A stretch of DNA of 50,204 nucleotides from contig CAIQJJ010000492.1 in assembly GCA_903872065.1 (NCBI GenBank), forward strand, positions 1 to 50,204, in the 5' to 3' direction. The notes under the pieces were generated by a model. The model saw only the letters and a list, made by a program, of their open reading frames with translations, made no database searches and was not told the DNA's origin. A program made the translations under genes and the position numbers. How positions within the stretch are numbered: the stretch's first letter is position 1; the number at the start of each line of letters is the position of its first letter. This document shows, piece by piece, positions 1 through 50,204 of the stretch. Source of the stretch: an uncultured Anaerolineales bacterium (GTDB lineage Bacteria > Chloroflexota > Anaerolineae > Anaerolineales > UBA4823).

Positions 1-1
1 C

Positions 2-1021
2 CTGGATGAGCCGACCAGCGCCCTCTCAGAGGCCGAAATCCACAAATTGATGGAAATCCTGCACACGCTCAAGAGCCACGGCGTAACGTGCATTTACATC
101 ACCCACAAGATGGATGAATTCTTCCGCATCACCGACCGCGTGACGGTGCTGCGGGATGGAAAAGTGGTCACGACGCAGGAGACCGCCAACCTGACGCCGG
201 AAAAATTGGTCAGTTCCATGGTCGGGCGTGAAATGAAAGAGCGCTTCCCCAAGGGCAACCGCCATCCCGGCGAGGTCATCTTCGAGGTCAACAACCTGCA
301 AGCCGAGGATCCCGATAAGCCGGGGCGGCAGGTGTTGAAAGGGGTCAACTTCGATCTGCGCAAGGGCGAAATCCTGGGCATCGCCGGCCTGATGGGCTCC
401 GGGCGGACGGAACTGGTGATGACCATCTTTGGCGAATACGGCAAGGTCACGCAGGGGGCGGTCAGGCTGGCCGGCAAAGACCTGCACATCGGCAGCGGCC
501 ACGATGCAATGGAGAACGGGATCAGCCTGGTGCCGGAGGATCGCAAGCGCCACGGGCTGGTGTTGATCCAGTCCATTTTGAAGAACATCTCTTTGCCCAA
601 CCTGGAGCGCTTCGCGGCCTTCTTCCGCATTGACCAGAACGCCGAACTGGTTGAAAGCGCCAAATTTGCCAAGTATCTCGCCATCAAAGCCCCAAACCTG
701 CTGGCAGCGACCGAGTCGCTTTCCGGCGGCAATCAGCAAAAAGTGGTCATCGCCAAGTGGCTGATGTCGAAGCCCTCGGTGTTGATTATGGATGACCCGA
801 CGCGCGGCATTGATGTGGGCGCGAAATACGAAATCTACAAGCTCATGAACGAACTTGCAGAAAATGGGATCGCCATTGTGATGATCTCCAGTGATTTGCA
901 AGAGGTGTTGGGGATGAGCGATCGCGTCATGGTCATGTGCCAGGGACGCTCGAACGGCATCCTGGAGATTGCTGAAGCCACCCAGGAAAAGATTATGGCC
1001 CTGGCGACAGGGATCGCGTGA
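2..1021 (+). CDS. Sugar ABC transporter ATP-binding protein (XylG/RbsA type), 5' truncated by window edge
   Basis: Frame open from base 2 (LDEPTSAL, Walker B of NBD1). Second NBD has GLMGSGRT, LSGGNQQK and IMDDPTRGIDVG. Confidence 0.93.
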   Translation: MDEPTSALSEAEIHKLMEILHTLKSHGVTCIYITHKMDEFFRITDRVTVLRDGKVVTTQETANLTPEKLVSSMVGREMKERFPKGNRHPGEVIFEVNNLQAEDPDKPGRQVLKGVNFDLRKGEILGIAGLMGSGRTELVMTIFGEYGKVTQGAVRLAGKDLHIGSGHDAMENGISLVPEDRKRHGLVLIQSILKNISLPNLERFAAFFRIDQNAELVESAKFAKYLAIKAPNLLAATESLSGGNQQKVVIAKWLMSKPSVLIMDDPTRGIDVGAKYEIYKLMNELAENGIAIVMISSDLQEVLGMSDRVMVMCQGRSNGILEIAEATQEKIMALATGIA

Positions 1022-1044
1022 CATTCGACAACTGAGGTTGATCT

Positions 1045-2217
1045 ATGGATCTTTCAACTTTTACCCGGCAGTTCCGCCAAAATCTTCAGACATACACCAT
1101 TATCCTGGCCCTGGTCTTCATTTGGGGCATCTTCGCCATTGTCACCGCCGGCGGCTACATCATCCCGCAAAACATCTCGAACCTGTTCCGCCAAATGACA
1201 GTGACTTCTTTCCTGGCGTGCGGGATGGTTCTGATCATGGTGACAGGCAATATTGACCTCTCGGTGGGCAAACTGGCCGGGTTTGTCTCGGTGGTGGTAG
1301 CCTATTTTCAAGCCTATACCTGGAGCGAAATGCTGCCCGGCCAACCGCTGCTGGCGGCGATCCTGTCCATCCTGATCGGGCTGGTCGTCGGCACACTCAT
1401 CGGTGTAATGCAAGGCTACGTGGTGGCGTATTTGCGCGTGCCGGCCTTCATCGTGACCCTGGGCGGGATGTGGATTCTCAACGGCGGGATTTTAATTGTG
1501 ACGCAGGGCAAGACGATCGCCGCCAATCAGCCGTTTTTTTCGGAAATCGCGCAGGGCTACATCCCTGGGCCGTATAGCTGGATCATCGCCGCGATTGTGA
1601 TCGCCGCCCTGTTCTTTGCCATGTACCGCGACCGGCGCAATAAGCAGCGCTATGGCTTCGAGCTGAAGCCGCTTTACCTGGATCTGCTGAAGACAATCTT
1701 TTATTCAATCCTGGTTGCGTTGTATGTACTGGTGGTCAATCTCTACAACGGCATCCAGGCCCCGGTGCTGCTGCTGGCAATCACGGTCGTAATTGTGACT
1801 TATGTTTCCGATAACACGCGCTTTGGCCGCTACGCCTATGCCATCGGCGGCAACCGTGAGGCGGCCCGCCTGTCGGGCATCAACATTCGCAAGAGCATCT
1901 TCCAGATTTTCGTCCTGATGGGCTTCTTGTGCGGCGTCTCAGGCATCGTCCTGGCATCCTACGTGGGCTATGGCACGATTGCCGCCGGCCAGGGTTATGA
2001 ATTGGACGCCATCGCAAGCTGCGTCTTGGGCGGCACCTCCACCCTGGGCGGGGCCGGCACCGTCTTCGGCGCGATGGTCGGCTCGCTGATCATGTCCAGC
2101 CTGACCACCGGTCTGCAAATGATGAATGTGGCCCCGGCCTGGCAGTATGTGGTCAAGGGCCTGGTGCTGGTCGTCGCTGTGCTGGCGGATGTCTATTTGA
2201 AGCGCGGCAATCAATAG
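1045..2217 (+). CDS. Sugar ABC transporter permease (XylH/GguB type)
   Basis: Multi-TM protein with GNIDLSVG, TRFGRYAYAIGGN and YELDAIASCVLGGTS; follows the ATPase. Confidence 0.92.
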   Translation: MDLSTFTRQFRQNLQTYTIILALVFIWGIFAIVTAGGYIIPQNISNLFRQMTVTSFLACGMVLIMVTGNIDLSVGKLAGFVSVVVAYFQAYTWSEMLPGQPLLAAILSILIGLVVGTLIGVMQGYVVAYLRVPAFIVTLGGMWILNGGILIVTQGKTIAANQPFFSEIAQGYIPGPYSWIIAAIVIAALFFAMYRDRRNKQRYGFELKPLYLDLLKTIFYSILVALYVLVVNLYNGIQAPVLLLAITVVIVTYVSDNTRFGRYAYAIGGNREAARLSGINIRKSIFQIFVLMGFLCGVSGIVLASYVGYGTIAAGQGYELDAIASCVLGGTSTLGGAGTVFGAMVGSLIMSSLTTGLQMMNVAPAWQYVVKGLVLVVAVLADVYLKRGNQ

Positions 2218-2229
2218 ATGGAGGTCTCT

Positions 2230-3342
2230 GTGCCGGTTGAAATCAGCATTCCCTTTGAAAATCTAACCGTCCAATACGGTCTGCTGCGCGAAGAAATTCA
2301 CGCCGCGCTGGATGACGTGGCCCTGGGCGGGAAATTTACCATGGGGCCGTTTTTGCAGCGCTTCGAGCAAGAATTTGCGGCCTATACTGAGACGCGTTAC
2401 TGCGTGGGGATCAGCAGCGGCACGGCGGCGCTCCACCTGGCGCTGCTGGCCTGCGGAATCGGCCCTGGCGACGAGGTCATCACCGTCCCCAACACTTATA
2501 TCGCCACGGTTTTCGCCATCTCCTACACCGGCGCGACGCCGGTCTTCGCCGACGTAGACCCGCTGACCTATAATATCGATCCCAGGCAGGTGGAGGCGAA
2601 GATCACCCCACGCACCAAAGCCATCTTGCCGGTGCATCTCTACGGGCACTGCGTCGAGATGGATGAACTGCTGGCGCTGGCGCGGCGCTATCACCTGCGG
2701 GTGATCGAAGATGACGCCCATGCCCACGGCGCGACCTATCACGGGCGCAAGGCCGGCTCTCTGGGCGACATCGGCTGCTTTAGCTTTTACCCCACCAAAG
2801 TGATGGGGGCTTACGGCGACGGCGGCGCGGCCACGACCAATGACCCGGAATTGTACGAAAAGCTGCGCATGCTGCGCTACATGGGGCAGCGCGTCAAGTA
2901 CGTCCACGAGGTGGTCGGCTATCAGCAGCGCCTGTGCGATCTGCAGGCTGCCATCTTGAGCGTCAAGCTGCGCCACATCGAAGAGCATATCGCCGGGCGC
3001 ATCCATTGGGCGCACCGGTACAATCAACTGCTGCAGGGGACGCCGGTGATCACGCCGGTGGAGGTGGGCGGGGCGCGCCATGTCTATTATATGTACACGA
3101 TCCGCGCCCCGCGCCGCGACGACCTGCAAGCCTACCTGCGGGAGCAGGGCATCGGCAGCATGGTCGTCTACCCAGGGCCAGTCCCCTATCAGCCCGCCTA
3201 TCAGCCGATGGGTTTTAAGCCGGGTGATTTCCCCGTAACCGACGCCCACTTGAAAGAAATCCTCTGCCTGCCGATGTTCCCCGAATTGACCGAGGAACAG
3301 GTGCAGAAAGTGTGCGCCGCCATCCGCGCCTTTTACCAGTGA
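2230..3342 (+). CDS. DegT/DnrJ/EryC1/StrS family PLP-dependent sugar aminotransferase
   Basis: SSGTAALHLAL, IEDDAHA and SFYPTK (PLP Lys) followed by MGAYGDGGA. GTG 2230 follows GGAGG; ATG 2218 is an alternative start. Confidence 0.92.
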   Translation: MPVEISIPFENLTVQYGLLREEIHAALDDVALGGKFTMGPFLQRFEQEFAAYTETRYCVGISSGTAALHLALLACGIGPGDEVITVPNTYIATVFAISYTGATPVFADVDPLTYNIDPRQVEAKITPRTKAILPVHLYGHCVEMDELLALARRYHLRVIEDDAHAHGATYHGRKAGSLGDIGCFSFYPTKVMGAYGDGGAATTNDPELYEKLRMLRYMGQRVKYVHEVVGYQQRLCDLQAAILSVKLRHIEEHIAGRIHWAHRYNQLLQGTPVITPVEVGGARHVYYMYTIRAPRRDDLQAYLREQGIGSMVVYPGPVPYQPAYQPMGFKPGDFPVTDAHLKEILCLPMFPELTEEQVQKVCAAIRAFYQ

Positions 3343-3350
3343 GGCCGCCT

Positions 3351-4613
3351 ATGTCTACCAAAGTGGTCATCCTGGGCGGCAGCGGGGTTGCGACCCCCGA
3401 ACTGGCCGCCGCCTTAAGCGAAATTCCCGATCGCCAACTGCCGTTGGAGGTGGTTTTGGTGGGCCGCTCGGCGCAAAAGCTGGCCCTGATCGCCGACATC
3501 GCCCGCCTGATGGCCGGCAACGACCCGCTGCTGAAGATTTCCTGCACCACCGATACCGCCGCCGCGCTGCAAGGCGCGGCGCTGGTGTTAAATCAACTGC
3601 GGGTGGGCGGGTTGGAGGCGCGCGCCTTCGATGAAACCTATCCGCACGAGTTTGGCCTGCCGGGCGAGGAGACAGTTGGGCCGGGAGGTTTTGCCAACGC
3701 CTCGCGCACCATCCCCACGGTGGTGGAATACGCCCGCCTGGTGGAGCAGATCTGCCCGCAGGCGGTTCTGCTCACCTTTGCCAATCCGAGCAGTCTGGTG
3801 CAGTACGCCATCACGCAGCAAACCGGGTTGGCGCGCGTGATCGGCCTGTGCGACGGGCCAATCACGCTGAGCGAGGCCATCGCCCGCGCCTTGCAAGCCC
3901 CCCTGGGCGAACTGGAGGTGGATTACGTGGGCATGCACCACTTTGGCTGGGCGGTGGGCGTCTGGCGCAGTGGGCAGGATGTCCTGGCGCAGACCCTGGC
4001 GCAGGCGGCGCTCGCCGCGCCGGAGGTGGAGCCGGCCATCACCCAGGCGATCGGGGCCATCCCCGGCCCCTACCTGAATTACGTCTTCCACCCCGACCGC
4101 ATGCTCGCCAAAAAGCAGGGCAAGCGCCCGCGGGCCGGGGAACTGCTCGACCTGCAAGATGAACTGCTGGCTGAATATGAACAGGCACGCGCCCAGGGGC
4201 AGAAGCCCGCCGGGCTGGTCAAGCGCAAAGCCAAATGGTATCGCGCCATCATTGCGCCGGTGATCGTGGCACTGCTCGAAAAGCGCACGGCGCGCTTCGC
4301 CCTGAATCTCGTCAACCACTCAACGCTGCCCTGGCTGCCCGAGGATGCCATTATCGAAGTCCCCTGTTTGCTGCACAATGGGGTCGTGCGCCCTCTCTCG
4401 CCCGGCCAGCCGCCGCCCGATGTACGCGCCCTGCTGCAGCGCAACTGCGCCTATGAGCAGCTGGCGGTCAAGGCCATCCTCGCCAAAGACCGTCCCCAAG
4501 CGCTGCGCGCCCTGCTGCAAAACCCCATCATCCACACCTACGAACAGGCGCGCCTGACGCTGGAGAAAGCCTGGGGGCCGGCGCAGTTTGCGCCATCAAG
4601 GACAAAGGAATGA
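3351..4613 (+). CDS. Glycoside hydrolase family 4 (NAD+/Mn2+-dependent, 6-phospho-beta-glucosidase-like)
   Basis: Rossmann start KVVILGGS, QLRVGG, GEETVGPGGF, ANP, IGLCD (metal Cys), GMHH and IPGPYL. ATG 3351 follows GAGG. Confidence 0.88.
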   Translation: MSTKVVILGGSGVATPELAAALSEIPDRQLPLEVVLVGRSAQKLALIADIARLMAGNDPLLKISCTTDTAAALQGAALVLNQLRVGGLEARAFDETYPHEFGLPGEETVGPGGFANASRTIPTVVEYARLVEQICPQAVLLTFANPSSLVQYAITQQTGLARVIGLCDGPITLSEAIARALQAPLGELEVDYVGMHHFGWAVGVWRSGQDVLAQTLAQAALAAPEVEPAITQAIGAIPGPYLNYVFHPDRMLAKKQGKRPRAGELLDLQDELLAEYEQARAQGQKPAGLVKRKAKWYRAIIAPVIVALLEKRTARFALNLVNHSTLPWLPEDAIIEVPCLLHNGVVRPLSPGQPPPDVRALLQRNCAYEQLAVKAILAKDRPQALRALLQNPIIHTYEQARLTLEKAWGPAQFAPSRTKE

Positions 4614-5413
4614 ACCTGGATTTATCTGAACACGCAGGACTGCCCATCCACCTGACGCCCGCCCCACAGCTTGAGTTTGGCGCGGGCGTGGTGGTGGATG
4701 AGTTTAAGATACGCCATTTCAGCGAATTGAGCGCCGTGTACCTCGATCTGAGCGTCGCCGGCGACGAAGCGGCGTACTTCATGTACAACGGCGTCTACCG
4801 CGAGGCCGATGCGCCTCTCCTGGCCGAGGCCGGGCTGCGCTACGAACTGACGCTCTTCCCCGACCGGCGCATTGGGCATGAATATGTGAAGACCCTGGGG
4901 CATCTTCACGCCGCCGAACCCCAAAGCGGGATAGATTACCCAGAAATCTGCGAAGTGCTGCACGGCGTCGCCCATTTCTTCTTTCAAAAGTTCGGCGCTG
5001 CGCCGCACACCGCCCTCGAAGCATTTTATGTGGAAGTCCACAGCGGGGAAAAGATCATCATCCCGCCTGGCTACCACCATTTGACGATCAACCCCGGCCC
5101 AGGGCCGCTGCTCTTCTCGGACGTGGTCGCGCCGGGCGTCAGCGGTCTCTACGAGGACTTCAAGCAGGCCGGCGGGGCCGCCTACCTGGAGGTGGAAAAG
5201 GCGGGCGGGGCGCAGTTCGTCCCCAACCCGCGCTACTCGGCTGCGCCGCCGCTGGCGCGCCTTCGCCCGCGCCAGTTTCCTGATTTGAACTTATCGCCGG
5301 CGCAGCCGCTCTACCAGGCCTTGCTGGAGAGGCGCGGCGCAGGCTGGGAGTTTTTACGCCAGCCGGCGCAGTTCCAGGCTCAATGGACAGGCCAAGATGT
5401 CTTCATTGCCTGA
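4610..5413 (+). CDS. Cupin-type (archaeal-like) glucose-6-phosphate isomerase family protein
   Basis: LRYELT, EYVKTLGHLH, YPEICEVLHG and IIIPPGYHHLTIN cupin metal-binding motifs. Confidence 0.85.
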   Translation: MNLDLSEHAGLPIHLTPAPQLEFGAGVVVDEFKIRHFSELSAVYLDLSVAGDEAAYFMYNGVYREADAPLLAEAGLRYELTLFPDRRIGHEYVKTLGHLHAAEPQSGIDYPEICEVLHGVAHFFFQKFGAAPHTALEAFYVEVHSGEKIIIPPGYHHLTINPGPGPLLFSDVVAPGVSGLYEDFKQAGGAAYLEVEKAGGAQFVPNPRYSAAPPLARLRPRQFPDLNLSPAQPLYQALLERRGAGWEFLRQPAQFQAQWTGQDVFIA

Positions 5414-6413
5414 GCCCCTGGCCGCCTGTGTGGATATCGGCGGCACCAAGACCTTGATCGGCCTGATCAACCCGGAGGGACGCGTACTGGCGCGGGATCG
5501 CTTTCCAGCCGCCAACCATCTCGCCCCGCCGGAACAGGTGGCCCAACTGGTTGAGAAGTTCCATGCCCTGGCGAATGGCGCAGAAGTTGCCTGGGAACGG
5601 GTGGCGGGGGTGGGCTACAGCACCGCCGGCTTTTTGAACAGCGAGCGCACGCTGGTCTTTGCCTCCCCTAACCAGGGCAACTGGCGCGATGCGCCGTTTA
5701 AGGCGCTGCTCGAAGAGGCCTTCCACCTGCCGGCCTACCTCGAAATGGACGCCAACGCCGCCGCCCTGGGCGAGGCCTGGTTCGGCGCCGGGCGAGGCAG
5801 CCAGCATTTCGTCTACCTGATCGTCGGCACGGGCATCGGTTCAGGGATCGTGGTCAACGGCGAAGTGCTGCACGGCTGGCGCGGCACGGCTGGCGAGATC
5901 GGCCACACGACGATCGAACCGGATGGCCCGCTCTGCAACTGCGGCAATTACGGCTGCCTGGAAAGCCTGGCGGCTGGCCCGGCGATCGCCCAGCGGGCGC
6001 GGGCGGCGATCCAGCAAGGGCGCAAAACCCTGATCACCGAACTGGCCGAGGCGAGCGAATTGAGCGCCGAAACCGTCTTCCGCGCCGCCCGCCTGCAGGA
6101 CGAGGTCGCCTGCGCCATCCTGGACAAAGAGATTGACTACCTGGGGATCGGCATCGCCAATGTGATCACGCTGCTCAACCCGCAAATGGTCGCCCTGGGC
6201 GGCGGGGTGGCGGTTGGCGGGGCAGACCTGCTGCTGCCGCCCCTGCGACGGGCAGTGAGACGCCGCTGCGGCGCCTGGATTGATCTGGAGCATACCGAGA
6301 TCACCCTCTCGCGCCTGGGCGATGAAGCTGGACTGATCGGCGCGGGGCGGCTGGTGTGGCAAGAAATCCAGCGTGGAACGGTTGCCAATTTCAGCCAATA
6401 TAATGTAAAATGA
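5397..6413 (+). CDS. ROK family sugar kinase
   Basis: VDIGGTK, DANAAALGE, GTGIGSG and the Zn motif GEIGH..CNCGNYGCLE; no N-terminal HTH. Confidence 0.92.
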   Translation: MSSLPEPLAACVDIGGTKTLIGLINPEGRVLARDRFPAANHLAPPEQVAQLVEKFHALANGAEVAWERVAGVGYSTAGFLNSERTLVFASPNQGNWRDAPFKALLEEAFHLPAYLEMDANAAALGEAWFGAGRGSQHFVYLIVGTGIGSGIVVNGEVLHGWRGTAGEIGHTTIEPDGPLCNCGNYGCLESLAAGPAIAQRARAAIQQGRKTLITELAEASELSAETVFRAARLQDEVACAILDKEIDYLGIGIANVITLLNPQMVALGGGVAVGGADLLLPPLRRAVRRRCGAWIDLEHTEITLSRLGDEAGLIGAGRLVWQEIQRGTVANFSQYNVK

Positions 6414-6444
6414 AGTATCCCTTTTTTAATTCTACGGAGGAGCT

Positions 6445-7752
6445 ATGCGTATTCAACGTCTTTTAACCCTGATCGTCATCCTGGTGATGATTTTGGCGGC
6501 TTCTGGCTGCAAAACCGGCGGCGCAGCGACCAAATATTCGCCGATTGTGGTCGCCGTGTGGAGTGGGCCAGAACACGATAACCTGGTGAAACTGGCTGCC
6601 GAATATGAAAAGAAGACCGGCAACAAAGTGGTGGTGGAAGAAATCGCCCGCGAAGCCTATTACGACAAGCTGACCACCACCTTCGTAGGCGGCGGCAGCG
6701 ATTACGACGCGGCCTACATTATGTCGGACTGGCCGCCGGCGTGGGTCAAAGCCAACGCCCTGGCGGACCTCTCGCAATTTATGAATGACAAGAAGGTGGC
6801 CGCAGCGGATTTCGACCTCAACAACTTCAAGCCGTCCACCGACTATTTCACCTTCGATGGCAAGGTGTACGCCCTGCCCTCCGAGGGCGACACCGCCTGG
6901 CTGTGGTATCGCAAGGACTTGCTGGAGGCCAAGGGCCTGAAAGTGCCTGAGACCTGGGATGAATACCTGCAAGCGGCGCGCGCCCTGAACAATCCGCCGA
7001 CGGTCTACGGCGCGGTGATCGGCGCCAAAGCGGACGAAGCGCTGTGGGATTTCATGTTCTACCTGTTCAGCTTCGGCGGCGGCATCCTGGACAAGAACAA
7101 CCAGGTGATCATCAACAACCAGGCCGGCGTCAATGCCTTAACCTTCTATTCCAACCTGCTGGTCACGGAAAAATTGGTGCCGCCGGATGTGGTCACTTAC
7201 GGATATAACGAAATCCTGACCTCGCTGCAAGAAGGGAAAGTGGCGTTAGGTATTCAATGGATGGCCGCCACGCAAACCCTGACCGACTGCACCCAAAGCC
7301 CCAAAGTTTGTAAAGACGGCAAACCGCTGTTGGGCTACACCGTTCCCCCCGGCATCCCGGGCGCGGATGGAAAGGTCGTTCACAGCACGGGCGGCAGCCA
7401 GTGGGGCTGGGGCATTCCGGCCGGCGCGAAGAACAAGGAAGCCGCTTATAAGTTCATCGAATGGCTGACGAGCAAAGAAGGCGCCAAGATGTGGGCGTTG
7501 AACGGCGGCATTCCGAGCAACAAGCTGGCCCTGACCGATCCCGATGTGGTCGCCAAGATCCCGCAGTTCAAGATGCTCGGCGAGGTCATGCCCTTCCGCC
7601 AGATCGTCCCCCCCACTACCGTCACCGCGGATATGGTAACAGTGATGAATGAGGCGATTGTCGCAGCGGTTTCTGGCGTCAAGACCCCTCAGCAAGCGCT
7701 GGATGATGCAGCGGCGAAAATTTCAGATATGATGAAGAAAGCTGGTTATTAA
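6445..7752 (+). CDS. Carbohydrate ABC transporter substrate-binding lipoprotein (CUT1)
   Basis: Signal peptide with lipobox-like ASGC; WYRKDLL, PETWDE and AYKFIEWL motifs; SD GGAGGAG. Confidence 0.9.
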   Translation: MRIQRLLTLIVILVMILAASGCKTGGAATKYSPIVVAVWSGPEHDNLVKLAAEYEKKTGNKVVVEEIAREAYYDKLTTTFVGGGSDYDAAYIMSDWPPAWVKANALADLSQFMNDKKVAAADFDLNNFKPSTDYFTFDGKVYALPSEGDTAWLWYRKDLLEAKGLKVPETWDEYLQAARALNNPPTVYGAVIGAKADEALWDFMFYLFSFGGGILDKNNQVIINNQAGVNALTFYSNLLVTEKLVPPDVVTYGYNEILTSLQEGKVALGIQWMAATQTLTDCTQSPKVCKDGKPLLGYTVPPGIPGADGKVVHSTGGSQWGWGIPAGAKNKEAAYKFIEWLTSKEGAKMWALNGGIPSNKLALTDPDVVAKIPQFKMLGEVMPFRQIVPPTTVTADMVTVMNEAIVAAVSGVKTPQQALDDAAAKISDMMKKAGY

Positions 7753-7760
7753 ACTTTAGT

Positions 7761-7816
7761 CACCCTGCCACGCCAGGCATCAAGCGGCGGCTTGAGGCCT
7801 GGCGTGGGGTGCTTTT
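7761..7816 (+). terminator. Intergenic stem-loop between SBP and permease (partial terminator or mRNA stabiliser)
   Basis: CCACGCCAGGC-A-TCAAGC-GGCG-GCTTGA-G-GCCTGGCGTGG followed by CTTTT. Confidence 0.65.
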
Positions 7817-7818
7817 GC

Positions 7819-8721
7819 ATGCAGCCCATCACAGCCCGTCAGCATTGGCGTCATCACATACTGCGCAGCCTGGAGCCGTTTTTTTACATCGGGCCGGCGT
7901 TCGCAGTTTTGTTGACTATTCTCGTGTACCCGCTGGGCTATTCCTTCTGGCTCAGCTTTCACGAGTGGACGCTGCGCGGCTTCAGGGCGGGCATCCCCTG
8001 GGTGGGCCTGCAAAACTATCTCGATCTTTTCACCAACGCCGATTTTATCACGGCGATCCGCGTGACCTTTGTTTTTGTGATCGCCGCGGTCGCCATCGAA
8101 TTTGGCTTGGGCCTGGGGTTGGCGCTGCTGCTCAACCAGGATTTACACGGTAAAAACATCATCCGCGCCCTGATTTTGCTGCCGATGATGTGCACAAACG
8201 TGGTCATCGGCCTGACCTGGCGGCTGCTGCTAAACTACGAATTTGGGCTGGTGAATTATTACCTGGGGCAGTTGGGGATTGCCCCGGTGGAATGGTTGAG
8301 TCAACCCGCCATGGCCATGCCGGCGGTGGTGCTGGTGGATGTCTGGAACACTACTTCGTTTGTGGCGCTGATGCTGTTGGCGGGATTGCAGGCGCTGCCC
8401 GAAGAACCTTATGAAGCAGCCAAAATGGACGGGGCCAACACGTTCCAGTCTTTTTATTATCTGACCCTGCCGCTCCTGCGCCAGACCATCCTGGTGGCGC
8501 TGCTGTGGCGCTTTATTGACACCTTCCGCATTTTTGATGTTATCTATTTGCTGACCAGCGGCGGCCCGGCGCGGGCGACCGAGACTGTCAGCATTTACGT
8601 CTACCGTTACGGCTTCCAGTCATTCAACCTGGGATTCGCCTCGGCGGCATCCTATACCATGATCCTGATCATGCTGATCGTGGCCGCGGTGTTGGCGCGC
8701 TGGATTGGGCGTTCGGAGTAG
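7819..8721 (+). CDS. Carbohydrate ABC transporter permease (MalF/UgpA type)
   Basis: WVGLQNY, EAA loop YEAAKMDGA, GGPARATET. Confidence 0.9.
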   Translation: MQPITARQHWRHHILRSLEPFFYIGPAFAVLLTILVYPLGYSFWLSFHEWTLRGFRAGIPWVGLQNYLDLFTNADFITAIRVTFVFVIAAVAIEFGLGLGLALLLNQDLHGKNIIRALILLPMMCTNVVIGLTWRLLLNYEFGLVNYYLGQLGIAPVEWLSQPAMAMPAVVLVDVWNTTSFVALMLLAGLQALPEEPYEAAKMDGANTFQSFYYLTLPLLRQTILVALLWRFIDTFRIFDVIYLLTSGGPARATETVSIYVYRYGFQSFNLGFASAASYTMILIMLIVAAVLARWIGRSE

Positions 8722-8729
8722 AGGGCAAG

Positions 8730-9560
8730 ATGAACCGCTGGATGCGCCTGCTCCTAAACGCTCTCAGTTACGCGATTTTGTTCGTCGCCATCCTCATCTC
8801 GCTCTTTCCGATCGTTTACCTGATCCTGACCTCGTTCAAACCTGCAACCCTGACCTTCGCCATCCCACCGGTATGGGTCTTCGAGCCTACCCTGCAAAAC
8901 TACCAGGATGTCTTCGCCGGCAGTGATTTTGGCAAATATTTCCTGAACAGCATCCTGGTGGCCTCGGCGGCGACGATCATCTCCCTGATCCTGGGCAGCC
9001 TGGCGGGCTATGGCTTCGCGCGCTTCCGCTTCCGCGGGGCGAACTGGCTGCGCCTGGGGGCGCTTATCCCGCAAATGCTGCCGCCGATCACCATTATTGT
9101 GCCGCTGTATGTCTTGTTCAACTCGCTGGATATGATTGACAGCCTGCAGGGGTTGGTCATTTCATACCTCACCTTCTCGATCCCGCTTTCGATCTGGATG
9201 ATGACCGGCTTCTTTGCCGATGTGGAGGCGGAGTTGGAAGAGGCGGCGATGATTGACGGCTGCACGCGCTTCGGCGCATTCCTGCGCGTCAGCGTTCCAC
9301 TGGTCGCGCCGGGGTTGGCCGCCACTGCCATTCTCGGTTTCATTTACTGTTGGAATGAATTTCTCTACGCGGTGATCCTTACCGGGCGGGACGCGCGTAC
9401 CTTGCCTGTCACCATCACCAGCTTTATGACCAGTAAGGCCGTCCTCTGGGGACGCATGGCCGCCGCCGGGACACTGGTGCTGATTCCTGTGCTGCTGATC
9501 GCTATGCTGGTGCAGCGCTACCTGGTGCGTGGACTGTCGCGTGGGGCGGTCAAGGGTTAA
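8730..9560 (+). CDS. Carbohydrate ABC transporter permease (MalG/UgpE type)
   Basis: PTLQNY, EAA loop ELEEAAMIDG, WNEF and C-terminal GAVKG. Confidence 0.9.
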   Translation: MNRWMRLLLNALSYAILFVAILISLFPIVYLILTSFKPATLTFAIPPVWVFEPTLQNYQDVFAGSDFGKYFLNSILVASAATIISLILGSLAGYGFARFRFRGANWLRLGALIPQMLPPITIIVPLYVLFNSLDMIDSLQGLVISYLTFSIPLSIWMMTGFFADVEAELEEAAMIDGCTRFGAFLRVSVPLVAPGLAATAILGFIYCWNEFLYAVILTGRDARTLPVTITSFMTSKAVLWGRMAAAGTLVLIPVLLIAMLVQRYLVRGLSRGAVKG

Positions 9561-9608
9561 TCCTCGGCATCTTAACTATCCCAACAAGATACGATAAAAT
9601 ATAGCGCT

Positions 9609-10211
9609 ATGGACGAAAATGCTCTGATCAACGATGCGCAGCATGGCGATTTGGAGGCCTTTAACCGCCTGGTCCTGGCCTACCAGGATTTGGTCTATAC
9701 CCAGGCCTATCGCATTATGGGCGAACAAGCCACGGCCGAAGACGCGACGCAAGAAGCCTTCATCAACGCCTATCGCAACTTGAGCCATTATCGCGGCGGA
9801 TCGTTTCGCGCCTGGCTGATGCGCATCGTGACCAATGCGTGCTATGACGAGCTGCGCCGGCAGCGCCGCCGTCCAAGTGTGCCATTGGAGCCGGTGGATG
9901 ACTATGGAGAGGAGATCGAATCGCCGCGCTGGGACATAGATCCCAGCGACCTGCCCGAAGACGAAGCCGTGCGCAAAGAACTGCGCAGCGCCATCCAGAC
10001 CTGCCTCAACCGCTTACCGCCCGAATTCAGAACGGTGGTCGTATTGGTAGATGTGCAAGGCATGGATTACACCGAAGCCGCGCAGGCGGCCGGAGCGCCG
10101 CTTGGCACGGTGAAAAGCCGCCTGGCGCGCGCGCGCCTGCGATTGCAAGAATGTCTGCGTGGATTTTGGGAACTTCTGCCGCCTTCTTATCGTCTACAAG
10201 GGGAGAATTAA
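9609..10211 (+). CDS. ECF RNA polymerase sigma-70 factor (SigW/SigE-like)
   Basis: Region 2 AEDATQEAF..FRAWLMRIVTN; region 4 GMDYTEAA..GTVKSRLARAR. Confidence 0.93.
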   Translation: MDENALINDAQHGDLEAFNRLVLAYQDLVYTQAYRIMGEQATAEDATQEAFINAYRNLSHYRGGSFRAWLMRIVTNACYDELRRQRRRPSVPLEPVDDYGEEIESPRWDIDPSDLPEDEAVRKELRSAIQTCLNRLPPEFRTVVVLVDVQGMDYTEAAQAAGAPLGTVKSRLARARLRLQECLRGFWELLPPSYRLQGEN

Positions 10212-10240
10212 CCATTATTTTTATGGGCGCAAGGACCGGC

Positions 10241-11278
10241 ATGAAACCACTCTCTCCCCACGATTGGGAAACCCTCTCAGCGTATCTGGACGGGGAACTT
10301 TCTTCACAAGAGAAAGCCCGTTTGGAGGCGCGTTTGTGGAAAGACGCTTCTTTGCGCAATGCCCTGGACGAACTCGGACGCACCCGCCTGGCATTGCGCA
10401 ATTTGCCGCGCTTGCGCGCCCCGCGCAACTTTACACTTTCGAGAAAAATGGTCGCGGTCAAGCCAGCCCCGCGCCTGTATCCTTTCTTTGGCTTTGCCTC
10501 TGCCCTGGCGACTGTTTTCCTGTTGGTGGTTTTGTTGATGGATTTCCTGGGCTTTGGCGAACCGGCGCGGCCGCCTGTGGCGCTCATGCAGCTTACGCAA
10601 ACCGCCATCCAGGTCGCAGCGGAAAGAAATATCACGCCGGCGGAAGAGAGCCTGCCCGCCCCCACCGAGGCGATAGCCGCCAGCCAACTAGCGGCGCCGC
10701 CGCCCGAGGCAACGCCGGCCAGCCCAGAGATGCCAATGGCTAAACGCGCGGCCAGCGAAGAGACCGCCCTTCCAACAGAGACGCCTGTTGTTGCAGAAGA
10801 AGGGCTGGCGTTAAAGATGGTTGCTCCTGAAACTGAGACGCCGGCCGACAGCGGCGAGGCGACGCCGACCGATCCTGCGCTGCGGGAGGGGATTAGCTCG
10901 GTGGAGGTTGCAACCGACACCATCCAGGTTGAAGAGGCGACCCCCGCGCCGACGGAAACTCCTGTTTTTACAGAAACTCAGTGGCCTACTGAAACAGTAA
11001 CCCTCACAGAGACGGCCAGTCCCACCCCCTCGCCCATCCCAACTGCAACCGATACGCCCACGCCCGAGATTATCGCCAGCGAGACCGCGACCGAAGCGCC
11101 CCTTCTGGCGACGGCCGTCGCGGCGCTTCCTCCCACACCGCTCCCCACCCAATCCGCGCTCACATCGGCAGAAGTGCGCCCGACCACACTCCAATGGGCA
11201 GAAGGTGGATTGGCGGCTTTTGCCCTTCTGAGCGGGCTGCTGGGGTTGGCGCTTTATCTCTGGCGGCGGCGCAGTTGA
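10241..11278 (+). CDS. Membrane anti-sigma factor with long Pro/Thr/Ala/Glu-rich region
   Basis: N-terminal LSAYLDGELS anti-sigma motif, one TM, a low-complexity linker, then a C-terminal TM and WRRRS tail; directly downstream of the ECF sigma. Confidence 0.8.
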   Translation: MKPLSPHDWETLSAYLDGELSSQEKARLEARLWKDASLRNALDELGRTRLALRNLPRLRAPRNFTLSRKMVAVKPAPRLYPFFGFASALATVFLLVVLLMDFLGFGEPARPPVALMQLTQTAIQVAAERNITPAEESLPAPTEAIAASQLAAPPPEATPASPEMPMAKRAASEETALPTETPVVAEEGLALKMVAPETETPADSGEATPTDPALREGISSVEVATDTIQVEEATPAPTETPVFTETQWPTETVTLTETASPTPSPIPTATDTPTPEIIASETATEAPLLATAVAALPPTPLPTQSALTSAEVRPTTLQWAEGGLAAFALLSGLLGLALYLWRRRS

Positions 11279-11293
11279 GGGCTGATCCCAGGC

Positions 11294-11998
11294 TCAATTT
11301 TCTGTCGCTTCCACCCACTGCTGTAAAATCGCCTTGTCCACCACATAAATCTGGCGGCGCTCGACGCGAATCGCCCCGCTGCGCTCTAGCTCGCGCAAAG
11401 AGCGCGCCATCACTTCGCGCACTGTGCCCAGGTGAGCCGCCAGTTGGTCTTGCGTCAGGCGCGAGGCCGCGCCTCGCTGCGATGTATCGGCCGGCAGTTG
11501 GCTGAGCAGGCGCGCCAGGCGGTGCGTGACCTGGTAAAATGAAAGCTCCTCAATCATATTCACAAACATGCGCAGGTTGTGGGTCAAATTCAAAACCACC
11601 GCCTGGTACATTTCTGGATGATTGCGAATCGCCTGCTGCACAACCGCCGCCTCGACCACCCAGAGATCGCTCTCTTCGAGAGTGGCTGCGTTTAAAGGGT
11701 TGAGGCCGCCGTCGAAGACGGATACTTCGTTGAAGGTCGCGCCGGCATCCAGCACCCGAAAAATGAACTCCCGACCCTGAGGCGATACCTTAAACAACTT
11801 GACCGCCCCGCGGGCGATGATGTGCAATCCCGAACAAGGCTCATCCTGCCAAAATAGCGCCTCGCCGCGCTCACAATGCCACAAGGCCGCGCCTTGCGCC
11901 AGTTCAGCCAATACAGCGCTGCTTAAGCCAGTAAAATAACGACAGCGCCGCAGGGCGTCTATTTTTTGACTAAGCGTGGTAGAAACAGTTTGTCTCAT
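11294..11998 (-). CDS. Crp/Fnr family transcriptional regulator
   Basis: cNMP-binding fold (GAVKLFKVSPQGRE) and HTH LTQDQLAAHLGTVRE. Confidence 0.9.
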   Translation of the reverse strand: MRQTVSTTLSQKIDALRRCRYFTGLSSAVLAELAQGAALWHCERGEALFWQDEPCSGLHIIARGAVKLFKVSPQGREFIFRVLDAGATFNEVSVFDGGLNPLNAATLEESDLWVVEAAVVQQAIRNHPEMYQAVVLNLTHNLRMFVNMIEELSFYQVTHRLARLLSQLPADTSQRGAASRLTQDQLAAHLGTVREVMARSLRELERSGAIRVERRQIYVVDKAILQQWVEATEN

Positions 11999-12003
11999 TT
12001 CAT

Positions 12004-12019
12004 TCGTATTATAATACGA
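12004..12019. promoter_or_regulatory. Perfect 16-bp palindrome with TATAAT on both strands (divergent promoter or operator)
   Basis: TCGTATTATAATACGA in the 52-bp gap between crp/fnr and moaA. Confidence 0.6.
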
Positions 12020-12050
12020 TAGTTAAACTCCGAATAACTGGACAATTCGC

Positions 12051-13043
12051 ATGGCTATAGACCGTTTTGGACGTCGTATTCACTATTTACGCATCAGCTT
12101 AACCGATCACTGCAATCTGCGCTGCATTTACTGCATGCCTGAAGAGATTACCTTTCATCCAACCGCGGAACTGATGCAAGATGATGAGATTTTAACCCTG
12201 GTGCGCCTTTTTACCGGCCTGGGGTTTGATAAATTTCGCCTGACCGGAGGCGAACCCACTGTGCGCGCCCGTGTGGTGGAACTGGTGCGCGCCATCTCCG
12301 CTACGCCTGGGGTAGAAAAGTTGAGCATGACCACCAACGGCGTCTTGTTGGGGCGCATGGCTCAACCGCTGAAAGAAGCCGGTTTGCAGCGCGTGAACAT
12401 CAGCCTGGATACATTAAACCCGCAGAAGTTTCAGCGCCTGACGCGCTGGGGAAAGCTGGAGGAGGTGTGGGCGGGGATTCAGGCCGCAGAGAAGGCCGGG
12501 CTGACCCCGATTAAGCTTAACGCGGTTGTCGTGCGCGGCTATAACGAAGCCGATGTCGCTGACCTGGCGCGTCTGACGGTGGAACATGCCTGGCAGGTGC
12601 GGTTCATCGAAATGATGCCGTTCGGCGATACCAGTGAATTTCAAACCAGCCAGACGATCCACATGGCCGAGATTCAAGCGCTGATCGAAGCGGAAACCGG
12701 TCCCTTGCAGCCAATCGCCGGCGATGGCCCAGGCCCGCGGCTGGATGGCGAGGCGCGTCTGTTCCGCCTGCCGCATGCCCAGGGCGATATCGGCTTCATT
12801 TCCTCGGTGAGCAATCCGTTTTGCGCCTTTTGCACCCGGGCGCGCTTGACCGCCGACGGACGCCTGCGCCTGTGCCTGCTGCGCGAGGGAGAGGTGGACC
12901 TGCTCACCCCGCTGCGCGCCGGGGCCTCCCTGGCCGAACTGCGCCAGCGGGTGATTGACGGCATCTGGCAAAAACCGTGGGGGCATGGCCTGGCTGAGGG
13001 GTTGATCCCTCTCAACCGGGTGATGAGTGAGATCGGCGGTTAA
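12051..13043 (+). CDS. moaA: GTP 3',8-cyclase MoaA
   Basis: YLRISLTDHCNLRCIYC, RLTGGEP, C-terminal FCAFC..RLTADG..CL, ending IGG. Confidence 0.95.
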   Translation: MAIDRFGRRIHYLRISLTDHCNLRCIYCMPEEITFHPTAELMQDDEILTLVRLFTGLGFDKFRLTGGEPTVRARVVELVRAISATPGVEKLSMTTNGVLLGRMAQPLKEAGLQRVNISLDTLNPQKFQRLTRWGKLEEVWAGIQAAEKAGLTPIKLNAVVVRGYNEADVADLARLTVEHAWQVRFIEMMPFGDTSEFQTSQTIHMAEIQALIEAETGPLQPIAGDGPGPRLDGEARLFRLPHAQGDIGFISSVSNPFCAFCTRARLTADGRLRLCLLREGEVDLLTPLRAGASLAELRQRVIDGIWQKPWGHGLAEGLIPLNRVMSEIGG

Positions 13044-13096
13044 ATTCATTTGTCCAGCCGCCGCGGAAGGATCGCTTCCAGGTATGATGGGCGCGC

Positions 13097-13885
13097 TTAA
13101 GCAAGGAGCCGCCATAGCCCCACGCTGACCAGCGCGCCAAAGAGCGAAGCCAACCCGTTAACCCAATCGTTATCCAGCCAGGATAGCCCACGCAAGGGGA
13201 CGGTGGTCGCTCCACAGGGATGAAGCGGGGAGCGTTCGGTCTCTTTTTGGCAGGCCGGACAAAAATAGATCGCTTGCAGGGTCGCCCCCAAGAATGAATC
13301 AAACAGCGAACCGAGCAAACCGCCCAGCCCAGCCGCCAGCCAGGAGTACGACGTCCCATCCAGGAGGCTGGCCAGCCCGCCGATAAACAATGCGCCGCCC
13401 ACAGCCGCGCCCAATCCCAGCCATGAGACCCCGCCCGATGTGCCGCGCTCGACCGGCCGGCCGGTGGTAATCAACCGCGGAGCAGCTTTGCTCAAGACGC
13501 CAATCTCGGTCGCCCAGGTATCGGCATTGACACTGGCCATTGCGCCGGCAAAAGCCAGCCACAGCCAGGGCTGCGGCCAAAGCGTATAGGCCAACACGAA
13601 GAGGATGCCCAGTCCGCCGTTGGCAAGCACCTGGCCGGCGTCCCGCCGGCTGCCCTTCGAGAATTTTTCATCAAGGGCTGTTTTGCGCCGGGCAAAGGCT
13701 TTGGAGAGAAGGCTGGAAGAGATAAAAAAAGCCAGGAGGAGCGCCGCCCAGCGCCAGCCTCCCAGGCCAAAGATCATCCCCCCCATCACAGCCGCCGCCG
13801 CCGCGCCATCCAGCGCAAGAGCGCCCAAACGCCAGGCCGCGAACGCAATGAAAACACCCGCTAAGAAACCAAAAAAGAGCTGCAT
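13097..13885 (-). CDS. DUF92 (TMEM19-like) membrane protein
   Basis: RDAGQVLANGG, ADTWATEIG, GTSGGVS, DSFLGATLQ and LDNDWVN motifs. Confidence 0.88.
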   Translation of the reverse strand: MQLFFGFLAGVFIAFAAWRLGALALDGAAAAAVMGGMIFGLGGWRWAALLLAFFISSSLLSKAFARRKTALDEKFSKGSRRDAGQVLANGGLGILFVLAYTLWPQPWLWLAFAGAMASVNADTWATEIGVLSKAAPRLITTGRPVERGTSGGVSWLGLGAAVGGALFIGGLASLLDGTSYSWLAAGLGGLLGSLFDSFLGATLQAIYFCPACQKETERSPLHPCGATTVPLRGLSWLDNDWVNGLASLFGALVSVGLWRLLA

Positions 13886-13895
13886 GACAAACACC

Positions 13896-13967
13896 TGTGG
13901 ATAAGTAGGGATATTCTGTGGATAAGTGGATAAGTGATGTGGAAAACTTGCTCTGAGCTGTGGAATA
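13896..13967. promoter_or_regulatory. Cluster of co-oriented DnaA boxes with 21-bp periodicity
   Basis: TGTGGATAA at 13896 and 13917, TGTGGAAAA at 13938, TGTGGAATA at 13959, plus AGTGGATAA at 13925; all are reverse complements or near-matches of TTATCCACA. Confidence 0.75.
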
Positions 13968-13973
13968 AATGGA

Positions 13974-14876
13974 TTAAGCGGTGGTCAGAAAATACACCGC
14001 CAGCAAAAAGAGAATGCTGGAAACCACACTGCCAATCCACAAAAGATAAGCCGCAACACGCGATTCGGGGCGGCGATAAAAGAACATACCGAGCAAGAGA
14101 TCGAAACCCGACATGATACTGTCAATCACGGGCAGCAGCATCAAGCGCACCCCAGGCACATATTCTATCGGCAATCCGTTGACATCGAAGCGAAAAGGGA
14201 TGGTTGGACGGATGGGGATGACCAGGCTCACCCATATCAACAGGCTCAGGCTCAGCGCCAGGGCGGCCAAAATCAACAAACGCGCCGGCAAATCGTTCCA
14301 AAAGTTGGCTAATAAAGCCGCCGGCTGCACCGAACGACGCGCCCGTTCGGACAAAGAGCCTTGTTCTGTCAGGGATTGATAGGCGCGCAAAAAGAGCCTG
14401 GGATCGCCGGGTGAGATGGCAAAGATTTTGTCAGAAGCAGCGATCAAGATTAAGCCGGCGGGGCGAGAGGCTAAAAACTCTACCGGCGGCTGATTTCCCC
14501 AATGGCGCGTTCCAACCACCGAACCTGGCCAGCGCGGCCAGGGCAGGGGAGGAGGCGATTCGAGTTCTTCCAGGCTGTGCACCCAACGCACTTGCTGGAT
14601 GGGAATCTCTTCTACCCGCAGCCCCCATTGCAAACGGATCATATCCCGTTCCAATATGTATGTCGCGCTCCACAAAGCATACAAGCCATAAGCAAAAACC
14701 GGGGCAAGGGCAAGCGCGGCAAATACCAATAATAAATCCAGCACAAATGCCAGGCCCGATTCTGTCGAGGAGGCGCGCGCCAGGTTGGCGATGGCGACAC
14801 TGAGCAAACCGCCCAATGTGATCGCCTGGAAAAGAAAGCCGGCGCGGCGCGGGGGACGAAAAAGAGAACTTTCCAC
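13974..14876 (-). CDS. Membrane protein with bacterial PH domain and DUF1648-like C-terminus
   Basis: Two TMs, a beta-rich segment (YILERDMIRLQWGL..FAISP) and IPFRFDVNG followed by TMs. Confidence 0.65.
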   Translation of the reverse strand: MESSLFRPPRRAGFLFQAITLGGLLSVAIANLARASSTESGLAFVLDLLLVFAALALAPVFAYGLYALWSATYILERDMIRLQWGLRVEEIPIQQVRWVHSLEELESPPPLPWPRWPGSVVGTRHWGNQPPVEFLASRPAGLILIAASDKIFAISPGDPRLFLRAYQSLTEQGSLSERARRSVQPAALLANFWNDLPARLLILAALALSLSLLIWVSLVIPIRPTIPFRFDVNGLPIEYVPGVRLMLLPVIDSIMSGFDLLLGMFFYRRPESRVAAYLLWIGSVVSSILFLLAVYFLTTA

Positions 14877-14922
14877 AACAGATATTTATACCATCCAATC
14901 GCCGCATGTTACAATACCAATT

Positions 14923-16209
14923 ATGTACCGAAAACGTCCTTCCCCCACACGCTGGCTGATTCCCGCCGTTTTGATCCTGTGCGTCCTCGCGGCTCTTCTA
15001 GCCTATCAGTATCCGCCGGTCAGGCGGCTCGTGACCTGGCGCATCGAAGTCTTAACCACCTATCTGCGCGGCATCGTATACCCGGCCGGCCCCATGCCGA
15101 CGCCGCTGGCCTCGCCGACCCCCACCTCGCCAGAAGAGACGCCGCCGCCCCCTTCCGCAACGCCAAGCGCGACAGCCTCTCCAACTGCGCCCGCGCCAAG
15201 CGCCACGCCGCCTGGCCCCACGGCGACGCCGATCCCATCTCCTACCCCCCTGCCAGCCGCAATCTCCCTCCCCGCGCCGGCATGGGAAAAGCAAGACATC
15301 AACAACTGCGGCCCGGCCGCCCTGGCCATGTATTTGCGCTATTACGGCTGGGAGGGCGATCAATTCAACATCTCAACGCTGATTAAGCCCATCCCAGAAG
15401 ACCGCAACGTTAATCCTGAAGAATTGCTTTTCTTTGTCCGCACCCGCGCTGGTTGGCTAAATGCTGAATATCGCGTTAACGGAACAATGCCCTTGCTGAA
15501 GCAGTTGTTGGCGGCTGAAATCCCCGTGATCATTGAAGAGAGCTTTTATTTCGATGATCCGTTTTGGCCCAACGATGACTTATGGGCGGCGCATTATCTG
15601 CTGCTCACCGGCTATGATGACGCCGCGCAAGTCTTTACCGGGCAAGATAGTTTTCACGGGGCGGATCAAAAGGTGAGTTACCAACAACTGGACGATTACT
15701 GGCGGATTTTTAACCGCGTGTACTTCCTGGTTTATCTACCGACGCAAGAAGAGCAGGTCAAAACCATCCTGGGAGAGGATTGGGATGTGCAAACCAACCG
15801 GCAGCGGGCGTTGGATACGGCGCAAAGCGAAACCCAAAAGAATGCTGACGATGCTTTTGCCTGGTTTAACCTGGGCAGCAACCTGGTGTACTTCGAAAAG
15901 TACAGCGAGGCGGCCAACGCTTATGATAAAGCGCGCCTGCTCAAACTGCCCCAACGCATGTTACGCTATCAGTTTGGGCCGTTTTTTGCTTATTTTCATG
16001 CCCATCGCTATGACGACCTGCTCGCCCTGGCAGAGTATGCCCTGGAACGCACGCCAAACTCAGAAGAGGCGTTATTATGGCGCGGATGGGCGCGCTACCG
16101 CAAAGGCAGCACGGCTGGCGCAATCGAAGACTGGCGGGCGGCGCTCAAGGCGCGGCCCGGCTTCGAGGATGCCCACTATGCGTTGGATTTTGTCGGCGCA
16201 GCGCCCTGA
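14923..16209 (+). CDS. Membrane-anchored C39-like cysteine peptidase with TPR repeats
   Basis: N-terminal TM, P/T linker, QDINNCGP (Gln/Cys), AHYLLLTGYD (His), QDS (Asp); TPRs AFAWFNLG and EALLWRG. Confidence 0.85.
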   Translation: MYRKRPSPTRWLIPAVLILCVLAALLAYQYPPVRRLVTWRIEVLTTYLRGIVYPAGPMPTPLASPTPTSPEETPPPPSATPSATASPTAPAPSATPPGPTATPIPSPTPLPAAISLPAPAWEKQDINNCGPAALAMYLRYYGWEGDQFNISTLIKPIPEDRNVNPEELLFFVRTRAGWLNAEYRVNGTMPLLKQLLAAEIPVIIEESFYFDDPFWPNDDLWAAHYLLLTGYDDAAQVFTGQDSFHGADQKVSYQQLDDYWRIFNRVYFLVYLPTQEEQVKTILGEDWDVQTNRQRALDTAQSETQKNADDAFAWFNLGSNLVYFEKYSEAANAYDKARLLKLPQRMLRYQFGPFFAYFHAHRYDDLLALAEYALERTPNSEEALLWRGWARYRKGSTAGAIEDWRAALKARPGFEDAHYALDFVGAAP

Positions 16210-16210
16210 T

Positions 16211-16239
16211 AAAAAAAGCGCCGGCATGCATGCCGGCGC
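16211..16239 (-). terminator. Rho-independent terminator for the kinase operon
   Basis: A7 followed by the palindrome GCGCCGGCATGCATGCCGGCGC, between convergent genes. Confidence 0.7.
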
Positions 16240-16247
16240 AGCGCCGT

Positions 16248-17837
16248 TTAGCGGCGTGTCAATAAATCGCCAAATTCATCCACGGTATAGGGCTTCAAAA
16301 CCGCATTGCGGACGCCGGCTTGCAAATAGGCTGTAACGCGGTCTACTTTGAGGGCCGCCGTAATGACCACCAATTGATGCACCCTATTCGCCGCTTTGAA
16401 GCTTTCAATCACGGCCGTAACCGGCATGGCTTCGAGCGCCTCATCCACCAGGATCAGGTCTGGAGTCCCTTCGGGCTGCAAACTACGCGCCGCAGACACC
16501 CCAAGCGATTTTAACGCATCAAGGGCAAAGGCTGCCCAGCGATCATCGTCGTCAATCAACAAAATGTTCATGTCTTCAGCGGTGACATCCGGCAAGTGAT
16601 GATCAGGGGCGGCTGGCAAGAGGATGTGAAAGGTTGCGCCAGAGCCAAGCTGACTGCTGACGCTGATGCGCCCATGCAGTTGATTGATAACATGCAAACA
16701 GGCGGTTAAGCCCAACCCGGTATGCCCTGGCTTTGTGCTGACAAAAGCCGCCCAAATATTGTTGAGCATTTCCGGGGGGATGCCCTTGCCGTTATCATGA
16801 ATATCCAGGGCGACAAAGCCTGCTTCTTTGGCCGGGCCAACCGTAATCGTCAAATGCGTCGCCTGGGCTTCGAGGGCGTTGATAAACAAATTACCAAGAA
16901 CGCGCACAAGTTGGGTGGTATCAGCCAACGCCAGCGGTGTGCGTCGCATTACATCCACTTTGAGCTGATCGGGCAAGATGCCAACTTGCGCCGCAGCAGC
17001 GCGTGCAACATCGTCGAGCATGGCCGGGCGAGGCTGCTGTTCGCGCACTGGCCCAAGCAGGTTTTCCTTCACCTCGACAATCAGGCGGGCGCTATCCTCA
17101 ATCAATTGCAAATCTTCCAACAAAGACTCACGATCGATATCGCCGCTGGTCAAATCCGCTTTCATACGCTCGACGGTGGAGGTAATTGGCAGCGCCTTAT
17201 TGCCAATCCAGTGAATGGCCTGGGTGGTAGCCGCGGTCAGGGCCTCATAAGTCTTGGCTTGCAAGAGCTGCTGGTTGGCGCGTTCGAGCGCCTTAATTGC
17301 CTGAGCATTATGAATCGCAACGGCCAGGTGATCCGCCATCGTCTGCAAGGTCAACACATCTTCTTCGCTAAAGGCGCGCTCCTCGATACTCTGCACCGTC
17401 ACCGCGCCCAGCACCTTTTCGCCAACTGCTAACGGTAGGGCAATTTCAGAACGAGTGTGGGGCAAAAGAGGATTGCGGAAATGGACGCGATCCTCACCGA
17501 CATCCAACGCAATGCGCGCCTGGCGATACATCATCGCCCAACCGATCATGGACTGTCCACCGACTTCCAACTTATGGCCCTGGGCAATCATCACTGCCCC
17601 TGCCGCCCCACGGCCGGCGCGCAGCACCGCCCATTTGCCGGTCTCGTCAATCAAAAAGACGCCGGCGTAGTAAAAACCGTACGCGTCGCAAATAATATCC
17701 ACCATCTTAGGCAGAAGTTCGTTAAGCTCAAGGATGGATGTAACCTGTCTCCCAACCTGGTTGGCGGCATGCAGCAAGCGCGCCCGGCGCTCGACATAAC
17801 GCAGTTCATTTTCATTGGGCATATCATAATTGCTCAT
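16248..17837 (-). CDS. Hybrid sensor kinase GAF-HisKA-HATPase-REC
   Basis: GAF (TRSEIALPL), H-box AIHWIGNK, N box NLFINA, DNGKGI, GLGL; receiver ILLIDDD..LILVD..KP. Confidence 0.88.
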   Translation of the reverse strand: MSNYDMPNENELRYVERRARLLHAANQVGRQVTSILELNELLPKMVDIICDAYGFYYAGVFLIDETGKWAVLRAGRGAAGAVMIAQGHKLEVGGQSMIGWAMMYRQARIALDVGEDRVHFRNPLLPHTRSEIALPLAVGEKVLGAVTVQSIEERAFSEEDVLTLQTMADHLAVAIHNAQAIKALERANQQLLQAKTYEALTAATTQAIHWIGNKALPITSTVERMKADLTSGDIDRESLLEDLQLIEDSARLIVEVKENLLGPVREQQPRPAMLDDVARAAAAQVGILPDQLKVDVMRRTPLALADTTQLVRVLGNLFINALEAQATHLTITVGPAKEAGFVALDIHDNGKGIPPEMLNNIWAAFVSTKPGHTGLGLTACLHVINQLHGRISVSSQLGSGATFHILLPAAPDHHLPDVTAEDMNILLIDDDDRWAAFALDALKSLGVSAARSLQPEGTPDLILVDEALEAMPVTAVIESFKAANRVHQLVVITAALKVDRVTAYLQAGVRNAVLKPYTVDEFGDLLTRR

Positions 17838-18241
17838 CGCGAAGCATCTCCTTGTAAAAGAGTTCTTACCTGATCTACCAGCGCCTGTTCACGGCCTTTG
17901 ACAAAAAAGGCCTGCGCCCCGCGCAAAACCGCCTCGCGGGCTTTATTTACCTCATCATAAGCAGTCAATACAACCACGGGCAAACCAGGATTGAGCGCCT
18001 TGAGACGACTGAGCAATTCCAGCCCGGCGCCATTCTCAGGCTGCCCGCTGAAACCAGGCATGTTGAGATCGAGCAGCGCCAGATCAAAGGGAGCAGCAGC
18101 CTGGGCAGCTTCAAACACTTGCAGGCCTTCTGTGCAACTATAGGCTACCTGCACCGTGTAGCCGGCGCGCGCCAGTGTTTTTTGCATACTACGCGCGACC
18201 AACTGCTCATCATCAACTATCAGAATCTTTTTACCTTGCAT
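17834..18241 (-). CDS. Single-domain response regulator
   Basis: ILIVDDE, LLDLNMPG, VLTAY, FFVK. Confidence 0.9.
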   Translation of the reverse strand: MQGKKILIVDDEQLVARSMQKTLARAGYTVQVAYSCTEGLQVFEAAQAAAPFDLALLDLNMPGFSGQPENGAGLELLSRLKALNPGLPVVVLTAYDEVNKAREAVLRGAQAFFVKGREQALVDQVRTLLQGDASR

Positions 18242-18371
18242 ACCGCCTCCTCCTTCGGAAACGTTTTACAGTGGATTTCTTGTCACTCTTTCGCGGCAAC
18301 CGGAATTTTATCATTGTCCGGTTCAAACGTTTGCTCAGTGATGTATTGCGGAAAGTTATTCGAATTTTTTC

Positions 18372-20237
18372 CTATGGCGCCGGAAGTAAAACGCGAAAAG
18401 TAGCGCCAGCGCCAACAGTGCTTTCTACAAAGAGCTTCCCTTCGTGCTGATTGACGATGGACATACAAGCCGGTAAACCCAGGCCCGTACCGCCGCGGGC
18501 GGCCTTCGTGGTGAAAAACGATACCCAGATCCTTTGAAGCATCTCTGGAGCAATTCCAGGCCCATTATCGGTCACATCTACCTGAACATAGTGTGGGTCG
18601 TCGCTGAGACGCGCCGTAACCACAATCTTGGGCTCCGCGAAACCATAGAGGGCTTCCCACGCGTTTTTGATCAAATTATTAAATAACTGACTCAGTTGGC
18701 GCGCATCACCGCGTAAATGAGGCAAAGACGCCGCCTGGCGAAGTTGGACAACCCCAGGCGGCAGCGCCATCTCAAAAATCGTCTGCTGCAGCAAAGCGGG
18801 CAAATCAATCTCCGCGATATGTTTCAAGCGCGCCGGCCCAATCAAATCTTCTTTCACATCTAAGATCGTCTGGGCGCTCTGCTCGATAATGATAAGATCT
18901 TCAAGGATCGATTCAAGCGACAATAATTCTATCGTAGAAGCCGGGATTTCCATAGGGATTGTGGGGATAACGCGCTTCCAGGCCGGCCACAAAGGATGAC
19001 TGGAAAGTTCACCACCAGCGGTCAGGTTACAAAAAATTTGCGCTAACGCCAGGATATCCTCCCGCGCACGCCGGGCGCTGCCAGGAATTGGCGCAGCCTT
19101 ATTGCCCACCCAATGAATCGCCTCGCCGGTTGCAGCGGCAATCGCTTCGAAGGTTTTCACCCGCAGCAATTCCTGGTTGGCGCATTCCAGGTCGCGCAGC
19201 AAATGGGCATTATCAATGGCGACCGCCACTTGATCGGCCAACGCTTGAAGCGCCGGCATATCCTCTTCGCTAAATGCCTCTGGCTGATCGCTGTAAAACG
19301 AAAGCGCCCCCAAAACGGTTCCCTTAATAATTAAGGGCAGGGCTAATTCTGACAGGCTGGGAAGGTCAGCAAAATCGAGCAGTTCAACGGAGGCCAACGA
19401 ACCATCTGAAACCTGGCGCGTGATCTGCGCTGCTCTTTGCATGATCGAACGCCCCACCGCGGATTGATCGCTAATATCCAAACTGTAGCCCTGCGCCAGG
19501 AGGGAATTTCCCAGCTCGCCGCGCCCGGCTCGCAGTGCGGCCTGCTTTTGGTCAGCAGATAGGAGATAGATGGCCGCGAAATAGAGGGTATATTCTTCGC
19601 AAATCACATCTACTGTCACCCGCAGCAGTTCGTCCAGGTCGAGGATGGAGGTGATGATATGACTGACGCGAGCAGCAGCCTCGAGCAAGCGCTGACGACG
19701 CTGCAAGGCGCCGATCAAGCGCTGATTCTGTTCATTCAGAAAGGCATTGCGATCGGCCGTTCTGGTCAATTCGCGCACTTTGCCTTCCAGTCGCGCAACC
19801 AGGTCGGATGCGAACTGCTGTTGGTGTATGGCGGCGTTGGGCAGAGATTCGCGCTTGCCCCCTAAAAATTCACCGATCTGTTCGACAAATACATCAATAT
19901 CAATTGGCTTGGTCAGATAGCCGATGCAGCCGGCCGCCAGGGCGCGCTGGCGCGCTTCAACTGAGGTATCCGCGCTAAAAGCCACCAACGGCGTATTCGG
20001 CAGCAGCGTTTTCAGACGCGCCGCCAGTTCACTGCCGTTAAGCTGAGGCAGATTCATATCTAACAAGATCAAGTCGGGATGGGTATCTAAAGCCAGTTCA
20101 ATCCCCCCTAAAGGTTCTGCCGCTTCGAGGACAATATAATGGCGAGAAAGCACGCGGCTCACCAGTGCGCGCGCATCGGCGGTGTCTTCAATATAGAGGA
20201 TTTTCGGCTGCGAACGCGGATCCATAGTGGTTATCAT
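18372..20237 (-). CDS. Hybrid sensor kinase REC-GAF-HisKA-HATPase
   Basis: Receiver ILYIED..LILLDMNLP..TKP, GAF, H-box AIHWVGNK, NLIKNA, DNGPGI, FFTTK, GTGLGL. Confidence 0.88.
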   Translation of the reverse strand: MITTMDPRSQPKILYIEDTADARALVSRVLSRHYIVLEAAEPLGGIELALDTHPDLILLDMNLPQLNGSELAARLKTLLPNTPLVAFSADTSVEARQRALAAGCIGYLTKPIDIDVFVEQIGEFLGGKRESLPNAAIHQQQFASDLVARLEGKVRELTRTADRNAFLNEQNQRLIGALQRRQRLLEAAARVSHIITSILDLDELLRVTVDVICEEYTLYFAAIYLLSADQKQAALRAGRGELGNSLLAQGYSLDISDQSAVGRSIMQRAAQITRQVSDGSLASVELLDFADLPSLSELALPLIIKGTVLGALSFYSDQPEAFSEEDMPALQALADQVAVAIDNAHLLRDLECANQELLRVKTFEAIAAATGEAIHWVGNKAAPIPGSARRAREDILALAQIFCNLTAGGELSSHPLWPAWKRVIPTIPMEIPASTIELLSLESILEDLIIIEQSAQTILDVKEDLIGPARLKHIAEIDLPALLQQTIFEMALPPGVVQLRQAASLPHLRGDARQLSQLFNNLIKNAWEALYGFAEPKIVVTARLSDDPHYVQVDVTDNGPGIAPEMLQRIWVSFFTTKAARGGTGLGLPACMSIVNQHEGKLFVESTVGAGATFRVLLPAP

Positions 20238-20268
20238 TTCTTGATTCTTGGCAAATCGCTAAAGCTCG

Positions 20269-20823
20269 CTACAGCTTTGGCAATACAATGGCTTGCTGGC
20301 TCTGATATTTGCCCTTTTTATCCGCATAGGAAATCTCACACTCTTGATCGCCTTCAAAAAACAATACCTGGGCAATCCCTTCATTGGCATAGATGCGCGC
20401 CGGCAAGGGAGTTGTATTGGAGATTTCGAGGGTTACAAAACCTTCCCACTCTGGCTCAAAAGGAGTGACATTGACGATAATCCCACAGCGCGCATAAGTA
20501 GATTTTCCCAGGCATACGGTCAATACCTTGCGCGGGATGCGAAAATATTCGATGGTGCGCGCCAAAGCGAATGAGTTGGGCGGAATGGTGCAAACTTCAC
20601 CGCGGAAATCCACCATGGACATGGGATCAAAGTTTTTCGGATCTACGACCGCCGAGAAAACATTGGTGAAGATTTTAAACTCATCCGCCACGCGAATATC
20701 ATACCCATAAGAGGATAACCCATAAGAAATCACCCCTTTACGCACCTGGCTATCCACAAATGGCTCAATCATGCGCTGCTCCAAGGCCATTGTCTTGATC
20801 CAATGATCGGGTTTAAGTCCCAT
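20269..20823 (-). CDS. dcd: dCTP deaminase
   Basis: [40 protein letters not shown]. Confidence 0.96.
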
Positions 20824-20840
20824 GTCTTTCTCTACTCCTT

Positions 20841-22664
20841 TTACCAACCACTCGCCTTAAAAATTACCCTTAAGAACTCAGCGCGTTCATCCGGCGTCAT
20901 TGGGCGCGAGCGAGCCATATCCACAAAGCGAATGGTTAACAACTCCGTACTGAGGTAGCGTCCATTGTAAAAAATGTGGCGGTCTATAAACGCGCGCTGA
21001 GCAATGTGATCGCCGCCAGAATCGATCTCTTTGATCTGGTCGAAAAAGAGATTGCCCAGGCCATAGTGAATCAGACCGTCGCCGTAAAACTCAAAATTCT
21101 GAGGTTGGTGGGCCTGGCTGCCCTGTACAATCACAGCCCCGGCGTTGACGAATCCGGTAAAATCCTGGCGATATTCGGGCTTGACTTTATACGTATAATA
21201 TTCCTGGTGCTGCATGGTGGCAATGACCAGGTAGCCCTGCTGTTTCAGCGTCTCAACCTGGGAATACAGGCGCGGGAAATCACATTCGGCGGCCCCTGGC
21301 TCAGTAGCGCTCGCTTTGGCGTAACCGCCGCCTTTCGCATTACAACCAATAAAGGCAATTTTATTGCCATTGTGTTCAAACAGAGCCGGGCTAAGACCCT
21401 CATCCAGGTTGAGTCCGCCGCCATAATATTTCCAGCCTTCTGTTTGATACAGTTCAATGGTGTAGCGCATCGCATCGGCATCCCGATCAATGAAATGATC
21501 GCCGCTCAGTTCCACCACATCCACGCCAATATCCTCCAGCAAAGCAATATAACTCGGATTGCTGCAAAAAACCAGTTCCGTTTGGGCCGGATTGGGCAGG
21601 GGGCATTCGGGGTCAAAAGCAATTTCGTTGCTGACATGCGTCAGGTCCGCCAGGCGCAGCCAATCACGGATGTCCTGCGCCGGGTAAAGGATGCCTTTCG
21701 CATCCATCGTCCAGGCGGTGGCGCGCACCATAGCCGTCACGCCAGTCATCGCCACGACGGTCATCAAATCCGGATCGCGATTGGCAGCCGGCGCAGTCAC
21801 CCCCGGCGGCAGTTCGCCGCTTGCCGAGAACGGAACTGCAAGCGGATAGGCTGCGAGATCAAAATCTTTGTGCAGCGGCGACTGTCCATCAATGGTCAAT
21901 ACTTTCCAACGGGGTTGAAGCGCCTCAAAGGGCACAATCGCCCAGGCCGGCTTTTGATTCGAGGCGGCTTCCACCAAGCGCTCGGCAGGAAAGAGCTGGA
22001 CCGCCTGCGCAGCCGGCGCGCCCCAAAAAGCGGTCAAAACCGCCTGCGTTTCCGCGTCCATCATCAGAGGGACAGCGAAAGATTGCGGCGAGACGCCTTT
22101 CCAGGCGGCATGAAGTTCTTCCGCGGTAACGCCATCTGGAATGGTCGGAAACGGCGCCACCAGCGCGTATACCCAACGACTGACGGGGGCAGCGTCGCCA
22201 TTGGTAGAGTCAATGCTCAAGCGCAGCGTCGCATCCTCGGCTTTGTCAACACGCTGCATCTCCGCCGGCAGCACAATCTGCTGGCGAAAGGCCGCCGGCA
22301 GATTGGGATCAACCCACAAAGATTGAGGGGGCTGCGTCGGCGCGGGCGATGCAGTTGGCGTCGGCAAAGCATCAGAAGTCTCCACCAAATCAGGCGTCTC
22401 CATCAAATCGAGCGTCTCCACTACGCCGGGCTTGCTTAACGGAGTCGCTGGAACAGGCGTCTGACTTGATTCTGCTTCAACAACGACCCCGGAGGTTATC
22501 CGTTCAGCAAATAAAGCGGTCATGGTTGGCCAACGAGGATCAAATGTAGCAGATGGCGCGGGGCTGCAGGCTGAAAGCATGACCAAAAAGATCAACATCA
22601 TACAACCAACGGGCCATTTTTGCCAGAAGGCGGCGTCCATGCGGAAAGAATGATCTGGCCTCAC
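20841..22664 (-). CDS. CapA (PGA_cap) family lipoprotein with N-terminal binding-protein-like domain
   Basis: Lipobox MLSAC, P/T linker, and C-terminal metallophosphoesterase-like motifs [23 protein letters not shown]. Confidence 0.8.
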
Positions 22665-24208
22665 AATGATAGGTCTCCTCGTTCGACAAGTTGAATTTGA
22701 ATCCGGTTTTGTAAAATTGCGGCGCGCGCTTCAAGCGCAGATAAATCCGCTAACAACTGTTCAGCCGCAGCGCGGTCTTGCAGCATCGGAATATTTGTGC
22801 GGACATTGAGGCCAGCAATCCTCAGGGCAGAACCCGCCAAAACCGCGGCGCTCCCCCCATCGCTCATCGCATTCAGATTACCCTTCGCAACCACTTCAAG
22901 CGCCAACTCAAGGACGCTAACCGCCTTTTGGGCAACCTCCAACGGCACTTGTGCGGCCACCAAAGTCGCTTTTTCAATGGCCTGGCAACGCGCCTGATCT
23001 GGGGACGGCGCGCCGTTAGGAAGCTTCATGGCAGCCATGACTGCCTGATAAGCTTCTGCATCGCGCGTTACGGCGGCTTGCAGATCTGCCCGCAGCGCCT
23101 CAGCGCGCTCAATAATAACCTGCATCTGGTTTTGCACGGCAAGATATTTTTTCTTCCCAACGGTTAAGCGCGCCACCATTGCCACCAGCGCCGCCCCCAT
23201 TGCGCCGGCGTAAGCCGCAGCCGATCCCCCCCCCGGCGTAGGCGTTCCAGCCGCCAACTCATCCACAAAAGACTCGCTCAATGACGCAAGGTCTTCGCCA
23301 GGAGGGGTCGTCTGTGTCTCCTGCAGATGATGTTCCAAGATCTGATCCGGCTCAAACTGATCCAACTGAAGATACCAGACCGCGGCATCCACCAGGGCTT
23401 GCTGAGGCGTCAAACCCACCAGTTCGGAATGGTGAATCGCTGCACCATAACGCGCCGCCTCACGGCGGATGGTTTCAACCACCAAAGACAAGGGGGTGGA
23501 GCGAAAATTGGTCAGATTCATCGAAACCTGGGCGCGCCCGTCCACTAAAATCCCCATGGCTTTGACATAACGAAAGCCGCCGGATGAATTGCGCACAGTT
23601 TTGGCGATCTTTTTGGCAATCTCCACATCGCCTGTGTTCAAGTAAACGTTAAATGCCAGCAAAGGCTGGCGAGCGCCGATCACTGTCGCGCCAGCGGTGC
23701 CCAAATAACGCGGCCCAAAATCAGGATCGCGCGCCGGGTCAACCCCAATCTCAACTTTCAGGGCCTCATATTGACCACGGCGGATATTTTCCAGGTTTTG
23801 CCGTTCTGGCAAGGTCGCGGCTTCTTCGTAAAGATATACTGGAATATTCAATTGATCGCCCACGCGACGTCCTAACCGGCGCGCCAGTTCAACACAATCT
23901 TGCATCGAAACATCTTGTACCGGCACAAAAGGCAGCACATCTGCTGCGCCAATGCGCGGGTGGCCGCCAGTATGCTCATCCATGTTGATCAGGTCCGCCG
24001 CGGCAGCCACTGAACGAAAGGCCGCTTCTAACACTGCTTCAGGAGGGGCAATAAAAGTTAAAACACTGCGATTGTGATCCAGATCAGAATGGCGATCCAA
24101 CAAGCGCACCCCGCCCACGCTGGTGATCGCTGCCGCAATCGCCTCCACCACCTCAGGACGACGGGCTTCAGAATAGTTTGCAATACATTCAACCAAAGGG
24201 TTTTTCAT
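22661..24208 (-). CDS. ftcd: Bifunctional glutamate formiminotransferase / formiminotetrahydrofolate cyclodeaminase
   Basis: LVECIANYSE, DLDHNRSV, HPRIGAAD, QVSMNL; C-terminal PTPGGGSAAA cyclodeaminase domain. Confidence 0.92.
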   Translation of the reverse strand: MKNPLVECIANYSEARRPEVVEAIAAAITSVGGVRLLDRHSDLDHNRSVLTFIAPPEAVLEAAFRSVAAAADLINMDEHTGGHPRIGAADVLPFVPVQDVSMQDCVELARRLGRRVGDQLNIPVYLYEEAATLPERQNLENIRRGQYEALKVEIGVDPARDPDFGPRYLGTAGATVIGARQPLLAFNVYLNTGDVEIAKKIAKTVRNSSGGFRYVKAMGILVDGRAQVSMNLTNFRSTPLSLVVETIRREAARYGAAIHHSELVGLTPQQALVDAAVWYLQLDQFEPDQILEHHLQETQTTPPGEDLASLSESFVDELAAGTPTPGGGSAAAYAGAMGAALVAMVARLTVGKKKYLAVQNQMQVIIERAEALRADLQAAVTRDAEAYQAVMAAMKLPNGAPSPDQARCQAIEKATLVAAQVPLEVAQKAVSVLELALEVVAKGNLNAMSDGGSAAVLAGSALRIAGLNVRTNIPMLQDRAAAEQLLADLSALEARAAILQNRIQIQLVERGDLSL

Positions 24209-24270
24209 AAGCGCCTCAAAATATCTATCAATTATACCCTTTTGATCCAAGCATTACGGGTTCGCTCTGC

Positions 24271-24316
24271 AAAAAAAACGACATTTTGGCGCGAGAACGT
24301 CAAAACGTCGTTTTTT
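24271..24316 (-). terminator. Rho-independent terminator downstream of the V4R gene
   Basis: A8-CGACATTTTGGCG-loop-CGTCAAAACGTCG-T6. Confidence 0.65.
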
Positions 24317-24353
24317 ACCTCATTTTGATCCGATTAAGAGCTTGTAGAAAACC

Positions 24354-25022
24354 TCAAGACTTGGGCGTCTTACTGACTTCCCACACACAGGCCGGGTCGC
24401 CCATGGCGCGGCACTCAACTTCTTCCACCTCAAATTCTTTGCCCGTCAACCAAAAAGCTGACTCTTTCAGGGTACCAATTCGACCCCAACAAATATGCGT
24501 ATCAGCTTTCTTTCCCGCGCAGAGTGGGCATTCTACCGAAACAAATCCCCAGGAATGACCACGATCTTCTACCCGAAAATGCAATTCCTGGCCCGCATCT
24601 TGATACAGCTTGCGATACCCATCAGCCATACTATCCAGGACAATTTTCACCTGCATCGCCGAGGGCATCAAGCGGGCTGCGGTGCGCGCGGTAACATTGT
24701 AAACCGCGCTTTGCTTTTCAATGGCATATTTTGAAGTTAACCGCCCAATGCGCACCACCATGCTTTTGCCGGCCCGTCCAAAAAAGGTCAATAACCCGGC
24801 GCACAGATTGGCATAATCGCCCAGGGTAATCTCGCCGCTGATCTTGAGCAGTTCGGGGGGGTAATGGTCAATAAAACGCTCCAGGTTGTTACTGCGCAGC
24901 ACAACCGCCAACCCCTGCTTCCCCACCACCTCTTCGGCAGCCAACAGCGCCCAGCGCATATAGGCATCTACCAAATACAGCTTTGCCACTGGATCTTTTT
25001 TGGAATTATCTTTGATGTCCAT
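24354..25022 (-). CDS. Stand-alone V4R (4-vinyl reductase) domain protein
   Basis: CPLC..HIC..EVEEVECRAMGDPAC V4R cysteine pattern. Confidence 0.85.
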   Translation of the reverse strand: MDIKDNSKKDPVAKLYLVDAYMRWALLAAEEVVGKQGLAVVLRSNNLERFIDHYPPELLKISGEITLGDYANLCAGLLTFFGRAGKSMVVRIGRLTSKYAIEKQSAVYNVTARTAARLMPSAMQVKIVLDSMADGYRKLYQDAGQELHFRVEDRGHSWGFVSVECPLCAGKKADTHICWGRIGTLKESAFWLTGKEFEVEEVECRAMGDPACVWEVSKTPKS

Positions 25023-25033
25023 CAAAAACTCCT

Positions 25034-25444
25034 CTACTTGGGCAATTCGTACAGTTCTACCATCACACCGAACGCGCTCTTGGGATGAATGAAGGCATAC
25101 TTCTTACCTTCCGCGCTCACTTTTGGCTGCTCATTGATCAATTGGATTCCTTTGGCTTTCAGTTGCGCCAACATACCTTCGATATCATCCACTTCTAAGC
25201 ATAAATGGTGCATGCCGGGGCCGCGTTTTTCAAGATACTTCGCCAGCCCCGAATCAGCAGTCGTCGGCTTTACCAGTTCCACCTCACTGCCGCCAGTCGG
25301 CAAAAAAGCGATCTGGGCCATTTCGGTCGGAATGTCTTTGACATGAGAGACATCTATCCCCAGTGCATCTCGCCAAAACGCCAGCGGAGCATCCAGATCA
25401 GCAACGAGAATCGCGACATGGTCAATGCGAGTGACTTTTGCCAT
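25034..25444 (-). CDS. mce: Methylmalonyl-CoA epimerase
   Basis: IDHVAI, EVELV, GPGMHHLCLEV, AFIHPKSAFGVMVELYE. Confidence 0.92.
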   Translation of the reverse strand: MAKVTRIDHVAILVADLDAPLAFWRDALGIDVSHVKDIPTEMAQIAFLPTGGSEVELVKPTTADSGLAKYLEKRGPGMHHLCLEVDDIEGMLAQLKAKGIQLINEQPKVSAEGKKYAFIHPKSAFGVMVELYELPK

Positions 25445-25459
25445 ACAGCCTCCAAAATT

Positions 25460-25771
25460 TTAGATGATCGGAGCGCCTTCAAGTCGGTCGTGGGGGCTGT
25501 GGAGGTAGCCCGTCACCACGACCTCTGTATCTTGTTCGCGAATGACGCGCACCGGCAAAGAAACATCGAATGTGCTGGCAACGTGCGGCAGGCGGCGGCC
25601 AATGACAAAAAGTTTCTTTGCTTTCAACCGCGCCAGTAATGTCTCGCGATCCAACAAGACACGATCTGAATAGGTTGGCCCGCGGCGTTCATAAACCCGC
25701 ACCCAGGCAATTTTTCCATCCGGTGCATAATGAACCGCTTCGATAACACCATCAATCTTATATTTAAACAT
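25460..25771 (-). CDS. Hypothetical protein (103 aa)
   Basis: ORF with SD GGAGG, co-oriented with mce; no recognised domain. Confidence 0.7.
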   Translation of the reverse strand: MFKYKIDGVIEAVHYAPDGKIAWVRVYERRGPTYSDRVLLDRETLLARLKAKKLFVIGRRLPHVASTFDVSLPVRVIREQDTEVVVTGYLHSPHDRLEGAPII

Positions 25772-25833
25772 TCGTGACCTCCAAAAAAACGTAATGCGTG
25801 GAGTATTGAATAGCTCCACGCACCACAATTCTG

Positions 25834-25907
25834 TCGGGGCGGCCGGACTCGAACCGGCGACCCCCGCGTCCCAAACGCGGTGCGCTGCCGAACTGCGCTA
25901 CACCCCG
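25834..25907 (-). tRNA. tRNA-Pro(TGG)
   Basis: Cloverleaf CGGGGTG..CGCCCCG-A, anticodon arm CCGCG-TT-TGG-GA-CGCGG, T-loop TTCGAGT. Confidence 0.95.
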
Positions 25908-25931
25908 GTAACTGAGAGTATAATCTGAACT

Positions 25932-26687
25932 ATGAATAACCGTCAAGGATTTGCTACCCCCAACTCGTTTGCAATTTTGTACCATGCCCATCATACGCGT
26001 CACCCGGATGATCTGGCCTTTTTTAGCCGCCTGGCAGAGCAATATGGTGGGCCAATTTTGGAGTTAGGCTGCGGGACCGGGCGCGTCGCGCTCCCATTGA
26101 GTCAACAAGGACACCGCGTCTTGGGCCTGGATGCGGACGTCCACATGCTGGCGCATTTCCATTCTTTCGCCAAACTGCCTGTCTTTCAAGCGGATATGGC
26201 CGCCTTTCGCCTGGCCATCCAATTTCCCTTAATTTTGCTGCCCTGCAATACCTGGAGTACACTCTCGGCGACCACGCGCCAGGCAACCCTGGCGCGCGTG
26301 AAGGAACACCTGGCGCCCAATGGCATCTTTGTAGTCAGCATGCCCAATCCAATCCTGTTGGCGAGTCTGCCGCGCCGGGGCGCGCCGGAGGTGGAAGAAG
26401 TTTTCCCCCATCCGCTGGATGGCGAGCCGGTGCAAGTGAGCAGCGCCTGGCTGCGGGGGGCGCATTTCCTCACCTTTACCTGGCATTATGATTATCTCCG
26501 CGCGGATGGAGTGACCGAACGCGTCACGGCCCAGGCGCGGCACGAACTGTTGAGCGTCGAGGGCTATCTTGCCGAATTTGCTGCCGCCGGCTTGAAAATG
26601 GTAAGCCTGTATGGAGACTTTGATGAGTCTGCCTACACGCCAGAATCCAGTTATCTGATTAGCCTTTTGAGCAAAGAAAACGCCTGA
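25932..26687 (+). CDS. Class I SAM-dependent methyltransferase
   Basis: ILELGCGTGR motif I, VLGLD, QADM, LAPNG. Confidence 0.88.
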   Translation: MNNRQGFATPNSFAILYHAHHTRHPDDLAFFSRLAEQYGGPILELGCGTGRVALPLSQQGHRVLGLDADVHMLAHFHSFAKLPVFQADMAAFRLAIQFPLILLPCNTWSTLSATTRQATLARVKEHLAPNGIFVVSMPNPILLASLPRRGAPEVEEVFPHPLDGEPVQVSSAWLRGAHFLTFTWHYDYLRADGVTERVTAQARHELLSVEGYLAEFAAAGLKMVSLYGDFDESAYTPESSYLISLLSKENA

Positions 26688-26704
26688 AGAGGAATTGACA
26701 AGTT

Positions 26705-26758
26705 CTATCAAATTTCTAACACGGCGCTATCGTTTCTCTGATAGAGCCAGGATATGAT
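26705..26758 (+). promoter_or_regulatory. Putative hsp20 promoter with 11-bp phased direct repeats
   Basis: CTATC (26705), CTAAC (26716), CTATC (26727), CTGAT (26738), then a -10-like TATGAT at 26753. Confidence 0.4.
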
Positions 26759-26816
26759 CAGGTCATCATAAATCAATCAATTGACCGTTTCCTACGGTGT
26801 GAATAAGGAGCAAAAA

Positions 26817-27254
26817 ATGATGACCTTCTATGTAAACCCCTATCGTCGTATGTCCCAACTGCGCCAGGCAATGGATCGCCTTTTGGAAGAGAATTTGACC
26901 GAACCAACTGCAAATGAACGTGAGATGACCCTGGCAGTAGATGTTTATGGTGAAGATGACGCTTTTGTCATCCGGGCATTAACGCCTGGCCTGGACGCGG
27001 AGGATGTGAGCATTGAGATTTTGAACAATACTGTGGCCTTGCGCGGCGAATTCAAGTGTGAAGACCTTCATGAAGGGCAGAACAGGTTTTTGACCTGTGA
27101 ACTTCCCAATGGACGTTTTGGCCGCGTGGTCACTCTCCCCACAGCGCTGGATGCGAGTAAAGCAGAAGCCAGCATCAAGAACGGCGTCTTGACCTTGCGC
27201 ATCCCCAAAGCAGAAGCGCATCGCCCGAAGACAATCAAAGTGTCTGTCGCTTAA
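26817..27254 (+). CDS. Hsp20/alpha-crystallin small heat-shock protein
   Basis: VDVY, PGLDAEDV, FGRVVTLP, ASIKNGVLTLRIPK; SD AAGGAG. Confidence 0.93.
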   Translation: MMTFYVNPYRRMSQLRQAMDRLLEENLTEPTANEREMTLAVDVYGEDDAFVIRALTPGLDAEDVSIEILNNTVALRGEFKCEDLHEGQNRFLTCELPNGRFGRVVTLPTALDASKAEASIKNGVLTLRIPKAEAHRPKTIKVSVA

Positions 27255-27281
27255 GTGGCTTTATAGTTCACCTATTCAATG

Positions 27282-27314
27282 GCGCAGCCCTGGGCAAACT
27301 GCTCAGGGCTGCGC
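27282..27314. terminator. Stem-loop downstream of hsp20, between convergent genes
   Basis: GCGCAGCCCTGGGCA-AAC-TGCTCAGGGCTGCGC; no U-tract. Confidence 0.5.
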
Positions 27315-27378
27315 AACGGAACAACAAAGCAAGGCTGCGCGGATAGCGCGCGCAGCGGGTGAAATGAAACGGGGGCGA

Positions 27379-27594
27379 TTAAAAGGGCATAATCTTTTCA
27401 GTAAGGAATAAGATAAAAAAGCTCATCTCGCAAACCCAGACCAGCAGCATGGCGACAATCACCAGGCGTTGAGGGGCGGTCATTCCAAAAATGCGCGCGC
27501 TTGTTGGCTGGCGCGGCCGCTCTTCAACTACAAATTCATCAGGGTTTTCTTCTTCACTGCCCTGTTCAGCTTGTTTGCGAAGATCGTCGAACAT
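27379..27594 (-). CDS. Small membrane protein (71 aa), hypothetical
   Basis: SD AGGAGG; acidic N-terminus MFDDLR, FGMTAPQR, then a C-terminal TM. Confidence 0.7.
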   Translation of the reverse strand: MFDDLRKQAEQGSEEENPDEFVVEERPRQPTSARIFGMTAPQRLVIVAMLLVWVCEMSFFILFLTEKIMPF

Positions 27595-27645
27595 ACTTCC
27601 TCCTGTACATTTCAGGCTATGCAACCAAAGGCGAGAAGACCAGGC

Positions 27646-28476
27646 TTAACCTGCTTCTGACTTAAGCGGGCTAAGCCGCACCTCTCCAAACTGCACTGTG
27701 ACCACGTCGCCAGAGCGAACGGTTAACTTCAGCGAACCATCGGGCGTCAGACCAGCAATCTGACCTTCTCGCAGCAGAGGCAAGGCGCCGGTATCGCTGC
27801 TGCCTCGCCCTGAAAACACCTGCACCCATTCCCCGCGAAACGCCAGGCGGGATTCCCAGGCGCGCACAAAATCGGGCCACCCCATTCGCTTGCGCCAACG
27901 CAAAAATTCAACCAGCACCGCGCGCAGCATTTCCAACCGATCAACTGGACGTCCCAAAACATCCTCGACGCTGGTCGCGGGGAAGCGCAAAGCGGAAGCT
28001 GGCAGCACCGCGCCATCTACCGAGGCCGAAGCGACATTAATTCCCAGGCCCAAAACAACTGCCGCCAGGTCACTGCCGGTCCACTGCGCCTCGGCCAACA
28101 CCCCGGCCACTTTACGACGGTTCAAAATCACATCATTCGGCCATTTGATCTGGGCCGGCAAGCGATAGGTATTGCGCAGGGCGTCGCAGATTGCCAACGC
28201 GCCAAGCGCCGTCATACGCGGCAAAACATCGCTATCTTCAAGCGTCGGGTATAAGACGACACTTACCGCTAATGCAACCCCACGCGGGGTGATCCACTGT
28301 CGCCCCGATCGCCCACGGCCAGCCGTCTGTTCATCGGCCAAAATCAGCGAAAGATTCGGCGCGCCTTCCGCAATCCAACGCGCGGCCTGATCGTTGGTAG
28401 ACCCCACTTGATCATAATAGCGGATGCTCCCCAGAGGTAAATCAACTAATGAGCGTTCCAGAGTTTGTTGATCCAT
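27646..28476 (-). CDS. birA: Biotin-protein ligase without N-terminal HTH
   Basis: STND, QTAGRGRSGRQW, IKWPND, KVAGVL, GLGIN. Confidence 0.93.
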   Translation of the reverse strand: MDQQTLERSLVDLPLGSIRYYDQVGSTNDQAARWIAEGAPNLSLILADEQTAGRGRSGRQWITPRGVALAVSVVLYPTLEDSDVLPRMTALGALAICDALRNTYRLPAQIKWPNDVILNRRKVAGVLAEAQWTGSDLAAVVLGLGINVASASVDGAVLPASALRFPATSVEDVLGRPVDRLEMLRAVLVEFLRWRKRMGWPDFVRAWESRLAFRGEWVQVFSGRGSSDTGALPLLREGQIAGLTPDGSLKLTVRSGDVVTVQFGEVRLSPLKSEAG

Positions 28477-28529
28477 ACTCAAATTGTACCTTAAGAGAAA
28501 AGAAGGCAGGTTTATTTTCGGGCCGATCT

Positions 28530-29189
28530 TTAATCGGCGGCTTCCGCTTTAGGGCGCATCCGCTCTTTAAGCACTTCAATCACCGCCGGCAGCACCGAAA
28601 CCAAAATAATGGCAATGATGACAATCGAGAAGTTCTGCTCGACAAAAGGCAGGTTGCCAAAGAAATATCCAGCAAAAGAAAATAAGGCAACCCACAAAAT
28701 ACCACCGATCACATTATAAGAAATAAATTTGGCATAAGTCATTGCGCCAACGCCGGCCACGAACGGCGCAAAAGTGCGCACAATCGGCACAAAGCGCGCC
28801 AGGATGATGGTTTTGCCGCCATGCTTCTCATAAAAAGCATGGGTGCGATCGAGATATTCCTTTTTCAAAAAGCGGCTGTTACTGGTAAATGCCTTTGGGC
28901 CAATATAGTGGCCGATCCAGTAGTTAACGGTATCGCCAATGATCGCCGCGATGCTGAGCAAAATGAACAGAAAAACGATATTGAGGGGGCTGCCATCTAT
29001 CGAAGCCAGAGCCCCGGCAGCAAAGATCAGCGAGTCGCCGGGCAAAAATGGGGTAACCACCAGCCCGGTTTCCATAAAGATCACCAGGAACAAGAGAATA
29101 TACGAACCAGCCTGATATTGCTGAATAATTATATTCAGATATTTATCCAGGTGAAGAAATAGATCGATCAAAGAGAGAATCAGATTCAT
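28530..29189 (-). CDS. dedA: DedA family membrane protein
   Basis: [39 protein letters not shown]. Confidence 0.93.
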
Positions 29190-30496
29190 GAAAGTACCTC
29201 AGAAGAAATTTTTGCCTCACCCGCATCATCCACTCCATTGGATGAGATTGTCACAGGCGAGGGAGAAATTGTTGATAAAACCGGCAGCTGGCTCAACCTG
29301 CGCCGTAGGGTAGCATTAAAGCTGAGCAAACCAAAGATCAACAGCACCCCAAAGGCGCTCGCCAGGCCTATCTGAAGCGCTGCCAAAGGTGAAAATTCAG
29401 CCGCTGTGGACGGCTGCAAGGTAAGCAGAGCAGCCGCGACAGTCATCCCATTCCACAAACCGTGGATCAGGACTGCAATCCCATAGACGAACGCTAATCG
29501 GAAATAGCGTTTCTCTGCCCAGGCCGAAGCCAAAGCCCAGCCCATTAAACCGGCGGTGAAAATGTGCATGGCGGCCGTTCCCCAGCGTGCGATGACGATT
29601 GTCGTCCAACTTGCCCCGGCCGCGCTGCCTGCACTCAGGCTTTCTATCAACGACATCCCTGCGCCGCACAACAAACCACTGACAAAACCTTCGGATGAGG
29701 TAAGCCGGCGGCCAGCCAACAACCACACCCCGATGGGTTTAAGCGCTTCCTCAACCAGGGGGACGATCGCTGAGAAGTAAGCCAAGAGCAAATAAATCAC
29801 CATCGGCTGGCGGAGATATGATTCTACCAGAGGAAAGAAAGAAGTGGGGTCCGAAGGAGCAGATTGGATTTTCTGCGCCAGGTCTTGCAGAGCAGCTGCC
29901 TGCTCTGGTTGGAGGACGATTGCCAGACTGCCCAAGATCAGCAGCAGCAAACCGACAAACAATTCTGTTCCCAACATCAACAGCGGCCCAAGCGTCAACC
30001 CACTGGCTAAGATGCCCCAGGCGCGCTGAGGCGCAACCGCTGGCAGCCCATGCCTTCCCAGGTTAACCAACCACAACACAGGAATAGAAATCGCCAGAAC
30101 ATGCGCGGCGGGCAAGATCAGCCATGCCAGCGCAGTGGAACGAATGGCCCAATCGCCAAGCCATAGGGCAAGCGGCAGCGCTATCAACAGCAGCAAGTTC
30201 CCCACCCGCCAGGCAGCGGGCGGCAGCCAGGGTTTGGTTGGCCTCCGCCCAGCCAGGCGCAAAAGGGCATAAACCGCGGATGGACACAGCAGCAGGCCGG
30301 CAAAGAACAGTGTTCCAGCCAGCACAAACTCGCTCATCGTTTGATCGCCGCCCGCCGCCCCGGCCAGGTCGAACATCCCAACCAACAGCAGCAGCCCCGC
30401 CAAGGCAAACGCCCCTAAGGCCGCCGCCAGGCTCAAGATGAACTGAAGCGCCGAGTACAGATCAAAATCCGTTGAACGAGTTTGGGATAGGGACAT
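29186..30496 (-). CDS. PrsW family intramembrane glutamic/metallo-protease
   Basis: PLVEEALKP (EExxK), GMSLIES, AMH and IHGLWN motifs; many TMs. Confidence 0.82.
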
Positions 30497-30497
30497 A

Positions 30498-31805
30498 CTA
30501 CTTTTCAATAATTTCAATGCTCAAAATCGAGTCGCCATCTGGAAGCGTCCCCTCTTGGGATGGATCGCGCGGGGTAATTTGTTCGACCAAGTCCATCCCA
30601 TCAATCACCTCGCCAAAAATGGTGTGTTTTCCATCCAAATGAGTGGCCGCCGCCAGGGTGATGAAAAACTGGCTGCCGTTGGTATTCGGCCCGCTGTTCG
30701 CCATGGCTAATAAGCCGGGCCGGTCAAAGCTTTGCGCGGCGTCAATTTCATCAGAAAAACCATAACCTGGGCCGCCATAGCCTGTGCCGGATGGGTCGCC
30801 GGCCTGCGCCATGAAGCCCGGCAGTACGCGGTGGAAAGTGACGCCATTGTACCAACCATCCCGCGCCAGGTAAACGAAGTTATTGACCGTCAGCGGGGCC
30901 TTGTCGGCATAGAGTTTCAAGGTAACAGCGCCAGTTTTTAGATGGATCACCGCTTCGTACTGTTTTTTTGCATCAATGATCATTGGGGGGCAAGTGCTAA
31001 ACTGCCGCTTTTCAAGCAGCATGAGCTTTACCACCGTTGCAACCACCTCATAGCTTTTGGGCAGATTATCGGGCCAGATTTGGTTGTTGATCACCAAAAA
31101 CGGCGTGCCGGGCAAACCGATATTTTGGCCGTTATCCCAGGCGTCCTGGGCCTTTTTCACCAGTGCATCGCTGGTTAAATCTTTGACAAACTTCTCTTTA
31201 TCCAGTTTCAGCGTTGCAGATTGCGTCTCCAGCCAGGCTTGAAAATCTTCAACCGTCATGGCAGACCAGGTTTGTTGTCCAGCAAAAAGCAGATCGTGCA
31301 TCTGCCAGAACTTGCCCTGCAAACCAGCCGCCTCAGCGGCTTGGGCGGACAAAGCGGCTTTATCGTGGATGCTCATCAATGGGAAATGACGATATACGAA
31401 ACGAACGTCGTTCGGGAAATCTTCAGCGAGACGCGCCATCACGGGCGCGACAGAAGCGCAGCCCGGTCACTGAAAATCGCTGTATTCAATCAACGTAACT
31501 GTCGCCGTTTCTGGGCCAGTGACCCAATCCTGGGCAGTTACGCCGCCAAAAACCGATTCGGGCGTGGGGCCAGTGGTGGGTTTGGCGCTTGAGACAGTAC
31601 AACCTGGCATCACATCGCCAGATTTGATCTCCAGCGTCTTGGTGGGCTGAGGCGGCAGCGTCTTGGCAACAGCCAGTGTAGCCGGCGAAACCTTTTGCGT
31701 CGGCTGCTTTGGCTGTTCCACCTGCGAGGTCGGCATCGGACTGGGCGAAGCCTGTACACAGGCTGCCAGCGCCAATGCAATCAATAGCAAAAACCATTTT
31801 TTCAT
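30498..31805 (-). CDS. Selenocysteine-containing DsbA/thioredoxin-like lipoprotein fused to a cyclophilin PPIase (435 aa; in-frame UGA at 31467-31469)
   Basis: ORFs 31467..31805 and 30498..31442 share one frame, separated only by TGA plus 8 sense codons: EYSDFQ-[TGA]-PGCASVAP-V. Lipobox LAAC; DsbA motifs VYRHFPL and GTPF; cyclophilin motifs FHRVLPGFMAQAGDP and AMANSGPNTNGSQFFIT. Confidence 0.85.
31432..31449 (-). promoter_or_regulatory. Putative bacterial SECIS element
   Basis: mRNA CGCGCC-CGUGAU-GGCGCG begins 18 nt after the UGA; 6-bp GC stem, GU at loop positions 2-3. Confidence 0.55.
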
Positions 31806-31866
31806 GTAGTACCTTCCTTATGAGATATTGCCTCAATTGTACCATCCTGGTACACTGGAGAGCATT

Positions 31867-32859
31867 ATGAAGCGCATTTATTTTGGGTTAACTATTTTAA
31901 CGTTTGTATTTGGGCTGGCGGCCCTAACGCTCTCCGCTTGCGCGCCGCGCGCCGCACGGGCGGAGGCCAATCGCAATGTGCAAAGCCCGGCAGTTTCCCC
32001 AACGCAGGAAGATATGCGTCAGGCAGCCAGCGCGACGCCAGTCCCCGTCACAAACACACCCCCTCCCACCCCAACCCCTACTATCCAGGCCTCAGCAACC
32101 CCATCGCCTCTCCCAAGCACAACCGCCTCCCCACAGCCAACTTTCGAGACTTGTTGGTTAAATGGCGGGCGCATCTTACGCGATTGGGAAAGAACTTATC
32201 TGTTGAAATTTCCTCTTACGTACCGTGTCTATCTGCCGCCATGTTATGAAGAACACAGCGACCAATTTTATCCGGTGTTGTATTTAATTCACGGGCAGAG
32301 TTATACCGATGATCAGTGGGATCGCATGGGAATCGATGAAATGGCCGATCTCTTAATGGCGACCGGCGAAATTCCACCTTTCATTATTGTCATGCCCCAA
32401 GACCGCATCTGGACGCAGCCCAGCGAAGATGGTTTCGGCGAGGCGGTGATGAAGGTGTTGATTCCGCTGATTGATCAAGAATATCGCACGATTGCCTCTC
32501 GCGAGGGGCGCGCCATAGGCGGCTTGTCGCGCGGCGCATCTTGGGCCATTCACCTGGGATTTTCGCAATGGGAATGGTTTTCGGTGATCGGGGCGCACAG
32601 CCCGCCAGTGTTCTGGGAAGATGTGCCATACGTGGCAGCCTGGATTGATCGCATCCCACCGGGGGCGGCGATGCGAGTTTACATGGATATTGGCGTAGAG
32701 GATAGAAAAGAAATTATGGATTCGGCCGTCTGGTTTGAAGGTTTGCTAACGAAAAAAGGCGTGGCGCATGAATGGCATCTCTTCCAGGGCGCGCACGACG
32801 AAAATTACTGGACGAAAAATATTGAACGTTACTTGCGTTGGTACGCGGCAGATTGGTGA
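31867..32859 (+). CDS. Lipoprotein esterase (alpha/beta hydrolase, Fes/XynZ-like family)
   Basis: Lipobox LSAC, P/T linker, VYLPPCY, YPVLYLIHG, nucleophile GLSRG, GAHD..YW. Confidence 0.85.
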   Translation: MKRIYFGLTILTFVFGLAALTLSACAPRAARAEANRNVQSPAVSPTQEDMRQAASATPVPVTNTPPPTPTPTIQASATPSPLPSTTASPQPTFETCWLNGGRILRDWERTYLLKFPLTYRVYLPPCYEEHSDQFYPVLYLIHGQSYTDDQWDRMGIDEMADLLMATGEIPPFIIVMPQDRIWTQPSEDGFGEAVMKVLIPLIDQEYRTIASREGRAIGGLSRGASWAIHLGFSQWEWFSVIGAHSPPVFWEDVPYVAAWIDRIPPGAAMRVYMDIGVEDRKEIMDSAVWFEGLLTKKGVAHEWHLFQGAHDENYWTKNIERYLRWYAADW

Positions 32860-32961
32860 AGGCAAACTGGAAGAGGCGTGGAAAATTCGATCAAATTTCT
32901 TAAGCACAAACAAAAATTTCGAGTATAATACAGGACAGTTGAAGGGGCAGCACAAGCAAAC

Positions 32962-33045
32962 GCCGAAGTGGCGGAATTGGCAGACGCGCACGACTCAAAA
33001 TCGTGTACCCGGAAGGGTATGAGGGTTCGATTCCCTCCTTCGGCA
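32962..33045 (+). tRNA. tRNA-Leu(CAA)
   Basis: GCCGAAG..CTTCGGC-A, anticodon arm CACGA-CT-CAA-AA-TCGTG, long variable arm; TATAAT upstream at 32924. Confidence 0.95.
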
Positions 33046-33168
33046 CAGAGATGGCGGCGGTTGGTTCTCTCCTTTCCTTTTAGTAAGGAGAACAGTGACT
33101 GCCGCTTTTGCGTTTATAATTGGGGGTATCTTTGGCGAGTCTCGATATCCCACAGGAGGTTTCCAATT

Positions 33169-34452
33169 ATGCCATCTACAAACGACATTCTGGCGATCAT
33201 TCTCGGCGGTGGACGAGGAGCCAGGCTCTACCCACTCACGCGCGAACGCGCCAAGCCAGCCGTGCCTATTGCCGGCAAATACCGTTTGATAGACATTCCA
33301 ATCAGCAATTGCATCAATTCAGGCATCAACCGCATTGACGTTATCACCCAGTTTAATTCGGTTTCGCTGCATCGCCACATTGCCCGCAGCTACGTGTTCG
33401 ACGCCTTTCATCCAGGCTGGGTGCAAATCTTGGCGGCTGAACAAACCCCGCGCAGCGAAGATTGGTACCAGGGAACAGCGGATGCCGTGCGCAAACATCT
33501 CATGGATATCAATTCCTCAGGCGCGAAGTATGTCTTGATCCTGGCCGGCGACCATCTCTATCGCATGGATTACTGTAAAATGGCCGAATTCCACTGGGAT
33601 AACCAGGCGGATGTGACCATCGCCGTTCAGCCTGTCTTACATGATCAAACATTCCGCTTCGGGGTGTTGAAACGCGGGGCCGATCAACGCATTACAGATT
33701 TTGTTGAAAAACCGCGCGATCCGGCGGTCCTGGCAAACTTCGTCAGCCGCGATGATCCAGAACGCCCCTACCTGGGCTCAATGGGCATCTATCTGTTCAA
33801 AACCAAAATTTTGATTGATATGCTGGCCGATACAACGGACGACGACTTTGGCAATGATGTGATCCCCAAGGCCATCCACACCCACGAAGTGTATGGCTTT
33901 GATTTCGATGGCTATTGGGAAGATATCGGCACCGTGCGTTCGTTTTATGAGACCAATTTACGCCTGACCAACCCCGATTCCCCGTTTGACTTTCACGATC
34001 CGCAGCGCCCGATTTATACCCATGCCCGCTTCCTGCCCAGTTCGCTGATCAATGGCGGGAAATTGGTCAATGTGATGCTTACTGAAGGCTGCCGGATTGG
34101 CCAATCAGAGATCAGCGACTCGATCATCGGGCTGCGCAGTCAGATCGCTGATGGGGTTACGATTCGCAAAACGATTGTAATGGGCGCGGACTATTACGAT
34201 CCCCCCGATCTGCCGCCGCCAGGGGGCATCGCCCTGGGCATTGGGCCAAACAGTCAGATCAACGGCGCCATCATTGATAAAAATGCACGCATCGGAGCGA
34301 ACGTGGTGATCGAGGCTTTCCCGCGCGGCACTGAGATTGACTGCGACGATTGGGTAGTGCGCGATGGGATTGTGGTGATCCCTAAAAACGCTACCATCGT
34401 CGCCGGCACGATCATCAGTCCCGAAACCACCCCCGGCTGCACCACTGGCTAA
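33169..34452 (+). CDS. glgC: Glucose-1-phosphate adenylyltransferase
   Basis: ILGGGRGARLYPLT..RAKPAVP, WYQGTADAV, ILAGDHLYRMDY, FVEKP, YWEDIGT; SD AGGAGG. Confidence 0.95.
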   Translation: MPSTNDILAIILGGGRGARLYPLTRERAKPAVPIAGKYRLIDIPISNCINSGINRIDVITQFNSVSLHRHIARSYVFDAFHPGWVQILAAEQTPRSEDWYQGTADAVRKHLMDINSSGAKYVLILAGDHLYRMDYCKMAEFHWDNQADVTIAVQPVLHDQTFRFGVLKRGADQRITDFVEKPRDPAVLANFVSRDDPERPYLGSMGIYLFKTKILIDMLADTTDDDFGNDVIPKAIHTHEVYGFDFDGYWEDIGTVRSFYETNLRLTNPDSPFDFHDPQRPIYTHARFLPSSLINGGKLVNVMLTEGCRIGQSEISDSIIGLRSQIADGVTIRKTIVMGADYYDPPDLPPPGGIALGIGPNSQINGAIIDKNARIGANVVIEAFPRGTEIDCDDWVVRDGIVVIPKNATIVAGTIISPETTPGCTTG

Positions 34453-34460
34453 ACCCCGGA

Positions 34461-34501
34461 GCAAAAAAGTAGGGCGAGATTTCCTCGCCCTACTTTTTTG
34501 C
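34461..34501. terminator. Bidirectional terminator between glgC and the ABC exporter operon
   Basis: GCAAAAAAGTAGGGCGAG-ATTTC-CTCGCCCTACTTTTTTGC, perfect 18-bp arms. Confidence 0.85.
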
Positions 34502-35428
34502 CGCTAAGGCCAGGAAGACATCTTCCAGGCTTGGCTCGCCAGGGACGATCATCACCTCTGATTGATCTTCTACATCAGGCGCTGTCGCCAGGTGGGCGCG
34601 CAAATCTTCGGCGTTCGTTTGCAAAGGTGTAATGGCGCGCAAGTGATCGCCGGCCAGGCCGGCGCGCAGCACATACGGGCAGGTTTCCAGCAAGTTTAGC
34701 AATCTCAACAACACGCCGTGATCCGCCGTCAGGGTGGATACATCCCAGGCGCGGCCCGGCAAGGCGGTTTCTTTCAAAGCCGAGGGCGTATCCAGCGCCA
34801 ATAGTCTGCCATCGCGCATGATCCCCACCCGGCCGCAATACTCGGCCTCATCCATATAATGGGTGGACACCAAAGCCGTCACCCCTTGCTGCACCAGGGT
34901 ATAAATCAAATCCCAGAAAGAACGCCGGGCGGTTGGGTCCACCCCACTGGTGGGTTCATCCAAAAAGAGCAGTTTCGGGTGATGAATGATCGCCGTCCCG
35001 AGCGCCAGGCGCTGCTTCCAACCGGTCGAAAGGCCGGCGACACGCTCGCGCTCATGCCCACGCAAGGCGATCAAGTCCAACACTTCGCTCAATCGCTCGC
35101 GCTGGCGGACGCCATAGACGCCGGCGTAAAATTCCAGGTTTTCGATAACCGTCAAGTCATGATACAGGGCAAATTTTTGCGACATGTAGCCCACCTGCTG
35201 ACGCACCTGCTCAGATTGGCGAATCGCATCGAAACCCAGCACCTGCGCCTGGCCCGAGGTGGGAATCAACAAACCCAGGAGCATTCGCATGGTGGTTGTC
35301 TTGCCTGATCCATTGGGGCCGAGATAGCCAACCACCTCGCCGGCATTGATCGTAAAAGAGACTTGATTCACGGCGCAGAAATCGCCGAATTTTTTGGTCA
35401 GGTTTTCTACGCGGATCACTTCGTTCAT
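34490..35428 (-). CDS. ABC exporter ATP-binding protein (YbhF-like, second NBD)
   Basis: GPNGSGKTT, GYMSQKF, LSTGWKQRL, LDEPTSGVDP. Confidence 0.92.
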   Translation of the reverse strand: MNEVIRVENLTKKFGDFCAVNQVSFTINAGEVVGYLGPNGSGKTTTMRMLLGLLIPTSGQAQVLGFDAIRQSEQVRQQVGYMSQKFALYHDLTVIENLEFYAGVYGVRQRERLSEVLDLIALRGHERERVAGLSTGWKQRLALGTAIIHHPKLLFLDEPTSGVDPTARRSFWDLIYTLVQQGVTALVSTHYMDEAEYCGRVGIMRDGRLLALDTPSALKETALPGRAWDVSTLTADHGVLLRLLNLLETCPYVLRAGLAGDHLRAITPLQTNAEDLRAHLATAPDVEDQSEVMIVPGEPSLEDVFLALAAKK

Positions 35429-36399
35429 GAATCACGCTCCAGCAGCGCCATAAAAACATCTTCCAACTGCGGTTCAATTTCACGCGCCAGCGAAAGCTGC
35501 TCGCCTTGCGCGCCAAACTGAGCTTGCAAACGCTCGATGACCGCCGCCGCCGTCCCTGCCTGCACACGCAGGTGCAGCCGGTCGCCAAACATCTGCACAT
35601 CCTCCACGGCTGCATCTGCCCTTACCAGGCTGCGCAGGGAGGTCAGCGGACTGCCGCGCGCTTCAACAATCCGGTTCTTGAGGCGGGCGCGCAGTTCAGC
35701 AGGCGTGCCTTCCACCAACAGATTGCCGTCGCGCATAAACCCCAAGCGATGACAACGGGCAGCTTCATCCATATAGGGAGTGCTAACGATGACCGCGATC
35801 TGCTCTCCCTCTGCATCCACCGTGACGGAGGCCAGGCGAATGATCAACTGCCAGAAATCCTGCCGGGTGACCGGGTCAACCCCGGTGGTGGGTTCATCCA
35901 ACAGCAAGACGCGCGGGCGATGCACCAGAGCCGCCGCCAGGCCCAATTTCTGCTTCATGCCGCCCGAAAGCTGCCCGGCGCGGCGGTGGATATAATCGGC
36001 CAGCCCAACGAAGGTTAAAATCTCCATGCAGCGCGGCTGCCACTGCGCCGCCGAAAGCCCGCGCACCTCGGCAAAAAAACGGATGTTTTCGAGAACGGTC
36101 AAGTCTTCATAGAGTGAGAAGCGCTGCGCCAGGTAGCCGATCTGGGAGCGCCCCTGCTCAGTCTGCCTGAGCATATCATAGCCGGCGATCTGGATGGTCG
36201 CGGGAGCGCCGCCGGGGCGGGGAGTGGGCAGCAGTGCGCCGCACAACAGTCGCAGCGTCGTGGTCTTGCCGGCCCCATCTGGCCCTACCAGGCCGTAGAT
36301 TTCCCCGGCGGCGACCGCCAGGCTGACATCCTCAACGGCGGTCACTGCAGCAGATCTTGCTGCGGCAAAAGTTTTATGGAGGTGTGTGGCGTTGATCAT
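35425..36399 (-). CDS. ABC exporter ATP-binding protein (YbhF-like, first NBD)
   Basis: GPDGAGKTT, LSGGMKQKL, LDEPTTGVDP, STPYMDEA. Confidence 0.92.
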   Translation of the reverse strand: MINATHLHKTFAAARSAAVTAVEDVSLAVAAGEIYGLVGPDGAGKTTTLRLLCGALLPTPRPGGAPATIQIAGYDMLRQTEQGRSQIGYLAQRFSLYEDLTVLENIRFFAEVRGLSAAQWQPRCMEILTFVGLADYIHRRAGQLSGGMKQKLGLAAALVHRPRVLLLDEPTTGVDPVTRQDFWQLIIRLASVTVDAEGEQIAVIVSTPYMDEAARCHRLGFMRDGNLLVEGTPAELRARLKNRIVEARGSPLTSLRSLVRADAAVEDVQMFGDRLHLRVQAGTAAAVIERLQAQFGAQGEQLSLAREIEPQLEDVFMALLERDS

Positions 36400-36418
36400 G
36401 GCAGCCCACTGAGAACGA

Positions 36419-38194
36419 TCACGGATTGCCAAAATCTACATCGGCCGGCATCCCCGGTTTGAGCTTGCCGGCGGCATTGTCAATGCTCAACTTGACAGCA
36501 AAGACGGTTGTACGACGGCCGGCAGAGGTTTGGACATTGCGCGGGGTAAATTCGGCCTTGTCGGCGATGTGAATTACGGTAGCAGTAAAGGTCTCACCGG
36601 CATACGAATCAACCGTGACCTGCGCCGGCGCGCCGAGGGCGATCTCGCCATAGCGATCCTCGGGGACATAAACGGTGATGGTCAGGCGCGTTAAGTCAGC
36701 CAGGGTGAACAAAATCGCTCCGGGGTTAGCAACTTCCCCCGGCTCGATGGCGCGGGTGAGGATCGAGCCATCCTGCGGGGCGGAGATGGTCAATTTGGCA
36801 AGCTGCACATCCAGGATCGCCAGGGCAGCCTGGGCGGCGTTCACCTGGGCCTGGGCGGCCTCCACCTGCGCCTGGGCGGCGTCAGTTCTGGCTTTGGCGG
36901 CAGCCAGGTTAGCTTCCGCCGAGACGCGCTGCGCTTCCGCCGCATCCACCTGGGCCTGGGCGGCAGCGATTTGCTCAGGGCGTGCGCCGTTCTGCAAGTT
37001 TTGATAGTTGGCCTGGGCGGCGCTCTGGACGGCCGCAGCGGCGTCCAACTGCTTCAAAATGCTCTCCAGGGGCGTCGCGCCGCCCTTGGCCAGAACGTTC
37101 AAATCGGCCAGGGCTTTTTGCGCCTCATCCCAGGCGATCTTCAAGCGATCGGCCTGATCGCCGGTGGTGAAAGCTTCATAAGCCGCCTGGGCGTCATCGG
37201 CCATTTGCTGCGCGTCATCTGCAGTGGACTGCAGGACATCCTTGGCGCGCTGCGTCATATCATCCACGTTCTGGGCGGCAGACTGGCGCGCTTTGGCCTG
37301 CGATAAGCCCAGCAGGGCCGCTTCTAAGCTTTGGCGCAAGACCTGAATTTGCTGGTAAATGGGCGATTGCTGCGGCAGAACCGTATCGTTGCGAATTTGA
37401 TCGCAGGCCGCTTGAGCGGCGTCCAACACCATCTGCGCGTCGGCAATCGTGTTGGCCATCGCATCCAGGGCCACAGGGGGCGTGCGCGTATCGGAGGTCA
37501 AGTCGGCTTTGCGCGTTTGGGCCTGTTCCAAATTGCTTTGGGCAGTGTCGCAGGCAGTTTGCACCGCCTCAATTTGCTGGCTGCTCAAGACAATCGTCAT
37601 GCTGTAATACTCGCTGCGCGCCCAATCCAGGCGTGAGCGGGCGGCAGTGACATCTTCAGGGCGCGCTCCGGCAGTCAGGGCGGCGTAACTGGCTTGCGCC
37701 GCGGCAAGATTGGCTTGCGCCTGCTCGAACTGCGCCTGAGCGGCGCGCAATTGTTCGGCGGTGGCGCCGGCCTTGAGCAGATCAAGGTTGGACTGGGCGG
37801 CGTCGCGCCCGGCCTGGGCGGCGGCCTGCGCCGCAGCAGCGACATCCACCTGAGCCTGCGCTGCAGCCAGGTTGGCTTGCGCGGCGGCAACGCCGGCCTG
37901 GGCAACCTCTACCGCCGCGGCGGCCTGCTTGCGCTGCGCCTCGAGCAAACTGGCATCGAACTGGACAAGCACATCGCCCGATTTGACCGGGTCGCCCTCG
38001 CCAACCAGAACATCGGTCGTCTTACCCCCCAGTTCAGGGCTAATCTGAACCAGGGTCGCTTCGATAGCGCCGGAAGCAGAAATTTGATCGCTACTGGTCT
38101 CTATGGGTCGGAGTAGAAAGTACCAATAACCGAAAGAGGCAAGGGCGATGATCAAGATCAGAATAGGGATAATCCTGCGAGGATTTGGATGCAT
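36419..38194 (-). CDS. HlyD/YbhG family membrane fusion protein with extended coiled coil
   Basis: N-terminal TM, lipoyl half-motifs, long Ala/Gln heptads, AEFTPRNVQT and LKPGMPAD. Confidence 0.9.
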   Translation of the reverse strand: MHPNPRRIIPILILIIALASFGYWYFLLRPIETSSDQISASGAIEATLVQISPELGGKTTDVLVGEGDPVKSGDVLVQFDASLLEAQRKQAAAAVEVAQAGVAAAQANLAAAQAQVDVAAAAQAAAQAGRDAAQSNLDLLKAGATAEQLRAAQAQFEQAQANLAAAQASYAALTAGARPEDVTAARSRLDWARSEYYSMTIVLSSQQIEAVQTACDTAQSNLEQAQTRKADLTSDTRTPPVALDAMANTIADAQMVLDAAQAACDQIRNDTVLPQQSPIYQQIQVLRQSLEAALLGLSQAKARQSAAQNVDDMTQRAKDVLQSTADDAQQMADDAQAAYEAFTTGDQADRLKIAWDEAQKALADLNVLAKGGATPLESILKQLDAAAAVQSAAQANYQNLQNGARPEQIAAAQAQVDAAEAQRVSAEANLAAAKARTDAAQAQVEAAQAQVNAAQAALAILDVQLAKLTISAPQDGSILTRAIEPGEVANPGAILFTLADLTRLTITVYVPEDRYGEIALGAPAQVTVDSYAGETFTATVIHIADKAEFTPRNVQTSAGRRTTVFAVKLSIDNAAGKLKPGMPADVDFGNP

Positions 38195-38235
38195 GGGAAC
38201 CTCCGTGATGAAAAGTCAGGGATCAGTGCAAAAAT

Positions 38236-39366
38236 CTAGTCGAGGCGCTTGCGGAAACGCAGGGAGGCGATAGCCATGAGGCTAAAGCCAAATAACACCA
38301 GGGCGGCGATATCAGCAGTCAGAGCCTCAGCCCCCACCCCTTTGAGCAAGAGCGACCGGATAATTTTCAAAAAGTAGCGCAGCGGGAACAGATACGCAAT
38401 GACGTTCAATGCCGGCGGCATCGCTTCCAGTGGAAAGAAAAAGCCCGAAAGAAAAATGCCCGGCAGGAGCGTCATCCATACCGTGAGCATGGCTTCTTGC
38501 TGCGTATTGGCAAAAGTGGATGCCAGCAAGCCAATGCCCAGGCTGGTGAGCAAAAACAATGCAGAGAGGCCGGCGATCAAGAACAAATTGCCCCGCACCG
38601 GCACCCCAAACCACCAATGCCCGATCGCCAGGACTTCCAACGCATTCAAGAAACCCAGCACCACATACGGCACCAACTTGCCCACGATCAATTCCCACGA
38701 GCGAATGGGGGTGACAATCAATTGCTCGATGGTGCCGCGCTCGCGCTCACGCACGATGGCGGTCGCAGTCAAGATGGAAGTGAGGGCGTAGAGAATGGTG
38801 CCGATGACGCCTGGGATCATGAAATGGGCGCTGACCATATCCGGGTTGTACCAGACCTGGGTGCGCACTTCAACCGGCGGCGTGAAGACAGCAGCCTGGC
38901 CGCGCCGTTCGAGACGTTGGGTAAGGATGGAGGTGGAGTGCGCCTGGCCAATCAGCAGAGCCGATGACAAGGCGGTGGAGGCGACGGTAGGATCGCTGCC
39001 ATCCAAGACGAAGACCACCGCCGCGGAGCCATTGCTTTTGATTTGATCGGTGTAATCTGGCGGGATGATTAAGCCCACCCGCGCCCGGCTGTTGTCAATC
39101 ACGCTGCGCAATTCAGCTTCGGAATTGACTTCCATCGCAAGGCGAAAATAATCGGCGGCGCGATAGGCGTCCAACAACTGGCGCGCCGCCGGGCCATGAT
39201 CTTGATCAAAAACCGCTAACGGCACATTGCGCACATCGTTGGTCGCGGCATAGCCTAATAAGAAGAGCTGCATGATCGGGATGACCAACACCAAGACCAG
39301 CGTGCGCGGATCGCGGCGGATCTGGATAAATTCTTTGCGAATTAGAGAGAACAGGCGAGAAACCAT
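38236..39366 (-). CDS. ABC-2 type exporter permease (YbhS/R-like)
   Basis: KEFIQIRRDPR, WYNP, RERERGTIEQL, LSGFFFPLEAMP. Confidence 0.92.
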   Translation of the reverse strand: MVSRLFSLIRKEFIQIRRDPRTLVLVLVIPIMQLFLLGYAATNDVRNVPLAVFDQDHGPAARQLLDAYRAADYFRLAMEVNSEAELRSVIDNSRARVGLIIPPDYTDQIKSNGSAAVVFVLDGSDPTVASTALSSALLIGQAHSTSILTQRLERRGQAAVFTPPVEVRTQVWYNPDMVSAHFMIPGVIGTILYALTSILTATAIVRERERGTIEQLIVTPIRSWELIVGKLVPYVVLGFLNALEVLAIGHWWFGVPVRGNLFLIAGLSALFLLTSLGIGLLASTFANTQQEAMLTVWMTLLPGIFLSGFFFPLEAMPPALNVIAYLFPLRYFLKIIRSLLLKGVGAEALTADIAALVLFGFSLMAIASLRFRKRLD

Positions 39367-39398
39367 AATTGATGCTCCGGCAGGCAAACAAGGGGGCT

Positions 39399-40037
39399 TT
39401 ACTGGGCAGGAGGCTGAACGGCGCTGGCTGCGGCAGACTTTTCTTTCAAAATACCGTACAAAAAAACATCCACAAATTGATCGAGGGGCAGCTCTTGAGT
39501 GAGCGCCTCCGGCGAGATATTTAACATCCGACCGGTGACAACATAGGCCAAAAATAAGCCGATAAACGTCCTCACAATCATCTCCAGAGGGATGTCACGC
39601 AATTGATGATTGTGTTCCAACAAGCGCTCGGTGAAGGCCAGCGCTTGTTGGAAATAAGTTTGCGCCAGGCCGGGGAGGTGACAGCCTTTGAACTCAACCA
39701 ATTCAATAAAAACCAGGTTGAGGAAGTCGGGGCGATTCTGAAGGCTGGCGACCGCCCGCCGCGCCGCGTCGCGAATAAAGGCTTCAACATCGTCGCCCTG
39801 CGCGGCACTCAAAGCCGGCAAAATCTCGTGGATGGGGTGGCGCGCCATCAAAACGGCCACAAAAATATCATCCTTGGTGGAGAAATGGTTGTAGAGACTG
39901 CCAACCGCAAGCCCGGCCGCCTGGGCAATCTGCCGCATCGAGGCGCCGTGAAAGCCATTTTGCAGAAACAAGTCATGCGCGGCCAGGATAATCGCCTGGC
40001 GGGTTTGCTCGCCTTTGCTCACAGGGGATGTGGACAT
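39399..40037 (-). CDS. TetR/AcrR family transcriptional regulator
   Basis: GFHGASMRQIAQAAGLAVGSLYNHFSTKD HTH; SD GGAGG. Confidence 0.92.
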   Translation of the reverse strand: MSTSPVSKGEQTRQAIILAAHDLFLQNGFHGASMRQIAQAAGLAVGSLYNHFSTKDDIFVAVLMARHPIHEILPALSAAQGDDVEAFIRDAARRAVASLQNRPDFLNLVFIELVEFKGCHLPGLAQTYFQQALAFTERLLEHNHQLRDIPLEMIVRTFIGLFLAYVVTGRMLNISPEALTQELPLDQFVDVFLYGILKEKSAAASAVQPPAQ

Positions 40038-40046
40038 AAACCTCCG

Positions 40047-40098
40047 AAATATGAACGAACGTTCATTCATATTTTACTCCAAACCTCCTGCTTGTCAA
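40047..40098 (-). promoter_or_regulatory. tetR operon sigma-70 promoter with palindromic operator
   Basis: -35 TTGACA (40098-40093), 16-nt spacer, -10 TAAAAT (40076-40071); palindrome AAATATGAACGAAC/GTTCATTCATATTT at 40047-40074. Confidence 0.75.
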
Positions 40099-40118
40099 TC
40101 CCTTTGCGCGCATAAGTC

Positions 40119-40147
40119 TTGACGTAGATCGATCCCCCCACTACAAT
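40119..40147 (+). promoter_or_regulatory. Sigma-70 promoter of the ygiQ-like gene
   Basis: TTGACG-17 nt-TACAAT. Confidence 0.65.
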
Positions 40148-40179
40148 GACGCCTCAAGCAGGAAGGATGGCTTTTTCTT

Positions 40180-41892
40180 ATGTTTCTCCCTACAACGGCT
40201 GAAGAATTGAAGGCTCTCGGCTGGGCGGCGCTGGATGTGATCATTATTACTGGCGACAGCTATATTGACAGCCCCTATATCGGCGCGGCGGTGATCGGCA
40301 AGACGCTGCACGCCGCCGGCTACCGCGTGGGGATCATCGCCCAGCCGACGAGCGAGGAGATCGCCCGCCTGGGGGAACCGCGCCTGTTTTGGGGCGTCAC
40401 CGGCGGCAGCGTGGACAGCATGGTGGCGAACTATACCGCCGCCAGGAAGAAGCGCAAACAGGATGACTATACGCCGGGCGGAGTTAATGACCGCCGCCCG
40501 GATCGGGCGGTGATCGTCTACGCCAATTGGATCCGCCGCAGCTTCAAAAACACCGTTCCGATTGTGTTGGGAGGGATCGAGGCCAGCCTGCGACGCGTGG
40601 CGCATTACGATTATTGGGATGATAAGCTGCGCGGTTCAGTGCTGTTTGACGCCAAAGCCGACTACCTGGTGTATGGCATGGGCGAGCGCACCGCGCTGGA
40701 ACTGGCCCGCCGGCTGCGCGCCGCGGCCGACTCGCTGGAACAGCCGGTGGAGGCGGCAAATGACCCCCAGCGAACGCCGGGCGTCTGCTTGATCGCCCGC
40801 CAGCCGCCGCCCGATTCCCTTCAACTGCCCTCGCTGGAAGAGGTACGCGCCGACAAGTCAGCTTTTATCCGCATGTTCCACACCTTTTACCAGAACAATG
40901 ACCCACTAACGGCTAAGGGCCTGGCGCAAAAGCATGGCGACCGCTGGCTGGTGCAAAACCCGCCGGCGGCCTATGAGACGCAAGCCGAACTGGACGCGAT
41001 TTATCAACTGGATTTCGAGCGCGCCCAACACCCCTATTACGAAAAGCAGGGCGCGGCGCGCGCCCTGGAGACGATCAAATTCTCCATCTCCACCCATCGC
41101 GGCTGCTATGGCGAGTGCAATTTCTGCGCCATCGCCGTCCACGAGGGGCGCACCATCCGCTGGCGCTCTGAGGCCTCCATCCTGCACGAGGCGGAACAGT
41201 TCACGCACACGCCGGGCTTCAAGGGGATTGTGCAAGATGTGGGTGGGCCGACCGCCAATATGTATGGCTATGAATGCAGCAAAAAGCTGCGCCGCGGCGT
41301 CTGCGAGCATAAACGCTGCACCTACCCCGGCGTCTGTCCGCTGGTCAAGCCTGACCATCAGCCGCAGATCAACCTGCTGCGCAAACTGCGGCGCATCCCT
41401 GGCATCCGCAAGGTCTTCGTCGCCTCCGGCATCCGCTATGACCTGCTGTTGGAGGATAAAGCCGTCGGCGACACTTACCTGCAAGAAGTGGTCAACCATC
41501 ATGTCTCCGGGCAGATGAAGGTCGCCCCGGAACACGTGGACGAGCGCGTCTTGCGCTTGATGGGCAAGCCCGGCGCGGACAGCCTGCTGGCCTTTAAGCA
41601 GCGCTTTGAGCAGTTGACGCGCGCCGCCGGCAAACCGCAGTTTTTGACCTATTATCTGATCGCGGCGCACCCCGGCTGCAGTGAGGCAGATATGGAGAAG
41701 GTCAAACGCTTCGCCGCCCAAAGGCTGCAAATCCAACCTGAGCAGGTGCAGATCTTCACCCCAACCCCCTCAACCTACTCCACATTGATGTACTACACCG
41801 AGCTCGACCCCTTCACGGGCGAGAAGCTGATGGTTGAAAAAGACCTGCGGCGCAAAACACGCCAAAAAGAGATCGTCACCGGCCAATCGTAA
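40180..41892 (+). CDS. ygiQ: YgiQ (UPF0313) family radical SAM protein
   Basis: [52 protein letters not shown]. Confidence 0.92.
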
Positions 41893-41985
41893 CGCATGAT
41901 CGGGCGGGGGACAAGAACATTTACACAAAAGTTAAAGGGGATATAAATATTTTTAAAGTCATAATTGATTTTATTGATAAATTGC

Positions 41986-42036
41986 TTGACTTAATTTAAT
42001 TATCTGCTATAATGATTATGAAACAACAAGCAGATA
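41986..42036 (+). promoter_or_regulatory. Promoter of the DUF2089 operon with flanking inverted repeat
   Basis: TTGACT (41986), 16-nt spacer with extended TG, TATAAT (42008), in an AT-rich tract; TATCTGCT (42001) and AGCAGATA (42029) are inverted repeats. Confidence 0.65.
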
Positions 42037-42067
42037 CTCAGTCTTACCAGTCGTAAGCCTTAACCCT

Positions 42068-42457
42068 ATGAACATTATCCCTAACAAATGTCCAATCTGC
42101 GGCGGCGAAGTGACCGTCACTCGCATCTACTGCCGTGAATGTGATACCACCATCGAAGGCCATTTCGCCGGCCACCCTTTTACGCACCTTAAACCCGAGC
42201 AGCTCGCTTTTGTGGAAACGTTTATCCGCTGCGAGGGCCGCATCAAAAGGATGGAAGAGGAACTCAATCTCTCCTATCCCACCATCCGCAAACAGCTTCA
42301 GGATGTCATCCGCGCCCTGGGATACGAACCGCCCAGCGAAGAGGCTGAGGCAGGCGCCATCACCGAAGAGCGCCGCAAGCGCATCCTGGAAGACCTTGAA
42401 AAAGGTCGCATTGACTACCAGCAGGCCATGCGCTTGCTGCAAGAAAGCGAGGCATAA
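42068..42457 (+). CDS. DUF2089 family protein (Zn-ribbon, HTH, SHOCT-like C-terminus); putative regulator
   Basis: CPICGG..CRECDTTIEG, EELNLSYPTIR, RILEDLEKGRIDYQQAMRLL. Confidence 0.88.
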   Translation: MNIIPNKCPICGGEVTVTRIYCRECDTTIEGHFAGHPFTHLKPEQLAFVETFIRCEGRIKRMEEELNLSYPTIRKQLQDVIRALGYEPPSEEAEAGAITEERRKRILEDLEKGRIDYQQAMRLLQESEA

Positions 42458-42459
42458 TC

Positions 42460-43836
42460 ATGGAAAAGCAATTTCTAACGACCGGGAACACGCCCACGAT
42501 CCGCGTCGAGGTTCTCGGCAATCTCAAGTTGAAAGGCTGGGACGAAGACCAGGTCGTGATCAAAAATTCCCAGGCCGAACACATCACCCTCGAACAGCGC
42601 GGCGAAGAAATCTTTGCCCGCTGCGAATCGGACTGCACTTTGCGCGTGCCACGCGGGGCCAATATTATCGCCCAGGCGCTCCATGGCAATGCAGTCATCA
42701 AAGGACTGGACGGCAAACTCGTCATCGAACGGGCGCACGGCGGGCTGCAACTGAAGGCTACCGGCCCGCTCCAAATCGGGATGGCGCAAGGCGATGTGAT
42801 GGCGAAAAACATTGCGGGCGATTTCGTTGCGCAGCAAATCCTCGGCAACCTGATGCTCAAAAACGTACAAGGCAGCGTCGCCATCCAAAACTCGGTGGAC
42901 GGCAACCTACAGCTTGATAACGTAGATGGCTCTGCTTCGGCCACTGTGCGCGGCAACGCCACCCTGCGCTTCGACCCGACGCCAGGCGCGAAATACAATA
43001 TCTCGGCAGATGGCAACCTTTTCCTGCGCATGCCAGCGGATGCCAGCGCCACCCTCCAGGTCAAAGCTGATGGGCAGTTGATGATTAACCTGGGCGATCT
43101 GCAAGTCAACCAGCACAGCCGCAGCCCTTACCAGGCCACCTTAGGCGATGGCGATGCGGAAGTTGTCCTTTCTGCTCGCGGGAATGCCGTGGTTTCGGGC
43201 CAGGCGCCGGATTGGGAAATGGGCGATTTCGGCGCCGAGGTCGGCAGTGAGTTTGGCGATGAAGTGGGCAACGCAGTGAGCGAGACGGCGGAAAGGATCG
43301 CCACCGAAGTCAGCAGCCAGATCGAAGCCCAAATGGCGACCATCGAAGCGCAAATTGAGGCCCAGATGCAGCAGTTGACGGTTGGGTTGAGCTCGATTGG
43401 CCTGCCTGAAGAAGAGCGCCGGCGGGTGGAAGAGCGCGCCCGCGCCGCCAGTGAACGCGCTGCGGCCCGCGCCCAGGAAAAAGTGCGCCTGGCGCAGGAG
43501 AAACTGGAACGAAAAATGGCCGCCGCCCAGCGCCGCGCCGAAGAGCGCCAGCGCGAGGCCGACCGCCAGGGTCGCCGCGGGTGGAATTTTACCTGGTCAA
43601 CGCCCCCCACCCCTCCTGTTCCGCCCATTCCACCGATTCCGCCTGTCCCCCCCGTTCCCCCGGCGCACGCCATGCCGCCACGCCCGCCAGCGCCGCCATT
43701 CCACGCCCCCGAAGCTCAGGCCAGCAGCGCGCCGGTCAGCGATGAAGAACGCCTGACCATCCTGCGCATGTTGGAGCAGAAGAAGATCACCCTGGATGAG
43801 GCTGAACAACTGTTGAACGCCCTCGAAGGGAAGTAA
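42460..43836 (+). CDS. DUF4097-like beta-solenoid protein with coiled coil and C-terminal SHOCT-like domain (YvlB/LiaX-like)
   Basis: Repeated GNL/GD beta strands, E/R/A coiled coil, Pro-rich linker, EERLTILRMLEQKKITLDEAEQLL. Confidence 0.78.
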   Translation: MEKQFLTTGNTPTIRVEVLGNLKLKGWDEDQVVIKNSQAEHITLEQRGEEIFARCESDCTLRVPRGANIIAQALHGNAVIKGLDGKLVIERAHGGLQLKATGPLQIGMAQGDVMAKNIAGDFVAQQILGNLMLKNVQGSVAIQNSVDGNLQLDNVDGSASATVRGNATLRFDPTPGAKYNISADGNLFLRMPADASATLQVKADGQLMINLGDLQVNQHSRSPYQATLGDGDAEVVLSARGNAVVSGQAPDWEMGDFGAEVGSEFGDEVGNAVSETAERIATEVSSQIEAQMATIEAQIEAQMQQLTVGLSSIGLPEEERRRVEERARAASERAAARAQEKVRLAQEKLERKMAAAQRRAEERQREADRQGRRGWNFTWSTPPTPPVPPIPPIPPVPPVPPAHAMPPRPPAPPFHAPEAQASSAPVSDEERLTILRMLEQKKITLDEAEQLLNALEGK

Positions 43837-43874
43837 AAAGCTGATTTTCTGTGAGCAGAAGAAAGCTCTCTCTT

Positions 43875-44633
43875 ATGTCTGACGAACGAGTACGCATCCT
43901 TGAAATGATCAACAGCGGTGTGATTACCGCCGAACAAGGCCTGGCGCTGATCAAGGCGATGGAAGAGGACGACTCTTCCCCGGCTGAGACAGTTGAAGCA
44001 GCGCAGCCGGCCAGCCCGATCTTGCCGGAGACGGTTGAACCCCCGGCGGCTGAACCAGCCAAAGCGCCAGAGGCGGGCGAGGCGCAGCCAGAAAGCCCCT
44101 CGCAGCCCGCCGCCGCGCCGGAGGAGGAAGTCTTTGCCCCTGAACCGGAAGACCCTCCCCAAGAAGCCGCTCCGCTGCCGACACACAGTGAGCCGCCAAG
44201 CCTGGCGCACTACCGCAGCTTTTGGCGCATCCCCGTGACCATTGGCCTCGTCATAACCATCCTGGCGGCCATCTTGATGTTCCTGGCCTACCAGGACAGT
44301 GAGATTGGCTTTTGGTTCGCTTGCACGTGGTTTCCCTTCCTACTCGGCGTCCTCATCCTGAGCTTAGGCTGGGCCAGTCATTACAACCCCTGGCTGCACC
44401 TGCGCATCCGGCAGAAGCCGGGGTCGCGCCCCGAGAAAATCTCGATCAGCTTCCCCCTGCCGGTTGGACTGGTTCATTGGGTCATGCCATTCTTCCGGGA
44501 CAAAATTCCCGCCAGAAACGGAGTTGACCCCGTCGAGATGATCGGCTTGCTCAAAAACGTTTCGCCAGACAAACCGCTGTATATTGAGGTTGATGAACCC
44601 GGCGGTGAACATGTGGAAATTTATATCGGATAG
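43875..44633 (+). CDS. SHOCT-like domain membrane protein (2 TM)
   Basis: DERVRILEMINSGVITAEQGLAL, P/E linker, two TMs, C-terminal GEHVEIYIG domain. Confidence 0.75.
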   Translation: MSDERVRILEMINSGVITAEQGLALIKAMEEDDSSPAETVEAAQPASPILPETVEPPAAEPAKAPEAGEAQPESPSQPAAAPEEEVFAPEPEDPPQEAAPLPTHSEPPSLAHYRSFWRIPVTIGLVITILAAILMFLAYQDSEIGFWFACTWFPFLLGVLILSLGWASHYNPWLHLRIRQKPGSRPEKISISFPLPVGLVHWVMPFFRDKIPARNGVDPVEMIGLLKNVSPDKPLYIEVDEPGGEHVEIYIG

Positions 44634-44651
44634 AAGGATACGGAGGTAACT

Positions 44652-45032
44652 ATGGTGACATCTGAAGAACGAATGCGAATCCTGCGCATGATCCAGGAAG
44701 GCAAAATCACCGCCGATGAAGGCGCCAAACTGTTAGCGGCGCTGCGCGAAAGCCGGAAAGAGGCGCGCGAAGTGGCCTCGATGAGCCGCGCCAACAAGAG
44801 CTGGCTGCGCGTGCGGGTGACAGATATGAAGAGCGGCCGGACGAAGGTCAGCGTGAACCTGCCGATGGGCCTGGTGGATGCTGGCATGCGCATTGGGGCG
44901 CAATATGCCCCGCAGCTGGGCGGGATTGATATCTCGCAGTTTATGGATGAGATCAAATCCGGCGCCCAGGGAAAAATCATTGATGTAATTGATGAAGAAG
45001 ACGGCGAACACGTAGAAATTTTTGTCGAGTAA
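44652..45032 (+). CDS. SHOCT-like domain protein
   Basis: EERMRILRMIQEGKITADEGAKLL, WLRVRVTD..VNLP, DEEDGEHVEIFVE; SD GGAGG. Confidence 0.8.
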   Translation: MVTSEERMRILRMIQEGKITADEGAKLLAALRESRKEAREVASMSRANKSWLRVRVTDMKSGRTKVSVNLPMGLVDAGMRIGAQYAPQLGGIDISQFMDEIKSGAQGKIIDVIDEEDGEHVEIFVE

Positions 45033-45060
45033 GGCTGGGATTTTAGCAATCCCGGTTTTT
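45033..45060 (+). terminator. Putative terminator or attenuator before the last SHOCT-like gene
   Basis: GGCTGGGATT-TTAGC-AATCCCGGTT-TTT. Confidence 0.5.
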
Positions 45061-45075
45061 AAGGAGTAAAAAGTC

Positions 45076-45564
45076 ATGATGCCCTCAGCAGAATCCCTCA
45101 AAATTTTGCAAATGATTGAGCAAGGTCAGATCACCGCCGAAGAAGGTGTGCGCCTGCTAACCGCCGCGCAAGCGGCCTCACCCAACAAGACCGTTGTCGC
45201 CGAAGCGCCGGCCCACGCGGAAACACCGGAGCAAACTCCGACGACGGAAGCGCCCCCGGCAGCGGAACAGGCGCCGGCCCCCGAGCATGCTTCGCCCTCC
45301 GCGCCCGTTCCGGCGCGTTCTTCAGGCGGAGGTTGGTTTCGCATTCGCGTCACCGACATGAAAACCAACCGCAGCAAAGTGACGGTCAACCTGCCGCTCA
45401 GCCTGATGGCGGCCGGCCTGAAGATCGGCGCCCACTACGCCCCCGAACTGAAGGACATGAACCTGGCGGAAGTTTTCAAAGAACTACGCGATACGCAGCC
45501 GGGCAAGATTGTGGATGTAATGGATGATGAAGACGGCGAGCATGTGGAGATTTTCGTCGAATAA
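45076..45564 (+). CDS. SHOCT-like domain protein, paralog of 44652..45032
   Basis: ESLKILQMIEQGQITAEEGVRLL, WFRIRVTDMK..VNLP, DDEDGEHVEIFVE; SD AAGGAG. Confidence 0.8.
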   Translation: MMPSAESLKILQMIEQGQITAEEGVRLLTAAQAASPNKTVVAEAPAHAETPEQTPTTEAPPAAEQAPAPEHASPSAPVPARSSGGGWFRIRVTDMKTNRSKVTVNLPLSLMAAGLKIGAHYAPELKDMNLAEVFKELRDTQPGKIVDVMDDEDGEHVEIFVE

Positions 45565-45658
45565 GCGCCAATCACTTTAGTGGTCAGTTTAGCAACCAGT
45601 TCATTGAACCAATTTGACCTGTCCTGAGTAATATTGTTGTATATTCTCCTTCATTGTG

Positions 45659-45692
45659 AAAGCAGTCTCAGGCCCGCGCCTGAGACTGCTTT
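45659..45692 (+). terminator. Rho-independent terminator
   Basis: AAAGCAGTCTCAGGC-CCGC-GCCTGAGACTGCTTT, 15-bp arms. Confidence 0.75.
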
Positions 45693-45708
45693 GCGTTATA
45701 CTTAAGCC

Positions 45709-47049
45709 ATGAACCTATCCCCCTCTTCCCCTTCCTCAACACGCCTCCCATCTGGGATGTTCGCCTTTCTCATCGTGTGGCTGGGCCAGACGATCTCCGT
45801 CTTAGCCACCAACATGACTGGTTTTGCCCTGACCATTTGGGCTTACCAGGAAACCGGCAGCGCCACCGCGCTAGGACTGATGCAAGTTTGCTTCATTACA
45901 CCCTTTTTGCTCATCTCGCCGATCGCCGGGGTGATGGTAGATCGGCAAAACCGTAAATTGATGATGATGATGAGCGACCTGGGGGCCGGCGCGGCGACCA
46001 TTGCCATCCTGGTGCTGCAAGCGACCGGGCATCTGCAAATCTGGCATTTGTACATCACCGCCATCGTCACTGGCACGTTCAACGCTTTTCAGTGGCCGGC
46101 GTTTTCCGCCGCCATCACCACCATGCTGCCGAAAGAGCAGTACACGCGCGCCAATGGCTTGATGTCGTTGATTGAGGCCGGGCCGGGCGTTTTTTCGCCC
46201 CTGCTCGCTGGCGCGCTGATGCCGGTGATCGGCTTTACCGGCATCTTGCTGATTGATGTCGCCACCTTCATCCTGGCGATCCTGGCGCTGCTGATTGTCT
46301 TTGTGCCGCAGCCGCAGCGCACTGCGGAGGGCATCAAAGCCGAAGGCAGCCTCCTCAAAGAAGCCGCCTATGGATTTCGCTACATCTTTGAGCGCCCCAG
46401 CCTGTTGGGATTGCAACTGGTCTTTCTGATGGGCAACCTGATGAGCGGTATTGCCGGCGTTGTCGTCGCGCCGATGATCCTGTCGCGCACCAATTTCAAC
46501 CAGCAGACTTACGGGATGGTGCAGTCTGTGATGGCGGCTGGCGCGGTGATGGGCGGCGTCTTGATCAGCGTTTGGGGAGGCACCAAACGCCGCGTGCATG
46601 GGGTGCTGTTGGGGTGGATGTTCAGCAGTTTGATTGGACAAACTCTGCTCGGCTTAGGACGCGACCTGCCGCTATGGCTGGCGGCGGCGTTCTTGGGCAC
46701 TCTATTCATCCCCTGGGTCAACAGTTCCAACCAGGCCATCTGGCAGGCCAAGGTCGCGCCTGATTTGCAGGGGCGCGTCTTCTCGGCGCGCCGCCTGATC
46801 GCCTGGATCACGCAGCCGATCGCGCCGCTGATCGGCGGGCCGCTGGCCGATTTCGTGCTGGAGCCAGCGATGCGCGAGGGCGGTTGGTTGGCTGGAACTT
46901 TTGGCTGGCTGGTGGGCGTCGGCCCAGGCTCAGGGATGGCGCTGGTGTTAATCTTCACCGGCCTGTGCGCAGCGTTGGTCGGAGTGGGAGGCTACGCCTT
47001 CCGCGCGGTGCGGGATGCAGAGAGCATCCTGCCCGATTACATTCCATGA
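45709..47049 (+). CDS. MFS transporter (DHA3/MefA-like)
   Basis: WLGQTIS, GVMVDRQNRK (motif A), QGRVFS; about 12 TMs. Confidence 0.9.
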   Translation: MNLSPSSPSSTRLPSGMFAFLIVWLGQTISVLATNMTGFALTIWAYQETGSATALGLMQVCFITPFLLISPIAGVMVDRQNRKLMMMMSDLGAGAATIAILVLQATGHLQIWHLYITAIVTGTFNAFQWPAFSAAITTMLPKEQYTRANGLMSLIEAGPGVFSPLLAGALMPVIGFTGILLIDVATFILAILALLIVFVPQPQRTAEGIKAEGSLLKEAAYGFRYIFERPSLLGLQLVFLMGNLMSGIAGVVVAPMILSRTNFNQQTYGMVQSVMAAGAVMGGVLISVWGGTKRRVHGVLLGWMFSSLIGQTLLGLGRDLPLWLAAAFLGTLFIPWVNSSNQAIWQAKVAPDLQGRVFSARRLIAWITQPIAPLIGGPLADFVLEPAMREGGWLAGTFGWLVGVGPGSGMALVLIFTGLCAALVGVGGYAFRAVRDAESILPDYIP

Positions 47050-47071
47050 TCCGATAACAATTGAGGTTGGT

Positions 47072-48808
47072 ATGCTCCCGCAAAAGAATCCTGTGAACCC
47101 TGACCGCTTGATTGTCATTCCATTGGATGATCGGATTGTCAATTATGAATGCCCGCAGCTCTTAGGAGAAGCCGGCGGGGTGGAAGTGCAAATGCCGCCC
47201 AAAGATTGGCTTGGCACTCCCTGGCGCACGGGACAGATGGAGAATATTTCCAACTGGCTGGCTGAGGCTGTCCAGGCCGGGGCGAGCGGGATCATCGTTG
47301 CGCTGGACACGCTGGGCTACGGCGGGCTGGTCAACTCGCGGCGCTCATCGGATACGGCGGAAGAGGTCATGGCGCGCCTGCAAATTTTGGGCGAGTTGAA
47401 AGCGCAGCGCCCGGCCCTGAGCATTTTGGCCTACAATATCCTGATGCGGATTAACCGCAGCAATGACGCTGAGGAAGAAAAACCTTACGTGGCGGTCTAT
47501 GGCAGCCGCCTGTTCGAGATGTCAGTCTGCGCTGACAAACAAAATATGGCGGTGGCCAGCCCCGAAGACCAGACCCGCCTGGCGGCGCTGCAAGCAGAAA
47601 TTCCGCCTGAGATCGTCGCCGACTACCTGGCAGGCCGGGCGCGCAATCATCAAGTCAACCGCGCCATGCTGGATTGGACAAAGGCCGGCGTGTTTGACTA
47701 TCTGATCATCGCCCAGGATGACACGGTAGATTACGGCTGGAATATCGCCGAGGCGCGCCGCCTGCGGCAAGAGGCGCGCGAGAAGCGCCTGGCCGCCAAA
47801 GTATCCGTCTACCCCGGCGCGGATGATATTGGCATGCTGCTGGTGGGACGCTTTCTCGCCAGCCGGCGCGGTTTTCAGCCGCGGATTTGGACGCGTTATA
47901 GCAGCGCCCGCCATGCCCAGGTGATCACCGACTACGAAGACCGGCCAATGGAAGAACTGGTCAAGGCCCATTTAGGGCCGTTGGGCGGCATCCTGGCCGA
48001 AAGCCCCGACCAGGCGGATATCTGGCTCTATCTCAACACGCCGGCGGAAATCCAGGGCAATGGGCCGGATCAATATGTGGTCTCGGTGGATGAGGCTTAC
48101 ATTCGCGCCCAGCCTCCCGCAGTGCAGCAGGCCTTTCGCAATTACCTGGCTTACCCCGGTCTGCAAGACACCCTGCGTGAGATGCACACGCCGCAGCGCA
48201 ACGGCGTCGAGTTCGCCCGCAGCCTGCAGCAGGCGCTGCAAAGCGGCAAGACCTGCGCCCTGGCAGATGTGGCTTTCGTCAATGCCAGCGATAAGGCGCT
48301 CGGCGACACTTTGTGCGAACTGACCGATATCGCCCAACTGGCGGCTTATGGGGGCTGGAACACCGCCGGCAATACCTTGGGAACGGTCATCGGGCAGGCG
48401 GTCATCCGCCATCTCCAACGCCTGTACGGCGCGACGCCGCAAATGCTGGCCGCCCACGCCCGTTTCCTCTTCCTGCGTTTTGTTGAGGACTACCTCTATC
48501 AAAGTCACTGGCGCACCAAATTCATGCTCGAAACCCTGCCGCAGATCGGCGCCAGGCCGACGACCGGCAAGCTTGAGCCAGAACACCTGCCGCAAGTGTT
48601 GGAACTGCTCGTCCAACAGTTGCGCGCCGCAGCCAACAGCCTGGCGCAAGAGGCCTTTGTGGGCAAAAGCATCGCCGCCGGAGAGACCGCCATCGTCCTG
48701 GAGGCGCTCAGGATTGACGGACTCTCCCTGCCGTGGGGACGCCTGTTCGACCTGACGCTGGACATCGGCTGTGAGTACCGCGTCCATACGCAAGAAGATC
48801 GCCAATGA
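47072..48808 (+). CDS. DUF4127 family protein
   Basis: IPLDDR, YGGLVNSR, QDD, YPGADD, ADVAFVN, YGGWNTAGNTLG motifs. Confidence 0.82.
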   Translation: MLPQKNPVNPDRLIVIPLDDRIVNYECPQLLGEAGGVEVQMPPKDWLGTPWRTGQMENISNWLAEAVQAGASGIIVALDTLGYGGLVNSRRSSDTAEEVMARLQILGELKAQRPALSILAYNILMRINRSNDAEEEKPYVAVYGSRLFEMSVCADKQNMAVASPEDQTRLAALQAEIPPEIVADYLAGRARNHQVNRAMLDWTKAGVFDYLIIAQDDTVDYGWNIAEARRLRQEAREKRLAAKVSVYPGADDIGMLLVGRFLASRRGFQPRIWTRYSSARHAQVITDYEDRPMEELVKAHLGPLGGILAESPDQADIWLYLNTPAEIQGNGPDQYVVSVDEAYIRAQPPAVQQAFRNYLAYPGLQDTLREMHTPQRNGVEFARSLQQALQSGKTCALADVAFVNASDKALGDTLCELTDIAQLAAYGGWNTAGNTLGTVIGQAVIRHLQRLYGATPQMLAAHARFLFLRFVEDYLYQSHWRTKFMLETLPQIGARPTTGKLEPEHLPQVLELLVQQLRAAANSLAQEAFVGKSIAAGETAIVLEALRIDGLSLPWGRLFDLTLDIGCEYRVHTQEDRQ

Positions 48809-48834
48809 ATGCGGGTGTACTCAAGCAGCGCCAG

Positions 48835-49704
48835 CTATTGCAGGCCGGTTAACTCCAGGCTGGTCTGCCACAAGCGCTGCTGATTTTGCCGGTCATAAGA
48901 GATCTTCGCCGAGGGCATCTCGCGCTGCTGATCATCGAAATACTTACCCGTGACGCTCTCCAGCTTGGGCGAGGTCGCCAGGAGCAGTGACGTTTGCGCC
49001 CCCCTTTCCGGCGTCAAGGTCCAGGGCTTCATTAACACCAACACCCACCGCCAGAGCCGGCCATTGTTTGTGGCAAAGTTGGAGGCGACAAAGCCAGGAT
49101 GCAGCACATTGGCAGTGACAGGCTGATCGGCCAGGCGGCGCGCCAGCTCGTAGGTGAACAAAACATTGGCCAGTTTGCTCAACGAATACGCCCCCCAGCC
49201 CGAATAGCGCTGGCTCTGCAGATCATTGAAATCCAGCTTGGCGCCAAAATGCGCCCCGGAGGAGACGTTCACCACGCGGGCGGCTGCGCCGGGTTTTCCA
49301 CTGGCGATCAGCGTCTCCAAGAGCAAATTGGTCAGCAAGAAAGGCGACAGGTGGTTCAACGCAAAAGTCAGTTCCAGACCATCCGCGCTGAGGTAGCGCT
49401 TCATGAAGAAAGCGCCGGCGTTGTTGACCAGCACATCCAGGCGGGAGTAGCGGGCGCGAAATTCCTGCGCCAGCCGCCGCACCTGGCTTTGCTGCGAGAG
49501 ATCGGCCAGGAGATATTCAACCGCCTGGCTGCCGGTCTGTTGGCGGATCTGCGCCGCGACAGAGGCGCTTTTTTCGGCGCTGCGTCCCACCCCGACCACG
49601 ACTGCGCCCCGCCGCGCCAGCTCACGCGCCGTTTCCAACCCGATGCCGGCGGTCGCGCCGGTGACCAGACAAACTTTGCCGCTCATTGAGTTTTGCAAAG
49701 ACAT
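48835..49704 (-). CDS. SDR family oxidoreductase (retinol dehydrogenase-like)
   Basis: TGATAGIG, VNNAG, NVSS, YSLSK, HPGFV. Confidence 0.92.
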   Translation of the reverse strand: MSLQNSMSGKVCLVTGATAGIGLETARELARRGAVVVGVGRSAEKSASVAAQIRQQTGSQAVEYLLADLSQQSQVRRLAQEFRARYSRLDVLVNNAGAFFMKRYLSADGLELTFALNHLSPFLLTNLLLETLIASGKPGAAARVVNVSSGAHFGAKLDFNDLQSQRYSGWGAYSLSKLANVLFTYELARRLADQPVTANVLHPGFVASNFATNNGRLWRWVLVLMKPWTLTPERGAQTSLLLATSPKLESVTGKYFDDQQREMPSAKISYDRQNQQRLWQTSLELTGLQ

Positions 49705-49879
49705 CTTTTTCGCTCCAATTCCTGGTTTTGTTGAAATGCGCCGGCGCCCTAGCTGGCGCGGCGAAGCATGATTTTTTGCCCGCGCCAAGTATAATCGTCC
49801 CCCAAACGAAATCCCAGGCACGCGGGCGCGCTTCTCATAAAATCTTAAGTTAGAAAGCGTGGATTCGTGCAAGATCGGC

Positions 49880-49908
49880 TTGACAAGGGAGGAGGGCGCG
49901 GGTAAAAT
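49880..49908 (+). promoter_or_regulatory. Sigma-70 promoter of the tRNA operon
   Basis: TTGACA-17 nt-TAAAAT. Confidence 0.8.
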
Positions 49909-49942
49909 TGCTTCGCTTGATTGGATAGTCTTGTACATTTAG

Positions 49943-50015
49943 GCCGAGATAGCTCAGTTGGTAGAGCACGCGACTGAAAATTGCGGTGTCGTCAGTTCGA
50001 TCCTGACTCTCGGCA
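49943..50015 (+). tRNA. tRNA-Phe(GAA)
   Basis: GCCGAGA..TCTCGGC-A, anticodon arm CGCGA-CT-GAA-AA-TTGCG. Confidence 0.95.
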
Positions 50016-50058
50016 CTGACGACCCGTAAGGGTCGCGACGACCTGAAAGGTCAAAGAT

Positions 50059-50131
50059 GCGGGCATGGTTCAGTTGGTAGAACGACTCCTTGCCAAGGAG
50101 TAGGTCACGGGTTCGAGTCCCGTTGCCCGCT
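50059..50131 (+). tRNA. tRNA-Gly(GCC)
   Basis: GCGGGCA..TGCCCGC-T, anticodon arm ACTCC-TT-GCC-AA-GGAGT. Confidence 0.95.
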
Positions 50132-50155
50132 CTCAGGATAGAGCGCTTTGAAGGT

Positions 50156-50192
50156 AGATTGCTGATTGGAACTCAATCAGCAATCTTTCTTT
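50156..50192 (+). terminator. Terminator after the tRNA operon
   Basis: AGATTGCTGATTG-GAACT-CAATCAGCAATCT followed by TTCTTT. Confidence 0.75.
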
Positions 50193-50204
50193 AGCAACCT
50201 GACA

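Follow-up and report, generated by a model that had tools for sequence, protein, structure and literature searches.

Among the selenoproteins predicted for bacteria, thioredoxin-fold proteins with a UxxC motif form the commonest class. DsbA-like and DsbG-like members have been predicted since 2005 (Zhang and Gladyshev 2005, PMC1088965; Zhang et al. 2006, PMC1794560) and appear again in a 2026 review (PMC13188914); the available portions of these three sources describe them as single-domain proteins of COG2761 or COG1651, which have selenocysteine (Sec) in place of the first Cys of CxxC, widespread Cys homologues, and a small hairpin 3' of the UGA with a G in its apical loop. The Anaerolineales gene analysed here resembles them, as far as those portions describe them, in its motif, its Cys homologues, and its hairpin, but differs in that its product is predicted to be tethered as a lipoprotein and is fused to a cyclophilin. 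Neither "cyclophilin" nor "peptidyl-prolyl" is mentioned in the available portions of PMC1088965, PMC1794560, and PMC13188914, and "Chloroflex", "Anaerolinea", and "lipoprotein" go unmentioned in that of the review (PMC13188914). Members of this fusion family may already figure in the selenoprotein lists that underlie PMC5029168, PMC13188914, and PMC1794560.

Other described proteins share parts of this design. NF041057 of NCBIfam, the Rcas_1661 family of thioredoxin-like (seleno)lipoproteins, likewise comprises Chloroflexi-named lipoproteins with a thioredoxin-like domain and a possible Sec, but its members have ~247 residues and no cyclophilin. Residues 6-245 of our protein match positions 2-232 of the 247 in this profile, over the signal peptide, linker, and DsbA domain, at 85.3 bits (79.5 in the genome scan) against a cut-off of 190, which marks it as a relative of the family and not a member; two other proteins of the genome match better (132 and 124 bits), but they have Cys and also fall under the cut-off. 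The complete architecture occurs in Cys-form proteins of Anaerolineae annotated as [quoted passage not shown], which are orthologous to our gene at 50-61% identity; they have Cys and no conserved hairpin, whereas the present gene has a predicted Sec and a conserved hairpin. Such Cys-form DsbA-cyclophilin fusions are common in databases and known from annotations only, and our literature search found no published description of the fusion in either its Sec or its Cys form.

Among solved structures, two extracytoplasmic DsbA-type oxidoreductases of monoderm bacteria, BdbD of Bacillus subtilis (3eu3) and a protein deposited as DsbA (4pwp/4pwo), align with our protein in the EY/F-SDF-x-C-P-x-C context and in the cis-Pro loop, but they are all-Cys proteins of low identity to it and have no fused isomerase. 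PrsA and SlrA are lipoprotein PPIase foldases of Gram-positive bacteria, tethered to the membrane and acting on exported proteins; they are not known to have a redox domain or selenium. A preliminary description of this locus had presented it as a hidden selenoprotein of a rarely characterised, exported kind. The Sec reading is supported by what follows, while the novelty is smaller than was implied, since UxxC DsbA-like selenoproteins, NF041057, and the Cys fusions are known. What is new here is the domain arrangement; the class of UxxC DsbA-like selenoproteins is already known.

The gene and its predicted product

The window, by which we mean the whole stretch of 50,204 nt that was analysed, comes from an Anaerolineales genome (Chloroflexota; UBA4823; GCA_903872065.1) and covers positions 1-50,204 of the forward strand of contig CAIQJJ010000492.1; the genome is a draft assembly of 927 contigs with 3.98% estimated contamination. 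Every feature located below lies on the minus strand. Positions 30498..31805 hold what we read as a complete selenoprotein gene of 435 codons and a TAG stop, in which translation from 31805 to 30498 meets a single in-frame TGA (31467..31469) with Pfam domains on either side of it and no other stop or frameshift, so that both the uninterrupted frame and the 435-aa read-through product of the preliminary description are reproduced. Orthologues of the DsbA-cyclophilin gene span residues 1-435. The TGA, read as Sec (U113), is the first residue of a U-P-G-C redox motif (31458..31469), the local codons being CAG TGA CCG GGC TGC for Q-U-P-G-C, and a Shine-Dalgarno-like AAGGAAGG (31812..31819), read by eye from the sequence, lies 6 nt 5' of the ATG at 31805..31803. 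Within the window, TGA is an ordinary stop that closes 16 of the 35 long frames, and a global reassignment of this codon is rejected on that count.

Residues 1-16 (31758..31805) form a signal-peptide-like stretch ending in L-A-A-C, called by pattern inspection with the lipobox consensus and from the endings of orthologues, among which similar lipoboxes recur; Cys16, the predicted lipidated residue, is found in 54 of 59 aligned rows, the other five being gaps. A Pro/Thr/Gln-rich tether follows (residues 17-63, 31617..31757) and is predicted to be disordered, with pLDDT below 50 in an AlphaFold2 model whose mean pLDDT is 85.2 and pTM 0.73. Residues 92-247 (31065..31532) make up a DsbA/BdbD-like thioredoxin-fold domain with a helical insert, matched by Thioredoxin_4 (PF13462; residues 92-246, E 7e-17, 62.6 bits vs a gathering threshold of 23.2) and DSBA (PF01323; residues 104-247, E 3.5e-12, 46.9 bits vs 25.6). 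Its closest PDB sequence matches are DsbA 4pwp (E 1.8e-10) and BdbD 3eu3 (E 2.5e-9), and in the model, where this domain reaches pLDDT ~95-98, U113-P-G-C116 directly precedes helix 114-129. C116 is present in 56 of the 59 rows and the cis-Pro of the G-T-P loop, P235 (31101..31103), in all of them. Cys69 and Cys272 are conserved as well.

The C-terminal part, residues 288-417 (30555..30944), is a cyclophilin-type PPIase domain (Pro_isomerase, PF00160; E 3.7e-45, 154.4 bits vs 21.7) that PDB cyclophilins match with E-values down to 5e-38. R326, F331, Q334, and F381, which may be the catalytic Arg and its surrounding Phe/Gln/Phe going by human cyclophilin A numbering, transferred unaligned, are kept in 56, 47, 54, and 57 of the 59 rows, respectively. 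Foldseek lists 47 matches (to rank 50), each covering about a third of the model at TMq 0.30-0.34; the rows inspected are cyclophilin-type, many cyclophilins score a probability of 1.00 with TM 0.80-0.88 on the target, and streptococcal cyclophilin-type PpiB (7l6z, 7l6y) is among the matches listed. No solved two-domain relative is seen among these 47. The preliminary description had named a LAAC lipoprotein signal, a P/T linker, a DsbA fold with a cis-Pro GTP, and an intact cyclophilin, and each of these elements is recovered.

Immediately 3' of the fusion gene lies a gene for a PrsW-family membrane protease (29186..30517; PF13367, E 3.3e-11), which overlaps the stop region of the fusion gene by 20 nt. 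Of the 30 orthologous loci examined, 24 have a homologue of this protease gene following in the same orientation, and the two genes probably share an operon.

Under translation Table 11, the gene is divided between an ORF of 112 aa (31805..31467) and one of 314 aa (31442..30498), the latter beginning at a GTG-ATG (31437..31442) that lies in the loop and 3' arm of the SECIS-like hairpin described below and constitutes a false start. The public collection accordingly stores the protein of the window as a 313-aa entry (P0002), 72% of the query. The preliminary description had expected annotation pipelines to declare a pseudogene; in this collection the gene is indeed mis-called, but as a truncated protein.

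Codon 113 and its hairpin in related genomes

Across 50 orthologous loci from 61 related genomes, the alignment column of codon 113 holds TGA in 29, Cys (TGC or TGT) in 15, and another codon, with a degenerate site, in 6. The TGA is not a matter of chance, because the same column is TGA in 29 of 50 loci and each of these has exactly one TGA within the aligned region. The TGA forms span several families, and all 29 preserve the frame, the lipobox, and the motif on both sides of the codon. Within one genus, a TGA form has a sister that carries Cys (support 100), and in this sister the hairpin has decayed via synonymous changes. A separate scan of named genomes placed Cys forms in the cultured Bellilinea caldifistulae, Longilinea arvoryzae, and Thermanaerothrix daxensis; its starting query was a peptide pattern with a terminal Cys, which biases it to Cys forms, and it served taxonomy and cultured species, not the Sec/Cys counts.

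The TGA is unchanged in contigs, as distinct from raw reads, from three samples of one study, which counts against the possibility of an assembly error raised in the preliminary description. Record 9 of sample X2 spans the site with 0 differences, and record 12 of X3 spans it with two differences listed, neither at the codon. Sample X1, one of the three that keep the TGA, may be the source of the window itself, and the contigs of X4 gave only short pieces of relatives.

Downstream of the TGA, we identify a SECIS-like hairpin (31431..31450) from covariation in the TGA forms and from RNAalifold, which independently predicts the same helix. In this gene, the stem has 6 bp, all G/C (31449..31444 with 31437..31432), closing a CGUGAU loop (31443..31438); it starts 19-20 nt after the U of UGA and encodes residues 119-125, in helix alpha-1. 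Among TGA forms, the loop consensus is CGUGNU, with the third-codon positions C36 and G39 invariant, and columns 29-35/42-48 are 96.1% paired over 203 cells, as against 28-57% for controls slid along the same alignment. Four of the seven pairs show changes on both sides (19 cells), and the covariation score of 0.356, vs 0.175 for shuffles, is reached by 0 of 500 shuffles. In the 15 Cys forms, pairing at these columns is 44.8%, which 201 of 500 shuffles also reach and which amounts to chance level.

Folded on its own, a stretch of 76 nt around the TGA adopts a long alternative minimum-energy structure with an unremarkable z of -1.22, so the hairpin rests on comparative evidence, and an Rfam scan of 31300-31560 returned no SECIS family, its sole match being a chance snoRNA (E 6.6). 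A bacterial SECIS element is expected to be a stem-loop close 3' of the UGA with a small, G-containing apical loop, according to the portion available of PMC1088965. The present element is a coding-region stem-loop near the UGA with a small apical loop containing G, and it is missing from the Cys forms. A covariance model, R1, built on the hairpins of all 29 TGA forms (28 nt), was also run against the whole genome, with 150 of 9190 first-look candidates scored; among these, it recovered only this gene (35 bits), while the 11 other matches listed reach at most 20.7 bits, and none of them is preceded by an in-frame TGA that has a long open frame on either side. The selD element is likewise absent from the matches listed from those 150 candidates, and since R1 missed selD and any other selenoprotein gene, a lineage-wide SECIS consensus is not established. 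The loop of the selD hairpin, CGUGC, resembles CGUGAU here, a hint that concerns two genes only.

The genome encodes the machinery that Sec insertion demands. A search for selA, selB, selC, and selD, proposed in the preliminary description, finds all four above their cut-offs and, in this draft assembly with its 3.98% estimated contamination, on contigs other than that of the window: tRNA-Sec with anticodon UCA (tRNA-SeC(tca), 70.8 bits), selA (541.8 bits), selB (324.3 bits), and selD (342.8 bits), the last with an in-frame TGA of its own and itself Sec-containing. Of the 61 genomes surveyed, 55 have selA, including all 29 with the TGA form; in the five genomes that have the gene but lack selA, its form is Cys or degenerate, and a TGA form in a selA-less genome is found nowhere among the 61.

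Competing readings of the locus

A pseudogene made by nonsense mutation, or an assembly or sequencing error for TGC or TGT, usually shows up in a draft metagenome-assembled genome as a single in-frame stop, and one relative (G027, locus L071) does hold a fragmented copy. Against this stand the same TGA codon in 28 other genomes from several families, its retention in contigs of two further samples, and an otherwise unbroken run of 435 codons with two strongly scoring domains; the orthologue column and the contigs of other samples effectively refute such an origin, which we regard as extremely improbable. A UGA that is read through with no selenium involved, a near-cognate Cys or Trp being inserted, or that terminates to leave a 112-aa lipoprotein stub and perhaps a cytoplasmic 313-aa fragment, agrees with the two ORFs of Table 11 and with the fragment that gene callers deliver. 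That fragment would have neither signal peptide nor nucleophile, and a stub plus fragment leaves unexplained why frame, lipobox, and motif are kept around the TGA in 29 genomes, why a hairpin with compensatory changes follows it in TGA forms only, and why these forms are confined to genomes with selA; we consider this very unlikely. That the gene is intact, with TGA113 recoded as Sec within a lipoprotein-DsbA-cyclophilin architecture, is in our judgement highly probable from the comparison of sequences, and the equation of a UGA at the catalytic Cys with Sec, from which the preliminary description set out, is borne out by the TGA/Cys orthologue pairs, the restriction of the hairpin to TGA forms, and the presence of the Sec machinery. 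The refuting conditions named in that description, judged on homologues, Sec machinery, and contigs of other samples, all turned out in favour of Sec.

What the Sec centre does is a separate matter, and for its specific catalytic role as a foldase we see the chances as evenly balanced. The protein could instead be a selenoprotein other than an oxidase-type foldase: a reductase or isomerase that draws on a CcdA/DsbD-type membrane protein, a peroxide-reducing centre, or a surface scavenger of metals or metalloids, with the cyclophilin as its substrate-binding module. The genome encodes a DsbD_TM/CcdA-type protein besides a stand-alone VKOR homologue, redox centres of this type have a lower potential when they contain Sec, and three loci (L066, L067, and L070) have lost the redox motif and kept the remainder of the protein, implying that the cyclophilin part is useful by itself. 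The redox domain, however, belongs to the DsbA/BdbD/Thioredoxin_4 class with its helical insert and not to the ResA/TlpA reductase class, and its closest solved sequence relatives are DsbA-type, which leads us to hold these other roles rather doubtful as a whole. Because a selenenylsulfide should be a weaker oxidant than a disulfide, a role purely as a DsbA-like oxidase is disfavoured; judged from sequence, catalysis may run in the oxidase, isomerase, or reductase direction.

A candidate foldase mechanism and its implications

Under the reading of a recoded foldase, SelB with Sec-tRNA(Sec) would bind the small G/C-rich hairpin with its CGUGNU loop, and UGA113 would be recoded as Sec. The 435-aa product would then be exported and lipidated at Cys16, with a disordered tether of ~45 residues holding it on the outer face of the cytoplasmic membrane. 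There, the protein would present two folding-catalyst domains, a DsbA/BdbD-like oxidoreductase with Sec as the exposed nucleophile of U-P-G-C and a cyclophilin. We expect that the Sec-Cys (selenenylsulfide) centre may exchange with cysteines in freshly exported proteins more quickly than a Cys-Cys centre could, which would be an advantage where the envelope of the organism is only weakly oxidising; the adjoining cyclophilin would accelerate the folding-limiting prolyl isomerisation of the same substrates. The centre could be recycled by the stand-alone VKOR homologue, or by the CcdA/DsbD-type reductant if the protein is an isomerase.

We propose only tentatively that exported proteins throughout a family-level clade of Anaerolineales require selenium for their folding, through a tethered Sec-DsbA-cyclophilin "two-step" foldase whose hairpin dictates part of the sequence of the active-site helix. 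Such a foldase possibly works with the probably co-transcribed PrsW-type protease as an envelope quality-control module. If selenium-dependent folding of this kind is real, the repeated Sec-to-Cys reversions, together with a variant in which the Cys is relocated (C-D-F-Q-[A/S/T]-x-x-C), would document the evolutionary replacement of a catalytic selenol.

For annotation, the analysis corrects a systematic error: the gene of this lineage is stored as a 313-aa fragment that starts in the SECIS loop, and many Anaerolineales genomes consequently under-report a conserved envelope protein. For the evolution of SECIS elements, the 29 Sec and 15 Cys forms of one orthologue offer an unusually clean natural experiment, in which a hairpin covaries across a protein-coding helix and decays by synonymous changes after TGA has turned into TGC. 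For biochemistry, the gene predicts a lipid-anchored disulfide catalyst outside the cytoplasm that uses Sec and is fused to a prolyl isomerase, and it makes it possible to test what selenium might offer anaerobes in oxidative or isomerising protein folding.

Reading frame and architecture of the gene

The gene runs on the minus strand from an ATG at 31805..31803, with a AAGGAAGG box legible in the sequence 6 nt upstream, to a TAG ending at 30498, and its frame is open except for one TGA at 31469..31467 (local codons CAG TGA CCG GGC TGC). Translation under table 11 gives two ORFs of 112 aa and 314 aa; with the TGA read as selenocysteine (Sec, U113), the product has 435 residues, with a signal-peptide-like N-terminus ending in L-A-A-C and Pfam matches to Thioredoxin_4 (residues 92-246, E 7e-17), DSBA (residues 104-247), and a cyclophilin domain (residues 288-417, E 3.7e-45). 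The TGA thus occupies position 1 of the redox motif in an otherwise intact two-domain protein, and translation and Pfam confirm the single-TGA frame, signal, and domains of the preliminary description. Its expectation that pipelines would call a pseudogene holds as regards mis-annotation but not the label, since the public collection stores a 313-aa fragment instead, whose start falls within the SECIS loop.

In an AlphaFold2 model built with a 61-sequence alignment (mean pLDDT 85.2, pTM 0.73), the two domains lie mostly above 90 and residues 17-63 below 50, with U113 just ahead of helix 114-129. The nearest sequence relatives of the redox domain are monoderm DsbA-type proteins (4pwp, E 1.8e-10; BdbD 3eu3, E 2.5e-9), and the C-terminal domain matches many cyclophilins in sequence and fold searches. 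P235 is present in all 59 rows compared, F381 in 57, C116 and R326 in 56 each, and C16 and Q334 in 54 each, the remainder being gaps in the case of C16. Outside the two active sites, two more cysteines, Cys69 past the tether (31598-31600, minus strand) and Cys272 in the interdomain linker (30989-30991, minus strand), are invariant in the 61-protein alignment and present in 47/59 and 51/59 tree rows, respectively; they may form a structural disulfide pinning the N-terminal segment to the linker.

The in-frame TGA and its hairpin

The read-through protein was searched against 61 genomes, namely the window's own and 60 relatives from the same genus, family, and order, and found near-full-length matches in 49, one fragmented copy in G027, and cyclophilin-only or DsbA-like-only matches in the remaining 11. 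We fetched the 50 loci, aligned each to the query, and read the codon at the U113 column, which is TGA in 29, TGC/TGT in 15, and another codon in six (GCG twice, TCT, GGA, GAC, TCC), so that the TGA/TGY comparison suggested in the preliminary description came out as it had anticipated. Within the aligned region, each TGA form has a single TGA, and it always falls in this column, in the context EY[SG]D[FY]Q-U-P-x-C. TGA is also a normal stop here, ending 16 of the 35 stop-to-stop frames of at least 300 codons in the window.

An assembly error at the TGA, the alternative raised at the outset, is untenable because 28 other genomes carry the same TGA. The codon is also unchanged in contigs (rather than raw reads) from three lake-water metagenome samples, runs of one study: X2 record 9 covers it with 0 differences, X3 record 12 covers it with its two listed differences both elsewhere, and the window itself may derive from X1.

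We aligned 75 nt around the codon for the 29 TGA forms (A1) and the 15 Cys forms (A2). The TGA forms share a nearly invariant nucleotide block, a CGUGNU loop on a stem of 6-7 bp, in which C36, G37, U38, G39, and U41 are invariant, third-codon positions included. For the helix tested (columns 29-35/42-48), 96.1% of 203 cells are paired, both sides change at four of the seven pairs (19 cells; e.g., G-C to U-A or A-U), and the covariation score is 0.356 vs. 0.175 ± 0.019 when shuffled, a value reached by 0/500 shuffles. Sliding the partner by 1-3 columns lowers pairing to 28-57%, and RNAalifold, with no structure supplied, predicts pairs 30-35/42-47. In the Cys forms, 44.8% of cells in the same columns are paired, as many as in 201/500 shuffles. 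Compensation reaches across codon positions: where an Ala codon changes synonymously, the matching change four codons on is Ala-to-Glu, Ala-to-Val, or Ala-to-Thr. Helix alpha-1 is therefore shaped at residues 119-125 by the RNA element. The window's SECIS-like hairpin lies at 31450..31431 (minus strand), its stem starting 19-20 nt past the U of the UGA. Single-sequence folding around the TGA (z -1.22) is uninformative alone, and Rfam returned no match for the hairpin. In three short metagenome contigs of other organisms (X1 record 5, X2 record 10, X4 record 17), the match to the window is confined to the UGA-hairpin stretch, 31432-31502, with 5 differences each, which fits this stretch being the gene's most conserved nucleotide segment.

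Sec machinery and Sec/Cys history

The window's genome encodes tRNA-SeC (anticodon tca; contig C227, 70.8 bits), selA (C395, 541.8 bits), selB (C649, 324.3 bits), and selD (C772, 342.8 bits), so that the genome check for selA, selB, selC, and selD found all four. An in-frame TGA also lies in the Gly-rich N-terminal segment of selD (L019, G000:C772), which is itself a selenoprotein gene; its 6-bp G/C stem with loop CGUGC lies downstream of the UGA, about 9 nt farther than the DsbA-cyclophilin hairpin, and selD is not among the matches listed for a genome search with R1, the covariance model from the 29 TGA forms. Among the 61 genomes, 55 have selA, including all 29 with a TGA form; of the six lacking it, five carry a Cys or degenerate form only and one has no orthologue. 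Because related genomes are non-independent, we take this co-occurrence as a consistency check and attach no statistic to it. What this work demonstrates is the recoding signature and the domain architecture. The gene is a real, conserved selenoprotein gene shortened by present gene calls, and we hold the Sec recoding reading together with the architecture with high confidence.

A quick maximum-likelihood tree was built from 59 rows (49 of the 50 loci and 10 named proteins) after taking out the Sec column and the following 14 columns. TGA forms cluster on it (10 changes vs. a shuffled mean of 20.0; 0/500 shuffles as low) and are not one clade, at least 3 changes being forced by well-supported branches alone. 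One sister pair in the window's genus (support 100) joins G001, a TGA form, to G002, a Cys form; G002 keeps the downstream amino acids with two hairpin mismatches through synonymous changes, which fits a putative recent Sec-to-Cys replacement. The overall direction was not inferred because many inner branches are unresolved (30/56 open). The omitted fragment, L071 (G027:C4:216007-217271), is an orthologue in three pieces, each TGA-flagged, and is either a decaying copy or the product of frameshift errors.

An active-site variant, C-D-F-Q-[A/S/T]-x-x-C, with Ala, Ser, or Thr at the Sec/Cys position and a new Cys four residues upstream, recurs in L043 (G024), L062 (G050), and the named Anaerolineales/Chloroflexota records L074, L083, L085, and L092; judged by sequence, it looks like a relocated nucleophile. 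Both redox residues are gone from L066 (G038), L067 (G056), and L070 (G058), which retain a full-length protein and the cyclophilin domain; selA is missing in two of these three genomes. The best named matches have record titles in Anaerolineales, Anaerolineaceae, and Chloroflexota, and a scan seeded with a Cys-containing pattern, and hence biased, found the Cys-form fusion in cultured Bellilinea caldifistulae, Longilinea arvoryzae, and Thermanaerothrix daxensis.

Known relatives, neighbourhood, and proposed function

Predictions of UxxC selenoproteins, both DsbA-like (COG2761) and DsbG-like (COG1651), date from 2005-2006 (PMC1088965, PMC1794560), and these proteins are included in a 2026 review (PMC13188914); 45 DsbA-like selenoproteins from 41 organisms are given in PMC5029168, and exported and lipoprotein selenoproteins are predicted elsewhere too (bioRxiv 10.1101/2022.07.06.499078). 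Word searches of the available text of PMC1088965, PMC1794560, PMC13188914, and the bioRxiv preprint found no mention of cyclophilin, and no account of a DsbA-cyclophilin fusion containing Sec emerged from our search of main-text literature. Against NCBIfam NF041057, a related family of Chloroflexi (seleno)lipoproteins, the window's protein scores 85.3 bits (cut-off 190). The novelty implied earlier therefore stands for the Sec fusion but not for the UxxC DsbA-like class, already predicted, nor for full-length Cys fusions, which are abundant in databases under automatic names; the protein is a new architectural variant, a lipoprotein DsbA-like UxxC domain joined to a cyclophilin, inside a well-known class. 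Two more DsbA-like genes in the genome (G000:C24:5613-6278 and G000:C310:1137-1658) have no internal stop, so that the Sec enzyme is accompanied by all-Cys paralogues; their NF041057 scores, 132 and 124 bits, likewise fall under the cut-off.

A gene for a multi-pass PrsW-family membrane protease (443 aa; 29186..30517, minus strand) shares 20 nt with the end of the selenoprotein gene, and 24/30 loci examined have a PrsW homologue downstream in the same orientation; the divergent esterase gene is kept in only 8/30. This adjacency may mean that foldase and membrane protease work as a pair. Farther along, a tRNA-Leu(caa) gene (32962-33046, plus strand) overlaps the beginning of the longest ORF called for a glgC-like nucleotidyl transferase (32968-34452, plus strand), whose true start is probably farther downstream.

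The genome (assembly 96.8% complete) encodes a CcdA/DsbD-type protein and a VKOR homologue of 189 aa that stands alone and carries a CxxC motif; DsbB was not found in the assembly. Our confidence in any specific catalytic role, mainly oxidase or isomerase/reductase, is considerably lower than in the recoding. Going by the families involved, Sec would be inserted in a SelB-dependent manner, and the protein would be exported by the Sec pathway and lipidated at Cys16. In the tethered enzyme, the Sec-Cys centre would then undergo exchange with cysteines of its substrates as the cyclophilin catalyses prolyl isomerisation, and the centre would be recycled by VKOR (oxidising) or CcdA (reducing).

Follow-up and report, generated by a model that had tools for sequence, protein, structure and literature searches.

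Introduction

Why should five proteins encoded side by side, among them a DNA-binding regulator, a scaffold, a protein of the membrane and a pair of small proteins, all carry one and the same short two-helix module? This gene cast occurs in an uncultured Anaerolineales bacterium (Chloroflexota; UBA4823; assembly GCA_903872065.1, contig CAIQJJ010000492.1), within a window of 50,204 nt, positions 1 to 50,204 of that contig. A sequence-only reading of the locus had taken the shared helix pair to be a docking code in an envelope-stress system. Part of this idea has a precedent. In the portion of their study that we draw upon, Ravi et al., 2024 (mSystems, PMC11237479) divided DUF2089 into a Zn-ribbon, an HTH and a SHOCT-like part, associated it with Toastrack operons, tied these contexts to phage-shock/Lia-type membrane stress systems, and predicted membrane-proximal signalling from membrane to transcription; SHOCT-like modules, which they found fused to many intracellular domains, were read as membrane anchors. 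Membrane-stress signalling by a Toastrack–DUF2089 set is thus already a published prediction, and a docking code is not proposed in that portion of the paper.

Results

Five same-strand open reading frames, P1 to P5, occupy 42068-45564 (+) of the window, with intergenic gaps of 2, 14, 18 and 43 nt (P1-P2, P2-P3, P3-P4 and P4-P5, respectively). The features considered below are as follows (bit scores of the modules are for PF22746).

41964..41978 (+): direct repeat ATTGAT-N3-ATTGAT directly upstream of the -35 element, a candidate operator inferred from sequence
41986..42013 (+): sigma-70-type promoter TTGACT-16 nt-(TG)cTATAAT, 11 of 12 positions, with TG ahead of the -10 element
42068..42457 (+): P1, DUF2089 regulator; Zn-ribbon 8-38, HTH 41-87, short linker, SHOCT-like module 101-126 (25.1 bits, just below the cut-off of 27)
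42460..43836 (+): P2, Toastrack/DUF4097 beta-solenoid at about residues 14-248; C-terminal module 429-458 (30.4 bits)
43851..44633 (+): P3, 2-TM protein; N-terminal module 11-40 (33.2 bits), tether, two TM helices, C domain immediately following TM2
44652..45032 (+): P4, small soluble protein; module 5-36 (47.7 bits), disordered linker, C domain 49-126
45031..45059 (+): terminator- or attenuator-like hairpin with a U5 tail between P4 and P5, -13.4 kcal/mol, z -3.0
45076..45564 (+): P5; SHOCT-like module 8-30 (28.0 bits), Ala/Pro/Glu-rich linker, C domain
45656..45694 (+): strong hairpin 92 nt past the P5 stop and 15 nt ahead of the MFS ORF, -28.2 kcal/mol, z -6.5
45709..47049 (+): MFS transporter (MFS_1/MFS_3), PF07690 1.2e-30

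A module private to one operon

The family PF22746 (SHOCT-like_DUF2089-C) matches all five products in the Pfam protein scan, four of them above the cut-off, and in the six-frame search of the genome all five modules exceed the cut-off, with P1 at 28 bits. The helix pair that the sequence-only reading had noticed in every protein is therefore borne out more strongly than by its letters, and at the termini it had named, C-terminal in P1 and P2 and N-terminal in P3 to P5; as for the literal motif, ER..IL.M...G.IT..E...LL, a common module does run through all five proteins, but P1 fits the letters loosely. Canonical SHOCT (PF09851) had no match among the modules at E<=0.1 in the Pfam scan. Across the whole genome (7,488,114 bases in six frames) there are exactly five PF22746 matches at E<=0.01, and since all five fall in the operon, this five-fold occurrence is far beyond chance; the module is private to the Toastrack–DUF2089 system in the host genome. 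Among 23 relatives, 91 of the 108 PF22746 matches lie in a single cluster of at most 7 kb per genome, and 12 of the 23 have every match inside that one cluster. The module helices are amphipathic (hydrophobic moment 0.30-0.48), and their mean net charge is -3.6 to -3.9 in orthologues of P1, P2 and P3 and about 0 in those of P4, so that these neutral-to-acidic modules would fit protein docking better than binding to anionic lipid. Each gene keeps its own conserved flavour of the module across orthologues, such as RILEDLDQG..S.EEAMRLL in P1 and RMRILKMIQEGKITAEEGAKLL in P4.

The regulator, the scaffold and the proteins with a C domain

P1 exceeds the cut-offs of both PF22747 (47.0 bits) and PF09862 (75.2 bits), its Cys8, Cys11, Cys22 and Cys25 are invariant in 32 orthologues, and it is the sole DUF2089-HTH match in the genome. 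P2 starts 2 nt past the P1 stop on the same strand, which makes the Toastrack gene the direct neighbour of the DUF2089 gene; the protein, read earlier from the letters as a beta-solenoid, belongs to Toastrack/DUF4097 by PF13349 (25.4 bits against a cut-off of 22.9), and the genome has no other Toastrack match. Between its solenoid and its module lie a charged, coiled-coil-like region and then a proline-rich tether, and this middle region is kept in orthologues.

Three features go beyond the sequence-only reading, namely a second domain common to P3, P4 and P5, a conserved MFS neighbour and an atypical fifth gene. The common domain, recognised by alignment, is C-terminal and spans ~78 residues (two strands, helices, two strands). 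In P3 it is conserved in orthologues together with the TM segments, and the tether between module and membrane is about 75 residues long, acidic and proline-rich; the true start of P3 is probably the ATG at 43875, because the orthologues begin at the module. P4, the best-conserved member of the set, has GGAGG 7 nt upstream of its ATG, and its AF2 model (pLDDT 79) predicts a helix pair at 4-39, disorder at residues 36-47 and the two-strand, helices, two-strand domain at 51-125. A protein search with P4 returned 3930 relatives at E<=0.001, and a profile search with the C domain returned 1519 cluster representatives at the same threshold; among the best 150 of these 1519, 123 have an N-terminal module and 50 of the 123 also have 1-3 TM segments. 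The C domain thus forms a large family, and a SHOCT-like module at the N-terminus precedes it almost without exception.

For this domain no similar solved structure was found. The ESM Atlas structure search gave TM scores of 0.64-0.79 over P4 residues 48-126, the aligned part being labelled PF30712 (Pfam 38.1), an accession for which the literature search found nothing, and it showed a resemblance to the C-termini of XRE-type HTH regulators (TM 0.64-0.70). Some Atlas clusters have the PF30712 fold behind an XRE-type HTH within a single chain; in the present operon, HTH and C domain reside on separate proteins. One protein, P0121, is a single chain made up of a TM-C part and an SH-C part, and we take it and the Atlas chains, by sequence and by model respectively, as fusion hints that the parts may assemble. 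The long flexible tethers would suit a tag that has to reach its partner.

Promoter, probable transcript ends and the MFS neighbour

The near-consensus promoter claimed earlier is present with its 11 of 12 positions, and the tract around it is indeed AT-rich, with G+C of 0.40-0.46 (41700-42149) against about 60% on both flanks. Of 64 related loci, 26 have a promoter matching at 10 or more of 12 positions upstream of their regulator gene. The 50-kb window contains two copies of the ATTGAT-N3-ATTGAT repeat, where 100 shuffles lead one to expect 0, the second copy being inside the P4 coding sequence (44979-44993). In 26 orthologous promoter regions, picked by promoter score, TATTGA is found in 19 (6.3 expected), TATCAA in 18 (6.6 expected) and ATCAAT in 19 (8.0 expected), and the regions hold 54 short inverted repeats, where shuffles give 26.5 +/- 6.8; since the loci are mutually related, the motif enrichments and the locus counts, here and below, overstate independence.

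The hairpin between P4 and P5, which 2 of 200 shuffles equalled in folding and which the consensus scan left unflagged, suggests that the unit may consist of four genes and one read-through gene. The hairpin after P5, matched by 0 of 200 shuffles and having a tail that is only partly U-rich, is likely the end of the transcription unit. Together the two hairpins weaken the picture of one transcript with one output. Of the 64 loci with at least 3 kb downstream, 39 have an MFS orthologue as one of the two matched genes that come next, those of both same-genus genomes (G001 and G002) included. The transporter is a possible regulated output of the system.

Conservation and the fifth gene

When loci were anchored on P4, at least 47 of 73 showed, upstream of it, first the regulator gene, then the Toastrack gene and then the TM/C gene; the core order of regulator, Toastrack, 2-TM protein and small protein is conserved across Anaerolineae. 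All conservation tests were made within Chloroflexota, and the 40 loci anchored on DUF2089 were sampled from many of its families. Here a Toastrack gene follows in at least 26 loci and an SH-C gene in at least 17; at least 34 loci show one or the other and at least 9 show the two together, while 8 have an SH-C gene without a Toastrack by the same rule; 26 of the 40 regulators carry the module at E<=0.01. In both surveys, then, the genes are co-conserved, as a working system of the kind imagined by the sequence-only reading would have it.

Among 72 loci, the P4 orthologue is followed by a Toastrack gene in 33 and never by an SH-C gene (0 of 72), and the two same-genus genomes have a second Toastrack at the fifth-gene place. 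The tree places P5, with a long branch of 0.81, among the P4 orthologues at genus level (support 100/97). P5 is a lineage-specific, fast-evolving copy of P4 standing where relatives have a second Toastrack. Of those second Toastracks 6 were tested, and all 6 carry a weak PF22746 match (14.9-23.9 bits) at their end.

Discussion

We consider the locus very likely a PspA-free member of the Toastrack–DUF2089 contexts of Ravi et al., 2024. With these contexts, as far as the consulted portion of that paper describes them, it has in common the three-part DUF2089, the adjacent Toastrack, the lack of PspA and the predicted signalling. They are described there as having LiaI-LiaF-TM, B-box or PspC as partners, together with a linked sigma factor, all of them absent here; the partners are instead an SH-2TM-C protein plus SH-C proteins, with a C domain that goes unnamed in that portion, the tag is on all five products, and the fifth gene is a P4 copy rather than a second Toastrack. 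Compared with the classical Psp (PspABC-PspF) and Lia (LiaIH-LiaFSR) systems, the proposed logic is alike, in that a membrane-proximal complex would hold or release a regulator, but the operon has no PspA/LiaH effector, PspF-type activator, histidine kinase or response regulator. In the Pfam scan PF04012 (PspA/LiaH) had no match in the operon, its genome matches being on contigs C781 and C567; P3 had no PspC, LiaF or LiaI-type match at E<=0.1, the genome's PspC matches being on contigs C670 and C729; and no LiaRS two-component pair was found in the operon, so that the tie to stress comes from gene context. Nor did the Pfam scan of the products find a kinase or sigma factor, in line with the sequence-only reading. 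PADLOC defence models gave two weak rows, LmuB (14.4 bits) and TmtA (12.8 bits), both at E 0.004, and none for P3 to P5.

Enterococcal LiaX has a role in daptomycin sensing and YvlB in Lia activation. Both likewise pair a SHOCT-like helix pair with a DUF4097/Toastrack solenoid, but their module is N-terminal while that of P2 is C-terminal, after a coiled coil and a proline tether, and no PspC or LiaFSR genes are linked here. The tie between the helix pair and B. subtilis YvlB (CAB15517.1), drawn in the sequence-only reading, is stated in the consulted portion of PMC11237479; for its companion tie to LiaX there is a weak match of the P3 N-terminus to the start of NCBIfam LiaX (NF038025; 16.2 bits, far below the cut-off of 350, E 0.0033). 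P2 likewise scores far below the cut-off of NCBIfam LiaG (NF049997; 31.6 bits against 285).

How might such a set of proteins work? Domain content, the privacy of the tag, gene order, conservation and promoter sequence are observed; we infer the binding steps, the signal and the direction of regulation in the following scenario, to which we give somewhat less than an even chance: a PspA-free, tag-assembled complex under the membrane would control the DUF2089 regulator. The two-helix module would be a system-private tag gathering the five products into one assembly, with a second module, the C domain or else the sheet of the Toastrack as candidate partners of the tag. P3 might act as membrane-coupled sensor and anchor, presenting its tethered module and its C domain on the cytoplasmic face, and P2 as an oligomeric platform, while P4 and P5, in effect soluble versions of P3 with module and C domain, might serve as adaptors or competitors. 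P1 would shuttle between the assembly and the AT-rich repeats at its own strong promoter. A membrane change could then, without kinase or sigma factor, switch the transcription of the operon and perhaps that of the MFS gene too. Counting against the scenario are the sub-cut-off score of the P1 module in the protein scan, the anchor reading of Ravi et al., 2024, the two hairpins and the canonical SHOCT domain that, as described below, did not self-oligomerise.

Other readings of the same facts must be weighed against this scenario. If the module is a membrane anchor in the sense of Ravi et al., 2024, each hairpin would bind the inner leaflet alone, there would be no module-mediated contact, and P1 would be set by its own lipid binding. 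The reading has the merit of being in print for SHOCT-like modules (PMC11237479, portion consulted), and the amphipathic helices agree with it, as does a C domain directly after TM2 in P3, which makes the system membrane-proximal anyway. We nevertheless regard it as rather unlikely, considering that the acidic charge of the P1 to P3 modules is unfavourable for anionic bacterial lipid, that P3, having two TM helices, would need no anchor on a 75-residue tether, and that one would not expect a general lipid anchor to be limited to a single operon in each genome. Alternatively, the module might only homo-oligomerise each protein, giving for instance a dimeric regulator or a multimeric Toastrack, with any cross-talk left to the coiled coil and to the Toastrack and C domains. 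Dimers are the usual form of HTH regulators, and the gene-specific flavours of the module count in the same direction. Canonical SHOCT (PF09851; Eberhardt et al., 2013, PMC3581485), likewise a short amphipathic two-helix module at protein termini and on many unrelated domains, sits mostly on oligomerising proteins according to the part of that paper considered here; yet the one such domain tested showed no self-oligomerisation by size exclusion, and the authors suggest that it binds something other than itself. Unlike it, the present module belongs to PF22746, occurs at N-termini as well and is restricted to a single operon. Homo-oligomerisation would leave unexplained both the absence of the module elsewhere in the 7.5 Mb genome and its pairing with the C domain in most of the best 150 representatives, and we think it quite unlikely.

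The operon could also be a regulatory and scaffolding set for the MFS neighbour, for example sensing or gating an exported or imported compound, rather than a stress sensor. The recurrence of the MFS gene after the cluster, same-genus genomes included, speaks for this, and in leaderless-bacteriocin clusters, as described in the relevant part of PMC7332713, DUF2089 genes lie beside membrane-protein and export genes. However, the MFS synteny among related Anaerolineae may be plain inheritance, the strong hairpin parts P5 from the MFS ORF, and DUF2089 with Toastrack or SH-C is widespread in the 40 phylum-wide loci, where MFS genes were unscored and a common one was not seen; a transporter accessory seems to us decidedly improbable.

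Returning to the tag-assembled complex, we entertain a more specific version of it, speculative and on balance unlikely, in which a split one-component regulator is put together by the SHOCT-like hairpin, acting as a heterotypic docking tag. If this were true, the HTH (P1) and the regulatory C domain (P4 and P5) would each be tagged, and the membrane-tethered P3 and the Toastrack lattice of P2 would compete for the same tags, so that the state of the membrane would set transcription by partner switching among the tagged proteins. Signalling would then run on a private 30-residue tag, not on phosphorylation or on sigma/anti-sigma pairs, and the two-gene sets of regulator and SH-C protein across Chloroflexota would represent its minimal form.

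Results

A module confined to one gene cluster

The cluster consists of five ORFs on the same strand, which follow a 175-nt AT-rich gap 3' of a YgiQ-type radical-SAM gene and are separated by 2, 14, 18 and 43 nt, in order from P1 to P5.

40180-41892, + strand, YgiQ-type radical-SAM gene, directly upstream (Radical_SAM_N, 386 bits; Radical_SAM; short DUF3362)
41986-42013, + strand, promoter TTGACT-16 nt-TATAAT (11/12 positions match; TG precedes the -10 box)
42068-42457, + strand, P1, DUF2089 regulator (129 aa)
42460-43836, + strand, P2, Toastrack/DUF4097 protein (458 aa)
43851-44633, + strand, P3, protein with two transmembrane (TM) segments (260 aa)
44652-45032, + strand, P4, small soluble protein (126 aa)
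45076-45564, + strand, P5, small soluble protein (162 aa)

A Pfam scan finds PF22746 (SHOCT-like_DUF2089-C), a SHOCT-like helix pair that Pfam names after DUF2089, in all five products, as the sequence-only reading had claimed, with P1 (25.1 bits) falling below the cut-off of 27. Its predicted placement holds as well: the module is C-terminal in P1 and P2 (30.4 bits) and N-terminal in P3 (33.2 bits), P4 (47.7 bits) and P5 (28.0 bits). A six-frame search of the entire 7.49 Mb assembly (927 contigs, 96.8% complete) returned exactly five PF22746 matches at E<=0.01, all of them within the operon, which also holds the one DUF2089-HTH match and the one Toastrack match of this genome. Chance cannot explain the sharing of the module by the five products. 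Among 23 relatives, a single cluster per genome, no longer than 7 kb, accounts for 91 of the 108 PF22746 matches, and in 12 of these genomes it holds every match. In the same-genus genome G002, a second PF22746 pair (contig C2, 663621-663815; ORFs of 390 and 139 aa) sits apart from the main cluster and may belong to a second, smaller system.

P1 combines a Zn-ribbon (PF22747), whose four cysteines are invariant among 32 orthologues, with the DUF2089 HTH (PF09862). In P2, the Toastrack/DUF4097 solenoid (25.4 bits against a cut-off of 22.9) gives way to a charged region resembling a coiled coil and then to a tether rich in proline. Neither the P1 profile nor P2 had a match at E<0.01 in a sequence search of the PDB; the top hit, of the HflC (SPFH/band-7) coiled coil to P2 residues 254-372 (E 0.04), probably reflects a compositional resemblance.

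A second domain common to P3, P4 and P5

P3, P4 and P5 have a further domain in common that had escaped the sequence-only reading: some 78 residues at the C-terminus, here called the C domain. It has conserved W.R.R.. and LP..L motifs near its start and ends with acidic residues followed by GEHVEI. In P3 it begins directly after the second TM helix, and both ends of this protein should be cytoplasmic because the N-terminal module is followed by two TM segments. AlphaFold2 models (pLDDT 79.1 for P4; pLDDT 83.1 and pTM 0.63 for the C domain alone) place a disordered linker between the helix pair and a domain in which helices are flanked in sequence by two strands on each side. For P4 modelled in full, Foldseek found no PDB match at E<=0.001 (best 0.25), and a wide VIA-align search gave helix-pair matches only, at Z about 5. 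Searches with only the C domain reached at best E 0.49 in Foldseek and Z 4.1 in VIA, where none of 48,161 chains attained Z>=5. No convincing solved analogue of the modelled C domain was thus found, which does not by itself prove the fold to be new. Structure matching in the ESM Atlas relates the C domain to clusters that the Atlas labels PF30712, part of which are C-termini of XRE-type HTH regulators; this accession was not found in the literature searched.

Of 1.84 billion cluster representatives, 1519 match a C-domain profile at E<=0.001. Among the best 150 of these, 123 have an N-terminal SHOCT-like module (73 soluble, 50 with one to three TM segments), and the remaining 27 are mostly fragment-like. 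In one metagenome protein, P0121 (273 aa), a single chain carries two C domains, the first with two TM segments and the second with a SHOCT-like module, so that it is in effect the C-terminal half of P3 fused to P4. Looking for P4 within longer fusions gave only three P3-like proteins and none with a regulator or Toastrack, which is weak evidence. Another metagenome protein, P0134, in which a LysR HTH precedes a C domain, was considered as an HTH-C domain fusion and is treated as a possible chimera, because it is a single protein whose junction falls inside a seemingly truncated LysR effector domain.

Conservation of the cluster and apparent exchange of its fifth gene

The best 80 related loci are assigned by title to Anaerolineae, Anaerolineales, Chloroflexia or Chloroflexota, apart from one "uncultured bacterium". 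The order regulator, Toastrack, TM/C protein is found in at least 47 of the 73 P4-anchored loci with enough upstream DNA, an undercount since the overlap rule and split genes lose several loci. Among 201 Chloroflexota genomes drawn evenly, 135 have the DUF2089 HTH (133/199 minus two unpublished genomes). In 40 DUF2089-anchored loci from many families, the regulator is followed by Toastrack in at least 26, by a gene for module plus C domain (SH-C) in at least 17, by either in at least 34 and by both in at least 9; by the same rule, eight have an SH-C gene without Toastrack. The expected co-conservation of the genes is thus borne out from both anchors. The Zn-ribbon is present in 36 of these 40 regulators and the module (E<=0.01) in 26. 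Together, the surveys identify SH-C proteins, both soluble and with two TM segments, as recurrent partners of the DUF2089 regulator.

The first gene and the order vary. An SH-C gene stands first, where the regulator is usual, in four loci (L039, L047, L050 and L058, some of them Thermoflexales-like); in others (among L064, L069 and L073) the regulator is followed by a C-domain protein, Toastrack and SH-C in turn, so the cluster is modular. The YgiQ-type gene was not seen upstream of the cluster in the relatives inspected.

Of 72 loci, 33 have a second Toastrack gene (Toastrack-2) as the next gene 3' of the P4 orthologue and none has an SH-C gene there; both same-genus genomes have Toastrack-2 followed by an MFS gene. 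All six Toastrack-2 proteins tested end with a weak PF22746 match (14.9-23.9 bits), so that the rule of a module on every product holds, more weakly, in relatives. A C-domain tree groups P5, on a long branch (0.81), with P4 orthologues at genus level (support 100/97). From this placement, the certainty of which is lowered by long branches, the lineage appears to have swapped Toastrack-2 for a fast-evolving copy of P4. Stand-alone genes of P5-like length, encoding module, linker and C domain, occur in three same-family genomes with no other cluster gene at the locus, and form a branch separate from P5.

L093 6419-6907, stand-alone module-linker-C gene
L094 6155-6622, stand-alone module-linker-C gene
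L095 6306-6761, stand-alone module-linker-C gene

Further downstream, an MFS orthologue is present in 39 of 64 loci. In the window, the ORF of a DUF4127 gene (453.7 bits) shares 35 nt with the end of the MFS gene, a hint of translational coupling or else of a true start further downstream.

47015-48808, + strand, DUF4127 gene

Transcription signals and candidate operators

The promoter proposed from sequence alone stands up as a sequence feature, matching at 11 of 12 positions in a tract whose G+C is 0.40-0.46 versus about 0.6 around it. The ribosome-binding sites of P4 and P5 are good, and the true start of P3 is more likely the ATG at 43875, since its orthologues start with the module. The P4-P5 gap holds a hairpin with a U5 tail (-13.4 kcal/mol, z -3.0), and a strong hairpin (-28.2 kcal/mol, z -6.5) lies 92 nt 3' of P5. 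The best description of the transcription unit is therefore of four genes followed by one that possibly depends on read-through; of the five-gene operon first proposed, the five same-strand ORFs stand and the single unit is weakened. Rfam gave zero matches in 41700-45900 at E<=1.

Of 64 loci, 26 have a promoter scoring 10/12 or better ahead of the regulator gene. Many of the others lack a strong promoter and instead have, just upstream of the regulator gene, a small conserved ORF of 77-84 aa that is not in the window and has a C-terminal motif like LG(D/E)xLIxxGxxLK. Two ABC ATPase genes precede this ORF in some relatives.

L003 3228-3464, small upstream ORF
L005 3231-3467, small upstream ORF
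L017 3214-3447, small upstream ORF
L030 3386-3619, small upstream ORF
L002 4003-4257, small upstream ORF

In the 26 promoter regions, which come from mutually related loci picked by promoter score, TATTGA (19 versus 6.3 expected from dinucleotide shuffles), TATCAA (18 versus 6.6) and ATCAAT (19 versus 8.0) are enriched, and six-base inverted repeats number 54 versus 26.5 +/- 6.8 (maximum 51 in 200 shuffles). These words and repeats are candidate operators. In the window, ATTGAT-N3-ATTGAT occurs twice in 50 kb versus none expected.

41964-41978, + strand, ATTGAT-N3-ATTGAT, candidate operator
44979-44993, + strand, second ATTGAT-N3-ATTGAT, inside P4, 83 nt before P5

The second copy falls on codons for IDVID, a conserved motif, and could stem from the codons themselves or act as a regulatory site within the gene. 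The 8-nt sequences TATCTGCT / AGCAGATA (42001-42008 and 42029-42036) form a perfect inverted repeat around the -10 box and the likely start of transcription.

Discussion

How might a module shared by every product act? Our preferred reading, possible if somewhat short of probable, is that the module serves as a docking tag, and that a complex assembled through it under the membrane would control P1. In the available text of Ravi et al., 2024 (PMC11237479), the SHOCT-like module is instead favoured as a membrane or lipid anchor. For this operon such a role seems to us unlikely, considering that the module occurs in a single operon, is consistently accompanied by the C domain, is carried on long flexible tethers and has a neutral to acidic charge, and that in the natural fusion P0121 a TM-C part and an SH-C part share one chain. 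Against a docking tag, however, the sole bench test of a canonical SHOCT domain (PMC3581485) saw no self-oligomerisation. Complex prediction for P1 with P4, run with its own alignment for each and without controls, gave ipSAE of 0.01 and 0.00 relative to a mark of 0.32, a result that speaks neither for nor against docking.

The operon is linked to envelope stress by context only; PspA and PspC homologues are present in the genome, on other contigs. A reading as anti-phage defence was rejected, PADLOC having returned nothing meaningful. The interpretation offered by the sequence-only reading, a docking code for kinase-free, sigma-free envelope-stress signalling, is partly supported and was largely anticipated in print. 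The consulted sections of Ravi et al., 2024 (PMC11237479) already split DUF2089 into Zn-ribbon, HTH and SHOCT-like parts, describe a four-gene Toastrack context across lineages, note SHOCT-like modules in YvlB and propose alternatives to two-component signalling, so that a system of this kind is already known as a prediction; the exact context of the operon may already be in their supplement. A full-text literature search for DUF2089, as far as the retrieved texts extend, found no reported function, and in PMC7332713 one leaderless-bacteriocin cluster is listed as containing a DUF2089 protein. Within the portions of the literature searched, we found neither SH-C proteins nor their form with two TM segments between module and C domain as core members, which the supplement of Ravi et al. 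may cover. Neither the genome-wide exclusivity of the tag nor the swap of Toastrack-2 for a P4 copy was found in those portions.

Toastrack, DUF2089 and SHOCT-like proteins are widespread, and we know of none with a tested mechanism. The operon offers a compact case, one short module on every component and nowhere else in the genome; because the module is private to five small proteins, the binding partner of a SHOCT-like module becomes directly testable. Should the tag prove to be a docking code, gene expression would gain one more link to the membrane that needs neither kinase nor sigma factor; should it be a lipid anchor, a published prediction would be confirmed. Either outcome would aid the annotation of thousands of hypothetical proteins.
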